A stretch of 64,000 nt of DNA from a virus, in IMG/VR virus record IMGVR_UViG_3300045970_000455, positions 1 through 64,000 of that record. One strand, 5' to 3'. Position numbers and translations under genes: made by a program. Every line of letters begins with the position of its first letter. The first letter of the stretch is position 1. Below are positions 1 through 64,000 of the stretch, one piece after another. The notes below the pieces were generated by a model, which saw only the letters and a list, made by a program, of their open reading frames with translations, made no database searches and was not told where the DNA came from.

Positions 1-80
1 TCGGCGTTCTTTGGGTATTGTGGGAATTGGCTGTATTTATACGAGTCCGAATTCAATATGATGTTTTTTGAGAGTTTCAT
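1..80 (-). CDS. nadV: Nicotinamide phosphoribosyltransferase (NAMPT), 5' end only; runs off the window edge
   Basis: Hand translation from ATG at 80: MKLSKNIILNSDSYKYSQFPQYPKNA, matching the NAMPT N-terminal (T/S)DSYKxSxxxQYP motif; AAGGA Shine-Dalgarno upstream. Confidence 0.85.
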   Translation of the reverse strand, partial: MKLSKNIILNSDSYKYSQFPQYPKNA

Positions 81-101
81 AAAAGTTCCTTTTATAGTAT
101 G

Positions 102-119
102 CCCGACTCTATCGTCGGG
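102..119 (-). promoter_or_regulatory. Hairpin with GATAGA loop upstream of nadV
   Basis: Minus strand CCCGAC-GATAGA-GTCGGG, about 21 nt before the ATG; similar hairpin at 3001-3019. Confidence 0.55.
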
Positions 120-127
120 ACTTTGTT

Positions 128-406
128 TCACTTACTTTCCTGTAAGTATTTCGTTCCGCCTGCTTCAACTAAGTTAGCAAAAACTTGTTGAAACATGGCT
201 GTTAGTTCTGGATCATCAACTGGTTGCATTGCAATCAAATAACGCCTTATATCAAGGTAGGAGTCGCACAATCTATTCAAATCGTCATCGCCAATAATAT
301 TCCTAAGTTCGGCATTTATTGCCTGCAAACGACTCACTACGACTGCTGAATATCTTATCATATCAAATAGATCACGCTGATCGCCGGTTATTTCATTTAT
401 TTTCAC
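128..406 (-). CDS. Hypothetical protein
   Basis: 92-aa ORF in the minus-strand operon; start uncertain. Confidence 0.6.
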   Translation of the reverse strand: MKINEITGDQRDLFDMIRYSAVVVSRLQAINAELRNIIGDDDLNRLCDSYLDIRRYLIAMQPVDDPELTAMFQQVFANLVEAGGTKYLQESK

Positions 407-563
407 GCGCTCTTATCCTTGCCAAGTCTATTTTTAACTGTTCTGTCCCTTGTGCGATTTCTTCGATAATCCGCTTGCGCTCCTCATATGGCAGATCGTC
501 GAATTTAGGACGGGTATCCAGGCCTGTTTTAGCAGGCTGTTGCTTGTATTCATCGATCTCCAT
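393..563 (-). CDS. Small hypothetical protein (56 aa, MEIDEYKQQPAKTG...)
   Basis: Hand-translated; AAGGAG SD; directly downstream of a sigma70 promoter. Confidence 0.65.
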   Translation of the reverse strand: MEIDEYKQQPAKTGLDTRPKFDDLPYEERKRIIEEIAQGTEQLKIDLARIRARENK

Positions 564-583
564 ATTTTCTCCTTAGTAAAGAC

Positions 584-612
584 AGTATAACAGATTTACT
601 CTTTGTTGTCAA
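584..612 (-). promoter_or_regulatory. Sigma70-type promoter
   Basis: TTGACA-N17-TATACT on the minus strand. Confidence 0.75.
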
Positions 613-742
613 GTGCCTCTGTAACCAAACACATTTGGCCACACGCAGCCCCGGCTTGGACTTCCGCGTCAGTGGCGATTGCGATTGCCCCGTCAAAGCC
701 TTCGGCGTTGATTTCGGCGATAAGTTGATTTACATTTTCCAT
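596..742 (-). CDS. 48-aa peptide corresponding to the detached C-terminal catalytic-Cys segment of the RlmN/Cfr-like radical SAM enzyme
   Basis: Hand translation MENVNQLIAEINAEGFDGAIAIATDAEVQAGAACGQMCLVTEALDNKE; AACGQ matches the RlmN DIxAACGQL motif; own SD (AAAGGAAAACAAAATG). Confidence 0.8.
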   Translation of the reverse strand: MENVNQLIAEINAEGFDGAIAIATDAEVQAGAACGQMCLVTEALDNKE

Positions 743-757
743 TTTGTTTTCCTTTAG

Positions 758-946
758 TTATTGAATCATTGTTGATGTTGAGGCGAATTCCTCAATATCT
801 ACCATTGCTACTTCTGAAAACTCTCGATTAAGGTTTGGGGTTTCATTTACGAAATCTTCACATTCATCGAGAGTACCTATAAATAACACCTTGCTTAGAT
901 TGTTTTCTTGATCCAAGATTGTATTTCCGACAACAACGTATCGCAT
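758..946 (-). CDS. Hypothetical protein (MRYVVVGN...)
   Basis: AAAGGAAACAAAATG start signal at 946. Confidence 0.65.
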   Translation of the reverse strand: MRYVVVGNTILDQENNLSKVLFIGTLDECEDFVNETPNLNREFSEVAMVDIEEFASTSTMIQ

Positions 947-956
947 TTTGTTTCCT

Positions 957-1319
957 TTAGGTTGTTTTGGAAGTATCCACTTCCGGGCAGTTGCCGACGA
1001 ATTCGGCAAAATTCTGTTTCATCACTGCGATTTCATCGCGCAATGAATCGATTGCAGCTTGCTGGTACAGACAGACAATGCCAAGGTTGACATTATCTGT
1101 ATAGTCCGTAGTATTTTGGGTCGAGGATGGCAGGGTAACCTCCAAACGCTCGTCAGCCCTACGTTTCTTGAGCCACTCAGTAACCCTTACCGCATCATCC
1201 TCTAACACCTTAGCCAGGTTGATCTGGCGTTGTTTAGGGTCTTCCGGAACAATTCTGAAGCCGGGGTTGGCTGCAAGAAAACGAACTATGTCGTTATTAG
1301 TAACTGATTGCTTTTCCAT
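957..1319 (-). CDS. Hypothetical protein
   Basis: 120-aa ORF with the same AAAGGAAACAAAATG start signal. Confidence 0.7.
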   Translation of the reverse strand: MEKQSVTNNDIVRFLAANPGFRIVPEDPKQRQINLAKVLEDDAVRVTEWLKKRRADERLEVTLPSSTQNTTDYTDNVNLGIVCLYQQAAIDSLRDEIAVMKQNFAEFVGNCPEVDTSKTT

Positions 1320-1331
1320 TTTGTTTCCTTT

Positions 1332-1646
1332 TCAATATTTGTTCCAACCGAGCCGTTCATTCTCGGCTTGTCGAGTGGCATCTGTCATCCCGGTCCAAAA
1401 AATTCTGGACTCTTCCGGAGTACACCCACGGCCATTGAACAGATCAACGTTGCCATCTGGATTATTTGGGCCACCCTTTTTGTATTTGGCCATAACCGCA
1501 ATATCTGTGCGCCACTTCTGTTCGTACCTACTCACTGGATCGTCAAATAGTTCATGAGTATGATTATCATTGGCATTGCGTTTACTTTCTGTCCAAGGCC
1601 GGCCCTCACGTTCTGCTTTAACTTGCTCGTCCGATGGGATTCTCAT
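1332..1646 (-). CDS. Hypothetical protein
   Basis: ATGA overlap with the radical SAM gene stop. Confidence 0.65.
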   Translation of the reverse strand: MRIPSDEQVKAEREGRPWTESKRNANDNHTHELFDDPVSRYEQKWRTDIAVMAKYKKGGPNNPDGNVDLFNGRGCTPEESRIFWTGMTDATRQAENERLGWNKY

Positions 1647-2503
1647 ATTGAATTCTCGTAGCTAAAAAGTGTCTTGAGGGAATTCTCATCCGACACGGGA
1701 TTTTCATTTATCGGCGACACTTTGCAGAACACGGTTCTGGGATCGAACTGTGTTTTCAAATCAGCCGGAACGAAAGGGGTATCCGCAGCAAGGGCAAAAT
1801 TCAGCGTTGCCTTCCACGGACGATTGGGTGCGGCGTTGTGCCAATGAATGGCCAGTTCGCCGATCTGTTTGTTTGTCATCACTGTGCCGATCTGCAACCA
1901 TTTACGGAATGAGTCGTCGGTGCTGTGGATACTGAATTGGAGTTCAAGCCAATCATACCCATAAATCCTTTCAAGACCTATCAATGCAGCAACCAAGTCT
2001 TTTGATTTCTTGATGCCGATTGTGGAGATTTGGATCTTGGCTTTCGGATACCGTTCTTTGAGGAAGCTAACTGCCTTGATGACGTTAGGGATATTCAGTG
2101 CCGGTTCACCCATCCTTGTGAACAAGATACGAAAGATGCCACTGTCGTTTGGGTTCAGTCCGCCGTTGATTTCTTGTGCTTTGGCAACAGCGTAGTCAAC
2201 TTGCTCAATCATTTCCGCAGCGGTTAGATTGCGCCAGCCCTGCTTGTCAGTGAGCCGATTCACCGCACAAAATTTACATTTGATGGGGCAACCACTCTGC
2301 GTTGAAATGCCGACTGTCCACTTTTCTTTCCAGTTTTCAATGGAGAAGGCGTTGGCGTCAACTTTGTTGTCTTTGCGTCCGGTGACGCGAATCTCAGTCT
2401 GACCGGGTAAGCAGGTAGAAGTTGTTTCAATCAGCTTGCCGTCAGCAAGTTCCAGCACGGACACGAAGCCGTTGGTGAATTGTTTGGTGTTGATTTCGTT
2501 CAT
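1643..2503 (-). CDS. RlmN/Cfr-like radical SAM protein lacking the C-terminal Cys motif
   Basis: ISTQSGCPIKCKFC (CxxxCxxC), RNLTAAEMIEQV, RMGEPALN, ISTIG, LQFSIHS; ends at YENSI with no AACGQ. Confidence 0.85.
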   Translation of the reverse strand: MNEINTKQFTNGFVSVLELADGKLIETTSTCLPGQTEIRVTGRKDNKVDANAFSIENWKEKWTVGISTQSGCPIKCKFCAVNRLTDKQGWRNLTAAEMIEQVDYAVAKAQEINGGLNPNDSGIFRILFTRMGEPALNIPNVIKAVSFLKERYPKAKIQISTIGIKKSKDLVAALIGLERIYGYDWLELQFSIHSTDDSFRKWLQIGTVMTNKQIGELAIHWHNAAPNRPWKATLNFALAADTPFVPADLKTQFDPRTVFCKVSPINENPVSDENSLKTLFSYENSI

Positions 2504-2718
2504 GATTGTTCCTTCGCTATACAATGATCAAGTGCGTTGCGAATCCTTTTCATATCGTACAGGTCGTCCTTTAGATACTGGATTGTCATCAATCTGACTG
2601 CGGCATCTGCCTCGTCAAGAAATGTCCCAGAACGGAAGTTATCCGGATACAGATCAGCCAGCTTCTTTTCCTTAGCAGCAATCTGTCGCAACAGTTCAGC
2701 GCGAACAACCCGGATCAT
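2500..2718 (-). CDS. Hypothetical protein
   Basis: Translationally coupled ORF. Confidence 0.6.
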   Translation of the reverse strand: MIRVVRAELLRQIAAKEKKLADLYPDNFRSGTFLDEADAAVRLMTIQYLKDDLYDMKRIRNALDHCIAKEQS

Positions 2719-2975
2719 TTCAAATTCCTATCAGCAATGTGTCCGTAACGTACCTGAAAATTCCAGGCATCTTTTTCGTGTTGGACGATCTTGTCGCCTT
2801 CACCCCAAGCATACGTCACTCCGTAGTCCGAAGTATGGTTGCTTTCTGGTGATGCGCCGGGGTATTTGCGAACTGAAACAATCGTGACGTGGATATTTCC
2901 AGCGTGACTGATCCATTGTTCTCCCGGGTTGAATGCCGGGCCAGTGGCTTTATGCCATTTGTGTTTGCCGTTCAT
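2715..2975 (-). CDS. Hypothetical protein
   Basis: First ORF after the promoter at 3037-3065; AAGGA SD. Confidence 0.65.
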   Translation of the reverse strand: MNGKHKWHKATGPAFNPGEQWISHAGNIHVTIVSVRKYPGASPESNHTSDYGVTYAWGEGDKIVQHEKDAWNFQVRYGHIADRNLK

Positions 2976-3000
2976 ATAAAATCCTTATACGTTTTGAACT

Positions 3001-3019
3001 GTAAGAGTCTATCTCCTAC
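3001..3019 (-). promoter_or_regulatory. Leader hairpin with GATAGAC loop
   Basis: Minus strand GTAGGA-GATAGAC-TCTTAC between the promoter and the first start codon. Confidence 0.5.
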
Positions 3020-3036
3020 GCTTTATTTATGCTTTT

Positions 3037-3065
3037 ATTATAGCATACTGTGTTTTATTGGTCAA
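3037..3065 (-). promoter_or_regulatory. Sigma70-type promoter with extended -10
   Basis: TTGACC-N17-TATAAT with TGn before the -10. Confidence 0.75.
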
Positions 3066-3068
3066 CCT

Positions 3069-3470
3069 TCAGTCATAGTAATCGGGGTCTTCCAAATCTA
3101 TAAGATGTTGGGCATATTTTTCCGGACCACCATCTGCTACCCATTCATCATATCTTAAAACAAATGCCTGATATTTAGTAGGATCTAAACTCTTCCCATC
3201 AGCATCTTCAAATTTCGCACTATATGCCAATAGTTTAGGATCATCCCGTCCATCTATGTATAGATAATATAGGCCCGAATCGCCTTCCAGCCAGCCGGGC
3301 CAACGTGTCATAACATATTTTATTTCATTGTGGTCCAGCCATGCCTTATGTTCTACCAAAGTGGCGTCATCGTACCCTATACTGAGTTTCTGACGTGTTA
3401 AAGATAGCACGAATATATCTTTTTTATCCTTATCTAAGTAGTACTCGGTACTATGTATTATCATTACCAT
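3069..3470 (-). CDS. Hypothetical protein
   Basis: 133-aa ORF overlapping the upstream gene end. Confidence 0.65.
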   Translation of the reverse strand: MVMIIHSTEYYLDKDKKDIFVLSLTRQKLSIGYDDATLVEHKAWLDHNEIKYVMTRWPGWLEGDSGLYYLYIDGRDDPKLLAYSAKFEDADGKSLDPTKYQAFVLRYDEWVADGGPEKYAQHLIDLEDPDYYD

Positions 3471-4413
3471 CTTCTTTTTCCTTCTTTGCCAAGTCTTTAC
3501 TTGTTATTACCACAGGCTTCACTTCCTTAAAGGTAGTTTCAGTAGTCTTATAAAATGTCCATGTATCCAATTCCACGCAAGTCAACGCAGCCCATTTAGG
3601 CGTCTTTTCGCTGTATTTTCCATGGAGTGGTTTCTCCGGATAAGAATCGTAAGCACAAGTGTCTATATTTGTTTGCCCAGCAATAGTCATCGGCTGTTGT
3701 AATACAGTATGCCCAGAGATAATATGCGATAGCTTATCGTTGAATATTTCTGTCGACTTGGTATATTTTAGTGTTGATACTATTTTTCTTTTCTTCTTTG
3801 GCGCTGATCTGTAAAATGGAGCAAATATAAACCTGTTCCATAAAAATGCATCGCCGTCTCCGCGAGGAACAGTAGCAAGCATCATTACTTCCTCTGGTAC
3901 GGTTAGTTCCATATCAGTGATTGTTCCTACACGATCCGGTAGTTCAGCATGTATTACATGGAACTTTTTACCAGCTTTTGTGTTCACAGTTATCATAAAA
4001 GGCAGCTCTTCTACGAAAGGAAGCAAGTCAATAAGCTCAACACTGGAATCGGTGGGTATTCTGCTTTTGTCATGTTTCATGGATTCATAATCGTTGTATG
4101 CTTCCATACCCCATTGGCCGCCGTTGCGAAACCAATACCCTCCCATATATCTGCCGTTGAACCTATCGAGCATCATTTGTTCGTGGTTAGCTAAGACAGA
4201 GTGGAACCATGGCTCCAGTATTAACGATAAGCATTTAAGACTGTCAGGTCCTCTATCAACTAAATCCCCTACACATATCATTCTATCTTTTGTATAGTCG
4301 AAATTAATATTCTTTAATAGGTTTTGAAATATAGCATAGCAGCCGTGGAGATCTCCTATCACAAAATCACGACCTACTGTGTTTGCTTCGAGTGTTTTTA
4401 GCGGGTTCTTCAT
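3451..4413 (-). CDS. Ser/Thr protein phosphatase, metallophosphoesterase (lambda NinI/PphA-like)
   Basis: GDLHG, GDLVDRG, (G/A)NHE, HA and GHT motifs. Confidence 0.9.
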   Translation of the reverse strand: MKNPLKTLEANTVGRDFVIGDLHGCYAIFQNLLKNINFDYTKDRMICVGDLVDRGPDSLKCLSLILEPWFHSVLANHEQMMLDRFNGRYMGGYWFRNGGQWGMEAYNDYESMKHDKSRIPTDSSVELIDLLPFVEELPFMITVNTKAGKKFHVIHAELPDRVGTITDMELTVPEEVMMLATVPRGDGDAFLWNRFIFAPFYRSAPKKKRKIVSTLKYTKSTEIFNDKLSHIISGHTVLQQPMTIAGQTNIDTCAYDSYPEKPLHGKYSEKTPKWAALTCVELDTWTFYKTTETTFKEVKPVVITSKDLAKKEKEDGNDNT

Positions 4414-4895
4414 TCTTTTATTAATCCTTTCTTCTTTCTGCGTGTTATCTCTTTTTTATATTCTTTGGGTGAGAGTCTCTGCCCATCTATCCAATATTGT
4501 TTTGGGGTACCACCGGTTATAACGGCTGGCCCATCGAGTCTATGTTTCTTACCATTCTCATACCAGTATTCGTTATTATTATGCTGAATGGCTGGGCCAC
4601 CCACTCTATGATATACACCATCTCTAAACCATTCTTCTATATTGTAGTGCTTACTTACATAAGCAGGACCATATATTCTGTGTTTCACACCGTCTTTATT
4701 TCTATAGACAATATCCCATTTACCTGCAAGATTTTGCATATGCCATCTATAAGAATCCGGCTCACCCCATCTACAATCAAACCCATAGTAAGGCGGACAG
4801 ATAGCTTCTTCCACCCGTCTGTTTATTACCAGTGCTTCAAATAAACGATCGTGTTCTTCTTCTTCAGTCATACAACAGTATAACATATTTAACAT
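4410..4895 (-). CDS. Protein with HRxxGPA repeats
   Basis: HRIYGPA, HRVGGPA, HRLDGPA repeats. Confidence 0.7.
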   Translation of the reverse strand: MLNMLYCCMTEEEEHDRLFEALVINRRVEEAICPPYYGFDCRWGEPDSYRWHMQNLAGKWDIVYRNKDGVKHRIYGPAYVSKHYNIEEWFRDGVYHRVGGPAIQHNNNEYWYENGKKHRLDGPAVITGGTPKQYWIDGQRLSPKEYKKEITRRKKKGLIKE

Positions 4896-5239
4896 TATCT
4901 GTCAATGTTAAAACATGTCTCCAAGAAACCTTCTATTCCACCATGAATTTTAATAACCATCGCATCCATTGCAGAAAATAGCACCAATCTTTTTGCTGTA
5001 ATAAAATACGGGTATTCCATTTTCTCCATTCCTATATAGTGCTTTGCCTTTAATGTGATAGGAACTTCAAAACTATATACAGTAAAAATATTCTTTAATA
5101 TTAAGAATCCAGGGAATGCCAACCTATGGCCATCCTTATGATGAAACATAAGTTGGTTTAGTTGGTCATCCGACAACAATGCAGATCGCTCGTGCTTCTT
5201 CCTTACTTCATTAAATACAGCAACTTTTAATGCATTCAT
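4895..5239 (-). CDS. Hypothetical protein
   Basis: Coupled 114-aa ORF. Confidence 0.65.
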   Translation of the reverse strand: MNALKVAVFNEVRKKHERSALLSDDQLNQLMFHHKDGHRLAFPGFLILKNIFTVYSFEVPITLKAKHYIGMEKMEYPYFITAKRLVLFSAMDAMVIKIHGGIEGFLETCFNIDR

Positions 5240-5246
5240 ATGTTAT

Positions 5247-5471
5247 TTATAACAGCCAACGAACAATCCCTATAATATTTACAATAATAAAATAGTATGT
5301 TTGATACGCTATTACCTTTGGTGTGTTTGTTTTTCGTAAAATATAGATTGTGGCAAAGTTTGATAATAGGAAGGGAATAAATGCCCACCCGCTCATAGCA
5401 ATATTTAACGCAAGCAATAAAGAGCCAAATATTGACCCCCATAGGGAGATTTGTTCTATAAATGTTTTCAT
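5247..5471 (-). CDS. Small 3-TM membrane protein (PnuC-half-like)
   Basis: Three hydrophobic segments ending NIIGIVRW; family resemblance weak. Confidence 0.5.
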   Translation of the reverse strand: MKTFIEQISLWGSIFGSLLLALNIAMSGWAFIPFLLSNFATIYILRKTNTPKVIAYQTYYFIIVNIIGIVRWLL

Positions 5472-5492
5472 TGAGTTGTGATAAATAGTAGT

Positions 5493-5846
5493 ATGAGAAT
5501 AAACGAAGCCGTCGGCGAACATATGATAACACAGTTATTGCAGTTATGCAAGAACCACCTGCAAATAGAAAAACTACCAGATATAAAGTTAGTTGATACG
5601 CCTAGCGTTGGCAGTGATCATTCATTTGGTGTGTTTGATGGTGGTATTAAGGTAGTATCAAAAGATAGACATCCTGTTGATGTAATGCGTACTCTTGCTC
5701 ATGAGCTGGTACATTGGAAGCAGAGACTATCTGGCCAGGAAATGGACGGTAATACAGGTAGTGATACTGAGAATGAAGCTAATGCAGTGGCAGGGGTGAT
5801 TATGCGCGAGTTCGGCCGTATGCACCCTGAATATTTTCTCGTATAG
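5493..5846 (+). CDS. HExxH metallopeptidase-like protein, probably late
   Basis: RTLAHELVHWKQ...ENEANA; GATAAATA immediately upstream. Confidence 0.75.
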   Translation: MRINEAVGEHMITQLLQLCKNHLQIEKLPDIKLVDTPSVGSDHSFGVFDGGIKVVSKDRHPVDVMRTLAHELVHWKQRLSGQEMDGNTGSDTENEANAVAGVIMREFGRMHPEYFLV

Positions 5847-6134
5847 TTATTCTTCTACAACGGTCCCTTTATCTAGTTTCACAACGCTGAAATCTGCTGT
5901 ATTAAATAATACATTTAATCTTTCTGCTAAGTTAAAGCAGTGACCCTTATTTGAAAAAGAGCACTTTTTATATTTAGGTCCGGGATACGAAACAAGTTGA
6001 TTCATTGTCCTTAAGTTCACCGGCTTTCCCTGATAAAATACAGCATAGACAGCATCGGCAACAAGCACCTGTTCAGCATTGTATGTCTTAGGATGTATAT
6101 ATTCTAATAAAATTTCTGGTTTTGGTCTTGCCAC
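5847..6134 (-). CDS. Hypothetical protein
   Basis: GTG start with AGGAG SD; ATAAATA upstream. Confidence 0.7.
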   Translation of the reverse strand: MARPKPEILLEYIHPKTYNAEQVLVADAVYAVFYQGKPVNLRTMNQLVSYPGPKYKKCSFSNKGHCFNLAERLNVLFNTADFSVVKLDKGTVVEE

Positions 6135-6213
6135 GGGTCTTCCTCCAATAAGTACATATATTTATCAAATATACCTACTTATTGGATTGTTACAAAGTTT
6201 GATAAATATATGT

Positions 6214-6450
6214 ATGAGATTACAAGAATTATTCGAGAACCGGCTAGAACAAGCCAAATACAATGCAGACTTTGATAAGGCTAATGGGCCGTGGGAGCCT
6301 ACCAGACCAAAACGAACACCTACTCATTATATACTAATAAATGGTACTAAGTGGAAGACAGAGTTCTATTCATACGAATCTGCCTTAACTGCTGCGAATA
6401 CAATACACAGTAAACGACCTTGGGTTAGGATCGATATTAGAGAATATTAA
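6214..6450 (+). CDS. Hypothetical late protein (MRLQELFE...)
   Basis: GATAAATA upstream, terminator downstream. Confidence 0.65.
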   Translation: MRLQELFENRLEQAKYNADFDKANGPWEPTRPKRTPTHYILINGTKWKTEFYSYESALTAANTIHSKRPWVRIDIREY

Positions 6451-6453
6451 AAA

Positions 6454-6473
6454 GTAAGACCCGGAGGTCTTAC
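6454..6473. terminator. Hairpin between convergent genes
   Basis: GTAAGACC-CGGA-GGTCTTAC. Confidence 0.65.
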
Positions 6474-6524
6474 CAAGCGCCACTAGATATTATTCGAGTT
6501 CTATAGTGGGTTCATCGACAGCAT

Positions 6525-7025
6525 TTATAAATGCTTTTCTTTTGATTCTTTACGCAACTTAACTAATGCAAGTTTCATTTCCATTTCGGTCTTAAATGGT
6601 CCTGCATATTCATATGCCTGCAATGTGCTATATTTTGGAGACATAGCTGGCATCCAGCTTTTCGGAAAGTTTAAGCAATAATACCCTGCACTGTAATATA
6701 CATCACTGGCCTGTTTCTTACTAAACAATGGCAGTTTATTGCCTGCTATAAACACCCCGTGCGGATTATCAAATTCAACAGGATATCCATTAATAAAGTA
6801 TTGCTTTTCTGTAGTTTCTTTTACAACTGTTTTGTCGATATTGCTAAACACATCTTCGTTGAAGAACTTGTTAACTTCTTTGCGATTTAAAAACTGCCGC
6901 TTGGCGCCGGATATCATTAAAATATATTTGTCTCGTACCTCGGTAAGCAATCCTATGCGCGAATCTTCCGTGTCGCTTATCACTAACCAGCTATTTTCAG
7001 TTATCGATTTTAAATGTACTTTCAT
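6525..7025 (-). CDS. Hypothetical protein
   Basis: 166-aa ORF downstream of RNase H. Confidence 0.7.
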   Translation of the reverse strand: MKVHLKSITENSWLVISDTEDSRIGLLTEVRDKYILMISGAKRQFLNRKEVNKFFNEDVFSNIDKTVVKETTEKQYFINGYPVEFDNPHGVFIAGNKLPLFSKKQASDVYYSAGYYCLNFPKSWMPAMSPKYSTLQAYEYAGPFKTEMEMKLALVKLRKESKEKHL

Positions 7026-7031
7026 GTTACC

Positions 7032-8099
7032 TTATGTTGTTTCGTATTTAGATTTGAGTAAGGGCATAAACTGCTGTGCATTATTGCCTATCTTTGTCAG
7101 CGCCCACCTGCCACAGAATTTCATAAAAAATATGCCTATATCAACTGATGCTACATTTTTTCTACCTGTTGTTTCAGCTATTACAATAAGACATTCTTCT
7201 TTTATGTTATCAGGAATCTGCGACAAATCAATGAGCAACCTGTTTAGGTTATATTTATCTTTCACAATGTGCTCTTTTTCGTTGTGATCTATCCATTTCT
7301 GTAACATAAAGTTGTTCCAGTTATACCCTTTATTGTTATCATTATACGCTTCTCGAATGCCAACAGCAGTCTTTGTGCCCTTTTCACGCACACCGGGATA
7401 TGCGCTGAAAATGTTATCAGTCTTATCTCCGCGTATGCATTTAAGAAATAATGCATAGTTATACCAATCGGGGTCGCACACAAATGTTGGGTTAGGTTTT
7501 CCTACCTTGATCTTTGCTGTTGAATCGATTTTGAATTCCAACCGTTTTCCGTTATCATCGTGTATGCCGTCCCGTGTAATACGAATGTCTTTTATAGGAT
7601 CATATATGGTTAGGTTAGGTAACTTTAACAGTTGATAAAAGTCTGAGTCAGAACTAATAAGGATGTGAGTATCTTCGGGATGAGCCTCAATGAATACAGC
7701 AATCATATCATCAGCCTCGGTGTTAGGATTTCTTAACACTGTTATGTTAGTTTGCTGATCAATGAAGTCGACTAAATCGTCGTAAGCGCCCGTTAAAATT
7801 TCGCGGTTTTCTTGCTCTTTTTCAGTCATAGCATCGTAGATCTCCGCACGATTAGCTTTATACGCGGGATATACTTTTTTACGCCACGAATGGCCTTCTA
7901 AATAAAATACAGCATGATCGGCTTTGAATGTGGTCCATTCTTTTTTCATACTATACAGTATAAGATGTAACGCCATTCCTATAGCACTATCTATTCCGAG
8001 TGCAGGATTAGTCATTCTAATCTGCCTATGAAAAAGATTGGCGCCGTCGATATGCAGAAAGATTTTCTTTTTATTGATATTCATGTGACTACTTGACAT
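7032..8099 (-). CDS. rnh: T4-like RNase H / 5'-3' flap exonuclease
   Basis: IDGAN, SWRK..YPAYKANR, EADD, SSDSDFYQL, GDKTDNI motifs. Confidence 0.9.
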   Translation of the reverse strand: MSSSHMNINKKKIFLHIDGANLFHRQIRMTNPALGIDSAIGMALHLILYSMKKEWTTFKADHAVFYLEGHSWRKKVYPAYKANRAEIYDAMTEKEQENREILTGAYDDLVDFIDQQTNITVLRNPNTEADDMIAVFIEAHPEDTHILISSDSDFYQLLKLPNLTIYDPIKDIRITRDGIHDDNGKRLEFKIDSTAKIKVGKPNPTFVCDPDWYNYALFLKCIRGDKTDNIFSAYPGVREKGTKTAVGIREAYNDNNKGYNWNNFMLQKWIDHNEKEHIVKDKYNLNRLLIDLSQIPDNIKEECLIVIAETTGRKNVASVDIGIFFMKFCGRWALTKIGNNAQQFMPLLKSKYETT

Positions 8100-8113
8100 T
8101 ATACGGTTTATAT

Positions 8114-8142
8114 ATTATACTACACACTGGCTAAACTGTCAA
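8114..8142 (-). promoter_or_regulatory. Consensus sigma70 promoter
   Basis: TTGACA-N17-TATAAT. Confidence 0.85.
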
Positions 8143-8213
8143 CGGAGGTTGTATCTGTTTTGTGTAACATTTGAGGTTACAGGATTCCATATGGATTCCT
8201 GCGCGGATTTCGA

Positions 8214-8846
8214 TTATGAATGGCCTTTTCTGTTATTTCCAATGGATTCCGAATTCCATCGCTTAACAGTTTCTAGATTGGCTTCCGAATCTGCAGAAAA
8301 GTTTCCTGTTCCATCGAACTCCTCTAAGGCTACGTTTCTACAGACTTCCATGAACCATTGGTTGACGATGCTGTCCGCAGTGAGTCCTTCGTACCCCTCT
8401 TTCTTCAGAGATTCTACAAACAACTCGTTCCAATCTAACTCGAAACTACCTTCAAGTGATTTCTTACCACCAAAGTCCATACTCAATACAGTGACCCATG
8501 GTTCACCTTTTAGCGTAGCGGAAGACTTAGCATACTCGAGTTCTGTAATAGAACCTTCTTGCTTTTGAAGGTCTATTAGTGCTTGTTCTCTTTCCGATTT
8601 GTCTTTAATCATTGCCACTAATGCGTGGTCATAGCCTGACTTATCTATCACACCTCTCTTTAACTCTAAATCAAGGTGTTTTCTATAATAAGTATCTTCA
8701 TCCATTTCGTCTTTAGATAACTCTAATAGTTTCTTTTCTAATACTAATCCGGTGAGTTCGTATTCTGCTTTTGCACGCTCACGTGCCTTTCCAGTCAACC
8801 CCCAACTATAGGGGTATAAAGAGAAGGGTATTATTTTTTTTGACAT
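8214..8846 (-). CDS. Hypothetical protein
   Basis: 210-aa ORF. Confidence 0.7.
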   Translation of the reverse strand: MSKKIIPFSLYPYSWGLTGKARERAKAEYELTGLVLEKKLLELSKDEMDEDTYYRKHLDLELKRGVIDKSGYDHALVAMIKDKSEREQALIDLQKQEGSITELEYAKSSATLKGEPWVTVLSMDFGGKKSLEGSFELDWNELFVESLKKEGYEGLTADSIVNQWFMEVCRNVALEEFDGTGNFSADSEANLETVKRWNSESIGNNRKGHS

Positions 8847-8888
8847 TATGCGTTTTATTCCTATACTTAAAGTTTGTGTAACTTTCTG

Positions 8889-8948
8889 AGTTTCAGATTA
8901 AAATCTGAAACTGAATTTTAAAAATCCAAATCTGAGATATAAATCTGA
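8889..8948. repeat. Palindrome plus AAATCTGA direct repeats
   Basis: AGTTTCAGATT-AA-AATCTGAAACT; AAATCTGA occurs three times. Confidence 0.65.
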
Positions 8949-8957
8949 CCTCGTGAT

Positions 8958-9803
8958 TTATGTCGCCCATGCGTTGCGAAAAAGTGGAACCTGAAGCCTA
9001 TCGCTATACCTTAATCCATATCTCATTGCCATTAGTGCCACATTTTTATTATTTAATGTATATACGCTTTCTACTCCGCCCACTGGCATTAAATATACAG
9101 GTCCTTTAAATCCTGCACTGGTATACATGTCTATTGTTTTTAGTGCTTCCTGACAGTCATCCTCGGTGGCTATTACAAACTTCAGATAGGTATATCCTAT
9201 CTCTTGATATTGACGTATAATATCGGGGCGGATTGCTACAGCTCGATCTTCACCTGAACAACTAAGTTTTGGACTAACCGAAAATGTTAATGCTGACTGG
9301 TTTCGTCTTACATTTACCCAGTCTTTTAAAAAATAAACAAAACTTGTGTGTAACTCTTGTGTGCCGTTTGTTTCAAATGTTAGTTCTTTAAGCCCTATCA
9401 TCTCTGGCTGTCGTAATAAATCGGGATATGCTTTCTGCCACCCCAATAACGGCTCCCCGCCTGTGATTACAAGATGTTCATTGTTCCACTCGTTAAATGG
9501 TAATAGTTCCATCATCCGTTTAGCTATGCCAGATACTTCCATCATTGGGCTAAGGTCTTTAAATCGTGGATCCCAAGATGCATAACTATCACAACCTGTA
9601 GAAACTAACGGTAGTTCATTATAGATACGATATTTATTTGGATCGACTGATAATGCTTCAGTTGATTTTTCTCCTGCAGGCATTCCGAATCCCTTGCAAG
9701 AAAAATTGCAGCCGAATGTTCTTAAGAAGATACTTGGTACCCCCATAAACCGGCCTTCTCCCTGTATTGAGTAGAATAGTTCTGCTATTTTAATCTTCGA
9801 CAT
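8958..9803 (-). CDS. queE: 7-carboxy-7-deazaguanine synthase (radical SAM)
   Basis: ELFYSIQGEG, FLRTFGCNFSC...CDS, TGGEP, ETNG, SVSPKL. Confidence 0.92.
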   Translation of the reverse strand: MSKIKIAELFYSIQGEGRFMGVPSIFLRTFGCNFSCKGFGMPAGEKSTEALSVDPNKYRIYNELPLVSTGCDSYASWDPRFKDLSPMMEVSGIAKRMMELLPFNEWNNEHLVITGGEPLLGWQKAYPDLLRQPEMIGLKELTFETNGTQELHTSFVYFLKDWVNVRRNQSALTFSVSPKLSCSGEDRAVAIRPDIIRQYQEIGYTYLKFVIATEDDCQEALKTIDMYTSAGFKGPVYLMPVGGVESVYTLNNKNVALMAMRYGLRYSDRLQVPLFRNAWAT

Positions 9804-10149
9804 TATGTACCTTTCTGAAATGTTCTACGTCTGCTACAGCATTTATTAATGTGCTTGCATAGTTAATAGCCTGTTGTCTCGTCATAACAATATCGGCTTC
9901 GTATTTAACGAACCCGTTTAACAATATATCTTTGGTTAATCGTAATCTATTAATAAATCCCGAAAAAGTCGGTGGTGTTTTTTGTGTGGTGTATGTTGTT
10001 ACTGTTACACCTGTACCGTCTGCTTCCACCCACACATCGTGACTGCAATCATCGCTACCGCAAGAGCAGACTACTTTATATGTCTTTATGTCTCCGTAAT
10101 CTCTGTGCAATAAAATTCCTTCTGCAGGCACTTGTATATGATCTATCAT
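9790..10149 (-). CDS. Hypothetical protein with CxC...H motif
   Basis: Coupled ORF. Confidence 0.65.
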   Translation of the reverse strand: MIDHIQVPAEGILLHRDYGDIKTYKVVCSCGSDDCSHDVWVEADGTGVTVTTYTTQKTPPTFSGFINRLRLTKDILLNGFVKYEADIVMTRQQAINYASTLINAVADVEHFRKVHNVED

Positions 10150-10607
10150 TCTTTTCCTTTTAGCTTGTCTATTATTTTAGCAGCTCTCCATAGGAATGTC
10201 AAGTCTTCTGCAGTTATGGAACCCTTTTCTTCTGCCATCGAAATCATCTCTTCAAACACACTGTCTCTCATTCGTTGTTTAATACTGTATGTTATTTTTG
10301 CAGAAAGTTCGTAACCTAATACAAACGATTCACTTAACGCTTTTGCGGCCTCATCGATTTTTATACCATCGGCCCATTTAACTGTGCCGTCTTCCAATAT
10401 CCTTACTATTTCTTTACCTACTGGATCAGTGAATATGTTAGGACGTTGGGCCGAGGGCCATGATGAATTACTTATGCTGGTTGTGCCAGCTCCTATGCCC
10501 ATTGCAGAACCAATAGTGCCAATGGTGTATTGCTGGCCAGTGGTATAATAGGGTGTGGATGCTGCTGCGATTAATGGTGGGGTATATGGTAGATTCGTTA
10601 TTGCCAT
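10146..10607 (-). CDS. Hypothetical protein
   Basis: Coupled ORF. Confidence 0.65.
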   Translation of the reverse strand: MAITNLPYTPPLIAAASTPYYTTGQQYTIGTIGSAMGIGAGTTSISNSSWPSAQRPNIFTDPVGKEIVRILEDGTVKWADGIKIDEAAKALSESFVLGYELSAKITYSIKQRMRDSVFEEMISMAEEKGSITAEDLTFLWRAAKIIDKLKGKE

Positions 10608-10619
10608 TATGCACTCCTA

Positions 10620-10964
10620 TTATGGTGCGTAAGAAATAACAGCACCGTTTTCGTTATCTTCGCTAACCTCGACTTGAATTTTTCTATTAGGGTATTTACC
10701 AGAAATATATTCTATTAGCTCTTCCCCGAGCATTTCACAGCTCTTGTAATCGATATCCATTGTGCCTGCAGAGAACAATCCTTCGAGTTCTCTTTTAAAC
10801 AATATGAACTCCACATCCCTATCATTATGTGTCACACCAAGTGTTACAACAAAATGAAACATGTGCCTATGTGGATGTTGCAAGAATTCAACACCCTCCG
10901 GAGCAGCAGGATATCTGTGAATTCCTTCCTTCTGAAATTGTACGAATATACTTCTATCTAACAT
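10620..10964 (-). CDS. QueD-like T-fold protein with LxxxHRHxF signature (DpdL-type, putative CDG decarboxylase)
   Basis: EGIH, LQHPHRHMF, DVEF, SCEM, VSEDNENG; located in the queE/dpdA cluster. Confidence 0.75.
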   Translation of the reverse strand: MLDRSIFVQFQKEGIHRYPAAPEGVEFLQHPHRHMFHFVVTLGVTHNDRDVEFILFKRELEGLFSAGTMDIDYKSCEMLGEELIEYISGKYPNRKIQVEVSEDNENGAVISYAP

Positions 10965-11704
10965 TACTTCTTACCTTTTACTTTTGCATTTTTGCTTAAT
11001 GGATCGGTTGTTGCACCGTCGGCGTATGCTTCTGCTGCCACTTGTGGTGTCACCGTTTCTTTTACTTCTTCTTTTAAGGACGATGTTGGTGATACATCGA
11101 GCCCTAACTCACTATTATTTAGCTGTTCTTTAACTGGCTCATCAACAAGTACGGGTTCGGTTTGTTGTTTAACTGTATCAAACATAGGTTCCATTGGTGT
11201 TGGCTTGTCACCGTCAATCGACACAACTACACTATAATCCTGCAAAGCGGTATATTTATTGCTGTCGGTCACATCAGTAAAGTGCAAGCACCATAGTCCT
11301 TTTACATCTACGCTATCTTCCACGCTAACAGTAAGATTGGCATTAGATGTTTCGAGTTTAGGAATACTTATACTTAGCAGTGGTACAAACGTACGACACT
11401 GCCACACACCATTATTTAACATTCTTAACACAGTTTCGTGCTGATGTGCAGGATAGTTTAGTGTTACCCAGAATCCTTTATCTAATAATGCAGTTATAGT
11501 CTTATCCCATGTCTTATTTGCTGGATCAGCATCAAACGAGTTATTAGCACCGAGAAAAATATGAGTGGTTCTATGTTCTCTTGCATATTTTTCTATTGTT
11601 GCTGTATCTTGTTGTCCTACAACAAATAATGTTCTTTTAGAAAATGCTGGTGTGTTTGCAACTTCACCACCAACAAAGAATTGTGCGCTATTAGTTATTT
11701 TCAT
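10964..11704 (-). CDS. Unknown protein of the deazaguanine cluster, paralogue A (acidic C-terminal tail)
   Basis: GxEVxxTPAF..TLFV and HIFLGANNSF shared with 11715-12224. Confidence 0.7.
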   Translation of the reverse strand: MKITNSAQFFVGGEVANTPAFSKRTLFVVGQQDTATIEKYAREHRTTHIFLGANNSFDADPANKTWDKTITALLDKGFWVTLNYPAHQHETVLRMLNNGVWQCRTFVPLLSISIPKLETSNANLTVSVEDSVDVKGLWCLHFTDVTDSNKYTALQDYSVVVSIDGDKPTPMEPMFDTVKQQTEPVLVDEPVKEQLNNSELGLDVSPTSSLKEEVKETVTPQVAAEAYADGATTDPLSKNAKVKGKK

Positions 11705-11714
11705 TATGTATCCT

Positions 11715-12224
11715 TTATTTTATATTCTCGTCATCTGCATATTCGTCCCAGTCTGTATATTTTTCGGGATCGGTTATATCTGATTTAGTTAGACACCACA
11801 CACCGGGATTTAAGCCCGCCGGGTCGTCTATTTTTACTATTACGTTATTTCCTATATCTGCTATATTAGTTATGTCAACTGTTATCATAGGAATAAATCT
11901 TGTATTGTTCCATACATCTGTATGTAATATATTCAATACGCTGTTATGATATGTCACGGGGTAGTCAAATGTAACAATATACCCTGCATACAACAATCCT
12001 GCCACTAATGTGTTCCAGTCATGTGCTGGATGAAAACTTCTATTTGCACATAGGTATATATGATTTATGCTGTTATCTGTGGCACGAATATGTATTTCGA
12101 TAAACGGTTGAAACTCTTGCACAAATAAGGTTTTCATCCCAAATGCCGGCGTCTTTTCCACCTCCATACCAATCATGTATGTTGTTCTTTTTTTGCCCAT
12201 GAACTCTTCCCTGACTTCTTGCAT
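11715..12224 (-). CDS. Unknown protein of the deazaguanine cluster, paralogue B
   Basis: GMEVEKTPAFGMKTLFV, HIYLCANRSF, KIDD..NPGVWC, YTDWDEY. Confidence 0.7.
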   Translation of the reverse strand: MQEVREEFMGKKRTTYMIGMEVEKTPAFGMKTLFVQEFQPFIEIHIRATDNSINHIYLCANRSFHPAHDWNTLVAGLLYAGYIVTFDYPVTYHNSVLNILHTDVWNNTRFIPMITVDITNIADIGNNVIVKIDDPAGLNPGVWCLTKSDITDPEKYTDWDEYADDENIK

Positions 12225-12227
12225 AGC

Positions 12228-13064
12228 TTATTCTGCCTTTAATAGATTGTGCATTGTTGTAAATGTGTTGTTGATAAGATTTACCGGTTTAGATATATCA
12301 TATGTATCATCTGCAAATTCTTTAATAATCATATCTATGTTATCAGATAGCACAGTAGATGTTGGATCAAGATTAAATACAACACCCAATCCTGTTGGAA
12401 ATGTAGGTATGGTATAGAGTTTCAAGTCTGGCCTGTATTTTGCCAAGATAGGCATAATCTTCCATGTGTCGCCTGCCCAATATACTGTATTCCACGCTCT
12501 TGTTGCTGTAGCAGGAATAGCAGGAAATACATCATGCATAGCAATAACTGTATTCTTGCCAGATGATTTTTCTACGTTAATGAAATCTCGTAGAACTTGA
12601 TCATAATAGTGTAACCCGTCAATAAACGAAAAGTTAATACACCCTGTCCCGAACTCATTTACCCCTTCACAATCTTTTACATTATGATTAGAAAAGAAAT
12701 CATCGCTTGTTGTTTTAAAAATCTTTGCCCATGCATCGAACCCATGCACTATCTTTGGAGCAGGATCGATACCAACCGAATGTGTATCTACGTTTGCAAA
12801 CTGTAATGATTGCCCCGATTCAACACCGATTTCTAAATAGTTCTTAGGTTGTAGTGTTGTGTGAAACCACTTTAACCATTCTAAATATGTAGGGCCAGGA
12901 AACTTATTAATAGTAAGTTCATTATGAATGCCACGCTGAACCTCCATTAGTTCTTTATTCTGCGGATGCTTATCTAATAATGCGTCACACAATGTATCTG
13001 CACCAACAAAATCTCCCACTTTTATTTTATTTCTTATTACTATTAAGTTGTCTTCTATGTTCAT
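12228..13064 (-). CDS. Class I SAM-dependent methyltransferase (Methyltransf_24-like)
   Basis: YLEIGVESGQS, GIDP, FIDGLH, IAMHD, WAGDTWK. Confidence 0.85.
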   Translation of the reverse strand: MNIEDNLIVIRNKIKVGDFVGADTLCDALLDKHPQNKELMEVQRGIHNELTINKFPGPTYLEWLKWFHTTLQPKNYLEIGVESGQSLQFANVDTHSVGIDPAPKIVHGFDAWAKIFKTTSDDFFSNHNVKDCEGVNEFGTGCINFSFIDGLHYYDQVLRDFINVEKSSGKNTVIAMHDVFPAIPATATRAWNTVYWAGDTWKIMPILAKYRPDLKLYTIPTFPTGLGVVFNLDPTSTVLSDNIDMIIKEFADDTYDISKPVNLINNTFTTMHNLLKAE

Positions 13065-13072
13065 TTTATGCC

Positions 13073-13231
13073 TTATACTAATTCTTCTACTACGCCTAAT
13101 ATTTCTGCAACAACAAACATTGTTCCGGCAAAAAATAAGTTACCTACTGCAAGATTACAGCCTGCTATAATGCGAATAGCACTTTTCACCAAACTAATGC
13201 GTTGGTGTAGCTTTGGATCCGGTGTCTTCAT
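13073..13231 (-). CDS. Small membrane protein
   Basis: MKTPDPKLH...AEILGVVEELV, hydrophobic. Confidence 0.55.
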   Translation of the reverse strand: MKTPDPKLHQRISLVKSAIRIIAGCNLAVGNLFFAGTMFVVAEILGVVEELV

Positions 13232-13232
13232 T

Positions 13233-14411
13233 TCAATATTTTTCCTTTGATACATATTTTCTATAGTCGTTTGTGTTTCTTGCCCATTCTTCTCCAACGC
13301 CTTCAAACACATCAAGCGTACGGTCGATTGTGCCATTTTGCCAATCACTAACTGCACCTGTTTTATATCTCGATGGATTAACAAACATTTTTTCTAATCT
13401 TTCTACCGCATCATCTATGCTCCACGGTATATACATATTATCTGCATTATTAGCAAATACCTCTGGAAAACTTCTATATGCTGGATATAATGTTAGCGTG
13501 CCCAATGCATCAGCTTCACTCACTGTGTTACTTACCCAATCTTGCAATGCACAGTTAAATAAAACGGTACTGTCTGCAAGTAATGCATAGTAGTCATTCT
13601 TCTTTAATCCTGTATAAACCTTAAAGTTTGCAGAACCACTATTTTCTAAATACTTTGCAAAATCTGTGTTATTTTTGTTATTGCTCTTTAGTTTAGGATG
13701 CCCACTAAACACGGCAAACTCCACATCAGGTCTAATCTTGTTAAACTTTTGAGCAAGCTGCATATAAAATTCTGGTTGCTTCTCATCGTCCCATCTTGCT
13801 GCAAAACCAACACGCTGTTCGCGTGATGTGATAGGTTTGAGATATGGTACGCGACTTATAACTTCTTCTTTACCGAACGGTAATCCAGTTACATAAATAG
13901 GTGCCTTAAATCCTGCAATCCGTAAATGCGATACCATTTCTTCGCTTGCTACAAGAATGCCGTCGACAAAAGAATCAACCATTTGTTCGAAAGGTCGCAT
14001 CCATCTAAACATTCCTTCGCGATTTACAAAGTCGTCGGGGTCTATACTCTGTGCAAGACACCTAACATATACCTTTGGTTTGAACTTACGCGGAACTTGA
14101 TCCATGATGTAAGGTAACGATTCCATTCCGGGTGTAAACATATCTTCGAAGAATACAACATCTTGACTTGTTACCCTACCTTCTTTCATTAGTTCTATTA
14201 GATTTGCCATCTGTGTCATACTATAGTATGTCCTACCATGTGCATCTAATACACTGCCTGTAACAATCTTTTTATCTGTGGTAAGTTCGGAACCTAACAC
14301 AATCTGATAATCAACGCCTCTGCGCTTAAACACTCGTTCGTTCCAGTCGCCGAGTTGTAAAGAATAACGAGCCTCATATTGCTCCAATCCCATATAAAAT
14401 AGTTTTCTCAT
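13233..14411 (-). CDS. GT-B fold glycosyltransferase
   Basis: GFAARWDDEKQP, ALQDWVSNTVSEA, YPAYRSFPE (GT4-like C-terminal domain). Confidence 0.8.
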   Translation of the reverse strand: MRKLFYMGLEQYEARYSLQLGDWNERVFKRRGVDYQIVLGSELTTDKKIVTGSVLDAHGRTYYSMTQMANLIELMKEGRVTSQDVVFFEDMFTPGMESLPYIMDQVPRKFKPKVYVRCLAQSIDPDDFVNREGMFRWMRPFEQMVDSFVDGILVASEEMVSHLRIAGFKAPIYVTGLPFGKEEVISRVPYLKPITSREQRVGFAARWDDEKQPEFYMQLAQKFNKIRPDVEFAVFSGHPKLKSNNKNNTDFAKYLENSGSANFKVYTGLKKNDYYALLADSTVLFNCALQDWVSNTVSEADALGTLTLYPAYRSFPEVFANNADNMYIPWSIDDAVERLEKMFVNPSRYKTGAVSDWQNGTIDRTLDVFEGVGEEWARNTNDYRKYVSKEKY

Positions 14412-14421
14412 AGTTTCTTTC

Positions 14422-14652
14422 TTAAAGGTGTTTTATGACATACACTAATGCGTCTTCACTGTTTATTATAGCAGTTTCTTTAGAATATACACGATATTCA
14501 TCTATATATTTAATCGCAGGTACAGGAACAACATGTATCATTTTATTATTAAGTTTTATTACCTTGCATATTTTGATGGTGTTGTGACGTGCTGCTACCA
14601 CATACATACCTACACGAACTTGCACACCTAATATATCAAAATGTTCAGTCAT
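14422..14652 (-). CDS. Hypothetical protein
   Basis: Short phage-type ORF. Confidence 0.6.
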   Translation of the reverse strand: MTEHFDILGVQVRVGMYVVAARHNTIKICKVIKLNNKMIHVVPVPAIKYIDEYRVYSKETAIINSEDALVYVIKHL

Positions 14653-14827
14653 TTTCTTTGTGCCAGCGTTCATCGTCATATTGCCTGTTTAACTCTTTTA
14701 ATATTTCGGAGTCGATTACTTCCCTTATATACCGAGCCATCTGTAGTGCCATGTCTCGTTCCATGCGTTCTACTTTTGTATATTTTAGTATATCTATGAC
14801 CTTATCTTTTAGCTGATCATCTGTCAT
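14645..14827 (-). CDS. Hypothetical protein
   Basis: Overlapping coupled ORF. Confidence 0.5.
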   Translation of the reverse strand: MTDDQLKDKVIDILKYTKVERMERDMALQMARYIREVIDSEILKELNRQYDDERWHKEND

Positions 14828-15116
14828 AATCAACAACACGGATCAGTTTATCGCCCATCCAGTGAGAGCAAGATTCGTCGGCATCATGTTCAAAATCCTT
14901 AAGCATCTTCGCGAATTTTTTCTTTGAGATCTTTCTACCATCAATGATAGTTTCTCCTAAGAATTTTTGCGATACTTCCTCGAATGCATCTGCATCGTTA
15001 CCTGAATCAATCATTGTCACTTCATCATATGCATGTTCAAGCGCATCGGCTTCAATAACATAACGTCGACGAAAGGTAGAAATAGTGTCTACCATGTATA
15101 GTTTCTTTTTAGTCAT
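14817..15116 (-). CDS. Hypothetical protein
   Basis: MTKKKLYMVDTISTFRRRYVIEA. Confidence 0.65.
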   Translation of the reverse strand: MTKKKLYMVDTISTFRRRYVIEADALEHAYDEVTMIDSGNDADAFEEVSQKFLGETIIDGRKISKKKFAKMLKDFEHDADESCSHWMGDKLIRVVDYDR

Positions 15117-15529
15117 TTTATACCCTTTAATATATCTACCACTTTCTGTTCTTCTGCCCATACTGCTTCTTGTTTGATTCTTGCATTTATATACTCTTTA
15201 ATCTGGTGCCTTGAGCTCCATATTTTCTCTTCATAGAATGCTAACCCGTTGCAAGGACAGTCTATAACAATAGCAACATCTCCAACATCTTTAGCCATTA
15301 CACAATCTACAGCATAATGTATAACTACACCATCTGGATATTTTTTCTGTTTTTCCAGTGCATCCTCAATATAGCAATCATATTCTTCCGCATCGTGATC
15401 GATAATCTCTGCGTCAGGACAATAATGCTCCCTACCACAGAAGCCGCATGTCATGTAATGTGACCCGCCGCCCGATAGTGCATCGAGAAACATGTGAGAT
15501 GGTTTTGTGGGAGATGTATAGAAACTCAT
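15113..15529 (-). CDS. Hypothetical Cys-rich protein
   Basis: CGFCGREHYC and CPC. Confidence 0.65.
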   Translation of the reverse strand: MSFYTSPTKPSHMFLDALSGGGSHYMTCGFCGREHYCPDAEIIDHDAEEYDCYIEDALEKQKKYPDGVVIHYAVDCVMAKDVGDVAIVIDCPCNGLAFYEEKIWSSRHQIKEYINARIKQEAVWAEEQKVVDILKGIK

Positions 15530-15732
15530 CTTTTTCCTTTCTTATGCCGTATTCTTGTATTACCCTTTTTACCCGGGGAATCTGCGAACTCGGGACTACC
15601 ACCGACCATAATAGAGTTTGCCAATATTAGTCCATTTAACAGGCCATGCATATATCCCTTTTCGTTTGAATCTCGCTGAATAGCTACAAGTTTTGACAAT
15701 GTAGATAATCTATGCTGAAGATCATGTTGCAT
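15526..15732 (-). CDS. Hypothetical protein
   Basis: YMHGLLNGLILA motif; coupled. Confidence 0.6.
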   Translation of the reverse strand: MQHDLQHRLSTLSKLVAIQRDSNEKGYMHGLLNGLILANSIMVGGSPEFADSPGKKGNTRIRHKKGKR

Positions 15733-17293
15733 CGTCGGTATTATCTTCCTGAGCTAATGTATCATTATCTTCCCCTGCCATTTCCTCCACTGTCGGAAAT
15801 TCAGTTGTAGAGTTAGGATCGTCATCACCAAACAATGTGCTAAATGTTGTCTTTGTCTTCTTGTTGCCAAAGCTAACATAGTTAAGAAACTGTAAGTTAT
15901 CCTCCAACATTTCATACGGATGTTCATTAGCAGGATCAAACAACTTTTCAATAAAATCATTAAAGTAGATAATAGAGTTGGGAACAAAGTCACTCTTATT
16001 TGCTTTCTTATCCCGCATCTTATACCAGTCTTCAAAGTTTACATCTTTTCTTGTGGCGTAGTCTATATCTGCAAGCCTGTTTATTTCTTGTATAGCTTGT
16101 ATGTGATTATATACATTGTGTGCCATAACAAGTGCGTAACTTGTTGTATCCCAACTTGTCTTACCTATCTTGTTATGCTTATTAGCATCATTAGGTCCCA
16201 TAACGCACACATCGCTTGTGTATAAACGTTCCATAATAGGGCCTTGGAATGGCATCGCTAACTTCTGTTCTTTTAAACCTTTGTCATCAATACCGCTTCC
16301 CATAGCATACGTCAGCCGATCTGGATTAAAGTAGTTATAGTTGTAAGATAGTGCATATCCGCCTGCTGCAACAAAAGGTGATGCAGCGTCAAAGCTAATA
16401 TTAATGTTAGGATTGTGATGTTTCTTTAACACACGTTCTATAGATGTTAAATAGCACGCCCAGTCTAATCTTCCAATACCCAAAAAGTGTATCCAGTCCT
16501 TGCCTTCTAATAGACCATCGTCGCGTAGGTTAAGCAATCTCTCTAAAGATGTTTTCATGTTTTGCATATTAACACCGGCAAATGCCCATCCTTCGAATGT
16601 TCTATCTCTGGTATATCCCATTGCTTCAACTATATCAGGCTGGCTGAATACCTTTACAGAATCATACCATTCTTTAGAGTTTTTATTATCGCTTCCGGAC
16701 AACACATTAAGAAACTTAGTCGCGCCGGGCACTCTATGCTTCATAAAATAGTGAAGATTATGTTCTGTAACATCTAAACAATCTGCAAAACTTGTCAGCC
16801 CTGTTTTCTCACTTAATGGAGGTAATGCTGCAAACGCAGGAATATCCAATGTCATAGACCAATCGGCTGTATGCTCTAAGAATCTAAGAATTTCTTCTCT
16901 TAACTTATCACCGCCCGGTCCTTTAACTGTTGTCCAGTCTAACTTGATAACACCTGTAGCAATCTGAAACCCACCAGAGTCGCCAATGAGTATAGTATTT
17001 TCTCTATCACGCTTATGGATCATAGGTTCTCTATCATCACATTTATTTAACTTACGTTCTGCGTGACCTGCGCTATACAGTCCATACCCGTATGTATAGT
17101 AACTTTTTTCTGCGTCGAAAAAGTTAAGTCCTTGTATACCAAATTCAAACTTTTCAGGAACACGTTCCTTAGGAATAAAAGTTGGATCAAGCAAATCCTT
17201 TCCAAGATGTGTTGTATAGAATCCGGAAATCGCAGGTAGGTATTTAGCCCAGCGACCTTCTTTATGTCGCTCTGTAAAGTTTACTATATTCAT
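15722..17293 (-). CDS. dpdA: DpdA-family (TGT-like) DNA 7-deazaguanine transglycosylase
   Basis: DSGGFQ, MTLDIP, GWAFAG, HFLG, SFDAASP motifs; clustered with queE. Confidence 0.85.
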   Translation of the reverse strand: MNIVNFTERHKEGRWAKYLPAISGFYTTHLGKDLLDPTFIPKERVPEKFEFGIQGLNFFDAEKSYYTYGYGLYSAGHAERKLNKCDDREPMIHKRDRENTILIGDSGGFQIATGVIKLDWTTVKGPGGDKLREEILRFLEHTADWSMTLDIPAFAALPPLSEKTGLTSFADCLDVTEHNLHYFMKHRVPGATKFLNVLSGSDNKNSKEWYDSVKVFSQPDIVEAMGYTRDRTFEGWAFAGVNMQNMKTSLERLLNLRDDGLLEGKDWIHFLGIGRLDWACYLTSIERVLKKHHNPNINISFDAASPFVAAGGYALSYNYNYFNPDRLTYAMGSGIDDKGLKEQKLAMPFQGPIMERLYTSDVCVMGPNDANKHNKIGKTSWDTTSYALVMAHNVYNHIQAIQEINRLADIDYATRKDVNFEDWYKMRDKKANKSDFVPNSIIYFNDFIEKLFDPANEHPYEMLEDNLQFLNYVSFGNKKTKTTFSTLFGDDDPNSTTEFPTVEEMAGEDNDTLAQEDNTDDAT

Positions 17294-17304
17294 TTAATAC
17301 CTTA

Positions 17305-18042
17305 TTAGGATTTTCCAGCAGGGAGAATAAAACTGTATTTCCCAATACCGGAATCGATGTCGATTTTTAATGCGCCCATATCAGAAAAACTCATTGTAGC
17401 AGAAGCTGCACTATCTGTTAGTTTCAGGATGCTAATAACTTGCGTCAGTGGATATGTCCATTGATGTTTCAATGAACCAGTTACATTTGTCTCAAATGGA
17501 ACACTTGTTCTATCTGTTGGTCCTGTGCCAATACTGAATTTAAGTGTGCCCTTATCAACAATAACAATAAACCGTTTTTCAACTCCACCAACAACACCAC
17601 AGTTATCGCTAAGTAACGCGATAGATTTCTTCGACGGTGTTATAACAATATCCCATGTTGCACCCTTAAATGGTGGAACCTTAACTTGTTCGTTAATCAT
17701 CGTTTCCGACATAAATCTATAGTTAGATACAAAGCCTTCTTTATTATCAAACACAACTTCAACAGGTACCGTTACTCCGTTACGAACTTCTGTTGCAATG
17801 CTAACAGAAGATCCTTCGTGCATACCAATGAATCCTTTTAGGATAGCAAGCCGCGATAGGCCAATAGTGCTGTCAATACCTGCGATTGGTTGATTCATGC
17901 TGCCGTATATGATAACAGTGTTATCTACGTCTTTTGTTTCTAACTTGGCATCAGATGCCGTACCTATTACCTTCACTGTCTCGATAAATCCGAGAGAACC
18001 GGTATGTTTAATGATATCTTTAAACTGATCAATGCTTGACAT
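17305..18042 (-). CDS. Sliding clamp (gp45-like)
   Basis: 245 aa, beta-rich, next to the polymerase, ends YSFILPA. Confidence 0.7.
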   Translation of the reverse strand: MSSIDQFKDIIKHTGSLGFIETVKVIGTASDAKLETKDVDNTVIIYGSMNQPIAGIDSTIGLSRLAILKGFIGMHEGSSVSIATEVRNGVTVPVEVVFDNKEGFVSNYRFMSETMINEQVKVPPFKGATWDIVITPSKKSIALLSDNCGVVGGVEKRFIVIVDKGTLKFSIGTGPTDRTSVPFETNVTGSLKHQWTYPLTQVISILKLTDSAASATMSFSDMGALKIDIDSGIGKYSFILPAGKS

Positions 18043-18081
18043 TCTTATTCCTTTATTTTTAAAATTGCTAACCTATCACAT

Positions 18082-18110
18082 AGTATACGACATTTTTTGC
18101 AAAATGTCAA
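18082..18110 (-). promoter_or_regulatory. Sigma70 promoter overlapping an inverted repeat
   Basis: TTGACA-N17-TATACT; GACATTTT-N4-AAAATGTC. Confidence 0.75.
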
Positions 18111-18115
18111 ACGTT

Positions 18116-21085
18116 TCAGATGCCTGTGAAGTCAAATAACGTAGTCAAATGCGCGTGTTGCTTTTGTGTCTTTGTAAGATCCCATTTAAGGCATCCTACC
18201 AAGTTTTCTACCTTTTTATCGACAATACCCTCTTCCATTCCTTCTGAATCAAATGGTAGAGATGTGAACCATTCTGGCAAATGATTTTCATCTACAGGAT
18301 AGGCAATAGATGTCATTCTATTATCTACAGTATCTTTCAGTTTGCACACAACAATCTTTTGACCGTCCACAATCCTCATTGCATGTTGGTCCATGTTTAT
18401 TTCTTTTAATCTGTTCCATGCAAGACTCGCTGTAACATGACCCGGTACATGAAGATTGCCGGATTTCACACCTTTTAGTTTCTTAAGTGCTGCATCCTCT
18501 AATACTTCTTTGTAATGCGTTAGTCTATTAACTGCGCGTGGTGTACCTTGTTGCCAGGGTTTCATATCTTCGAACTTTTCTTTGAACTTCCTAACTTTGT
18601 CAAGCACATATGTTTCGCCCTTGTCTGTCAATGTATCCATTAATATTTCTGATAAGAATTCCTGCACATACTTTGGCGTATCTGCTCGTTTTAAGTCAAG
18701 CCCCATAGCCTTAACTTTCCCGGGCTTATTTCCAACGTCAAGTCTTATACCATCCTTTTCATACATCAACACAGCATATCGTTTCTTAACAATATATAAT
18801 CCGCTTTCTGCTACCACTTCGCGTGAGCTTGCTATAACGCCCGTTGATCTCTTAATAGGTACATTTAACAATCCTAATAAGAACTCCGGGAATGTTGCAG
18901 ATACCATCTTAGCAAGATTATTATATAACTCCACTACGCTTTCTTTTGTCCATACAACTGTGCCCTGCTTAATCTCATCCTTTAATATAGGATATGCTGA
19001 AAAATAAGTAGAGTCAGTATCACCATAAACAATAGAATCTCCATAATGATCATATATACCTGTTATTACCTCGTTGGTTTTAGCAGCCATATGCTTTGTA
19101 ATGGTTCTACCTGTAAGAGTGGTAGATTGTCCAAGACGTTGATCAAAGAATCTACTGCCAGCGTTTAATAACGCGCCGTATGCTGAGTTCAAGTTAATCT
19201 TTTTAACAAGCTGCCTCTTATCCCAAAAACCAACTACACGTTTCAATGATGGTTGGTCTCTGCTTATTGCCTTTCCATCCTTCACTGTTAAGCTGTGTTG
19301 ATTCATATACTGGATTACACGCTTCTTATGTCCTTCCGATATTAGTTCTTGCAATTTCTTCGGTTTATAAGACTCGGTCTCTATGTAGGGATTAGCCTTA
19401 ATCTCTATGTCACTAATATCGCCTAAATCAAACAGATTTACAGGTACTTTAACGCCTTCTATCTTAGGGTTGTCTTCTAAAGACTGATAGTTAGTCATTA
19501 TGCCTTGTAATACCTTACGCTCGTTATACCATCTTGTAAGCAGTGATGGAATAACCCCGTTTATGTCTGTTCTAAAGATTGTACCGTTGGCGCTTATACA
19601 CCAAGTATTTTGATTACTGAAAATAAGCTCTCTTAACTCTGCACCAGTGATTTCGAATGAATCACCGTTTTCCATATCCAATATTAGTTTGTTACCAATA
19701 TCGCCGGAATAGAAATCTTCCATCTCTAACACATTAAATCTATCGTTCCACCACGATGCAAAGGTATATTTGTTTCCTTTGCTTTCATGTGCAGCAATAG
19801 CTTCGTTTGTTCTATCAAGCCTGATCTGCCCGACTATTGTTTCGGGACTCATGTTGAGTGTTCTAATAACCGATGGATACAAAGACTTCATGTCGGTTGA
19901 TCCTAACCACTTATGAAGTCCTCTCTTTGGTGTTGCTACCCAACCACCCGCTGCTCTAACTTCTTTCTCGTTAGCACTGTGCTTCTTATCAGGGCATACC
20001 ATATTGTTATGGTGTGCTTCCATCAACACATTTTGATCAGTTACAGCAACCGCACCCATTGTAGTTTGTATTAAAACACAACTTTGGTGAGCGATAGAGT
20101 TTGCTAAATCAATAAACTGTAGTTTCTTATCGAGCCTATCTAATAGACGTGTATCTTGTATGTTATATTCTAAAAACTTTTTAAAGTCGTCATTATACAA
20201 CTCGTCTAATGTGCCTTCATATTGTAGTTTTGTCTCACCCAGCTCTACGTCTGCAATAGCGTTAAGTGCGTAACTATGTCGTTCTTCGTAGTTATACTTC
20301 TTGTATAGTTGCATATAGTCGATTGATATTCTACCAATCAGGTCATATGTTTTTGCTTCTTGTCCGCCACGGTCAAATGTGCGTTCCTTTGGCATTTGTT
20401 CCCATAGGCACAATCTACGCGCTTCATTCTTACCAAGCACTTTCTTAATGCGATTTACCGTGTATGGAATATCATATGCTTCGCTGTTCCAGCCGCTTAA
20501 CACATCTGCGTCTTCGATAATATCTAAAAACGCCCTAAGCATGTCTGCCTCTTCTTTAAAGAGAGTGACATTGCCCACTTCTTCTGCTATTGCTTGCGCT
20601 TCTTCCCATGTTAGTGTTTCAGGTGGCACAGCAAAGCACACAATTTCGTCTATCCATTGCAGATGAACAGAAATTGCTGTTATGTAGTTGTTTGCCTCTG
20701 ATGCTTCCGACCAGCCGAGTTCTTTATCAAAGCTGGTTTCAATATCAAAGAATGCTACATTAAGTGACGGTACTTCACCCGCCGCATAGTTATGCTCTAA
20801 ACATCTAAAAACAGGATCAACATCACTTTCCCATTTTTTAGAGTTGCTTGATAGTGTTTTTAATATTTTCTGTTTTTCTATAAACGTATTCGGTGTTACT
20901 TTCTTTACCGAATCGCCATATATGGATTTAAACTGACCTCTTGGATCTGTTAAGTAAAAATGATAATCCGGCTGAAATTCTTTATATATCCGCTTACCGT
21001 TAACTCTTTCTACTATCTTTATTGTTTCGGAGTCGCCACCGCGCTTAAAAAATGAATCAATATACAAATCAGATGCCCCTACCAA
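18116..21085 (-). CDS. Family B DNA polymerase (gp43-like)
   Basis: Exo motifs FDIET, GWNSEAYDIPY, YNIQD; pol motifs DMKSLYPS, KINLNSAYG, YGDTDS, KKRY. Confidence 0.97.
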   Translation of the reverse strand: MVGASDLYIDSFFKRGGDSETIKIVERVNGKRIYKEFQPDYHFYLTDPRGQFKSIYGDSVKKVTPNTFIEKQKILKTLSSNSKKWESDVDPVFRCLEHNYAAGEVPSLNVAFFDIETSFDKELGWSEASEANNYITAISVHLQWIDEIVCFAVPPETLTWEEAQAIAEEVGNVTLFKEEADMLRAFLDIIEDADVLSGWNSEAYDIPYTVNRIKKVLGKNEARRLCLWEQMPKERTFDRGGQEAKTYDLIGRISIDYMQLYKKYNYEERHSYALNAIADVELGETKLQYEGTLDELYNDDFKKFLEYNIQDTRLLDRLDKKLQFIDLANSIAHQSCVLIQTTMGAVAVTDQNVLMEAHHNNMVCPDKKHSANEKEVRAAGGWVATPKRGLHKWLGSTDMKSLYPSVIRTLNMSPETIVGQIRLDRTNEAIAAHESKGNKYTFASWWNDRFNVLEMEDFYSGDIGNKLILDMENGDSFEITGAELRELIFSNQNTWCISANGTIFRTDINGVIPSLLTRWYNERKVLQGIMTNYQSLEDNPKIEGVKVPVNLFDLGDISDIEIKANPYIETESYKPKKLQELISEGHKKRVIQYMNQHSLTVKDGKAISRDQPSLKRVVGFWDKRQLVKKINLNSAYGALLNAGSRFFDQRLGQSTTLTGRTITKHMAAKTNEVITGIYDHYGDSIVYGDTDSTYFSAYPILKDEIKQGTVVWTKESVVELYNNLAKMVSATFPEFLLGLLNVPIKRSTGVIASSREVVAESGLYIVKKRYAVLMYEKDGIRLDVGNKPGKVKAMGLDLKRADTPKYVQEFLSEILMDTLTDKGETYVLDKVRKFKEKFEDMKPWQQGTPRAVNRLTHYKEVLEDAALKKLKGVKSGNLHVPGHVTASLAWNRLKEINMDQHAMRIVDGQKIVVCKLKDTVDNRMTSIAYPVDENHLPEWFTSLPFDSEGMEEGIVDKKVENLVGCLKWDLTKTQKQHAHLTTLFDFTGI

Positions 21086-21326
21086 TCTGCCCTAATAGAT
21101 CTTCGACTTCTTCAAAATCTGCTCTTACGTTATTTAGATTTGCCTTATGTGCAATCTTTATCACTTTATTGAGTTGAGCAGGTTTCACTTCCAACTCTTC
21201 GGCTATAGCCTTAACTGTTTCGCTAAGACCTACTTTTAGGTCTTCACATTCCTGTAATACCTGCACTCCGTCTGTTACCAGTTGTTTCAATCGTGACAAA
21301 TTTGCGTCTGATAGTTTCGATGACAT
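21069..21326 (-). CDS. Small helical dsDNA-binding protein (T4 DsbA-like)
   Basis: 85 aa, IAEELEVKPAQLNKVIKIAHK. Confidence 0.6.
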   Translation of the reverse strand: MSSKLSDANLSRLKQLVTDGVQVLQECEDLKVGLSETVKAIAEELEVKPAQLNKVIKIAHKANLNNVRADFEEVEDLLGQIGRGI

Positions 21327-21369
21327 AACTCTCCTTGATTTGTTGTGTGCTATACTTAGCAATAAAGTA

Positions 21370-21398
21370 AGTATAACTGTAATATTTTAGAAAGTCAA
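21370..21398 (-). promoter_or_regulatory. Sigma70-type promoter
   Basis: TTGACT-N17-TATACT. Confidence 0.7.
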
Positions 21399-21400
21399 TA

Positions 21401-21730
21401 TTATACAGCGAAACTCTGTCCGCAACCACATGTTGAGCTGCTGTTTGGGTTTTGTATTACAAACTGAGAACTCATTAGTTCTTCTTTATAGCTTACAGTA
21501 GATCCTACCAAATATTGATAGCTCATGGCATCCACAATAATAGTGACTCCGTCTTTTACTATTTCTGTATCATCCTCGGCTACTTCTTTATCAAAAGTAA
21601 AACCATAAGAAAATCCCTGGCATCCACCACCTTGCACAAATATCCTAAGTTTCTGTTCGGGGTCGCCGTCATCTATTATGAGGTCACGTATTTTGTTTAT
21701 TGCCGAATCTGCGAATACGATTGGTTCCAT
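21401..21730 (-). CDS. erpA: A-type Fe-S carrier ErpA/IscA
   Basis: [14 protein letters not shown]...TCGCGQSF. Confidence 0.92.
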
Positions 21731-22104
21731 TAACGTGTTTTCCTATAATCTGCTATGGCTGCTTTAACAGCATCCTCTGCCAATATGCTACAATGTATTT
21801 TTACGGGTGGTAGGGCTAATTCTTCCGCTATTTCTGAATTTTTAATAGTAGCTGCTTGACCTACAGTCTTGCCTTTAACCCATTCTGTCACTAAACTGGA
21901 TGAAGCAATCGCTGAACCACACCCATAGGCCTTGAACTTTGCATCAGTAATGATTTCATCTTCTACCTTTATTTGTAGGCACAAAACATCTCCGCATGCC
22001 GGGCTCCCTACCATTCCTGTTCCTACAGTAGGATCTCCCTTTTCAAACTTTCCAACATTACGAGGATTATTATAGTGATCCAACACTTTTTCGGAATATG
22101 CCAT
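21730..22104 (-). CDS. iscU: Fe-S scaffold IscU
   Basis: [37 protein letters not shown]. Confidence 0.96.
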
Positions 22105-22685
22105 TATAGCCTCCCGTAAGCATTACCTGTCAGTGGTTCGTTTGTTCCGTGATACGCTTTATCGTCATATCCGTGTATAGGAGATAATATACCTTCTCTT
22201 TCAGTCTTTGATTGTGTGTTATCTGTGAATCGATACATTTGGTCTGGCATAACACGCTTAAACCATTCTGCTACCATAGGGCGCACATCACGGTTAGGTT
22301 CCGTGTCTTCCAATATACGCAACTCATCCGAGAATGCATCATCCTTGATAATATCTTGCAAGAATACTTCTGCAACACACGCCGGAATAGGTCTTGACAT
22401 AATCTCTTCCACTAAGTCAAAATCTTCGTTTGATATAGGTAGCTTATGAATGGCTTCCATAACCTTTATTTCATTTATACTTTCTATTGTAGCTTTTAAC
22501 TCTGTATAATCTTTACGCAGTTCTTTTTGTAAAAGCCCTTTTTTCGCTTTCGGAGTAGATGGGTCGCCAATCATATCTACATATTTGTCCATGCGTTGTT
22601 GTAAGGCGTTTAGGTTGGCTATCTTCTTTTTAGATAGACTTTTATCGTTCATCCCCTTCGGTAATAATAGTTCTAAGATTTTCAT
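22104..22685 (-). CDS. Hypothetical, probable virion protein (MKILELL...)
   Basis: End of a late cluster. Confidence 0.65.
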   Translation of the reverse strand: MKILELLLPKGMNDKSLSKKKIANLNALQQRMDKYVDMIGDPSTPKAKKGLLQKELRKDYTELKATIESINEIKVMEAIHKLPISNEDFDLVEEIMSRPIPACVAEVFLQDIIKDDAFSDELRILEDTEPNRDVRPMVAEWFKRVMPDQMYRFTDNTQSKTEREGILSPIHGYDDKAYHGTNEPLTGNAYGRL

Positions 22686-23143
22686 TATGAATACACTATC
22701 ACAACAATACCACTACCACCGTTTCCACCCAGCGCTGATGCACCGCCCCAAATGTAACCGTTGCCGCCACCACCGCCACCTTGATTAGTTAAACCTGCTG
22801 CGCCAGGATTAGCAGCACCACTATTGCCCCCATCTCCGCCGCCTGTACCTGCTGTACCACCCAGGTGAAATCCATTATCGCCGGTACCGCCACCACCGCC
22901 ACCGCAACCTGTAAAAATATATCCTACCGCAGTGGATAAAATAGACATTCCTGCTCCACCATTCTTGCCGCTACCAGCAGATACGGCGCCACCGCCCCCG
23001 CCACCGTATTGATTTTCTAAACCAAGACCGCCATCGTTACCTTGGCCTACGTAGCCATCACCGACGGTGCCGCCATTAAAATAAGGTGTTCTGCCGCCAC
23101 CACTACCGCCTGGTTTTCCGCTTATTCCTGTACCTGTTGTCAT
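22685..23143 (-). CDS. C-terminal half of a glycine-rich adhesin domain
   Basis: GQGNDGG, GGGGGA, NQGGGGG, GGSGIVVIVY; GGAG SD. Confidence 0.8.
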   Translation of the reverse strand: MTTGTGISGKPGGSGGGRTPYFNGGTVGDGYVGQGNDGGLGLENQYGGGGGGAVSAGSGKNGGAGMSILSTAVGYIFTGCGGGGGGTGDNGFHLGGTAGTGGGDGGNSGAANPGAAGLTNQGGGGGGNGYIWGGASALGGNGGSGIVVIVYS

Positions 23144-23156
23144 TATTTACTCCGAA

Positions 23157-24149
23157 TTAGTTCACTGTGTCGGGTTCTTTCTTAAGATTATGACTTAACA
23201 AACCATTGTTCACGTATGTGTGAGCGTCCTTGACGGTGATCTTGATTACTTCGCCACGATTGTATTTTGAAACACTAACTACCGCATTCGGAACTGATGG
23301 TCCTATTAGCATATCACTTGGTTTGAGAAGCGACAGTTGAACCTGTGTACCATCAACCATGAACATCGGATGATTGAACGATGCCGTTAGTGTCCTGCCG
23401 TTTTCCATTGTCAGCACCCAACGATCGTTGACATCTGGTGTAACTGCCTCAACCTCGAACGAACCCCATACACCTGTTGTTTCGTGTCTTGTCCACACAT
23501 ATTGACCTGCTTGAAGCATGTCTGCTCTAACCCATGACTGATTGGCAAGAAGAATCATTTCCCATGGCGCTGGGCAACCGCCACTGCCGCCACCCCCGCC
23601 ACCCCCGAGGCCGCCACCAGATACCACTGTTGCTACATCGCCACCGCCACCCCCGCCGCCATATGCTATAGCGGTACTGTTAAACGAGGATGATACACCA
23701 TCTGCCCCCTGAACGTTGAGCCCTGATGCTGCGCCGCCTGCGCCTACGACAATCGGTATTACGGCCCCGGGCGTAACGCTTAGTGTTGTATGAACATAAC
23801 CACCTGCTCCACCTCCACCTCCACCTTCTAGTGTACCTATACTGCCACCTGATCCACCGCCACCTACTGTTAAAACTTCAACTGATGTAACCCCTGCAGG
23901 AACAGTCCAACTTTGGCTAGATGTAAATGTCTGGCTAAAATATTTAGATGCTCCGTGGAAGCTATCAAGACTAAGTGCTCCGCTTGTTGGTACAAAAGTG
24001 CTTGCACCGTGTGGTGATCCTTTTATAAACGACTTCACGTATGTCCCATTACGATACAGTTGTGACAAAGAAACGGGTGTGCCAGGTACTGAAAATTCAG
24101 TGCCTATAGCAGATAATGATATTGAGTTTGGATATACCGGTAATGTCAT
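23157..24149 (-). CDS. Tail-fibre adhesin: N-terminal docking domain, N-half of a Gly-rich domain, C-terminal Hint domain
   Basis: SISLSAIGTEF..SLSQLY; FTSSQSWTVPAGVTSVEVL; GG/CPAPW...TASFNHP...TYVNNGLLSHN. Confidence 0.85.
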   Translation of the reverse strand: MTLPVYPNSISLSAIGTEFSVPGTPVSLSQLYRNGTYVKSFIKGSPHGASTFVPTSGALSLDSFHGASKYFSQTFTSSQSWTVPAGVTSVEVLTVGGGGSGGSIGTLEGGGGGGAGGYVHTTLSVTPGAVIPIVVGAGGAASGLNVQGADGVSSSFNSTAIAYGGGGGGGDVATVVSGGGLGGGGGGGSGGCPAPWEMILLANQSWVRADMLQAGQYVWTRHETTGVWGSFEVEAVTPDVNDRWVLTMENGRTLTASFNHPMFMVDGTQVQLSLLKPSDMLIGPSVPNAVVSVSKYNRGEVIKITVKDAHTYVNNGLLSHNLKKEPDTVN

Positions 24150-24152
24150 GTT

Positions 24153-24518
24153 TTATCCTAATAACGGGCGAATAACTTCTACCCAACTAATCGTATTCTC
24201 GTCCCACTTATACACTTTTCCATCTACAGGCAAATCAACAGGTGCTGCCCACTGACATGTATTTTCATTTAATACCCAACTATTATATGGTTTTGGCGGA
24301 ATAAATGCATCCCTATCAGCATCATACTTAAATCCTATGCCTGCATAGTTCTTCCTAAATGGTGTTCCACCCAACTTATGCTCTCCGCATAATGTGTTGT
24401 AACTTGTTTGGAACCATGTGGCAGGATCGCCTACGGCACCAGAATCTATAAAATCTTGTTCAGCAACAATAACCTGTGTAACTATATTATTGTTATCTAT
24501 ACATGCATAATGGCTCAT
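24153..24518 (-). CDS. Tail-fibre-associated conserved protein
   Basis: QTSYN, FRKNYAGIG.YD..RDAFIPPKPY.SW motif; ATAAATA upstream. Confidence 0.7.
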   Translation of the reverse strand: MSHYACIDNNNIVTQVIVAEQDFIDSGAVGDPATWFQTSYNTLCGEHKLGGTPFRKNYAGIGFKYDADRDAFIPPKPYNSWVLNENTCQWAAPVDLPVDGKVYKWDENTISWVEVIRPLLG

Positions 24519-24566
24519 ATTTAAAATCCTCTTATTGTATTTATCATATTAGACACCACAGCCAAA

Positions 24567-24596
24567 AGAAAAGGGACCGTAGTCCCCTATCTTTTT
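24567..24596 (-). terminator. Rho-independent terminator
   Basis: GGGAC-TACG-GTCCC followed by a T-tract on the minus strand. Confidence 0.75.
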
Positions 24597-24604
24597 AGTT
24601 TTGT

Positions 24605-24970
24605 TTAGATACTAAACTGTTCAGCTACAGACTTAGGTACTAAATCCATATTGAGTTCTTTTGCCTTACCGATAACAGCCGGCAAAACAAAATACATGCC
24701 CGGCATTGCAACTAATGCAGCAAACGATGTTGCCTTCACGAGTTCTTTTGCCTTTTCATTTGCTGCTGCGATGTCCTTTGGTGTAGCATCACCTGTCATT
24801 GCTTTTTGATACACTTTTGTCATTTCTTGAGCATTTGCATACTCCGTGGTAACAATAGTTTGTACCTTTTCAAACACATCTTTTGCATCCTTTGGTGTCT
24901 TTGGGATTGCATCGAACATGTCGTTGATTGATTTGAGAAAAGCCTGAGGGGTTTTGATTGATGTAAACAT
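24605..24970 (-). CDS. Helical protein with hydrophobic hairpin (LETM1-like or phasin-like, uncertain)
   Basis: Monocistronic, AAAGGA SD, own terminator. Confidence 0.6.
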   Translation of the reverse strand: MFTSIKTPQAFLKSINDMFDAIPKTPKDAKDVFEKVQTIVTTEYANAQEMTKVYQKAMTGDATPKDIAAANEKAKELVKATSFAALVAMPGMYFVLPAVIGKAKELNMDLVPKSVAEQFSI

Positions 24971-25090
24971 TTTATTTCCTTTATATGAGTGCCACTATTG
25001 GCCACTATGCTATGTTCTGCCTCACTATGAGCACAGACTTATGCAGTATATTACTTATCAAAAAATGTTGCAACCGCACATTTTATTGGT

Positions 25091-25393
25091 TTAATCCTTA
25101 GTCTTTTCAATCTTATCGTCTTTATCCGCACCGCCCTCTTCCAAATATACCTTTGCTTGATGCGCTCTTGTAGTGTCTCTCGTATCTAAAAACTTGTTTA
25201 ATGTTTGAGACCCTGTACCGTATGCAAGATATGCGATAAAATAATCAACGCTCATTCCACCCAATAAAATAAGTTTCCACATAAACACTGTTGCGGCTAT
25301 TGCTACCACCATAGCAATAATCCTTGCATGTGAATATTGGCCTGTGGCATTATCCTTTATTGAGTCATTTAGGATTTTTACTACTCTATTCAT
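25091..25393 (-). CDS. Two-TM membrane protein, holin-like
   Basis: YSHARIIAMVV hydrophobic helices and charged C-tail. Confidence 0.5.
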   Translation of the reverse strand: MNRVVKILNDSIKDNATGQYSHARIIAMVVAIAATVFMWKLILLGGMSVDYFIAYLAYGTGSQTLNKFLDTRDTTRAHQAKVYLEEGGADKDDKIEKTKD

Positions 25394-25394
25394 T

Positions 25395-28300
25395 TTAGAT
25401 CTTATACTCCACAAATACCGTGCATGTTGCACCAGCTGTTCCTGCTGTGCTTGCTACTGTTGCAAATCCTTGTATAGCTGAACCTTCATCCACGTATGTA
25501 TCTGCAATATATAAACCAATAACCTGTGGATTATTTTCAGTATCTTTCATATACTTGTTTGTTGTGCCAGTAACACCTACCACAACTGTTGCTGCTGTGT
25601 CAGCTATTGTTACATTTATCCTTGTTCTTAATATTGTGCTACCTGCAGGGAATGTTGCTGGTAGATTTGTTACACCGTTTGTATTCAATGGCACTGTTAC
25701 TGTCATTGACTTGATAACATCGCCTGCCGCTATAACAGACGCAATCTGGTCATCAACATATTTCTTATTGGGGATTGCAAGATCGCCTGTGGTTACAACA
25801 TTAGCAGAATATGCTGCCGCTGATAAACCTGCTACAGTAAGCACATTGCTGGTTGCAGCGCCAAAAGAAACTACAATGTTACCGTTGGTGGTTGTAAGTG
25901 TTATTGCACCTGTTGTTGCAGCAACATCTAAACTTGTGGATCCTGTTATTGTGCGTGTAGAACCGTTTGCGGTAATACCGCCCACTACCAAACTTGTTCC
26001 GTTATAAGTTAGTGTGCTGGCAGATGCGATAGGGGAAGTTCCGTTACCATATAGTAACTGTGTTGCTGCAAAAGTTGCTGCGCCAGTACCGCCATTACCT
26101 ACCGGTAATGTTCCTGTTACATCAGTTGTTAAATCAACTTGGCTGAAACTAACTGTCGTACCGTTTGTTCTTAATACCCTGCTTGCAACTGCGCCAGATA
26201 CCCAACTTGCTACGCCTGTAGCACTTGTTACCAATGTAGATGTATTTGCTGTAGCTAACTTATTCCATGTATTGCCTGCTGCACCAACAAGTAAGTCTCC
26301 TACCGCTGTTGTAGCATAACCAGTACCGCCGTATGTAGCACCAACAGTGTTTAATGTTATTGCACCACTTGTTGCAGTAAACGATGTCGAGTTGAAACTT
26401 GCAACACCCTTTGTAGTGGTTGTTGCATTAGCTACGGTAATATCTACACCACCTGTACCTGTACCTGTTTGTGTTATTGTAGAAACACCTTGTGCTGCGT
26501 CACCTGTGATTGTTAGTTCTTCACCTAAGTTTAATACCTGTACCGTACCACTATCGCCACTAATGTGTATATGATTATTTACAATCATTGCATTAGTGAT
26601 GCCACCCGCCTTAACAAATAATCCTGCAGAACCCTGATCTAAACCGCCTGTTGCAGTAGTATCTAATAATAAATGTAATGCTGCTGCTGTTGTAGGGAAA
26701 CCACCACCTGCTACATCTCGTGATGTACCATTGGTAGTCAATATAATAGCGCCGGTGGTGGTGTTATATAAATCAACGCCAACTTCATCAGTTGGCAACT
26801 GTGCTATACCTGCACCTAAGTTAACATTAACTGTGTTTCCTGATATTATAAGTCCTGTACCCCATGTATATGCATTTGAGCCTGAAAACTGTACCCATGT
26901 AACATCTGATGTACCAACAGTTACAACAGCCAGAGTTTCTGTCCATCCTGTGTCATGCGCCGCTGTGCCATTTGACACAAATATCGATGCATTTTGAAAC
27001 TCTGATATTTGATCTTGGTCTGTTGCACGAGTTAATATCCAGTTTGTAGATGTGCTACCAATACTTGTTACTGTGTAAATACCATTCTGTGCTAAGGTAC
27101 CCTGATTCTTAACCAACACTCTGTTACCGACTGATAGTGTTACACCATCTATAACGAAAGTTAATGTTTGGGCACCTGCATTTGTTAATGTTGCCCCTAC
27201 ACCTGCTGTTCCATTGGCATATGTTGCTGTTAATGCCACATCGGTAGCTGCTGCAACTGCGTTTTTCCATGTTAATCCTGCCGCAACGGAATCAACATAT
27301 GCCTTATTCGCTGCATCTGTATCTGCTGTAGGCGTCGGTAATCCTTTTACAGTTCCTGTACCTGCGAATGTCAACGATGCATTTGTTGACATTGTGTCGC
27401 CGGATACATTTACATATGTTGCATCAACTAACCCTGTTATGTCTGCTGTTGCTACTGCTACCGAATTTGTTACGCGACCATATGTATCTGTTGTTATCTT
27501 GACAAAAGACCCACCATTGCCCGGATTTGTAACAGTTGCTAAATCAATGGTAGTGCTTGCCGCTACACCCGATCCATTGCTGACAGAAATATTACCTGCT
27601 GTTCCTGCAATGGAGCCTGTCTGCCATGTTCCGTCACCTGTACGAATAGCATAACCTGTTGTTGATAAACCTTCTAACCCTGCTAAGTCATTAGCAAGTG
27701 CCAGTGTAGGAGCGCCTGCAACACCGTCACCATTTGATATTGTAATACCTGCTGCTGGTGCAGTAATAGTCACAGAAGTATATGTGTCATTGCCTGTCTG
27801 AACTAATATACCCGTTGTTGTCTTTATTGCCAACGCTGCTAAACCAGCATCATACCCCTGAACACCAGATGTTGCACCCGGTGCACCTGTTACCCAGTTT
27901 GTGCCATTCGAGTATATAACATTACCTGTCGTACCCGGTGCAAGCAATTCTTCAAGCGTATTATGTCCGTCAACATAGGTAGCCAAGTTGTTTAATGCTA
28001 CAGTTAAGTCTGCCGGAGTTGTTCCGTATATTGTGGTATTTGTTAGTGCTGTATTATTCCATACACCTACGTTGCTTACCATAGAACCGAGCGATGTTTC
28101 TATAGCGTTTACTTCATTTTGTAATGCGGTGGCATCTCCACCTGTTGCCACCGTCATCCATGTTGTGCCATTATAAAATTCTAGGGTAGTTGTTGCAGGA
28201 GCATCGTTATTAAGGCGCACCATACCCGTGCTTGCTGATGGGCGTGCGGCTGTATTGCCTGTTGGCAGTAATACCGCTGCTGATCCTGAAATTTGTGGTA

Positions 28301-28562
28301 CATTGGCTGCGAAAAGCTGTAATACATCTGTACCGCCTATTGTGGCTTTAGCGCCTGCTGCCGTAAGAACTAGATTACCTGTTGTTAAAGCTACATTACC
28401 AGAGGATGATATAATACCTGCTGCGGTTAATGCTGCGTCAGTTGAACCATCAACTGCCTTTAAGTTAAATGTGCCGGTGGTATGTTTTAATCTGGGACCT
28501 GCCTTACCTAGTTGTAGATCCGGTGATACCCCATATAAACCATAGTTGTATGTATTTGCCAT
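25395..28562 (-). CDS. Large virion structural / tail-fibre protein
   Basis: Thr/Gly/Ala-rich; DAANKAYVD, RVLVKNQ...QNGIY, LPVGNGGTG motifs; ATAAATA upstream. Confidence 0.8.
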   Translation of the reverse strand: MANTYNYGLYGVSPDLQLGKAGPRLKHTTGTFNLKAVDGSTDAALTAAGIISSSGNVALTTGNLVLTAAGAKATIGGTDVLQLFAANVPQISGSAAVLLPTGNTAARPSASTGMVRLNNDAPATTTLEFYNGTTWMTVATGGDATALQNEVNAIETSLGSMVSNVGVWNNTALTNTTIYGTTPADLTVALNNLATYVDGHNTLEELLAPGTTGNVIYSNGTNWVTGAPGATSGVQGYDAGLAALAIKTTTGILVQTGNDTYTSVTITAPAAGITISNGDGVAGAPTLALANDLAGLEGLSTTGYAIRTGDGTWQTGSIAGTAGNISVSNGSGVAASTTIDLATVTNPGNGGSFVKITTDTYGRVTNSVAVATADITGLVDATYVNVSGDTMSTNASLTFAGTGTVKGLPTPTADTDAANKAYVDSVAAGLTWKNAVAAATDVALTATYANGTAGVGATLTNAGAQTLTFVIDGVTLSVGNRVLVKNQGTLAQNGIYTVTSIGSTSTNWILTRATDQDQISEFQNASIFVSNGTAAHDTGWTETLAVVTVGTSDVTWVQFSGSNAYTWGTGLIISGNTVNVNLGAGIAQLPTDEVGVDLYNTTTGAIILTTNGTSRDVAGGGFPTTAAALHLLLDTTATGGLDQGSAGLFVKAGGITNAMIVNNHIHISGDSGTVQVLNLGEELTITGDAAQGVSTITQTGTGTGGVDITVANATTTTKGVASFNSTSFTATSGAITLNTVGATYGGTGYATTAVGDLLVGAAGNTWNKLATANTSTLVTSATGVASWVSGAVASRVLRTNGTTVSFSQVDLTTDVTGTLPVGNGGTGAATFAATQLLYGNGTSPIASASTLTYNGTSLVVGGITANGSTRTITGSTSLDVAATTGAITLTTTNGNIVVSFGAATSNVLTVAGLSAAAYSANVVTTGDLAIPNKKYVDDQIASVIAAGDVIKSMTVTVPLNTNGVTNLPATFPAGSTILRTRINVTIADTAATVVVGVTGTTNKYMKDTENNPQVIGLYIADTYVDEGSAIQGFATVASTAGTAGATCTVFVEYKI

Positions 28563-28633
28563 AATATCCTCTTATTAATATACAGTGTCGTATAGAATTT
28601 TATATACACTATTTATCGAAAAATCGGAATTAT

Positions 28634-29962
28634 TTAAACATATGTTAATGTGATGATAGCCTCTCCTTGAGTGGCTCCGTCTGGTGTGAAGTATGCATTT
28701 ATGTTTGTGTCTATGCCTGTATTATACAAATGATCAGATGTGGTAGCATAAGTGCCCAGGACTCCAAGGTTTATTAATCCATCTGGCATTAATCTATCAT
28801 TTACTGTATCGTCGCCAATATTTATGATAGGAGTACCGTCAAAAATAGTAGTGACTGATATAGTTATTAATGTTACTCTTCTTCCGGTACTAAGAGTGCT
28901 TATTAGTGCCGGAGATGTAGTGGTATGCAGCACTGTTAGTTCTGCGCTATACGCATCTGCCTGTGATGAATCCTTATTAGTAGTTTCTACCCATGTATCG
29001 GATACCCAGATATACATGGCCCACTCGCCGTTACCATTATCTATGATATACGCCATAGATCCGGCGGTGGAAGTTAATGGCCTTGATGCTAAGTTCGGAT
29101 ATATACCAACAGCAGGAGTAGATCCGCCGCCACCGCTTACACTACCAGTAAGTTGCATACCAGTGGTGTTGTTTAACTTTATGTATGCTGTTTGCGACGA
29201 CTGGGATAATGTAAGATGTCCCGGGCTGCTATCATCATGATAAATGATATCGCCGGGTACTCCGGGTAATGATGGAGCAATGCCTTCTATTATGTGATTG
29301 GCAGGAGTTATTAAAAATGTGTCAGGTGAATCAGATACATCGCATACTCTACCAATAGGTTGTCTACCGAAATATGTTAGTTGATACTGCCCTGTGCCAG
29401 GATCTATACATATTTCGTCGCCCACTATAAATCCGTGAGCTACTTTATTTAATCTATACCTAAAGGTTGGATTATTGATTCTAAATCGAGATATTAAGTC
29501 AATGCTAAAGTTTCCATCTACAAATGCGCTAGTGCTGACAGGTAATATAATAGGTAATCCATCGTCGCCCAAGGCAAATATATAACAGTCCCCTTCACCC
29601 ATTATGCCTTGCCCGTATCCGTCTATATCATAAAACGTGTTAAACCGTTCTACGTCTTCCAGTATCAGGGTAGCAGCGTATCTTGTCTGAGATACAATAG
29701 ATTTTATTTGAACTGCTCTTGTTGGGACTCCGCCAGCTAACCATAGTCCGGGTCTTAAATCTAATCCGTCATACGAGTATGGTGTAGTTGTGTATTGAGA
29801 TGAGTGATCTTGTGCAAGTATAACAAGATCAGCCTGCCATGTATAGAATGCACCATTGTTGTACCAATAACTGCCGTCATTGTACGGCCAGGTACTTACC
29901 CCGACTATATTAGACAGGGCGGCCTGTATAAATATGTTTGGTAGTTTATTTGAAAATGACAT
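28634..29962 (-). CDS. Putative virion structural protein
   Basis: Late cluster; C-terminal domain resembles that of 25395-28562. Confidence 0.65.
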   Translation of the reverse strand: MSFSNKLPNIFIQAALSNIVGVSTWPYNDGSYWYNNGAFYTWQADLVILAQDHSSQYTTTPYSYDGLDLRPGLWLAGGVPTRAVQIKSIVSQTRYAATLILEDVERFNTFYDIDGYGQGIMGEGDCYIFALGDDGLPIILPVSTSAFVDGNFSIDLISRFRINNPTFRYRLNKVAHGFIVGDEICIDPGTGQYQLTYFGRQPIGRVCDVSDSPDTFLITPANHIIEGIAPSLPGVPGDIIYHDDSSPGHLTLSQSSQTAYIKLNNTTGMQLTGSVSGGGGSTPAVGIYPNLASRPLTSTAGSMAYIIDNGNGEWAMYIWVSDTWVETTNKDSSQADAYSAELTVLHTTTSPALISTLSTGRRVTLITISVTTIFDGTPIINIGDDTVNDRLMPDGLINLGVLGTYATTSDHLYNTGIDTNINAYFTPDGATQGEAIITLTYV

Positions 29963-31372
29963 TTATACTTCTATAAAAGATCCCAGAAAATAGAAATGAG
30001 GACTAGCGGAGTTTGTTGCTCCAGTTGCAGTCTGTGTTACACCAGTTGCTGTTATGCTACTATTTGTTCCATTGTATGTATTTCTAAATGTAGATGTTCC
30101 CGGTGGAACCTTATATACATAAGTGCCTGTCGTATCAGTATTATCCCATCCCTGGAATGAATAACTAGAAAACAATACCAACTTTCCGTTTATTGTAAAT
30201 GTTATAGTTGTTGCGCTTGTGTTAACAGACCATCCCACAGGTGGTGTACCAACCGGTACCCATACCCCACTCCAGTTAAATCTCATAGCAAAGTTAATGC
30301 TTGTAGAAGTTAATGTGATACCTCCTGCACTATTTGTTATAGTCATCCCTGTTCCAGCAGTAAGTGTAGATCTTGTAAATCCTGTCCCATTGCCGATATC
30401 TATTTGCCCCGGTGCCGGATTAGAACCTATACCAGTACCACCATTCGAAACACCTAATACTCCGGCTAATGTAATAGTGCCTGAAGTTGTTATAGGTCCG
30501 CCCGATGTAGTAAGGCCGGTTGTTCCACCACTTACATTAAGACTCGAAATTCCTGTAGTTGGTGTCATCCATGCTACGTTGCCGAGGGTGTCACTACCGT
30601 TTGATGTTAATACTTTCCCTGCATTGCCTATTTGAGAAGGTAAAACAAGTTCCCATGATGCAACAAAGCCGTTAGACGTTAATACCTTGTAATGATTATT
30701 TGTTTGCGAAGGTAATAAGTTCGTTAACGCTTGTACTGAATCACCAGAACCTGTTCCACCGTGTGACACACTAAGTATTCCACCCAGAGTTAATGTGCCG
30801 GTTTGATTAAAGGGTCCACCTGTTAGTGATAGTCCTGTTGTCCCACCGCTTCCATCAACACTCGTTACCGTGCCTGTTCCGTAAATCAATGGCACATTTA
30901 TTAAATCACCGTAATCACCTGTTGTTGCAACCGAGGCTAGGCCCGTAATGCTAGAGACTGGTATAGAGGGAGAATAGACCAACTGTGTGCCAGTTGAATT
31001 CCATAGAACATAACCGCTCGGGAGCGATGGCTTCGCTGTATCACTTAAACCGGCAAAACTAAAACTACTGCTTGACGGCTTGTGCAGTAGAGTATTATAG
31101 TCTGTGTATGTGTTTTCCCACAGACTAGAGAACGAGTTGTATACCAGTGCTTGTCCGTGATTTGCACTGGTAAGATTGATTGGGCTTATATTTACATCAA
31201 GTAGTTGATCAAGTCTGGTAACACCCGTGCCACCACCGCCGCCCACTATTTCTGTATTAATAAATGCTTTTCTGATTACATCATAAACAAGAGACTGACC
31301 ATCCTTTAAGTTCTTAATAAGAAAGGTAGGTGCATACTGTGTTAATATGGTATTATTGCCTACTATTGACAT
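29963..31372 (-). CDS. Putative tail-fibre / structural protein
   Basis: LLDVNI, GQALVY, SGGTTGL..GGP, LPSQ.GN.GKVLTSNG repeats. Confidence 0.7.
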   Translation of the reverse strand: MSIVGNNTILTQYAPTFLIKNLKDGQSLVYDVIRKAFINTEIVGGGGGTGVTRLDQLLDVNISPINLTSANHGQALVYNSFSSLWENTYTDYNTLLHKPSSSSFSFAGLSDTAKPSLPSGYVLWNSTGTQLVYSPSIPVSSITGLASVATTGDYGDLINVPLIYGTGTVTSVDGSGGTTGLSLTGGPFNQTGTLTLGGILSVSHGGTGSGDSVQALTNLLPSQTNNHYKVLTSNGFVASWELVLPSQIGNAGKVLTSNGSDTLGNVAWMTPTTGISSLNVSGGTTGLTTSGGPITTSGTITLAGVLGVSNGGTGIGSNPAPGQIDIGNGTGFTRSTLTAGTGMTITNSAGGITLTSTSINFAMRFNWSGVWVPVGTPPVGWSVNTSATTITFTINGKLVLFSSYSFQGWDNTDTTGTYVYKVPPGTSTFRNTYNGTNSSITATGVTQTATGATNSASPHFYFLGSFIEV

Positions 31373-31383
31373 TTATGTAATCC

Positions 31384-31821
31384 TTATAAACTCAATAGAA
31401 CTGAATCAACTTGGCCCCATTGCCAGTTTTGCCATTGGGTGGTTGTATCGATTGCCTGTATATAATCACGTGTAAGTACCGCACGTAGATATACAAAGTT
31501 TCCAATAAACGTTACTGCTGTAGATCCTGTGTCGCCACCGTTTGAACCAGTGGGGTCAAGTGCGTTTACGGGGAATGTTAGAAACTGAGTATTTGTTGCG
31601 CCGGTAGGATTTAAACTTATCCAAAACCAATCTTCTGGTTGAGGGACTAACGCCAGTGTTCCCTGTATTCCTACACCGCCAACAAGATTTTGATAAATCA
31701 GCTGAACTGTTGCCAATCCATCTGTATATCCATAGTATGCATTTCCGCGTATAGGATCGCCTACAACATTCCATTTAGTGCCCGTGTTCGGCATCATATT
31801 TACACTTTTTCGAATTGCCAT
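31384..31821 (-). CDS. Putative virion structural protein
   Basis: Beta-rich, FIGNFVYLRA; ATAAATA upstream. Confidence 0.65.
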   Translation of the reverse strand: MAIRKSVNMMPNTGTKWNVVGDPIRGNAYYGYTDGLATVQLIYQNLVGGVGIQGTLALVPQPEDWFWISLNPTGATNTQFLTFPVNALDPTGSNGGDTGSTAVTFIGNFVYLRAVLTRDYIQAIDTTTQWQNWQWGQVDSVLLSL

Positions 31822-31901
31822 GTTAATCCTTCTGTATTTTAAGTATTTATCAAATAATAATCAGATTTAATATGGTATGGAATACCTAAATACGAGCCAA
31901 A

Positions 31902-31927
31902 AATAAAGGGGCATAAGCCCCTTTATT
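31902..31927 (-). terminator. Terminator after clpA
   Basis: AATAAAGGGG-CATAAG-CCCCTTTATT. Confidence 0.75.
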
Positions 31928-34139
31928 AGTTTAGCATATCTATGTTTTCTTGTATGCGTTCAGATACGATAACAGATATATCATCGTCTACAACGGACAC
32001 AACAACATGGCCGCCGTCTTTTAGTTTACCGAACAAGATTTCTTTCGATAGCGGTTTCTTGAGTTTTGTTTCAGCAAGCCTCTCAAACGGTCTTGCACCC
32101 ATTAGTGGATCTAGTCCGTTTGTTGCTAACCAATCACGCGCCTCAGATGTTACGTTAATAGTGATGTTTCTAGGTTCCAACATCAGCTCTGTCTTTTCTA
32201 TCTCTGAGTTAACAATAAGCCGCATTTCAGGAAGGCCTAACTTGTTAAACTTAATAGTGGCATCTAACCTATTTCTAAACTCGGGTGTGAACAGTCTCTT
32301 TAACTCTACATCCACCGCACCACTGTTGTCTTGGTTACCAAAGCCTATGCGCTTTCTTTCTGCATCTGCTGCACCTGCGTTGGCTGACATAATCAATATA
32401 ACATTTGAAAAGTCTACCGTTTTACCTTTGCTTGACGTTAGCCTGCCCGCATCCATAACCTGCAATAATACAGAGAATATATCGGGTGATGCTTTTTCTA
32501 TTTCATCTAACAACAATACGCAGTTAGGATGAGCATCAATTTCTGCAATAAGTTGCCCTTCTCCCATCTTACCTTCGCCGTGGCCTACATAACCGGGAGG
32601 CGCACCTATTAGTTTGGAAATAGTGTGTTTTTCCATGTATTCCGACATGTCAAACCGCACTAGCTTAACACCGAGCAGTTCTGCCAACTTCTGTGCTGCA
32701 AAAGTTTTACCGCTACCTGTTGGTCCCGTAAATAAGAAACTACCAATCGGCTTGACAGGGTTTCGTAAACCTGCTTTTGCCATGTAGATTGCTTCAGTTA
32801 ATGCTTCGATTGCCGCATCCTGACCATACACCTTGTTCTTAAGTTTTGGTTCTAAGTTAGCAAGTTCGTCATTTGCCTTTATGTCAATCATATCTTCGGG
32901 CATGTGAGCAATCTTTGCTGCTTGCTTAAGAATATGCTGTAATGTTACGGTAGGAGATTCTTCTAACTTAGCAACTGCACCAGCAGCATCCATAATATCG
33001 ATTGCCTTATCTGGGAAGAACTTAGTTTTCAGATACCTATCTGCTAAATCTACACAAAGATCGGTGGTGCCTACGTCATACGAAATCTTGTGAAACTTCT
33101 CATAGTGTTTCTGTAATCCGCTCAGGATAAGTTTAGTTTCTGCAGCGGTGGGTTGATTAATGTCATACTTCTGGAATCTACGCAGCAGAGCCTTGTCCTT
33201 TTCAAAGTGTTCATGAAACTCGTCGTACGTGGTTGCACCAACGCACATTAACTGCCCCTTGGCAAGCATAGGCTTTAGTAAGTTGCCGGCATCCATTGTG
33301 CCGCCACTACCTGCACCAGCGCCCAATATCATGTGAATCTCGTCGATAAACATAATACAGTTGCCTAGCTTTTTAACTTCTTCGAGCACACCTTTAAGTC
33401 GCTCTTCGAAATCACCTCTAAACTTAGTCCCTGCCAAAAGTGCGCCAATGTCTAAACTGTACACCACTTTATCGTGCAATGCTTTTGGCACTTCTTTATT
33501 GACAATCTTTAATGCCAATCCTTCTGCAAGTGCTGTCTTACCTACACCTGGTTCACCCACATACACAACATTGTTTTTCTTGCGTCTTGCTAAAATCTCA
33601 ATCGTATCTGCTACTTCTTTTGCCCTGCCAATCACGGGATCGATTGTTCCGTCTGTAGCTTCTTTATTTAAGTTCAGTGCGTATAGTGATAGCGGGCTTT
33701 CGTTTGCTGCTGGCTTGTCGCCTGTCTTTCTTAGATGTGCAATGATCTTTTCTCTTGTTACGCCGTGCTTTGCAAGAAAGTAATGAGAGTGACTTGTTTC
33801 TTCACTCAGAATGCTGAGTAAAACTGCTTCACTTGTTAGTTCTGTTCTGCCGCTAAACATTAACTGAGTTAATGCCCTTTGCATTGTGCGCTGAACAACA
33901 CTTGTTCTTTTTGCAGGAACATCTTTCAGTGTGTCTGGCTTCTTAAGTGCAGGGTCACCTAAGAATGTAATGACATCTGTTTTGATTTTTGCGGGCTGGG
34001 AACCAACTGCTACGATCAGTTCGTTTACATCTTTTTCGTGTAACAATGATAACAGAATGTGTTCCACTGTTATATATTCGTGGTTGTTATCGTTAGCAAT
34101 ACCGACTGCACGCGAAAACATCTTATCTACTTTACTCAT
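31926..34139 (-). CDS. clpA: ATP-dependent Clp protease ATPase subunit ClpA
   Basis: HEYITVEH N-domain, GEPGVGKT, GPTGSGKT, GAPPGYVG, RIGF loop; no ClpB middle domain. Confidence 0.92.
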   Translation of the reverse strand: MSKVDKMFSRAVGIANDNNHEYITVEHILLSLLHEKDVNELIVAVGSQPAKIKTDVITFLGDPALKKPDTLKDVPAKRTSVVQRTMQRALTQLMFSGRTELTSEAVLLSILSEETSHSHYFLAKHGVTREKIIAHLRKTGDKPAANESPLSLYALNLNKEATDGTIDPVIGRAKEVADTIEILARRKKNNVVYVGEPGVGKTALAEGLALKIVNKEVPKALHDKVVYSLDIGALLAGTKFRGDFEERLKGVLEEVKKLGNCIMFIDEIHMILGAGAGSGGTMDAGNLLKPMLAKGQLMCVGATTYDEFHEHFEKDKALLRRFQKYDINQPTAAETKLILSGLQKHYEKFHKISYDVGTTDLCVDLADRYLKTKFFPDKAIDIMDAAGAVAKLEESPTVTLQHILKQAAKIAHMPEDMIDIKANDELANLEPKLKNKVYGQDAAIEALTEAIYMAKAGLRNPVKPIGSFLFTGPTGSGKTFAAQKLAELLGVKLVRFDMSEYMEKHTISKLIGAPPGYVGHGEGKMGEGQLIAEIDAHPNCVLLLDEIEKASPDIFSVLLQVMDAGRLTSSKGKTVDFSNVILIMSANAGAADAERKRIGFGNQDNSGAVDVELKRLFTPEFRNRLDATIKFNKLGLPEMRLIVNSEIEKTELMLEPRNITINVTSEARDWLATNGLDPLMGARPFERLAETKLKKPLSKEILFGKLKDGGHVVVSVVDDDISVIVSERIQENIDMLN

Positions 34140-34146
34140 GATATCC

Positions 34147-34962
34147 TTAAATGTTAAATATATCTCTATGCGGCAATGTCTTTAATAATGCCAGCTGTTC
34201 TTCTTTAAGATCCCGCGGTGTTGTGATTGTAATCCGTATTAGCAAATCACCTAACCTATCTGTCTCGGGATTCTTCATACCTTTTCCAGCGAGTCTAACA
34301 ATCTGTCCATTCTGAATACCCGCCGGTATAGTAAACTGTAGTATAGCACGATCTAAGTGTGTAATCATAGCATTCACGCTCAGTATGGCCTCGATAGAAC
34401 TTATCTCTACATCTACTAGTAAATCGTCGTTTGATCTCTTAAACTTAGTGTGAGGTTGAACCTCGATAATATACAATGCCGAATCAATAACAAACTTCGT
34501 ACCTGATCGAATACCTGCAGGTAGATTAATAGTTTGGTCTGACGGTAGTTTAATCTGTTTGCCAACATACGCATCTTCTAAAGATATTGTTATTAAATGC
34601 CGCGGCTGTTGTCTTGGTTGATATTGATGCCCGAATATCTCACCGAATGGTGAATTTCCCCTAGAAAATATACTAGCGAATATGTCGTTGATATCCCCGG
34701 CAGGATTCACGCCTTGTGACCATTGCGGTTGTTGCGATGGGTCTTGGTGGCCGAACTGATCGTAGCGTGCTCTCTTTGCTGGATCGCTAAGACAATCATT
34801 GGCTTCATTGAGTTCTTTGAACTTTGCCTCTGCTGCTACTTTGGCATCACCTGTATGTCTATCAGGGTGATGTTGCATGGCTGATTTCCGATATGCTTTT
34901 TTTATATCATCGGCTGTGGCAGTCTTCTCTACGCCGAGGACTGCATAATAGTCTTGTTTCAT
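34147..34962 (-). CDS. DnaJ/CbpA-type co-chaperone
   Basis: J-domain with HPD; C-terminal domain; no Zn finger. Confidence 0.9.
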
Positions 34963-35073
34963 TATATTACTTTTTTCCGTAAAAGAGTTTACACCAAAAG
35001 TGCTCTATCCACGAAAATATTACTACGAAGGGGAATATAAAGATTAGATAGAGTATATCTAACAGTATATTCA

Positions 35074-35289
35074 TTAAAATCTGTAAATAATTCTACCGAG
35101 ATTTAAGTCGTACACGCTCATCTCGACTTCAACCAAATCGTCTAGGATGATATGAATATTGTTCTTTCTAATCTTACCGCTAACTACAGCATTCATTGTA
35201 TGCCCGCTGTCTAGCTTCACTTTAAATCTTGCGCCAGGGCTCGCATCAGTAACACGTCCTTTAACAACAATAGTATCATCTTTAGCCAA
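35074..35289 (-). CDS. infA: Translation initiation factor IF-1
   Basis: MAKDD, SGKIRKNNIHI, YDLNLGRIIYR. Confidence 0.93.
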   Translation of the reverse strand: MAKDDTIVVKGRVTDASPGARFKVKLDSGHTMNAVVSGKIRKNNIHIILDDLVEVEMSVYDLNLGRIIYRF

Positions 35290-35293
35290 TTTA

Positions 35294-36052
35294 TTATCCT
35301 TTATATTTAATTTCTGTATCTCGAAGTAACATTATTGTTCCGTCGGATTGCCTACTTACACATAGAAAACTATCTATAGGTAGCACATCATAGTTCCCTA
35401 ACATTCCATTAAGAATAGTTGCTTCGATAGGTTTATCAAATAACCTAAACGCCGATTCAGCCAAGAAGTTTCTATTTATAACTGCATCGTATTCACCGAC
35501 ATCAACTACCTCGGCAACCATTTGTCTACTACCTGTGCCTAGTATAACATTGTTGTTGTCAAAAGTCAAGTAAAGTAAATGTGAATCCTGTAAAAATTCA
35601 GAGATTTCTTCTTTCTTAGAGGTCTTCATAAATTCGTCCTTTGTTGTATAATCAGCCGGGTTAGATGCCACAAAATCAAATAGCATAGGATCAGATAAAT
35701 CAAACTCACGTGAGTCAGATAGATATGTCCTTACCTTCCACTTCAACTTTCCCGAAACATTTTCTATGTCTTTTACAAGTGCTACAAACTTATCAGGAAA
35801 TGTTTTATCTCTTTTTAGTTCCACAAATACAAGATAGTTACCGTCCTTGTCTGTGTTAGGACTTACTTCGGCGTCGAGTATGTTAATGTAGCTTCGTTGA
35901 ATAAAGGTGTTTAAATCTTCAGCAGGATCTTTATCTAACAAATAGAATGCCACAACAATAACATCTTCTTCTTTACCTGCCTTTGGTTCAAACTCATCTA
36001 TAGACACCACGGGTAATATCATTTTTACCAAATCTTCGTTTTTTAAGCTCAT
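35294..36052 (-). CDS. Hypothetical protein
   Basis: 252-aa ORF. Confidence 0.7.
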   Translation of the reverse strand: MSLKNEDLVKMILPVVSIDEFEPKAGKEEDVIVVAFYLLDKDPAEDLNTFIQRSYINILDAEVSPNTDKDGNYLVFVELKRDKTFPDKFVALVKDIENVSGKLKWKVRTYLSDSREFDLSDPMLFDFVASNPADYTTKDEFMKTSKKEEISEFLQDSHLLYLTFDNNNVILGTGSRQMVAEVVDVGEYDAVINRNFLAESAFRLFDKPIEATILNGMLGNYDVLPIDSFLCVSRQSDGTIMLLRDTEIKYKG

Positions 36053-36642
36053 ACACCGCCCTGCTGTTGTTCATCGCCTGGTTGGGCGGCCATATCGGGC
36101 GGTTGACCGCCCATATCGCCTGTACCGTCATCCACTGCTGCATTTGGATCTTCTGCAGGAACTTCATCATATGCACCTGCTAACTCTTCATTTGTATCTT
36201 CTATATCTTGCTGAATAATGTCGTCTATATTTTCAAGGCCGCCCTTTATATACCGTATAGGCATGTCTATAGTAACAAGCCACACATCGTGGTCTGCCAT
36301 CTTTGCTTTTTTAGATTGTATATCTGACCAATCTTCAGGACCACGCACCTTAACAGGTTTGCTGAATGTGCCTTTTCTAAAGTTAACAAGAGCACCTAAC
36401 TTTGTTAATCTTAGTCCTGCCTTTGGGTCAGGCATCATAGAATAAGGATACATAAACGTCACCTTAAACCAATACCTGCTAATGATAGGACCTTCAACTA
36501 TTTCGCCTAGTATCCAGTTTTTATATGCAAATAACTCTGCATTATCTAACGTCCGTTCAAACTCAATAAGCATATCAAGTATGCCTTCACCCTTGGATAT
36601 TCCTACCAAAGTGGATTTTATTGTATCAAGATCTGTAGCCAT
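36049..36642 (-). CDS. Hypothetical protein with acidic tail
   Basis: 197-aa ORF; ATAAATA upstream. Confidence 0.7.
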   Translation of the reverse strand: MATDLDTIKSTLVGISKGEGILDMLIEFERTLDNAELFAYKNWILGEIVEGPIISRYWFKVTFMYPYSMMPDPKAGLRLTKLGALVNFRKGTFSKPVKVRGPEDWSDIQSKKAKMADHDVWLVTIDMPIRYIKGGLENIDDIIQQDIEDTNEELAGAYDEVPAEDPNAAVDDGTGDMGGQPPDMAAQPGDEQQQGGV

Positions 36643-36841
36643 TTCTGTCCTCGTTTTTAGTATTTATCATATTTTATTCAGTTGCGTATTATTGTTGTTT
36701 TTATTTTTTATTTAGGAATTTGCATAAATACTATTACATGACATCAATACAAATTATAGATGCATTTCACACTATCGATATTATTCTTATATCGATACTA
36801 TCCGTTCGTTCTAAAATTATTAACTATTTGGAGTACTCACT

Positions 36842-37588
36842 TTGAGCAAAAATCGTAAAATGGCAAAAGTATCTCATCCGTCCCACACAACCTTTAAACC
36901 AGCAACAGAACATGTATCAAATGTTGTTAAACTAGGTAATAGAAATTATAAGAAAGCTGAACTACTTCCACGCAATACAGCGCAGGAAGCATATGTAGAA
37001 TCGTTGTTAGAAAAAAGAATGGTTTTTGCTGTTGGGCCTGCAGGAACAGGAAAAACTATGTTGGCGGTTATACGGGCAATACAGGCGTTAAGATCACACG
37101 AAATAAGCAGGATTATTCTTACACGCCCTGCTGTTAGTGTAGACGAAAAACACGGATTCCTGCCAGGCACACTAAACGAAAAAATGGAACCGTGGACAAG
37201 ACCTATCTTTGATGTGTTTGAAGAGTATTATGGATTAATAGAAACTAAGGCAATGTTGGAAGATGGTACAATAGAGATTGCTCCTTTAGGTTTTATGAGA
37301 GGTAGGACATTTAAGGATGCTTATATTATTGCAGACGAAATGCAAAATGCAACACCAGATCAAATGAAGATGTTGCTAACAAGAATAGGTACAGGAAGCA
37401 GCATGATACTAACGGGCGATCTTCACCAGCACGATCGCGGCTTTGATAAAAACGGGTTAAAGGATTTTATTGATAGACTTGCGTTAAATAAGAAAAGCTC
37501 TATGTGCATATGTAAGTTTGGTAGAGAACACATTGAGAGAGATCCGCTGGTAGCAGATGTATTAGAAATATATGGAGAGTTAGACTAA
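36842..37588 (+). CDS. phoH: PhoH-like ATPase
   Basis: GPAGTGKT, GFLPG, MRGRTF, DEMQN, TRIG, GDLHQHD; TTG start with GGAG SD. Confidence 0.93.
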   Translation: MSKNRKMAKVSHPSHTTFKPATEHVSNVVKLGNRNYKKAELLPRNTAQEAYVESLLEKRMVFAVGPAGTGKTMLAVIRAIQALRSHEISRIILTRPAVSVDEKHGFLPGTLNEKMEPWTRPIFDVFEEYYGLIETKAMLEDGTIEIAPLGFMRGRTFKDAYIIADEMQNATPDQMKMLLTRIGTGSSMILTGDLHQHDRGFDKNGLKDFIDRLALNKKSSMCICKFGREHIERDPLVADVLEIYGELD

Positions 37589-37654
37589 CTGCCTTCACCC
37601 TTAAGTATAAAATAAAATGATAAATATATAATATTTGTCATTAAGGGGATTTAA

Positions 37655-37960
37655 ATGAAATTAAGCGATATACTTAGGGGTGTAGCAGACAGAATGGACA
37701 GCGAGCCCTCTGCCGATGTATGCTCGGCTGTATCTCCTACCAATACTGCCGAACCTGAAGGAACACCTACTGATAAGTTTCTTCCTCCACTGCAACTAAA
37801 ACTAGAACTATTAAAAAAGGCATCTGGTGTAAAAAGTGTGTATGATGAAGAAAATGATGATCAAGAAGAATACAATAAAATGGTTCAAGAACTCAGAAAA
37901 AATGCTGGACTAAGTCCTATAATGAGTGAACTTCAAGATGACGATTTGTTAGATATATAA
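37655..37960 (+). CDS. Hypothetical late protein
   Basis: GATAAATA upstream; PPLQLKLELLKK. Confidence 0.7.
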   Translation: MKLSDILRGVADRMDSEPSADVCSAVSPTNTAEPEGTPTDKFLPPLQLKLELLKKASGVKSVYDEENDDQEEYNKMVQELRKNAGLSPIMSELQDDDLLDI

Positions 37961-37963
37961 AAT

Positions 37964-40141
37964 ATGAGTTTTATACAGAAGTTATTTTCCAGTAGAGTTA
38001 ATGGTGTAAGTTCCGCTGACTTCGTAGGACAAGAAGGCAGAGTTTGGTGGGATCCTATAACCAATAGTTTCTATAGTGGCAATGGTGTCGCGGGCGGAAC
38101 ACCTATAGGTGGTGGAAGCGGAGTAGGAACAAGCGGCTATAGTGGCTACAGTGGAACAAACGGCATAATAGGCGTTAATGGTTTAAGTGGTTATAGTGGC
38201 GTTAATGGTGCTGCAGGTACAAGTGGCTATAGTGGTACAAATGGCACAATAGGAACAAGCGGCTATAGTGGTACAAATGGTGCTGCTGGAACAGCAGGAA
38301 CAAGCGGCTATAGTGGTACAAATGGCATAATAGGTATAGATGGTTTAAGTGGTTATAGTGGTGTGAGTGGTGCCACAGGAACAAGCGGTTATAGCGGAAT
38401 AAGTGGAGTGAGCGGGGTCTCGGCAAGCCCCTCATCGGGTAGCTTTACAACTGCTGTTTCCTTTTCTACAGTAGGCCCTATCTATATGCCTCAACAAAGT
38501 GTTTCTTCTGTGTTAACCTTTACGTTAGGTGCAGGAACTGTTCAAGGCTCTAGCACGTATGTAAGATTAGTAGCAGATGGAGTAAATGCACCTGTATTTA
38601 CGGGATACACTCAATGGGGTGGGTCAATGGGGTATGATAATCGAAACGGAATCGTCAACCAGATAACATTTTGGTATGACGGGTACGATTATTGGTACTC
38701 AATAGGACAGGCATTAGGTGCGACACCTATTGTGTCTGTTATTCCTACTGTCAGTTCTATAACTGTTCAGAACTCAACTCCATCGTCCGTCGATATACTG
38801 TTCTCTGTTGCTATTGATACAGGTTTCATTCCTAGCTTATCAGCATTTACTGTGTCTGGAAAAACTTTATCTGGTGTGCCTGTTATAAGTGGAAATACAG
38901 TAACGCTAACTGTCATTTCGGCATTCACTAGTGGCCAATCAGCAACAGCAGCATATACTCAGCCAGGAACTAATAACTTGCGTAGCACCACAGCAGGACT
39001 TGTGGCTAACTTCTCCGGAGTATCAGTTACAAATAACGTAGCGTCAGTGGCGTCTGCCGTTACAATGACAGGTCCTACAACCGGTACAGTAAGCGTGGCA
39101 TCTACCAACTTTACATTAGGTGTATCTCCAAATGGTGGAGCCATTGCAGGTACTGTTATAGTTACACCAAACGACAGTGCAGCAGGAGGAACATTTACTC
39201 CTACCTCTGTAAATCTTACAACTGGATCTCCTACAGGAACATTTACATATACTCCTGCAAGCACAGGTGCTAAAACTATAGCAGTTACTAATAACGGTGG
39301 ATTGACAAATCCTGCTAATATTACATATACAGCAGGTGCCGCAACAACAGTTCCTGATGCACCAACAATAGGTACAGCGACAGCTGGTGTAACATCCGCA
39401 ACTGTAGCATTTACTGCACCAGTAAGTAATGGTGGAGCAACCATAACAGGATATACTGCTACTTCATCTCCGGGCGGCTTCACAGGTACGTTGGCTCAGG
39501 CAGGATCAGGAACTATAACAGTTAATGGATTGACTGCTGGTACACCATATACATTTACAGTGACAGCAACAAACTCGGTAGGAACAGGATCGGCATCCGC
39601 AGCGTCTAACTCTGTGACGCCAACTAGTGCATCCTTCCCAAGATTCATTACATTAAGTAATATGACTGAGTCTGGCACAGGCCCTTACACATATCAATCA
39701 ACCAACTCTGGTGGATTTGGCACATCGGGCGGTATATTAAATCAGTCGTTCCAGACTGGTGTTGATGGTACGGTAGATATTACCAATGTGGCTAGGGTTG
39801 AGTTTATATTTGGATTGCAGACAGGTACAGCGTCTGTTGGTGCATTTGGAACATATCCTGTTGCACTTCACACTGCTACGGTTGGTGCCCCATATGCAGC
39901 ATTTACAAGCGGGGTTGGCCAAACAGAGTTGACAACCACAACTAATCAAATAAATGATATTATGAGATTGCGTAGAGTAGGAACCACTGTGTTCGGTGAA
40001 GTTGCTCGTGCTGCTACACCTACCACGTGGATATCTATATACACATGGACAGGTGTGTCAACTTCTGCTATACATCCGGTAGTTAATGTATCCGGGTCAG
40101 TAGCTAATATTACTAACCCAACCACCTCCGGTCTTGCATAA
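37964..40141 (+). CDS. Fibre/adhesin: N-terminal attachment domain, GxSGYSG collagen-like repeats, Ig-like and FN3 domains
   Basis: VPDAPTIGTATAG...GTPYTFTVTATNSVG (FN3); Gly-X-Ser repeats. Confidence 0.8.
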   Translation: MSFIQKLFSSRVNGVSSADFVGQEGRVWWDPITNSFYSGNGVAGGTPIGGGSGVGTSGYSGYSGTNGIIGVNGLSGYSGVNGAAGTSGYSGTNGTIGTSGYSGTNGAAGTAGTSGYSGTNGIIGIDGLSGYSGVSGATGTSGYSGISGVSGVSASPSSGSFTTAVSFSTVGPIYMPQQSVSSVLTFTLGAGTVQGSSTYVRLVADGVNAPVFTGYTQWGGSMGYDNRNGIVNQITFWYDGYDYWYSIGQALGATPIVSVIPTVSSITVQNSTPSSVDILFSVAIDTGFIPSLSAFTVSGKTLSGVPVISGNTVTLTVISAFTSGQSATAAYTQPGTNNLRSTTAGLVANFSGVSVTNNVASVASAVTMTGPTTGTVSVASTNFTLGVSPNGGAIAGTVIVTPNDSAAGGTFTPTSVNLTTGSPTGTFTYTPASTGAKTIAVTNNGGLTNPANITYTAGAATTVPDAPTIGTATAGVTSATVAFTAPVSNGGATITGYTATSSPGGFTGTLAQAGSGTITVNGLTAGTPYTFTVTATNSVGTGSASAASNSVTPTSASFPRFITLSNMTESGTGPYTYQSTNSGGFGTSGGILNQSFQTGVDGTVDITNVARVEFIFGLQTGTASVGAFGTYPVALHTATVGAPYAAFTSGVGQTELTTTTNQINDIMRLRRVGTTVFGEVARAATPTTWISIYTWTGVSTSAIHPVVNVSGSVANITNPTTSGLA

Positions 40142-40803
40142 TGGGACCTATATTTAACACTCCCTACACAGCGCAGTTTAGGGATGATAATGTTCATATA
40201 ACGTTCGACGGTAATTCTATTGTAGACCCGTTGTATTCTACTTTATGCACCAGCCTAGAAGGTATGCAACCTATCAATAAGAGATTAACTATATCAAACT
40301 TTGGACTGAGTGGCCAGACGACACAGAATATGAGTAGTTCTGCTTCTGATGTTGATAACTCGTTTGTTGCAGGGAAGACAAACTACCTGCTTATATTTGA
40401 GATTACAAATAGTATTTTCAACTCAGGAAAAACAGGATTAGCTGCATGTGCAGATATGGTAACATACATTTCTGGTAGATTGGCTGTACACCCTACCTGG
40501 AAACCTATAGTGCTAACTTGCATACCACGTGGGTCAAACTTAGGTGCAACATGGACTGCGGTAACCGGCGAAGCTCAGCTACAGGCAGCAAATACATATA
40601 TTCGTACCAACTATTTGGCAATGGGATGTGTAGCATATGTAGAGACTCGTAGAACTGGTGGTCCGTTTGATTTTACTGACTCATCTAATCTTGCTAACTT
40701 TCCTTCCACACTGTGGACTGACGCAACTCACCCTAACAGTGCAGGTAAGGCAATACTCGCTCAATATATTTCCGATGTGCTGAGATATCAGCCTACACCT
40801 TAA
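40141..40803 (+). CDS. SGNH/GDSL esterase
   Basis: FDGNS, SGQT, TN, DATHPN. Confidence 0.8.
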   Translation: MGPIFNTPYTAQFRDDNVHITFDGNSIVDPLYSTLCTSLEGMQPINKRLTISNFGLSGQTTQNMSSSASDVDNSFVAGKTNYLLIFEITNSIFNSGKTGLAACADMVTYISGRLAVHPTWKPIVLTCIPRGSNLGATWTAVTGEAQLQAANTYIRTNYLAMGCVAYVETRRTGGPFDFTDSSNLANFPSTLWTDATHPNSAGKAILAQYISDVLRYQPTP

Positions 40804-41064
40804 TCATTTATCTTTAGATAATGCCTGTATCTGTGCTTCCATTACGATAATGGTATCGGTCATTAGTTTCAGCGTTGCTGCAACCTTTGTTCTATATGCT
40901 GTATCGTCGGCTTCATGCACATATCTTGCATCAGAGAACATAATACCCGCTACAGTTAATACAACGGTGCCGGCTAGGCCTGCTAATGTTTTCAACGGAT
41001 TATCTTTTACTACCTGAACTGCCTTTGCTATATTTTCTGCTATACTCATAGTTGTTTCGCCCAT
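40804..41064 (-). CDS. Single-TM protein
   Basis: Hydrophobic helix then coiled coil. Confidence 0.6.
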   Translation of the reverse strand: MGETTMSIAENIAKAVQVVKDNPLKTLAGLAGTVVLTVAGIMFSDARYVHEADDTAYRTKVAATLKLMTDTIIVMEAQIQALSKDK

Positions 41065-41294
41065 TTAATCTTGTTCCAAACTCTTTCGTGACACCAGTAC
41101 ACAAAGGGTTTAATAACCATCTCTGTAGCACCTATTGCTAAAGATATGGCAAACACTCCTGTTACAAGATATGATATTATAACAGTAGTTAATGTACCAC
41201 ATACTCTATAACTGTATGCCTTAACTAGACTTCTTATCGGAGATTCTCCGTTGTTAAGCCCCCAACTATTTATGAACTTTTGTATTAAACTCAT
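41046..41294 (-). CDS. DUF2061-like membrane protein
   Basis: RSLVKAYSYR...HERVW. Confidence 0.75.
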   Translation of the reverse strand: MSLIQKFINSWGLNNGESPIRSLVKAYSYRVCGTLTTVIISYLVTGVFAISLAIGATEMVIKPFVYWCHERVWNKIKWAKQL

Positions 41295-41893
41295 TCTTCT
41301 AGCCCGTATTCTGCAGATATAATACCGTATATTTCTTTCCACGGAGTAACGTGACTAACTGTAGGAAATGCAGAAGATGTATAATGAGAGTTATACGGAT
41401 GATTTATAAGAATTGCTTTCATCCCTAGTTCATGGCCTGCTTCGGCATTATGTATATGATCTTCTATCCAAAAGTATCCCGTATTTTGCCATTTCTCTAA
41501 TGCACTCTTCTTATAAGATCCTATTTCTAAACAAATAATATCATCAAATATATCCCCAAATATGCGCGAAGCATTTACTAATCTATGTTCCTTAGCTTTA
41601 GGATTACTACTTATGCTTGTCACTACAGTAAATCTGAAACCTTTGCTTGCTAGTTTTTCTAGGTATTCTACAGAATCTGCAAATGGCATAATATCTTCTA
41701 TATGCCGGCTGTCGTTAAATTCTTTAACATACGCCATTGCTTGACTCACTGGTACGCCATGTCTCGACGAAATATTATAGTGATGATCTGTATCTACAAG
41801 TTGCGGATAACCTTTACTCTCCATAAAGATATTAAACCCACTGTTCCAGTCGGCTATGGTCCCGTCGTAGTCAAGTATTATTTTCTTTTCCAT
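41291..41893 (-). CDS. HAD 5'(3')-deoxyribonucleotidase-like protein
   Basis: LDYDGTIADW, VVTS, WIED, HPYN. Confidence 0.8.
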   Translation of the reverse strand: MEKKIILDYDGTIADWNSGFNIFMESKGYPQLVDTDHHYNISSRHGVPVSQAMAYVKEFNDSRHIEDIMPFADSVEYLEKLASKGFRFTVVTSISSNPKAKEHRLVNASRIFGDIFDDIICLEIGSYKKSALEKWQNTGYFWIEDHIHNAEAGHELGMKAILINHPYNSHYTSSAFPTVSHVTPWKEIYGIISAEYGLEE

Positions 41894-41894
41894 T

Positions 41895-42239
41895 TTAATC
41901 AAATATCGTTGGTAATCGTACATTACCGAACTGGTCTGTAATAGTATCTGGTGCTTTTTCAATCTGAAAAGATTTGTATGCACTATCTAATTCAGCCATC
42001 TGTTTTTCATATTTGCGAGTAATAAAGGACTCAAACTCATTATAGTTGCCAAGTCCGGCACGCTCACCTATTATCATCTTTCTGTTAATATAGTCGCCTA
42101 TAGCACTAGACATACTATAATGCTTGGGCCGCAGGTTATTAACAAACTCTAGTTTTTCATTGGTCTCCCACACAGTGTTAGACCCCTTCTTTAAACTGTG
42201 TTTATGAGATAACACAACAAATAGTTTTTCTTTACCCAT
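41895..42239 (-). CDS. Hypothetical protein
   Basis: Follows the clamp loader gene. Confidence 0.65.
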   Translation of the reverse strand: MGKEKLFVVLSHKHSLKKGSNTVWETNEKLEFVNNLRPKHYSMSSAIGDYINRKMIIGERAGLGNYNEFESFITRKYEKQMAELDSAYKSFQIEKAPDTITDQFGNVRLPTIFD

Positions 42240-42240
42240 A

Positions 42241-43176
42241 TTATTCCTTCGCTATAAGTTCTAGTTCTACAAATGTTGCACTAAGGTTGATTTCTAAATC
42301 AGCACACATTGCATGTTTTACCAATCCATCTCTAATAGCAATGATTGCCGAATTTTCCTTATCTGCATTACCGTCTGCCCATATATCAAGATTTTGATAC
42401 ATAAACTTATACATCTCCTCATACTCATCTTGCAGCAACTGAGCACATATAAGTCTTCTTGCTTCTACATATTTCTTTGCTCTAAACAAAGCAATCATAT
42501 CTATCTTATAATCTGCAACTGTTTCTGCATCCTCGTTTGGAGAAAGTAGTTTATTGTTGAATGTATTTGCTTGAATCATACTTATACCTCTGCGAAGGTC
42601 TGGGTATGTTTTCTTTACAATAGTATCTAATGCATCTATATCGATTTCAACAGATTCTTTATCTAGTATATCTACAAGACGCAATAAGAACTCATCATTA
42701 TCAAGTTTTTCAATATGCATACGACCTGTTTCACACCTAGACTTGATAGCAGGCATAATCTTATGCGGATAGTTGCATGTTAAAAGGAATCTTACAGAGT
42801 TAGAGTACTTTTCCATTGTCCCTCTTAATACACCTTGTGCAGGTGGTGATAGACCATCGGCCTCATCAAGGAAGATGTATCTCATATCTCCGTAACCCAT
42901 TGTCTCAGAGAAGTTGGTTACTTTTTCTCTGATAAAATCTACACCATTATCCCTAGATGCATTAACTTCCATAACATCATACGGATCAATCTTCAATTCA
43001 TTTAATAGAATTTTTACAAGTGTTGATTTTCCTGTGCCAGGCGCGCCAGATAATAACATATGCGGGAGGGCACCTTGTGATATCCACTGTTCGATTTGTT
43101 TTTTCTGCTTACCATCTTTGAAAACATAACCAGCAAGACCACTCGGCCTATACTTTTCTGACCATAACTTTTTCAT
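42241..43176 (-). CDS. Clamp loader ATPase subunit (gp44/RFC-like)
   Basis: WSEKYRP, GAPGTGKS, NAS, LDEAD, SRC, PDLR. Confidence 0.93.
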   Translation of the reverse strand: MKKLWSEKYRPSGLAGYVFKDGKQKKQIEQWISQGALPHMLLSGAPGTGKSTLVKILLNELKIDPYDVMEVNASRDNGVDFIREKVTNFSETMGYGDMRYIFLDEADGLSPPAQGVLRGTMEKYSNSVRFLLTCNYPHKIMPAIKSRCETGRMHIEKLDNDEFLLRLVDILDKESVEIDIDALDTIVKKTYPDLRRGISMIQANTFNNKLLSPNEDAETVADYKIDMIALFRAKKYVEARRLICAQLLQDEYEEMYKFMYQNLDIWADGNADKENSAIIAIRDGLVKHAMCADLEINLSATFVELELIAKE

Positions 43177-43187
43177 AATGACTCTTA

Positions 43188-43535
43188 TTAAAATGCGTGT
43201 GTAGTTGTATATTCCGAAAATGTAACAGCAGACTCCGGATCTTCATCCGAAACAAGCATAACAGATTGTGGCCATTCTACACCCCACACCTGTGTATGAT
43301 CACCCGAATCTTCTTTTATTTTTAACATTCGTGTCCATCTACCATTTTCGATTAGTATCCACTGTCCTACAGTGATTTCATCTATGCCTTCACCTACAGC
43401 ATATACCTTGCCCCAGCGAGGACGAATGCCCTCGCTCTTACCGTTATCATCTGGAATAATAATTCCGTTGATAATGCGCGATCCTCTTTCTAAATCAGTT
43501 ACTAGAACTTTTCCCGGCATTGCTTTGATTTTCAT
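43188..43535 (-). CDS. GroES-like co-chaperonin
   Basis: GIIIPD, GKVYAVGEG, VGQ. Confidence 0.8.
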   Translation of the reverse strand: MKIKAMPGKVLVTDLERGSRIINGIIIPDDNGKSEGIRPRWGKVYAVGEGIDEITVGQWILIENGRWTRMLKIKEDSGDHTQVWGVEWPQSVMLVSDEDPESAVTFSEYTTTHAF

Positions 43536-43684
43536 CTATGTCCCTTTCTTTTACATTGGCGATTAATAATGCATCTTCGATTTCTTTTATTGCATCTATA
43601 TTATGCACTATTTTTAGTTTTTCTACAACATTTCGGTCTATATTGTAGGTTATATTATTAATCTTACCCGAAATGGTATCCATA

Positions 43685-43987
43685 TTAAACAACAATGTCG
43701 CCGTTGGGTAGTTCTTTTTCTTTTACCTTCTTAACAACGGTAGGTTTAACTGTTTCTACTACATCGGGGATAGGACCTTTTAGTCCTGTTGCCACTACGT
43801 CACTCTTTACAGTAGAATTGTGTTCTGTAACAACTTGGTTGATTGTTTTTGTTATTACCCCGCCGCGGGTAAGTTGATCACCTTTAGCATTAACTCTGTG
43901 ATTACCTACAGCAGGTGTTTTCTCATTTTCTCGGCGCATTGAATCCATGTCAATAGTTAATCCGCGATACGTTGTATGTGATGCCAT
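43685..43987 (-). CDS. Hypothetical protein
   Basis: AVGN.RVNAKGD motif; AAGGA SD. Confidence 0.7.
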   Translation of the reverse strand: MASHTTYRGLTIDMDSMRRENEKTPAVGNHRVNAKGDQLTRGGVITKTINQVVTEHNSTVKSDVVATGLKGPIPDVVETVKPTVVKKVKEKELPNGDIVV

Positions 43988-43998
43988 TTTATTTCCTC

Positions 43999-44514
43999 TT
44001 ATTTTAAAAAATCTCTTATATCAAGTTTATAACGAATACCGTCGACTCTGTGAGTTCCTATTAGATATAATATATAAGAACTTGTCGAACTTCCTCTTCC
44101 TACGCCCCAAACAAACTTATTCTTCCTCATATAATCTATAAGGAAAATAAACAAACGTAAAAGCATAATCAAATCACGTTCTTCAAATAATTCGTATTCT
44201 TCCTTAACCCTGTTGATTTGTTCTTGTGTAGTGCATTTATCTATTAGCCACTTAAACACGTCTATATTCTGAAACTCAATAGGTAATAACCATTCACTGG
44301 CCCGAATTGTATGAAACTCGTCAAACGATAATGTTTCTTCGGGTGTATCTAAGAATACAGTGTCGTGCTTTAATAATTCACTTTTATATTCATTGTATAA
44401 TATAATGTCATTATCTGTAATAACATTTAAGTGACTTATATTCTTACCTTGTAATATTAACTCTCTAAGATTATCACTTGACAGTATAGCCTGCCCGTAT
44501 GAATCTATTTTCAT
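43999..44514 (-). CDS. Stand-alone fragment of DNA polymerase III alpha (DnaE-like)
   Basis: RVKEEY, WGVGRGSSTSSYILYLIG.H.VD.IRYKL. Confidence 0.8.
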   Translation of the reverse strand: MKIDSYGQAILSSDNLRELILQGKNISHLNVITDNDIILYNEYKSELLKHDTVFLDTPEETLSFDEFHTIRASEWLLPIEFQNIDVFKWLIDKCTTQEQINRVKEEYELFEERDLIMLLRLFIFLIDYMRKNKFVWGVGRGSSTSSYILYLIGTHRVDGIRYKLDIRDFLK

Positions 44515-44515
44515 T

Positions 44516-45229
44516 TTAAACTTTTTTCGGTTTCCATCTTTCGACCTGCACAATTCTAGCAGGCTCCCTAGGGACAGTTGTGAATTTTTCAGATGCTTCT
44601 TTTACTGCTTTGTCGAATTCATCCATCGGATCCATAACATCTTTGAACAGCTCTTCATCGGTTAATGTGGTATCCTCGGGTCTAACAAATTCAAAACAGA
44701 AACCATCGTTCCTTAACCACCAGGGTATCTCATCTCGTGATTTACCTTCAGTGTAATAGTCTGCTGTTTTATTTGGTAGGTTATATCCTGTTTCTGCAGG
44801 ATCGAATGTATATTGAACGGACATGTCACTACCCTTTAATCTCATTTCTCCAATCAACATATTTGTTTCTGCCAATATAGATAGTTTAGAATGCAATAGT
44901 TGAATGATTACATCATCATATGGTTCGACAGGAGCATACATCATTATGTTTGACGATAGATTAGCAATATACAAATCATCCTCATTGCTTACATCTACCA
45001 TTATAATATTAGGTAAGTTTGTGTCAAGCCAAAAATACAACTTCTGATAAGTCATTGTCGCTTCATACTCACTTATGTCAGTTGATTTAGCTTTTTTGTC
45101 TATGGCAACAAGGTCAATAGACAAGTGCCAATCAACAGGAACCAATGCACTGTCTAATATTCTTACTCCAGTAAAATCATACTCGAGTGTCATATGATTT
45201 CTAATACGGAGTTTTCCAGATGTCATCAT
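44516..45229 (-). CDS. Hypothetical protein
   Basis: 237-aa ORF. Confidence 0.7.
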   Translation of the reverse strand: MMTSGKLRIRNHMTLEYDFTGVRILDSALVPVDWHLSIDLVAIDKKAKSTDISEYEATMTYQKLYFWLDTNLPNIIMVDVSNEDDLYIANLSSNIMMYAPVEPYDDVIIQLLHSKLSILAETNMLIGEMRLKGSDMSVQYTFDPAETGYNLPNKTADYYTEGKSRDEIPWWLRNDGFCFEFVRPEDTTLTDEELFKDVMDPMDEFDKAVKEASEKFTTVPREPARIVQVERWKPKKV

Positions 45230-45492
45230 AAAGTTTTACCTGTATTACCTTCCAGCTTACCTAACTCAAGTGGTTGATTTGCTTTAGGGTTTTTCTTTTC
45301 TAGTTCTGCAGTTCTTATTTTTTCTAATCGCTGCACTCTCTCATCTTCGAGTGACTGAATGACTTCTTTTATACTCTGCACTGTGGGATTATGCCCCATC
45401 ATTGTTTGGTGGTTCATATATGTATATGCTCGACCTAATCTCTCTAATATAACTTCGTCTGATAACTTGCTAACGTCTAAGAATGGATGCAT
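45226..45492 (-). CDS. Hypothetical protein
   Basis: GAGG SD; ATAAATA upstream. Confidence 0.65.
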   Translation of the reverse strand: MHPFLDVSKLSDEVILERLGRAYTYMNHQTMMGHNPTVQSIKEVIQSLEDERVQRLEKIRTAELEKKNPKANQPLELGKLEGNTGKTL

Positions 45493-45544
45493 ATAACCTC
45501 TTGTGATACTCTTATATTTATGCGTAAATATATTGTTAGTATAA

Positions 45545-45961
45545 CTATTCCGATACCTCTGTATATTCCTGTATTGTGAATTTTACATTGGTAGGCCACA
45601 TATATACATGCCGTGCTGTTTCTCCTACCGTTAACCTAAACTGTAATGCATCCATTTCTTCCTTAAACACCCAATATGATCTATAAATCATTTGTTCTGT
45701 GCTGAAATTAAGCGTATATTGCTGGGCGAATGGCGGGATAATCAGCGCAGGCCGAGACTCTTCCGGTATAGTTATATTTTCTATCTCCGGTGAACTATAT
45801 CCCCATGTATTGGTTGTACATGTTTTAGCAATCTTTAATATTTTTCTAAATTCTATGATGTCTATATTGAATGACCCCGCAGGGGTGTTGTGATCCAACC
45901 TAACTACATACGGATTAGTTATAAACAACGGTACATTAATGTGAAATTTCTTTACAATCAT
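45545..45961 (-). CDS. Hypothetical protein (FxxxxDAxxFxL family)
   Basis: YWVFKEEMDALQFRL. Confidence 0.65.
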   Translation of the reverse strand: MIVKKFHINVPLFITNPYVVRLDHNTPAGSFNIDIIEFRKILKIAKTCTTNTWGYSSPEIENITIPEESRPALIIPPFAQQYTLNFSTEQMIYRSYWVFKEEMDALQFRLTVGETARHVYMWPTNVKFTIQEYTEVSE

Positions 45962-46200
45962 ACATATTCATGATTTAATCTATAAAAGTTCGTCACATCA
46001 GATTTTTCAGAGAAACGAATAACAACATACTGACCCATATCGAGTTCAGCGTACAATCCTTTTATAGACTTGAAACTTTTCTGAATCTCATCTATTCTGC
46101 GATAAAATACAGCAGGGTGTAACTTAACGGAATTCCACCCAGCAGTATAGCTATCAACTGAAATCGGATCGCCTACGATACACTTTCCTTCTTGCTTCAT
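45958..46200 (-). CDS. Hypothetical protein
   Basis: Coupled ORF. Confidence 0.6.
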   Translation of the reverse strand: MKQEGKCIVGDPISVDSYTAGWNSVKLHPAVFYRRIDEIQKSFKSIKGLYAELDMGQYVVIRFSEKSDVTNFYRLNHEYV

Positions 46201-46449
46201 TTACTTCTCCAATGGTATAACTGAGTCTGCCGGTACGAGTTTCTTTAAATATTCCATCGATACACCCCTGCGCGTCCCTTCCACAGACACCCTATACTCA
46301 TTTCTGAAATGATTCCAAAAGTTTGGCGGATACTTTTTTAATGGTCGTAGAATACCCGATACCTTAAGAGTATAGAGTTTCTTTTCCTTTAAGTGCCAGA
46401 AATATCCTGAATATTTAGTTGCGACAAAATCACTTGGTAGAGTTACCAC
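46201..46449 (-). CDS. Hypothetical protein
   Basis: TKYSGYFW...LRPLK. Confidence 0.6.
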   Translation of the reverse strand: MVTLPSDFVATKYSGYFWHLKEKKLYTLKVSGILRPLKKYPPNFWNHFRNEYRVSVEGTRRGVSMEYLKKLVPADSVIPLEK

Positions 46450-46729
46450 ATCTATTCTCCATAACAGTTGACCATTTATCTATAATAGACTGACCTAGTT
46501 CTTTCACGTCAGTCGGAATAGGATACTCCGTTAACGCGCTTATATGCTGTAACATCGATAATGTATATTCTTTTCCCGATGTTGTCTTTATGGTAAATCG
46601 AAGATCACCTTTTAATCTATCAATGACAGCATCCTCGTCGGCGCGAGCGCTAAGATCGATGCTCTCTATAAATGGCAACCCTATAAGTGTGCCATTAGAT
46701 ATAACAAATGCCGGTGTGTAAGCTGCCAT
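46430..46729 (-). CDS. Hypothetical protein
   Basis: Coupled ORF. Confidence 0.6.
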   Translation of the reverse strand: MAAYTPAFVISNGTLIGLPFIESIDLSARADEDAVIDRLKGDLRFTIKTTSGKEYTLSMLQHISALTEYPIPTDVKELGQSIIDKWSTVMENRCGNSTK

Positions 46730-46995
46730 TAAATCAGTGTAAGATACAGAGTGGATGTAGGATCAAACTCTTCCTTAAAAATATAGATCTTAGGATTCAC
46801 AGTTTTACCTGTGTTCAGGGTCTTCAGTATTCTGCCTTGCATTGTCCAGCATTCACTGCCCTTACCTACATTTTCATTTAACCAGTTAACAATCTTATAA
46901 AAGTGTTCACGATCCCGAATGGTTACTGAAAAGGAATGAAGTGCATTCTGTTCCTTAAAATTCTTCGGTTCTTCCTTTTTGATTTGTTTAGCCAT
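46729..46995 (-). CDS. Hypothetical protein
   Basis: First ORF after the promoter at 47022. Confidence 0.65.
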   Translation of the reverse strand: MAKQIKKEEPKNFKEQNALHSFSVTIRDREHFYKIVNWLNENVGKGSECWTMQGRILKTLNTGKTVNPKIYIFKEEFDPTSTLYLTLI

Positions 46996-47021
46996 GTTTC
47001 GCTTTCTGTTATTAAGTGTTT

Positions 47022-47050
47022 ATTTTACTATATTTTTGTAATATTGTCAA
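47022..47050 (-). promoter_or_regulatory. Sigma70-type promoter
   Basis: TTGACA-N17-TAAAAT. Confidence 0.7.
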
Positions 47051-47508
47051 CAAGGTGTTGATAAATCTAACTCGATTAATTCTACCCCAGCCTCTATTGC
47101 ATAATCTCGCACCTTATTAAACGAGTCACCCCATCGAACCAGTTGTGCTTCGGTAGGCATCGGTGCTACAAATCTAATGATGCCTGCCTGTAGCATATGA
47201 ACAAAACATCGATCACAGGAAATAAATGGATATGTGTAAAGAGTTGTGTTATTCAAATCTTCTTTCGCAAATAATAATGCATTCATTTCGCAATGCACAA
47301 TTCTACTATATTTTTCTGCCCTGTTATTATAGTTTTCTGCTAGATCAGGCATTGCCCCCGGAAAACCGTTAAATCCAGTTGATATCATTCTCTTGCCAGA
47401 AGTAATAACTGCGCCGGTCTGTGTGCTAGGATCTTTAGACCATGTTGATATTAACTTTGCCATCTCCAGGAACCTTAGGTCCCATTTTAGTTGATCTTGT
47501 TGATTCAT
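47047..47508 (-). CDS. dCMP deaminase
   Basis: WSKDPSTQTGA, GFNG, HCEMNA, SCDRC. Confidence 0.9.
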   Translation of the reverse strand: MNQQDQLKWDLRFLEMAKLISTWSKDPSTQTGAVITSGKRMISTGFNGFPGAMPDLAENYNNRAEKYSRIVHCEMNALLFAKEDLNNTTLYTYPFISCDRCFVHMLQAGIIRFVAPMPTEAQLVRWGDSFNKVRDYAIEAGVELIELDLSTPC

Positions 47509-47822
47509 CTCGACAGTCTCTCCCTAACAAGGATATTGGCAAGTTCATCACCGAAGTTATCTTCGTTTGATATAATATACAATGCGGTAAGTCTTCTATC
47601 TAACAGTTGATCGTATTGCACCATTTGCACAATGTGACCACCACCTTTGGCATTGTATAATGTAAAATTCATACCAGACGAATCTTCTAGCCCAATCGTA
47701 TTACTACCCAGATTAATGCCTGTGCTTGCCATTTTGCCTTTGTAGTTATCGCTTACAGCGACACATTCTTCACGCATTGCCCAGCTAATAAATCTTCTAC
47801 TTAATCTTCTAATCATGCTCAT
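47505..47822 (-). CDS. Hypothetical protein
   Basis: Coupled ORF. Confidence 0.65.
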   Translation of the reverse strand: MSMIRRLSRRFISWAMREECVAVSDNYKGKMASTGINLGSNTIGLEDSSGMNFTLYNAKGGGHIVQMVQYDQLLDRRLTALYIISNEDNFGDELANILVRERLSR

Positions 47823-48060
47823 TCTTATAGTTCCATTTTAATTTAAATGCTACTGCATCCATCTCTTGTCTAAATGAATATTGTAATGTATTCATGTCCT
47901 TAATAAAACAATACCAGTCTTCTGTAAACTTACCCACGCAACTGTTACACCAGTCATCCACAGGGTGATTATACCTGCCCGGAGTCATCGACATATCGTT
48001 ACTCGCTGGCCTCCCTGTCATAACGCTATAAGGCCATATTCTTTTATTTAATACTCTCAT
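47809..48060 (-). CDS. Small WC..G..W..FxxxxDAxxFxL family protein
   Basis: WCNSCVG...DW...FRQEMDAVAFKLKW. Confidence 0.7.
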   Translation of the reverse strand: MRVLNKRIWPYSVMTGRPASNDMSMTPGRYNHPVDDWCNSCVGKFTEDWYCFIKDMNTLQYSFRQEMDAVAFKLKWNYKNEHD

Positions 48061-48061
48061 T

Positions 48062-48283
48062 TTACGACCAAACTAACTTAAATGCAACGGCATCCTCTGG
48101 ATTTCTAAAATAGAAGAATGTATTACCAAATGCACCATCCATACACCAAATCATATTATCGGCAATGTCATCATTATAATGCCATCCACCTTTACCGATA
48201 CGTTCCTCACACCAATGCTGCATCTCTGTATGGAGATGATACTTTTCTTTTCCGAATGTTATTTTATGCGTTAGCTTGGCCAT
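48062..48283 (-). CDS. Small WC..G..W..FxxxxDAxxFxL family protein
   Basis: WCEERIG...W...FRNPEDAVAFKLVW. Confidence 0.7.
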   Translation of the reverse strand: MAKLTHKITFGKEKYHLHTEMQHWCEERIGKGGWHYNDDIADNMIWCMDGAFGNTFFYFRNPEDAVAFKLVWS

Positions 48284-48681
48284 TTTAGTTCAAATAGTAT
48301 AGCAGATTCTTCTTTATTAAAATCTATAGCTAGTTTATTACCATCGACAGAATGTATTCTCCAATCCCAGTCGGTTCCTTGCACTCCTACATTTTCTTCT
48401 AACCAAGGCCTATATTTTATGTTTGGCTCGTCGTCAAGCGCCTTCATAAATGGTCTGATAGAAGTATGTAATATGTTCATAGTGGTAACCATTCTAGGAT
48501 AATTCATGTATAATATATATTTGGCATTGTCCCTAAACTTAAACTTGAATATATTATAATATGGATGAATGCCCGATGATAAGTTAGATAAAGGTTGTAT
48601 ACTAATGATTTTATCTGCTATCAATGTAGGGTTAACTGTCCTAATCACAGGCATTATTATCTTCTTAAAATCAAATGTCAC
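48271..48681 (-). CDS. Same family, with an N-terminal segment resembling T4-type major capsid protein
   Basis: IIMPVIRTVNPTLIADKIISIQPL plus WLEENVG...W...FNKEESAILFELKW. Confidence 0.65.
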   Translation of the reverse strand: MTFDFKKIIMPVIRTVNPTLIADKIISIQPLSNLSSGIHPYYNIFKFKFRDNAKYILYMNYPRMVTTMNILHTSIRPFMKALDDEPNIKYRPWLEENVGVQGTDWDWRIHSVDGNKLAIDFNKEESAILFELKWPS

Positions 48682-49577
48682 AATAATTTACTCCATATAG
48701 TTGTATAAAGTGATGTCATTTCTTTGCCTATACATTCTTTTTCAATATCTCTTTCATAACTTTCCTTTATTGTTGTATTATTTGTTTTCCACGGATACGC
48801 TTTTTTATCTCCCCTTAATTTTACATCTTCTTCTGTATAATGAAACGGTCCGTGATATTCTAATATTTCTACGATGTTTTCTTTATCACCCCTGTGGCCA
48901 TCCTTAAATACCACTAAATCATATAACACCCATCTTCCATTTCTATATATTCCCCATTCGTGCAACCCTATATCATAGTCGGCATATGCACATTGCGACA
49001 CAGTATAACCTTTCTGAAGTATATATTTCCTAATATATAATGTAGCTTCCTTGCTTGAGTTAGATTTGTCAAATCCGCCTCTTGCAATTTTAGTAGCAAT
49101 TACCTTCTCTGATACAGACTTATTTTGCATAGGACTGCTATAACCATATTTTTCTATATTTGTGGCTCTTCGTTGCATTTTAACAGAGTCGGCCTGGGCG
49201 CCACAAGCTATACCATAATTTTTAAAGCTGGTTTCTTTTTTCTGCATTTTTATCGAATCTACTTTTGATGGATTATCGACTCCATACAATTCGATAAATT
49301 TATCTTTTATTTTATTTTTTATAATATCAGATGATGCGGGATTGGTGGTCCCGTATCTTTCTAAACTTGTAAGTTTAGCATTCTCTTTACCGCATTTACA
49401 ACATCCTATACCTGCTCTATGATCATTTGCGAATTGTGAGAATTCCCCATGAATAGGACAAATAATTATTATCTTCCTACCTGAACCTGTATATACTACC
49501 TTAGAATAATCATAGTATAATGCACCATCTGGTCTGGTTAACTTAATTTTATCAATATATTGTTCTGTTGTAATCAT
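48678..49577 (-). CDS. Putative homing endonuclease-like protein (DUF723-type Zn motif plus KYG repeats)
   Basis: YDYSKVVY..IICPIHGEF..H..G.GCCKC; ERYG/ELYG/KNYG/EKYG repeats; YDL..EYHG. Confidence 0.7.
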   Translation of the reverse strand: MITTEQYIDKIKLTRPDGALYYDYSKVVYTGSGRKIIIICPIHGEFSQFANDHRAGIGCCKCGKENAKLTSLERYGTTNPASSDIIKNKIKDKFIELYGVDNPSKVDSIKMQKKETSFKNYGIACGAQADSVKMQRRATNIEKYGYSSPMQNKSVSEKVIATKIARGGFDKSNSSKEATLYIRKYILQKGYTVSQCAYADYDIGLHEWGIYRNGRWVLYDLVVFKDGHRGDKENIVEILEYHGPFHYTEEDVKLRGDKKAYPWKTNNTTIKESYERDIEKECIGKEMTSLYTTIWSKLL

Positions 49578-49630
49578 ACTATCTCCTTAATATATTTATC
49601 GTAGATTAAGGAAATAAGCGATATATTTGA

Positions 49631-50074
49631 TTAGATATCGCCGGGTTCGCGATTTTCAGATCTTGTTATAGAAAACTTTCCGCCAGGGTATCTATTTTCC
49701 AATTTAGATACATTATCGGCAATAACCTGATTAGGGTCTACACCCAACGAGCGGCACGCATTTGTCCAATAAAATACAATGTCACCTAATTCCTTCACTA
49801 AATGTGCGTGAACTTCTGGAGTAAGTGTTTTTCCGTGGAATACAAGCTTCTTAACAATTTCGCTGTATTCACCTGCTTCGCCACACATACCCATTGCACC
49901 TACTATTAATAATGGCACATTAACATCTGGGCCGTGTTGATGTACACCGTCCACTACTTCGAAGTTAGCATCCAGACGATCCAAACCATCCACGAAGGTT
50001 GTTAAATCTTCACTTGCCTTGCTTGTTACGCCTTCTACGAATTCCGAGTATTTGTTTAAGTCTATCTTATCCAT
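49631..50074 (-). CDS. MazG-like NTP pyrophosphohydrolase
   Basis: GEAGEYSEIVKK, KELGDIVFY, NVSKLENRYP. Confidence 0.88.
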   Translation of the reverse strand: MDKIDLNKYSEFVEGVTSKASEDLTTFVDGLDRLDANFEVVDGVHQHGPDVNVPLLIVGAMGMCGEAGEYSEIVKKLVFHGKTLTPEVHAHLVKELGDIVFYWTNACRSLGVDPNQVIADNVSKLENRYPGGKFSITRSENREPGDI

Positions 50075-50084
50075 TTTCTTCCTT

Positions 50085-51248
50085 TTAAATATATGTTTCT
50101 TTTCTAACGTGTTTTACTATCTTATAGAACTTTGTAAACGAGTCTATGGTTTTATATGCATTATGTACTCTAAGATTTATAGGTAAACCTTTGTTTGGGT
50201 GTGGCATTAGTTCTATGCTATTATCTGTTATCAGTTTAAGTTCTCTTACAGCGAACTCGCCTACTGCAGGTGGCGATGCTAGGGCTCCCCACCACGAGTT
50301 ATCTAATACATACTTTATTCCTAGATTATTTTCTAGTATGAGTACACCGGGATCTACCATTGCTCCTGTTGCTGCACGTCCTAGTAATCCATATGCTTCA
50401 TCTTTTGATATTTCTACCAGTGTTATTGATGGTTTCGGCACAGGGTGTTTTGACACAAATCTCATATTCTTTGTATAGTTAGTAAATGGTGAGTACGATG
50501 TATCAGAAAATATACAACCACTTACTTTTAAATGTTCATTTATCCTTTTTATTGATTCTTCTTGTGTTATTACCGATTCTGCTTTTTTTATTATAGATAA
50601 GATTTTTGCATCTTTATTATAAAAATATGATGACGGTATATCTGTCCTTTTTATAACCTGTTTTTTTACAGAGGAATGCACCTTAAGAGTTCCGCCAAAT
50701 ATGGAACTTGTCAGCGTGCCATATAGCGACATTACACCGCAGTACTCTCCCGTTATGCCATGCTGTAATAATACAGTATCACCGATAGATACGTCCGATA
50801 GTTGCACCTTATTATCGATTAACTTAGTGTTATCCAATATTTTTGCATATCGGCTATCGGTTATAGGCACAAGTTCCATTTCGGTCGACGAATCATTTCT
50901 TATCCATACACATTCTTCTTGTATGAGATTGTTAGAAATAGCCGAACACCTCAAAATATTTTCTAGATTTAATAAATCAATACGACATGCATATCCGCGG
51001 GGATCAACAACCCTCCATGTCGGTGCAGCGTGTGAACTAACACTCCGAGACATATCGAATAGTGAGAACCCGGGCATAGGCACGTTGTCGAATGTTGTTA
51101 CAAGTTTATTATCTACAGCAAGTTTTTCAAGCTTCTTCTTTTCGTTTACTGAATCACCAACAGGTAACACTGTTGTTATACTTAGTTTATTACCGTAGCT
51201 AAGGTCAGCGTCGTGCCCTATACATATCTTTTCAGGTATATTAATCAT
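50085..51248 (-). CDS. Hypothetical protein
   Basis: 387 aa; FDNVP.PGF, VVDPRG, NL, CVW. Confidence 0.7.
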   Translation of the reverse strand: MINIPEKICIGHDADLSYGNKLSITTVLPVGDSVNEKKKLEKLAVDNKLVTTFDNVPMPGFSLFDMSRSVSSHAAPTWRVVDPRGYACRIDLLNLENILRCSAISNNLIQEECVWIRNDSSTEMELVPITDSRYAKILDNTKLIDNKVQLSDVSIGDTVLLQHGITGEYCGVMSLYGTLTSSIFGGTLKVHSSVKKQVIKRTDIPSSYFYNKDAKILSIIKKAESVITQEESIKRINEHLKVSGCIFSDTSYSPFTNYTKNMRFVSKHPVPKPSITLVEISKDEAYGLLGRAATGAMVDPGVLILENNLGIKYVLDNSWWGALASPPAVGEFAVRELKLITDNSIELMPHPNKGLPINLRVHNAYKTIDSFTKFYKIVKHVRKETYI

Positions 51249-51250
51249 TA

Positions 51251-51481
51251 TTATCCAAAATATAAACGAAATACAGTTGCGTCTTCGCCGGATTCGAATC
51301 CGAATTTATTACTACTTAACATTGTCCATTTGCCATGTATATTTTTCTTACACCACGGCACGACTCCTTTTTTTGATACCTCAGATGTCGATAGATTAAC
51401 TTTTGTGAATGTCCAGCCTGTTGTAGGTATATCACTAAACATTAACTTGTTCATTGGAATGTACGTCTGTTTATCTTCCAT
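51251..51481 (-). CDS. Small WC..G..W..FxxxxDAxxFxL family protein
   Basis: WCKKNIHGKW...FESGEDATVFRL. Confidence 0.7.
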   Translation of the reverse strand: MEDKQTYIPMNKLMFSDIPTTGWTFTKVNLSTSEVSKKGVVPWCKKNIHGKWTMLSSNKFGFESGEDATVFRLYFG

Positions 51482-51503
51482 TAATTCTCCCTATACTACA
51501 CAT

Positions 51504-51532
51504 AGTATAACAGTAACTAAGTATTTTGTCAA
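51504..51532 (-). promoter_or_regulatory. Sigma70-type promoter
   Basis: TTGACA-N17-TATACT. Confidence 0.75.
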
Positions 51533-51551
51533 ATGTGGCTATAAAGCAACA

Positions 51552-52277
51552 TTAAGGTTTGTAACGTTGCCAGGGAGATGTTGATTGAGAGAGTCTATTT
51601 GCTATAATATGCATAGACATTGGATTATGTCCTAATCCTAAATGACTTGCTCCGGGTATTTCTATATTCTCTGAAATATCTGTTTCATCCTCTATAGAAC
51701 ATTCCCAGGATACAACACCATCTGATTTGCTATAGATTGAGGTAAATGGCACTTTAGGTCGTCTAGCAATACCTTCTATGATATTTGGATCGCAATGGCT
51801 TTTATCCTTACTAAGCATTTCATATAACTTTGTAGCATTTGTTGCATGACTATTTTTAAATGGTGTGCCTAGGGTTATTACCTGCCTCACAAGTTTAGGA
51901 CATGCCTTAGATAACTCTCGCGCATATATTCCACCTAGGCTCCATCCTATCAAACTAACCTTGGTGTTATTATTGTTTTCAGATATTTCTCTTACTTTCT
52001 TTTCTATATCTGTTGTTAGTTTTTCTATACCTTTACGTGGTCCTAGATTTCTACCTAATCCCCACGGATGAACATCATACCCAATACCTGTTAAAAAGTT
52101 ACGCATAAACTGAGTCGATCCGTCAGATCCGCCTAGTCCGGGAAATATAATAACCGAATGGCCGTCCCCCTTAGGTGAAATAAACTGTAGCGGTAAACTA
52201 AGCAAGATGCCTTGACCGTACTCAACGGCGCATCTTGCTGCTTCCATTACTAAAAGCATCTTAGACGGTGAATCCAT
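51552..52277 (-). CDS. Alpha/beta hydrolase (lipase/esterase-like)
   Basis: PGL oxyanion motif, GWSLGG, TLGTP, SDGVV, SHLG. Confidence 0.88.
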   Translation of the reverse strand: MDSPSKMLLVMEAARCAVEYGQGILLSLPLQFISPKGDGHSVIIFPGLGGSDGSTQFMRNFLTGIGYDVHPWGLGRNLGPRKGIEKLTTDIEKKVREISENNNNTKVSLIGWSLGGIYARELSKACPKLVRQVITLGTPFKNSHATNATKLYEMLSKDKSHCDPNIIEGIARRPKVPFTSIYSKSDGVVSWECSIEDETDISENIEIPGASHLGLGHNPMSMHIIANRLSQSTSPWQRYKP

Positions 52278-52311
52278 GTGTTATCCTTTACTATAACACT
52301 ATTTAGCATTA

Positions 52312-52902
52312 TCACCTCTTAGAAATAATATGGTCGATTAAACCTATGTCTAATGCTGTTTCTGGTCTGACAAAGTTATCTCTATCTGTAAGTTTTACCA
52401 TTGTTTCGTAGTCTGTCTTACCATATGTATAATCAGCCAACATTTGATTTAACTTTTTCTTTAGATACAGTGTTTCGTTTGTATGAATTTCGATATCAGA
52501 TGCTTGTCCATGATAGCCGGCAAGCACCTGATGGATCATAACTGTAGAGTTTGGTAGGCAATATCTTTTTCCCTTTTCGCCCGCTGCCAATAATAGCGAT
52601 CCCATGCTTGCTGCCATACCTGTTGCATATGTTGCAATGTTTGGTTTAACATAGTTAAAAATATCAATCATTGCCAATCCTGCATTTACAGATCCGCCGG
52701 GTGAGTTAATATACACATTAATATCTTGTTCTGCGTTTTCAGCTTCGAGAAACAATATTTGTGCAATAACAAGCTCAGACATATGCTCCGTAACTTCTCC
52801 ATTAATAAATATAAGTCGTTCCTTTAGCAACCTGCTAAAAATATCATACGACCTTTCTCCACGCGGAGTATTTTCGACTACCATCGGCACTAAATGAGAC
52901 AT
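52312..52902 (-). CDS. clpP: ClpP protease proteolytic subunit
   Basis: [28 protein letters not shown]. Confidence 0.95.
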
Positions 52903-52948
52903 TTTATTTTCCTTTAAATGATAAATATTGTTTTATATTGAGATTATA

Positions 52949-53332
52949 ATGAAACTACGAGAAATACTTAATGAATCCCCAGAGGACACTGTCGCAAGAT
53001 TTTATAAAGAGGCGTCTGCCGACTTCGACAAGTTTCATAACTTAGAAGATACCAAATATAAAGACAAGAACAAAAAATATTACGATGACCATTTCAAACA
53101 ATGGTTCGCCGAAGAAATAACCCCCGTATTCACTAAACCAGTAGATAAACAAACTGTATTATACAGTAATAAGCCAGAGGGAAGCAAGCTTCAATCGCCT
53201 GGATACCGAGGTCTTCAGTATGCATTGCACAATGCAGGACTACCATACAATAAAAATGTGCAGAAATATCATTCAAACTCGTCAGCCATTATATCTGCAG
53301 AAAGAGATGGCGCCAGAAACGATAATAGCTAA
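52949..53332 (+). CDS. Hypothetical late protein (MKLREILNES...)
   Basis: GATAAATA upstream. Confidence 0.7.
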   Translation: MKLREILNESPEDTVARFYKEASADFDKFHNLEDTKYKDKNKKYYDDHFKQWFAEEITPVFTKPVDKQTVLYSNKPEGSKLQSPGYRGLQYALHNAGLPYNKNVQKYHSNSSAIISAERDGARNDNS

Positions 53333-53344
53333 AAGGAAGTATAA

Positions 53345-55951
53345 ATGAAATCACGAGTATCCCCTGGCGCAACAGTAACAGACGGTGGAAATGTTTCTTA
53401 TTCGGGGCCTGCTCGAATATTAAACACCGCGCAAATGACCGGCACTGGCGCACAATATCTATACGATTTATTTGATGTAAATATTCCTACTCCGTTAGAA
53501 GGACAAGTGCTTACATATGACGGCACGACATTTAAATGGGTAAGCGCAGACATTCCTTACGTATCTATTTTTGCTACAGATATTGTAGTAAATGGTGTCA
53601 CAGTAGGGCGCGGTGAAAATCTACCATTCTCTTTTTATACATATGGGCAGCCCGGTGTAGAATACACCATAGTAACGCCGGACACTTCTGCAATCCCAAC
53701 ACAATTCACTGATGCGGGTGCATCATCAAATACAGAAGGAGTAACCTTTACTGCTACAATAGTACCTAACGGTAATGGAACAGTTATATTTGCTAATACA
53801 AAAAATGTAGCGTTGGGTGAGGGTGCGTTGGCAGGCAATGCGGGTGGTAGATTTAATGTTGCTATAGGCAATGGTGCAGGATCAGCTATAACACACGGTT
53901 CAAGCAATGTTATCATAGGTGGTAATGATGGGTCTTCACTTGTTATAGACAGTATAACATCTCTCGATAATCATATAATATTATCAGACGGTGACGGTAA
54001 TATTAGAGCAGAGGTTGATAACACCGGTATATTTAATATACACGGGGAACTAAGAGTAAATGGTGCAACTGTGGGCGGACTTGGTTCGAGTGGCTATAGT
54101 GGTAAGTCAGGATTCAGTGGATGGTCAGGTGTAAGCGGATTCAGTGGATGGTCAGGTGTAAGCGGATTCAGTGGAGCAAGTGGCTATAGTGGTTGGTCTG
54201 GTACAAACGGCACAATAGGTATAGATGGTGTAAGTGGATACAGCGGCTTCAGTGGTGCTGCACCTGTCGATGTTCCGTACACAGCAACCGGTATTTCTAT
54301 GACGGGCGGTACGCTCAACTCTGGAACACTGGCGTCAATACAAACATTCAATGACGGTAGTGTATATGATGTGCAGGAAGGCGACTTAATCCCCGGGTAT
54401 GATATCCGCATTACATTCACCGGTGTGGTTGATTTTAACAAAGCCATAGTAAATATGTTCTATGATGGCACAGCAGGTCATGTTGTGAATATAGAACTTT
54501 ATAATAATACTTTCAGTCAATGGGACACAATATACACACTGACAGGAATAGAAACAGGATTTAATCAGTTCGATTTAGGTGTTGTATCATCTGTTCCGTA
54601 TATATCGGGCGGAACAGTTATATTAAGGATATATCATGTATCGGACGGAAATATTCTACATAATATTAAAGTTGATTATGTTGCTATATCTCGTGCATTA
54701 CAAGGATCGCAAGGTATACAAGGTATAAGCGGTTATAGCGGTGTAAGTGGTTATAGCGGTGTAAGTGGTGCAGCAGGTGCTACAGGCGTTGGCACATTAG
54801 ATGCGTATGGTAATCTTGCTATCGGCCCTGGGGCATTGGCAAGTGGTACATCCAGTAGTCAAGATAATATTGCAATCGGTGTATGTGCATTAAATAAAGA
54901 TACAGGTGGCGCAAATAACATCGCAATGGGCCGCAAGGCGCTATTTTGTAACCTCGGCGGTGTATCTAATATAGCGATGGGTGTTGCTGCATTATGCAAC
55001 AATACACTCGGTTCTAATAACTTAGCCCAGGGCATTAATACACTCCGTAACAACACAACCGGTTGCAACAACGTTGCGATAGGACTTGGCGCACTATATG
55101 GCAATACAGTCGGGTGTAATAACTTAGCAACAGGTAATCATGCACTATACGGCAATACGGCTGGTAATAATAACTCGGCCCAGGGATACTATTCACTCTT
55201 CTGTAACACTACTGGCAGCAATAACATTGCACAAGGATATAAAGCAATATATACCAACACAAGCGGTAGCAATAATATTGCTATAGGATGTTTAGCATTA
55301 TGCAGCAACACAGTAGGTGATGGAAATATAGCAATTGGTAAAGGTGCTGGTTTATCTTTAGTATCGGGTGGAAATAATACAGTTATCGGTTCTTTACCAG
55401 GCAGTGCAGATTGCAGTAATACAGTGCTTATCGGTGCAGGTACCTGTGAGCGGCTCCGCGTTGATAACAGTGGATTATATGTAAATAACACGTTATTTAA
55501 CTCTGCCGGCGGCACAGGTGTTACAACACTAACCGGATCAACCAGTAACTTAGCACTAATAGTTACCAATATAGCAGAACCGGTGACTGTTTCTGCAACA
55601 GCAGCGACAGGTACAATAGCGTATGATGTTACAACTCAATCAGTATTGTATTATACATCATCGGCAGCGGCAAACTGGACAGTCAACTTTAGAGCAAGTG
55701 CAGGAACAGCATTAAATACAGTAATGTCGATTGGACAGGCCATAACCGTTGTGTTTTCTGTAACACAAGGTGCAACAGCATATTATAATAATGGATGGCA
55801 GGTAGACGGGTCAGCAGTGGTACCAAAATGGCAGGGAGGAGCAGCGCCGAGTTCAGGTAATGTAAGTTCGATTGATGTATATAGTTACACGATTATCAAA
55901 ACCGCTAATGCTACATTTACTGTATTGGCAAGTCAGACAAAGTTCGCATAA
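53345..55951 (+). CDS. Tail-fibre / adhesin protein with GxSG collagen-like and 14-aa NIAIGxxAL repeats
   Basis: Repeats visible in the translation; C-terminal PKWQGG..P..IDVYSY domain. Confidence 0.8.
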   Translation: MKSRVSPGATVTDGGNVSYSGPARILNTAQMTGTGAQYLYDLFDVNIPTPLEGQVLTYDGTTFKWVSADIPYVSIFATDIVVNGVTVGRGENLPFSFYTYGQPGVEYTIVTPDTSAIPTQFTDAGASSNTEGVTFTATIVPNGNGTVIFANTKNVALGEGALAGNAGGRFNVAIGNGAGSAITHGSSNVIIGGNDGSSLVIDSITSLDNHIILSDGDGNIRAEVDNTGIFNIHGELRVNGATVGGLGSSGYSGKSGFSGWSGVSGFSGWSGVSGFSGASGYSGWSGTNGTIGIDGVSGYSGFSGAAPVDVPYTATGISMTGGTLNSGTLASIQTFNDGSVYDVQEGDLIPGYDIRITFTGVVDFNKAIVNMFYDGTAGHVVNIELYNNTFSQWDTIYTLTGIETGFNQFDLGVVSSVPYISGGTVILRIYHVSDGNILHNIKVDYVAISRALQGSQGIQGISGYSGVSGYSGVSGAAGATGVGTLDAYGNLAIGPGALASGTSSSQDNIAIGVCALNKDTGGANNIAMGRKALFCNLGGVSNIAMGVAALCNNTLGSNNLAQGINTLRNNTTGCNNVAIGLGALYGNTVGCNNLATGNHALYGNTAGNNNSAQGYYSLFCNTTGSNNIAQGYKAIYTNTSGSNNIAIGCLALCSNTVGDGNIAIGKGAGLSLVSGGNNTVIGSLPGSADCSNTVLIGAGTCERLRVDNSGLYVNNTLFNSAGGTGVTTLTGSTSNLALIVTNIAEPVTVSATAATGTIAYDVTTQSVLYYTSSAAANWTVNFRASAGTALNTVMSIGQAITVVFSVTQGATAYYNNGWQVDGSAVVPKWQGGAAPSSGNVSSIDVYSYTIIKTANATFTVLASQTKFA
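54110..54174 (+). repeat. 27-bp tandem repeat encoding GFSGWSGVS
   Basis: GGATTCAGTGGATGGTCAGGTGTAAGC about 2.4 copies. Confidence 0.85.
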
Positions 55952-58900
55952 TGCCAAGTATTGTTCTATTTGGGGCGGCTGCTGCAAGAGCGTGGGGTAA
56001 TATAGTAATAGCTCAAGCTGCTGTAGATTCTGATCCATACTTTTCTTCTGTCTCTTTATTGTTACATGCAGATGGCACAAATATGTCAACCGCATTTGCT
56101 GATAGCAGTGTTTATGCAAACACGATTACATCCGTAAATGATGCCTTTATAACAACTACAGGCACTAAATTCGGCGCTGGCGCAGCGTCTATAAATAATG
56201 GCCAATACCTCACGGTACCTGATAGTAGTTTGTTTGATTTAGGCGGAACAGATTTCACAATAGAATTTTGGGCATACCATTCTGCCATTGTAACACAACA
56301 ACAGTTAATAACAAAAAGAGCAAGTAGTTCAGTATTTGGCCCATTCTCAATATTCAATGATCTTTCTGGAAAGCCGGGGCTATTAGTAAGCACCGATGGT
56401 ACAACATGGGGAGTGTCTATTATTGCTGCTGCTGCTATTACTATAAATACCTGGCATCATTGGGCGGCCACGAGAACTGGAAATATTTACAGATTGTTTG
56501 TTGATGGGTCGCAGGTAGGAACAGCCACGGTGGCAGGATCATTATTTGTGAATACATCACCGGTGGCGATAGGATGTAACATAGGCGGATTATTACCATT
56601 TGTCGGAAAACTCGATGATATAAGAATAACCAAAGGTATTTCTCGATATACGGCAAACTTTTCTGTGCCAACTGCTGCATTTCCAAATACTTTACCTGCT
56701 GACCCATATTACTCTTCTGTTGCATTATGGTTAAGAGCAAACGGTACCAACGCATCGACTACATTTATAGATAGTAGTCCTGCGCCGAAAACTATAACAG
56801 CATATGGCTCGTCACAAATAAGCACAGCAAGATATGTGACTGGAACATCATCATTATATTTAAATGGTACAGCAGATCCAGTGATATTATTAATGCATAT
56901 GGATACAACGACATTATCTGACGAGAAAGGATTGACTGTAACTATCGGTGGTTCTGCTGCCAGAAGTGCAACCCAAAGTAAATTCGGCAGCTATTCTGCA
57001 TATATACCGGGTTCGGGTAGTTATTTGGCGCTACCTCTTGGTGGCAGGTGGTCTACAGGTACAGGAAACTTTACAATAGATTTTTGGATATATCCTACTG
57101 TGATAGGTGGTGGTACAATAAAGAGATATTTTTCTATGGAACAAGCCACAGAATCTATTGTTATACGGGAAGAATCAAATGTAATAAAGGCATATTTTAG
57201 ATTTGGATCGGCGACGGTAGTCAGCTTAGTCGGATCAGCGGCACCAACATTAAACACATGGCAGCATATAGCATTAGTAAGAAACGGAAGCACGTTTACA
57301 TTATATAAAAACGGTACAAGTATCGGAACATTAACAAATGCAGGGGCTATAAATGCATCTGCAACGATACCTACCATAGGATCGGCTGCTGAATATTTTA
57401 CCGGTTACATAGATGAATTTAGATTTACTAAAACCGCTGAATGGACAACAACATTTACTCCACCGGTGGCGGCATATACAACAACAGATACATCAACATA
57501 TTTACAAGCAGCAGCAGACACTGCATTTAATCTTACAAGCGATTTTACGATAGAATCATGGGTTAACTTCACTGTATTACCGACAAGTGGAATATATGTG
57601 GGAGTGATTACAAAAAACTGGGATCAGCCTGACTTAAATAATAACTTCTTCTTTGGTATAGTAAATACAGCAGGCGTATATTATGTTCAACTGTACTATG
57701 GAACAATAAATGGTCAAACAACTACTGTGGCACAGCAAGCATTTCACACATTACCATTAAATAGTTGGGTGCATATAGCAGCAGTTAAATACAATGGAAT
57801 AATAACAATATACGCAAATGGTGCTGGCGGCACGCAACTAAGTGCTCCTGCATTCTTCGAAACTACGGCACCGATCAATATAGGTGTAGCGAACCCTACT
57901 AGTTCTTCCGGTTATACTTGGTTAATGCAAGGAGCATATTTAGATGATATGAAAATAACTGCTGCGGCAAGATACACATCAGACTTCAATATGTATAATA
58001 CAGTTGCACTACCATATGATCCATACTTTAATAATGTTACGCTGATGTTACACGGCGAAGGTGTGTTAAATGGTACTGTGTTTCTCGACTCGAGTCCTAC
58101 CATAAAAACAGTTACACCTACTGGCACTACCCTGACAACAACTGCACAATATAAATATGGTAGTTCATCTATACAATTTAATGGTGGAAATTCATACCAA
58201 TCTATAGCAAACAACGCAGGATTTACGTTTGGTAGCGGCGATTTTACAGTAGAGTTATTTATTAGGGTGAGTGCTTCTACTGGATCACCCCAACAGATAT
58301 TAGGTGTATGGCATAACAGTTTAGGATGGGCGTGGCAGATTAATGTAGATACCAACCGCTATGTACTTTTTACTTGTAATACAAACATTTCTGCGGCATC
58401 GGCGGCACCTATATCTTACGGGGTGTGGTATCATATAGCAGCAGTAAGATCAAGCGGAAGTATAATGTTATTTATTGATGGTGTGCTGCAATCGACTACT
58501 GCATTCACAGCAAGTGTTACCGCATCTACCTCACCGTTGGTAATCGGTTCTGTTTCTGGACCCATCACCTGGTTTTATGCTGGATGGATGGATGAGATAA
58601 GAATAACAAAAGGTGTAGCAAGATATACATCGTCGTTTGTACCGCCTACAGGTGCATTTATTGATGCAGGACCGCCCGATACAGTAGATCCATACTTTTC
58701 TTCTGTGTCTCTATTATTGCATGCCGATGGTTCGGAAGGTTCTTCCACATTCACTGATTCAAGTGCTATACCGAAAGTGGTAACACAGCGCCCGTCAGCA
58801 TTAGGATTAGGAACAGGCGTATCAGTATCGGGCGTGGCTGCTCGTGATATGATTTTTGCAAACGGTAAATTCGTTGCTGTACGATCGGGTGGAGCATATG

Positions 58901-60249
58901 TATCTACTAATGGAACAACATGGATAGGTTATACGATAGGACAGTTTGGTGCAAATGAAGCATACGGTCTAGCATATGGTGCAGGAGTGTATGTAACAGT
59001 GAGTGGTGGTTCGGCGCAGGCAGCTACATCACCCGATGGTGCCGTGTGGACGGCAAGAACATTGCCCGTTAGCGGCGGCTGGCAGAAAGTAGTATACGGA
59101 AACGGAACCTTTCTTGCAATAACAACGTACCAAGGAGCAACTTCGACGGATGGTATAACATGGGTACAACATAATATACCTGCTGCTGGCACCATAGGTT
59201 TAGAGTTTGGTAACGGTATTTTTGTGCTTGCGCCAGGATATGGTCGAACTGTTTATACATCACTTGATGGAATAAACTGGACAACTCGCACCAATGTATT
59301 AAGTGCAGAATTTGGCAATACAACACAATATATTATGAGAATAGTATACGGTGGTGGCAAATTTGTATTGGCAACAAGAGGAATGACTGGTACAATAAGT
59401 TACACAGCATCTTCTGCCGACGGCATAACATGGGTAACATCCACTATGCCATATTGGTTATATTGGGATAGTTTAACATACGCTGGTGAGTTTTGGATTG
59501 CTGCTACATATTCTAGTACAGTAACAGCCATTTCTTATGATGGTACAACCTGGCACCCTGGCCCGGCGCTGCACAGTGTCGGCGGTGCTTGGTATTGTGG
59601 CGCATACGGTAACGGCGTTGCGGTTATCGGTAATCTAAATGTTTCATACTACGAAGTATTTCCTGTACAAGCAACACGATCTACCATTAGCAATTCTACA
59701 GGTAGATTTAATAGAACCTCTATAGCTGTAAAAGGATTTAATGATGGTCTTACTGTCAGCCCATACACATCATTTGACTTTGGTTCGAGCAACTTTACGA
59801 TAGAACTATTTGCAAAACTTAATACAATACGCTCAACAGGCCAGTGGGTGCCGCTTATACACAAATCGTGGAATGATGTAACACGCGGATATGCATGGTG
59901 GTTAGGTGTCTCGGCCAGTGGTGCTTCTTTTTACTATACATCATCGGGCGAAATAGCAACAATGGCAAATGCATATACTGCTTCTTCTATACTAGCAAAT
60001 GTGTGGATACATTATGCTGTAGTAAGAAATGGAAATTCTATCACTATTTATGTTAACGGTGTTGGTGGCACACCTACAACATTTGCAGGATCTATCTATG
60101 CTAACTCATCGGATCTTATGATTGGAATGGATCCTAACTCGAGTACTAATGATTTGCCAAATGCATACCTGGACGAAATAAGAATCACTAATGCAGCAAG
60201 ATACACCGCAAACTTTAACCCACCGACTGCACCGGGACCTAATGCATAA
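55951..60249 (+). CDS. Multi-LamG (ConA-like) virion adhesin with inserted beta-propeller-like repeats
   Basis: Repeated DPYFSSVSLLLH...DFTIE.W...W.H.A..R...DEIRITKG.ARY; S.DG..W repeats. Confidence 0.85.
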   Translation: MPSIVLFGAAAARAWGNIVIAQAAVDSDPYFSSVSLLLHADGTNMSTAFADSSVYANTITSVNDAFITTTGTKFGAGAASINNGQYLTVPDSSLFDLGGTDFTIEFWAYHSAIVTQQQLITKRASSSVFGPFSIFNDLSGKPGLLVSTDGTTWGVSIIAAAAITINTWHHWAATRTGNIYRLFVDGSQVGTATVAGSLFVNTSPVAIGCNIGGLLPFVGKLDDIRITKGISRYTANFSVPTAAFPNTLPADPYYSSVALWLRANGTNASTTFIDSSPAPKTITAYGSSQISTARYVTGTSSLYLNGTADPVILLMHMDTTTLSDEKGLTVTIGGSAARSATQSKFGSYSAYIPGSGSYLALPLGGRWSTGTGNFTIDFWIYPTVIGGGTIKRYFSMEQATESIVIREESNVIKAYFRFGSATVVSLVGSAAPTLNTWQHIALVRNGSTFTLYKNGTSIGTLTNAGAINASATIPTIGSAAEYFTGYIDEFRFTKTAEWTTTFTPPVAAYTTTDTSTYLQAAADTAFNLTSDFTIESWVNFTVLPTSGIYVGVITKNWDQPDLNNNFFFGIVNTAGVYYVQLYYGTINGQTTTVAQQAFHTLPLNSWVHIAAVKYNGIITIYANGAGGTQLSAPAFFETTAPINIGVANPTSSSGYTWLMQGAYLDDMKITAAARYTSDFNMYNTVALPYDPYFNNVTLMLHGEGVLNGTVFLDSSPTIKTVTPTGTTLTTTAQYKYGSSSIQFNGGNSYQSIANNAGFTFGSGDFTVELFIRVSASTGSPQQILGVWHNSLGWAWQINVDTNRYVLFTCNTNISAASAAPISYGVWYHIAAVRSSGSIMLFIDGVLQSTTAFTASVTASTSPLVIGSVSGPITWFYAGWMDEIRITKGVARYTSSFVPPTGAFIDAGPPDTVDPYFSSVSLLLHADGSEGSSTFTDSSAIPKVVTQRPSALGLGTGVSVSGVAARDMIFANGKFVAVRSGGAYVSTNGTTWIGYTIGQFGANEAYGLAYGAGVYVTVSGGSAQAATSPDGAVWTARTLPVSGGWQKVVYGNGTFLAITTYQGATSTDGITWVQHNIPAAGTIGLEFGNGIFVLAPGYGRTVYTSLDGINWTTRTNVLSAEFGNTTQYIMRIVYGGGKFVLATRGMTGTISYTASSADGITWVTSTMPYWLYWDSLTYAGEFWIAATYSSTVTAISYDGTTWHPGPALHSVGGAWYCGAYGNGVAVIGNLNVSYYEVFPVQATRSTISNSTGRFNRTSIAVKGFNDGLTVSPYTSFDFGSSNFTIELFAKLNTIRSTGQWVPLIHKSWNDVTRGYAWWLGVSASGASFYYTSSGEIATMANAYTASSILANVWIHYAVVRNGNSITIYVNGVGGTPTTFAGSIYANSSDLMIGMDPNSSTNDLPNAYLDEIRITNAARYTANFNPPTAPGPNA

Positions 60250-62549
60250 TGCCGGTTATTAACTCTTTCGGAACAGCAGCAGCTAGGGCATGGGGTACAG
60301 CCACAAATGTGGTTAATGTACCGATAGATCCATACTTCGATAACGTGGTATTCTTAGCACACTTTGACGGCACAAATGGTAGTAATACCATAGTTGACAG
60401 CAGCTACTTAGGTAATACTCCAACCATTAACGGTGCCGGTACTATAAGTACAGTTGATAAGAAATTCGGAGTATCATCGTGGAAAGCCTCAACCGGTAAC
60501 TCTTACTTCACTGTATCACTCGGATATGACGGATATATGACAGGTGATTTTACATGGGAGTGCTGGTATACAGGCAACGGTGGCACCAATGTTATAATGT
60601 GTTCAGCTACAGCGGCAGGAACAGCCTATAACCCGGCTGGCGGCTACATATACAACGGATACTATCAGGGCTATGGTGGAACGGCATTGCCATTAACTAC
60701 ATCCAATGTGGCATGGACTCACATTGCTATAAGCAGAACCGGAAGTTCTTTATCATCTTTCACAAACGGTGTTCTCGGTAGCACAGTGACATATGCAGGT
60801 GCGATTGATCTTCAACTGTGTAAATATGGATATTATATAACGGGCGGTAATCTCTTCTATCAAGGATACTACGATGAGATTCGAATAACAAAGGGAATCG
60901 GCAGATATACATCAACTTTTTCTGTACCTACTGCTGCATTTCCTGATAGAGGCCCAACAACGTACGATTCATACTATTCATCTGTATCGCTATTGTTGCA
61001 CGGAGAAGGAAGTAACGGATCTACAACCTTTACAGATAATAGTCCTACACCAAAAACAATAACACGGCAACCAGCAGGGTACAGTTTAGGACCGATTACA
61101 ACCGTAACAGGAACACAGGCATCGAGAGATATCATATATGCCAACAATCAGTTCGTATCAATAGCAGGTACCGGTTCGATGACATCACCCAATGGCATCA
61201 CTTGGACAGGTGGAACCTTGCCTGCAGGGCCTACCGCATATTGGGGATTAGCATACGGCAACGGTGTATATGTAACAATGGGCAATAGTTCTGCAATAGC
61301 AGCAACATCTACAGATGGATTAAACTGGACATCTCGTGCATTACCTGTATCAACAGGCTGGTATTCGGTTGTATTCGGTAATAATACCTTTGTGGCGAGT
61401 AACTCCGGCAATACATATGTATTAACCTCATCCGATGGTATAACATGGACTCAAAGAACTACACCAGCAGGATCATCGTGTTTACCTGCATTTGGCGCAG
61501 GATTATTTGTATATCCAAACTACAACCCGAGAAATGTGTATACATCTCCCGATGGTATAACATGGACAACAAGGACAAATGCGCTGCCAGCCTGGCCGGT
61601 TGCAACAACAGTATCCATAATAAAATACGGCGGTGGGAAGTTTGTATTAGGAACAACAACAAGCACAGGCACGGTAGGGTATACCGCATATTCATCGGAC
61701 GGTATAACGTGGACACAATCAACTTTCCCTCATACTGCTGTTGCGTATTGGTATGGGTTGGCACACTCCGGAAATATGTGGTATGCATCTGTATATGGTG
61801 CTAGTGTCGGCGCAATATCATATGATGGCATTTATTGGCAAGCTGTTTCGGGCGGAGGGAATAATGGTGCAAATCATGTTGCGTACGGTAATGGTGTATT
61901 TGTGGTTGGTAATCTATCATTAGGTCAGGTGGCTGTAATACCGGAGGTATCTTCACAGACAGCAATATCTACCACAACCAAGAAGATTGGCACATCATCG
62001 ATGTCGTTTGCAAATAACAGTCTTACGGTAACACCTGAATCTTCGTTTGATTTAGGTTCTGGAAACTTTACGATAGAAATGTATGCTAAGTTTAATACAT
62101 TACCGGCAACCGGTAACTATATGGCTCTTCTTACTAAAGGATGGAATGATACAGCACAAAACGATTATTCATATTTCTTCGGTATAGGGGCAGGTGTTGG
62201 CACAGGGGTAACAACCCATCTTGCTTTTTATCATAGTTCCAATGGGCTGGCAGCAACAGTTACATCTGCAAATGTAACATGGACAGGTGTTGCTATAAAC
62301 ACATGGGTGCATTTAGCAGCGGTAAGGAATGGTAACGCTATCACTTGTTATGTTAACGGTATTGGCGGCACACCAGAAACTTTCGCCGGAACAATATTTA
62401 ATTCTACAAGCAATCTTTACATAGGTGTCGATCCTACCGTTACATTAAATATTCAGCCTAATGCATACTTAGACGAAATAAGAATCACAAATGCAGCAAG
62501 ATATACAGCAAACTTTAACCCACCTACTGCACCGGGACCTAATAGTTAA
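60249..62549 (+). CDS. LamG plus beta-propeller adhesin, paralogue of the preceding gene
   Basis: Same motifs; near-identical C-terminus. Confidence 0.85.
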   Translation: MPVINSFGTAAARAWGTATNVVNVPIDPYFDNVVFLAHFDGTNGSNTIVDSSYLGNTPTINGAGTISTVDKKFGVSSWKASTGNSYFTVSLGYDGYMTGDFTWECWYTGNGGTNVIMCSATAAGTAYNPAGGYIYNGYYQGYGGTALPLTTSNVAWTHIAISRTGSSLSSFTNGVLGSTVTYAGAIDLQLCKYGYYITGGNLFYQGYYDEIRITKGIGRYTSTFSVPTAAFPDRGPTTYDSYYSSVSLLLHGEGSNGSTTFTDNSPTPKTITRQPAGYSLGPITTVTGTQASRDIIYANNQFVSIAGTGSMTSPNGITWTGGTLPAGPTAYWGLAYGNGVYVTMGNSSAIAATSTDGLNWTSRALPVSTGWYSVVFGNNTFVASNSGNTYVLTSSDGITWTQRTTPAGSSCLPAFGAGLFVYPNYNPRNVYTSPDGITWTTRTNALPAWPVATTVSIIKYGGGKFVLGTTTSTGTVGYTAYSSDGITWTQSTFPHTAVAYWYGLAHSGNMWYASVYGASVGAISYDGIYWQAVSGGGNNGANHVAYGNGVFVVGNLSLGQVAVIPEVSSQTAISTTTKKIGTSSMSFANNSLTVTPESSFDLGSGNFTIEMYAKFNTLPATGNYMALLTKGWNDTAQNDYSYFFGIGAGVGTGVTTHLAFYHSSNGLAATVTSANVTWTGVAINTWVHLAAVRNGNAITCYVNGIGGTPETFAGTIFNSTSNLYIGVDPTVTLNIQPNAYLDEIRITNAARYTANFNPPTAPGPNS

Positions 62550-63313
62550 AGAACTGCGTTGATACTTGCTGCTAAATCTGCATCATAGTTATCGGCAGTT
62601 TCATCAAACCAGTTCGTGCTTCTAATAGCCCACTCCCAATATGAGTGTGGAATATTTTCCAATAGTTCGCCTTTATGCTTACCAAATGGGAATTTCTTAT
62701 ACAATATTGGTTTAGACAACCATTCTACTATCTGAGGACCGTACGGTTTGCTAGTGTCTAATAAGCTATTACTCTCCATTAAATCCACCAAAAATTCAAG
62801 CAATTTTCCGGTCATATACGAATCGTTGCCCGCACGGTGGCAATGCATCTCTATAGGCACCTCTAAATCGAGCGCAAATCTTAAGTATGGTAAGTTTGTT
62901 TCTTCTACGCTATCTATATCACTAAATAACTTTTTGGACATACGCCATGTGCATAACCAGTTATGCTTAGATGTATCTATTCCGTGATTACCTAACACAC
63001 GCATATCATAAAAATGATTATGAGCAACAAGATATCCACTTGCATATCCGTCAACTACAGATTTAAATATTTCCTTAGAATCTACGAATGCAGGTTTGTC
63101 TTCAACCATTTCATTTGTTATATAACAGATAGATTCTATCTTGGGCGGAATAGTTCCCTTTACGGGTTTGTGTAGTTCCTGAAATATTGTCCAATCATTA
63201 TCTTCACGGATAACAAAACCAGTTTCAATGATTTCAGCGAGATTGTAATCACTGGAAGTTGTCTCTGTATCTAATATCAAACAACTTTTCAAAAAATCTT
63301 CTTTATGTGACAT
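62546..63313 (-). CDS. DEDDh 3'-5' exonuclease (ExoX-like)
   Basis: LDTETT, AHN..YD, HRAGND, FPFGKHKG. Confidence 0.88.
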   Translation of the reverse strand: MSHKEDFLKSCLILDTETTSSDYNLAEIIETGFVIREDNDWTIFQELHKPVKGTIPPKIESICYITNEMVEDKPAFVDSKEIFKSVVDGYASGYLVAHNHFYDMRVLGNHGIDTSKHNWLCTWRMSKKLFSDIDSVEETNLPYLRFALDLEVPIEMHCHRAGNDSYMTGKLLEFLVDLMESNSLLDTSKPYGPQIVEWLSKPILYKKFPFGKHKGELLENIPHSYWEWAIRSTNWFDETADNYDADLAASINAVL

Positions 63314-63476
63314 TTATTTTACCTTTCTTTTCTACTCTTATATCTGCATCATCTGGTATAGCATAGGGACACGACTCTTCCCATAGTTCCGGGTGTTTGT
63401 CTAAATCTGCTATTTCACTTAAAAATTCGTATCCTTCTTCTGCTATTCCGTATATTATATATTCATACTTATACAT
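63303..63476 (-). CDS. Small hypothetical protein (57 aa)
   Basis: Hand-translated MYKYEYNIYGIAEEG...; GGAG SD. Confidence 0.45.
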   Translation of the reverse strand: MYKYEYIIYGIAEEGYEFLSEIADLDKHPELWEESCPYAIPDDADIRVEKKGKINVT

Positions 63477-63542
63477 ATGTTCTCCGCTTTATCTTAATAA
63501 GTTTAACACAATCTATATAGAAAATCAAGTTTTCAATCATAG

Positions 63543-63566
63543 GTAGTGGCACAAAAGTGCCACTAC
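63543..63566. terminator. Hairpin
   Basis: GTAGTGGCAC-AAAA-GTGCCACTAC. Confidence 0.65.
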
Positions 63567-63574
63567 AGTTTATT

Positions 63575-64000
63575 TCAATATCTTTTTAATGTAAATACTG
63601 GTGCAGCTTGAAATGATCTGTCTAACACCTTATACACCTGATATCCTGTCACAAACTTGATAGGACCAAGTGTGCAAGAATATCTCCATATATCACCTCT
63701 TTCCCAGAACCCTAAAGGAGTCTCCGGAATATAGTCGGTAGTAGGTTTACCTAATCTAACTGCTAATGTCATTAAACAGTTTCTAACCCCTAACCAGTAC
63801 CAACTTGTAAACCATTTACCATACTTGTCATATATCTTTTTAACGGTAGGTTCATACATACCGCCCGGTAATCTTTCATCGGGTGTAGAGAACCAAGATA
63901 ACCACTTAGGTAAATCCCCACGTATAACACCATCGGTTGGCTGCTTATCCCATTTAATAAAAGGTAATGTAAGTATTACCAAGAACGGGCATAAGAAACT
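63575..64000 (-). CDS. Hypothetical protein, probably 5' truncated by the window edge
   Basis: LPKWLSWFSTPD, WLGVRN motifs. Confidence 0.6.
   Translation of the reverse strand, partial: SFLCPFLVILTLPFIKWDKQPTDGVIRGDLPKWLSWFSTPDERLPGGMYEPTVKKIYDKYGKWFTSWYWLGVRNCLMTLAVRLGKPTTDYIPETPLGFWERGDIWRYSCTLGPIKFVTGYQVYKVLDRSFQAAPVFTLKRY

Follow-up and report, generated by a model that had tools for sequence, protein, structure and literature searches.

A phage tail-fibre tip domain encoded on two genes at a BIL-type Hint domain and its possible non-covalent assembly

In an uncultured pond phage, the glycine-rich domain of a tail-fibre tip is distributed over two adjacent genes, ORF A and ORF B, and the first half is followed on ORF A by a Hint domain. 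The explanation that we favour, and to which we give about one chance in two, is that insertion or recombination of a Hint cassette produced a gene in pieces, that the Hint cuts itself off, and that the two halves assemble non-covalently. Self-cleavage with non-covalent assembly had been offered in an initial annotation of this DNA as the alternative to ligation in trans, and it is now the best-supported reading; taken as a whole, the interpretation in that annotation is partly supported.

Gene layout and the two domain halves

Both genes lie on the minus strand of the window, the whole 64,000-nucleotide stretch of viral DNA that was analysed. All elements that the initial annotation had described between 22685 and 24149 were confirmed there, and the coordinates and profile matches of ORF A agree with its description as the first half of a Gly-rich domain, a Gly linker, a Hint domain, LKKEPDTVN and a stop. 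The features are as follows.

23157..24149, minus strand: ORF A (330 aa), composed of a conserved N-terminal region, the first half of the glycine-rich domain, a Gly linker, the Hint domain and a 9-residue tail
23940..24149, minus strand: N-terminal region of ORF A (residues 1–70, MTLPVYPNSISLSAIGTEF...), common to the intact homologues P0003–P0007
23577..23933, minus strand: first half of Gly_rich_2 (TNF-like plus polyglycine lattice), ORF A residues 73–191
ORF A residues 173–191, minus strand: linker, the last ~19 residues of that half (VATVVSGGGLGGGGGGGSGG), duplicating the loop and GGSGGG motif of ORF B
23187..23576, minus strand: Hint domain, ORF A residues 192–321, with Cys1 (CPAPWE), block B SFNH, block F DAHTY and block G LSHN
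23157..23186, minus strand: C-flank LKKEPDTVN and TAA stop (TAA at 23159–23157), a short tail of the kind usual in the family, Lys occupying +2 and +3
23144..23156, minus strand: 13-nt spacer with the Shine-Dalgarno sequence GGAG (23153–23150), 6 nt ahead of the ORF B ATG (23143)
22685..23143, minus strand: ORF B, 152 aa, in a frame different from that of ORF A; second half of the glycine-rich domain

For the N-terminal region of ORF A, which probably is the virion-docking part, the alignment to P0003 residues 1–204 shows 47.6% identity. The codon of Hint Cys192 (23576–23574) follows a Gly run, and the codons of His320-Asn321 are located at 23192–23187. ORF B ends with GGSGIVVIVY, the terminal strand of the glycine-rich domain family, and its stop overlaps the ATG of the next gene (ORF 22104–22685) in a TAATG. 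Its canonical Shine-Dalgarno sequence and ATG, this overlap and the invariant glycines that it has kept suggest that ORF B is an expressed gene. Because one TAA stands in the ORF B frame 3 nt upstream of the ORF B ATG, no frameshift or longer reading joins ORF B to ORF A; with stops in both frames, fusion of the two by frameshift or read-through was ruled out. One translational hop in the style of T4 gene 60 was dismissed by inspection, as there is only a trivial ACA/ACA codon match and the product would keep Leu at +1.

The locus comes from a single IMG/VR metagenome contig, and one error of assembly or sequencing could in principle have created a false stop and a frame change. However, an independent assembly (a 51-kb Logan contig, depth 15) shows 0 differences over 21400–25600, and identical fragments of the locus are present in a second pond study; the split is therefore not an assembly error. 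The stops in both frames mean that a single indel cannot fuse ORF A and ORF B, and the tail LKKEPDTVN is typical of the Hint family. We consider an artefact hardly credible. ORF A had no match but itself among 5.8 billion clustered proteins, and the phage is a singleton, with no variants in the reads and contigs examined.

ORF A matches Gly_rich_2 (PF21722) with an E-value of 8.8e-17 and 62.3 bits, above the gathering cut-off of 24.3, and it covers only positions 3–118 of the 226 in the profile, so the domain is incomplete on this polypeptide. ORF B alone gave no Pfam match. Along one custom whole-domain HMM of 258 positions, ORF A aligns to 2–118 and ORF B to 105–255; in PHROG 2295, they align to 540–705 and 692–846 (E=1.8e-10 for ORF B), respectively. 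Half-domain HMMs were constructed from 61 intact domains and run with the HMMER bias correction and with 200 shuffles that preserved composition. With the second-half HMM, ORF B reaches 35.8 bits (z=14), versus −39.7 bits (z=1.4) with the first-half HMM, whereas ORF A residues 72–191 score 92.9 bits (z=28) with the first-half HMM and 1.5 bits with the second-half HMM. The continuation of the ORF A domain in ORF B after the GGAG, as initially annotated, is not a composition artefact. Default BLASTP (SEG and composition adjustment) found no match between ORF B and P0003 or P0079, because the glycine runs are masked; the HMM and shuffle test was used instead. A tblastn search of the phage collection gave no match for ORF B, and for ORF A it gave terminase mini-inteins only, via the Hint.

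Joined as ORF A residues 1–191 plus ORF B, the sequence aligns end to end with the intact homologues, the two parts being contiguous halves; ORF B aligns to residues 192–362 of P0003. Every glycine that is invariant in the family is kept in ORF B, and all family-invariant positions are intact. The loop plus GGSGGG element is present in both ORFs, which by column comparison gives an overlap of ~15 residues. The similarity profiles of the two halves across the family are uncorrelated, with a Spearman rho of −0.07 (median of the intact homologues, 0.37; third lowest of 61). The overlap and the uncorrelated profiles are at odds with a simple, clean insertion. No target-site duplication or flanking repeats were found in the DNA, only Gly-codon repeats. 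Whether Lys10 of ORF B had been acquired specially as a nucleophile was considered; the family varies at this residue (K in 5/25, R in 3/25), and no inference was drawn from it.

The Hint domain and its family

The AF2 model of the Hint domain has a pLDDT of 93.5, and the tail after it is disordered. The model superimposes on BIL2 6y75, DnaB mini-inteins and BIL 2lwy with TM scores of 0.83–0.86, and on the wider set of BIL2, DnaB, gp41-1 and RecA inteins, BIL 2lwy and Hedgehog 1at0 with 0.79–0.86, as expected for a HINT fold. In profile searches the best matches are mini-inteins (1.4e-10), gp41-1 ranking first by sequence in the PDB, and BIL 2lwy follows with 1.3e-6. The TIGR01443 score is 16.5, above its cut-off of 15.6; those of Pfam PT-HINT (17.9, cut-off 27.7) and Intein_splicing (23.5 bits, cut-off 35.8) are below theirs. 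The full catalytic set is present: Cys192, SFNH with its His invariant in the alignment, and His320-Asn321, also invariant in the alignment. Judged by these residues, the Hint appears to be complete and of BIL type, not a broken intein, and together with the modelled fold they bear out the Hint domain called in the initial annotation.

That annotation had also pointed out that Leu follows the His-Asn and that canonical splicing is excluded, which holds. The C-terminal His-Asn of canonical class 1 inteins is present, but the +1 position is occupied by Leu322, not by Cys, Ser or Thr, and the stop follows nine residues later. In regard to a naturally split intein, blocks F and G (DAHTY...LSHN) are located on ORF A, and ORF B starts with MTTGTGISGKPGG, which is sequence of the glycine-rich domain. 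Canonical and split inteins were ruled out by the +1 residue, the stop and the location of blocks F and G. A Hedgehog-type protein would have a sterol- or adduct-recognition region past the Hint and no cyclisation of a C-terminal Asn; here only 9 disordered residues lie past the Hint and its His-Asn is conserved, which does not correspond to that type either.

The Hint belongs to a family of 509 relatives or representatives at E<=1e-3. The family has no name in the libraries searched, and our literature searches on it at phage tail proteins found nothing relevant. Cys1 is present in 134/134; at +1, Cys occurs in 0/145 and Ser or Thr in 12/145, and Lys stands at +1 or +2 in 139/145. In 74 of 145 representatives the Hint is located at the extreme C-terminus and is followed by a tail of 2–15 residues, and the hosts of this terminal type are unrelated phage tail or baseplate proteins (Phage-tail_3, Rcc01698_C, DUF4815). 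Their tails are comparable to LKKEPDTVN: ...SHN/LKMLREPIAE and a stop in L001, LKPATEVDR in P0160 and LKQINQVDD in L055. Because a terminal Hint with an xK tail and a stop is the family norm, the stop of ORF A came with the Hint module. The closest Hint, P0121, is 57% identical and has the same junction (GGSGG/CPAPWE); a search of viral and metagenome contigs did not recover its locus. Of the 150 best Hint representatives, ORF A alone combines Gly_rich_2 with the Hint. The genes downstream of 30-odd distinct terminal-type viral loci are diverse, and their products start with MA, MG, MI, MN, MS, MQ or ML.

Predicted tip structure and routes to a complete domain

Co-folding of ORF A and ORF B predicted one TNF-like/polyglycine domain with a score of 0.90, versus 0.00 for the best of three controls. 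Among 80 solved complexes, 58 attained the mark of 0.90, and among 110 mismatched pairs, 2 did; these counts are a rough guide here, where our own alignments were used. At least 90% of the contacts are common to the runs, and the partner pLDDT is at least 86. In the model, the last strand of ORF B pairs with ORF A residues 74–75 and 91–98, so the halves would be interwoven; the first and last strands of the domain are located on different ORFs, and neither half is a complete β-sandwich. With an unrelated partner the confidence falls for each half, the pLDDT of chain 1 dropping from 85 to 62. ORF A residues 173–191 are outside the predicted interface, and ORF B residues 6–21 are within the fold. 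The pLDDT of the predicted complex is 85–88, compared to 75 for the model of the intact homologue. The latter model shows a fibre-tip fold, with structural matches to the tail tip of Bxb1 (9d93), the fibre of Pam3 (7ypx) and the glycine-rich domain of ALK. In cyanophage Pam3, the TNF-like sandwich binds the receptor as a single unit with the polyglycine lattice (PMC9608196). With single-chain relatives available (by fold, 9d93 and 7ypx), the two parts of a split gene are generally prone to score well in co-folding; the score shows that the two sequences have retained a complementary fold and says nothing of binding in the cell.

The two ORFs might instead work as independent proteins: fragment 1–191 would act alone after cleavage, or the Hint would stay as a structural or reactive tip, with ORF B as a separate, unpaired protein. 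The uncorrelated half profiles are compatible with different origins, and each ORF has its own loop and GGSGGG copy; but the lack of a complete β-sandwich in either half, the predicted pairing of the first and last strands across the two ORFs and the loss of model confidence with unrelated partners make such a situation very unlikely. Decay is a somewhat better candidate, though still rather improbable. The cassette may have truncated the fibre gene, leaving ORF B open but functionless and ORF A either inert or working via another part. Consistent with such a remnant, the combination of Gly_rich_2 and Hint is confined to ORF A among the best 150 representatives, no diverged relatives of this singleton with the split were found, GGN-rich frames remain open by chance, and the other large fibre gene in the window (25395–28562) might suffice. 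However, a GGAG at 6 nt, an ATG where the ORF B frame opens and a TAATG junction would be unlikely in a random remnant; in addition, ORF B has every family-invariant position intact, the complex is predicted as confidently as the intact homologue, and the sequence is unchanged across two pond samples.

In the gene-in-pieces explanation that we favour, the ancestor would have been a single-chain tail-fibre tip of ~360 aa, with an N-terminal docking region and one TNF-like/polyglycine receptor-binding domain, as in P0003. Recombination would then have put a BIL-like Hint cassette of the terminal type, made up of a Gly linker, the Hint, an xK tail and a stop, into the middle of the domain, probably where the linker of the Hint and the GGSGGG motif of the domain itself have a GGSGG-coding stretch in common, and the remainder of the domain would be translated from its own Shine-Dalgarno sequence and ATG as ORF B. 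One transcript would yield both proteins; an N-S acyl shift would form a thioester between Gly191 and Cys192; the Hint would leave by hydrolysis, or through capture by its own C-flank amine or Lys after cyclisation of Asn321, in the style of type A BIL or BIL2; and fragment 1–191 would co-fold with ORF B non-covalently into the complete domain as the fibre tip. The points that speak for it, drawn from sequence and models, are the half-specific, contiguous halves, the predicted co-fold, the fibre-tip fold of the intact homologue, the full catalytic set, the terminal Hint with xK tail and stop as the family norm, the matching junction in P0121, the gene-like signals of ORF B and the reproduced sequence; the points against it are the singleton phage, the ease with which split halves pass co-folding, the overlap and uncorrelated profiles of the halves, and the missing target-site duplication.

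Covalent re-joining of the halves was also considered. The Hint would act as a one-shot ligase: complementation of the halves would bring the Gly191 thioester, on its flexible linker of ~19 residues, to the N-terminus or Lys10 of ORF B, an amine of ORF B would attack it, and the Hint would be released, leaving the tip covalently stitched as one polypeptide. Candidate nucleophiles are the alpha-amine of Met1 or Thr2, the Thr2 O-gamma followed by an O-N shift, and Lys10. Type A BILs join their flanks via a free alpha-amine and need no nucleophilic side chain (PMC4031507, which cites Dassa 2004 and Aranko 2013). BIL2 resolves its thioester into an isopeptide with Lys, either in its own C-flank or in other proteins, to which the N-flank is then transferred (PMC8616854). 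By analogy to these precedents the ligation is conceivable, and the modelled positions of ORF B 6–21 in the fold and of ORF A 173–191 free of it would permit the geometry. Against it, most Hint family members, such as L001, lack any second half; the Hint's own C-flank Lys (139/145) is a nearer competing nucleophile; and the joined product would be ~20 residues longer than the intact homologues by an extra loop. The downstream genes in the terminal-type relatives are unrelated, with no common N-terminal residue, so there is no family-level support. We regard the ligation as very unlikely. The initial annotation had proposed that the protein could be rebuilt in trans through Thr2 of ORF B. This proposal finds no backing: a Hint with a hydrophobic residue, Lys, a short tail and a stop is simply the family norm, the 30-odd terminal-type loci have no common downstream nucleophile, and ORF B has no IntC-like segment with which it could dock. 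Nothing specific supports its suggestion of a swappable tip, as both halves build the same β-sandwich and glycine lattice in the model.

If the gene-in-pieces reading holds, an interwoven TNF-like/polyglycine receptor-binding fold tolerates being encoded in two pieces, and such a split-tolerant tip bears on the evolution and engineering of phage host-range modules. If the ligation proved true, it would be natural protein ligation in trans with a complete Hint on one partner and docking by the exteins themselves, a new natural route with clear value as a tool. For the large unnamed Hint family on phage tails, candidate roles are a self-removing chaperone, C-terminal capping and covalent cross-linking; by analogy to BIL2, the near-invariant Lys after the His-Asn could direct isopeptide chemistry that caps or cross-links tail proteins. 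The two genes form a compact test case, for hydrolysis, Lys capture and trans-ligation each predict a different mass.

Comparison with known systems

In the T4-like phage Aeh1, nrdA is reportedly split by mobE, and the pieces of its product are said to reassemble non-covalently. It resembles the present locus, as we read it, in that a mobile insertion would have divided one gene into two ORFs. In Aeh1, the insert lies between the halves as a free-standing homing endonuclease gene, whereas the Hint is translated within the first half and may remove itself from the protein.

By homology to P0003 and its model, ORF A residues 1–191 plus ORF B would share the fold class of the glycine-rich tail-fibre tips (Pam3 gp24 7ypx, Bxb1 9d93, Gly_rich_2). 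Different from the Pam3 gp24 and Bxb1 tips, which are single chains, the domain is broken in the glycine lattice and located on two ORFs in this phage.

In split inteins of the DnaE and gp41-1 type, too, two genes encode the host protein, and intein sequence is located where it is broken. However, the whole Hint is located on ORF A here, ORF B has no IntC, and Asn321 is followed by no nucleophile at +1, but by nine residues and a stop within ORF A.

The type A BILs (Amitai 2003; Dassa 2004; Clostridium thermocellum BIL, 2lwy) are closer. The Hint has the HINT fold (TM 0.84 to 2lwy), Cys1, the block B His, the C-terminal His-Asn and no Cys, Ser or Thr at +1. Like type A BILs, which are located in variable surface proteins, it is found in a non-housekeeping, variable protein. 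By analogy, cleavage would be expected and amine-mediated ligation possible (PMC4031507). The sequence similarity is remote, the E-value of 1.3e-6 for the 2lwy profile being weaker than the 1.4e-10 of the mini-inteins; and the present family is phage-borne, sits at the extreme C-terminus in half of its members and has the near-invariant Lys at +1 or +2.

BIL2 (Tetrahymena thermophila BUBL1, 6y75 and 6tmm) is among the best structural matches, with TM scores of 0.83–0.84, and the conserved C-flank Lys of the phage family would invite the same isopeptide chemistry. Compared to the phage Hint, BIL2 is only 15–16% identical, eukaryotic, and flanked by ubiquitin-like domains.

Two adjacent genes for one glycine-rich fibre tip

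The glycine-rich tail-fibre tip is encoded by two adjacent minus-strand genes, ORF A and ORF B, which lie in a fibre gene cluster:

21401-22104, minus: two small ORFs that separate the DNA polymerase from the fibre genes
22685-23143, minus: ORF B, 152 aa
23153-23150, minus: Shine-Dalgarno GGAG, 6 nt ahead of the ORF B ATG
23157-24149, minus: ORF A, 330 aa
24153-24518, minus: 121-aa ORF of PHROG 7759 (E=3e-36), upstream of the glycine-rich fibre gene
25395-28562, minus: 1055-aa Ala/Thr/Gly-rich ORF just upstream of the split tip genes, which resembles a long tail-fibre shaft protein

ORF A runs through MTLPVYPNSISLS..., FTSSQSWTVPAGVTSVEVLTVGGGG... and ...AIAYGGGGGGGDVATVVSGGGLGGGGGGGSGG to Cys192 (CPAPWE), where an intein-like Hint module begins; the module extends to ...KITVKDAHTYVNNGLLSHN (Asn321), and LKKEPDTVN and TAA follow. 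The spacer between the ORFs is 13 nt. As ORF B is in a different frame, with an in-frame TAA 3 nt before its ATG, neither a frameshift nor an alternative start can merge the two. The source record, a 75.9-kb IMG/VR contig, comes from a pond metagenome and belongs to an uncultured phage; its completeness is estimated at ∼20%. Positions 21400-25600 are identical in one independently assembled 51-kb contig (depth 15), and identical fragments occur in a second pond study; the split is therefore not an assembly error, and an assembly or sequencing artefact is extremely unlikely. Support for ORF B being an expressed gene comes from its Shine-Dalgarno and ATG, the TAATG coupling (the ORF B stop overlaps the start of the next gene) and the invariant positions, which are intact. 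These features also speak against a decaying remnant, which we consider unlikely, although the phage is a singleton.

ORF A scores above the Pfam Gly_rich_2 threshold, yet it covers only profile positions 3-118 of 226; on PHROG 2295, ORF A is placed at 540-705 and ORF B at 692-846. We found 274 homologues, many of them uninterrupted. In P0003, an intact single-chain homologue of 367 aa, residues 1-204 align with A(1-191) and residues 192-362 with B(4-149), a pattern repeated in dozens of other homologues. These pairwise alignments were run unmasked, and on such glycine-rich sequence BLASTP with default settings gives no match; we therefore used half-domain profiles built from 61 intact domains, with HMMER bias correction and 200 shuffles. 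ORF A residues 72-191 scored 92.9 bits (z=28) with the first-half profile and 1.5 bits with the second-half profile; the values for ORF B were -39.7 bits (z=1.4) and 35.8 bits (z=14), respectively. By these scores and alignments, ORF A and ORF B are halves of one domain, as the initial annotation had proposed in reading ORF B as the continuation of the ORF A domain; that they are two independent proteins is very unlikely.

In two other viral contigs, the P0003 gene adjoins a homologue of the PHROG 7759 ORF (L082 7116-7562 and L081 4774-5220, ∼40% identity, downstream of P0003), so P0003 reasonably represents the unsplit gene. This conserved pairing with a fibre gene resembles the gp24/gp25 fibre/chaperone pair of cyanophage Pam3, and the PHROG 7759 ORF is by analogy a candidate fibre assembly factor. 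By eye, the translations of the two ORFs at 21401-22104 suggest putative proteins of iron-sulfur cluster assembly, of the IscA/HesB and IscU/NifU types.

P0003 was modelled with AF2 (mean pLDDT 75, rising above 90 in the sandwich), and the model matches the tail tip of mycobacteriophage Bxb1 (9d93), the fibre of Pam3 (7ypx) and the glycine-rich domain of ALK/LTK. In Pam3 gp24, a TNF-like sandwich and a glycine-rich loop lattice together make up a single unit for receptor binding, whose distal tips vary (PMC9608196). The sandwich of the split domain takes its first strands from ORF A and its last, GGSGIVVIVY, from ORF B. Complex prediction for A(1-191) with ORF B scored 0.90, and the best of three controls 0.00; for comparison, 58 of 80 solved complexes and 2 of 110 mismatched pairs attain this level, counts that are rough since our own alignments were supplied. 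Runs agreed in at least 90% of contacts, partner pLDDT was at least 86, and ∼410 contacts were confident. The predicted pairing partners of ORF B residues 142-152 are ORF A residues 74-75 and 91-98, and the predicted interface includes ORF B residues 6-21 and excludes ORF A residues 173-191. Split-gene halves tend to pass such predictions because single-chain relatives exist; no PDB relative of the halves was detected by sequence, but fold relatives are solved. What the pass shows is that the two pieces still code for complementary parts of a single fold, not that they bind in cells.

The Hint module and its relatives on phage tail proteins

The Hint of 130 residues was modelled with pLDDT 93.5, followed by a disordered 9-residue tail. 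It superposes with TM 0.79-0.86 on BIL2, the Hint of the Tetrahymena thermophila BUBL1 locus (6y75), on the DnaB and gp41-1 mini-inteins, and on the bacterial intein-like (BIL) domain of C. thermocellum (2lwy). A profile of 14 relatives matches the mini-inteins (1.4e-10), 2lwy (1.3e-6) and BIL2 (3.7e-5). No Pfam model reached its own threshold; TIGR01443 (intein C-terminal region) lies just above its threshold and, with the confident fold, bears out the Hint assignment made initially.

An exhaustive search of 1.84 billion representatives gave 509 relatives at E≤1e-3, and motifs were counted on the 145 best representatives with a clear His-Asn end. Cys1 is present in 134/134 and residue -1 is mostly Gly. 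The +1 residue is never Cys, and Ser or Thr in 12. Lys occupies +1 or +2 in 139 of the 145, in terminal and internal copies alike, and may be an isopeptide-forming nucleophile, as in BIL2; internal copies read SHN-K[ST]P, then Pro-rich linkers. In 74 of the 145, the Hint lies at the extreme C-terminus with a tail of 2-15 residues (AKPR, LKPRT, IKTMN and others). In 78 viral loci, the Hint sits on tail or baseplate proteins (Phage-tail_3 with Rcc01698_C, DUF4815), among them one 883-aa tail protein ending in ...GLLSHNLKMLREPIAE and a stop. P0121, the closest relative at 57% identity, shares the junction GGSGG-CPAPWE. Given this family architecture, LKKEPDTVN and the stop are how a terminal-type module naturally ends, and do not represent an intein-extein junction altered by mutation. 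Our literature searches found no paper describing this family on phage tail proteins.

Several variations were seen within the family. In P0128, P0133, L042 and P0147, copies are in tandem or the first Hint is followed at once by the start of another (SHN followed by LVGKGGGCPDPE... or VKFIGGGGCVALES...); these are probably arrays of self-cutting modules. The terminal Hints of L051, L053, L058, L060, L061, L069, L070 and L072 match the profile in two pieces (∼16-110 and ∼128-159), a shortened variant without part of the domain middle. In the loci L013-L017 (3926-5677), L006 and L043 (3944-7123), a long ORF (583-1059 aa) begins 3-18 nt after a terminal-Hint tail or baseplate gene; in L043, a DUF4815 protein ending in a Hint is followed by the 1059-aa ORF. 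These pairs may be further split virion genes. Window positions 23446-23495 (50 nt of the Hint, QYVWTRHETTGVWG region) have 7-difference matches in other contigs (6.6 kb and 3.5 kb) of the two pond metagenomes, and thus in other carriers of the same family in the same communities.

Origin of the split and fate of the Hint

ORF A 171-185 (DVATVVSGGGLGGGG) and ORF B 3-17 (TGTGISGKPGGSGGG) both align to the family variable loop and near-invariant GGSGGG, so ∼15 residues are present twice; in ORF A the copy extends to Cys192 as a linker. At the DNA level no target-site duplication was seen, only Gly-codon repeats. Similarity profiles of the halves across 61 homologues are uncorrelated (rho -0.07, which ranks third lowest of 61; the median for intact proteins is 0.37), a weak indication of descent from different parental genes. 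We infer that the split arose when a Hint-tipped tail gene recombined with a glycine-rich fibre gene at GGSGG-coding DNA; precise homing seems the less likely route.

In the best reading, to which we give a probability of about 0.5, the Hint would form a thioester at Gly191-Cys192 and remove itself from ORF A, and fragment 1-191 would co-fold with ORF B without a covalent bond. Conservation of the His-Asn and of the +1/+2 Lys points to possible resolution of the thioester by the C-flank of the module, either by alpha-amine aminolysis once the Asn has cyclised, as type A BILs do (PMC4031507), or by Lys capture, as in BIL2 (PMC8616854); the fragment would then be left capped by a short tail. Ligation of the ORF A fragment to ORF B in trans, raised initially as a way to rebuild the adhesin, is chemically conceivable and geometrically allowed, but it lacks family-level support, as the genes downstream of terminal-type Hints are diverse with many different start residues, and ORF B carries no Hint-docking segment; we regard it as improbable.

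Among the best 150 Hint representatives, this locus is the only interruption of this kind, within a single interwoven receptor-binding domain. We read the locus as a gene in pieces made by a BIL-type Hint module, with the break inside an interwoven receptor-binding domain as its own particular feature.
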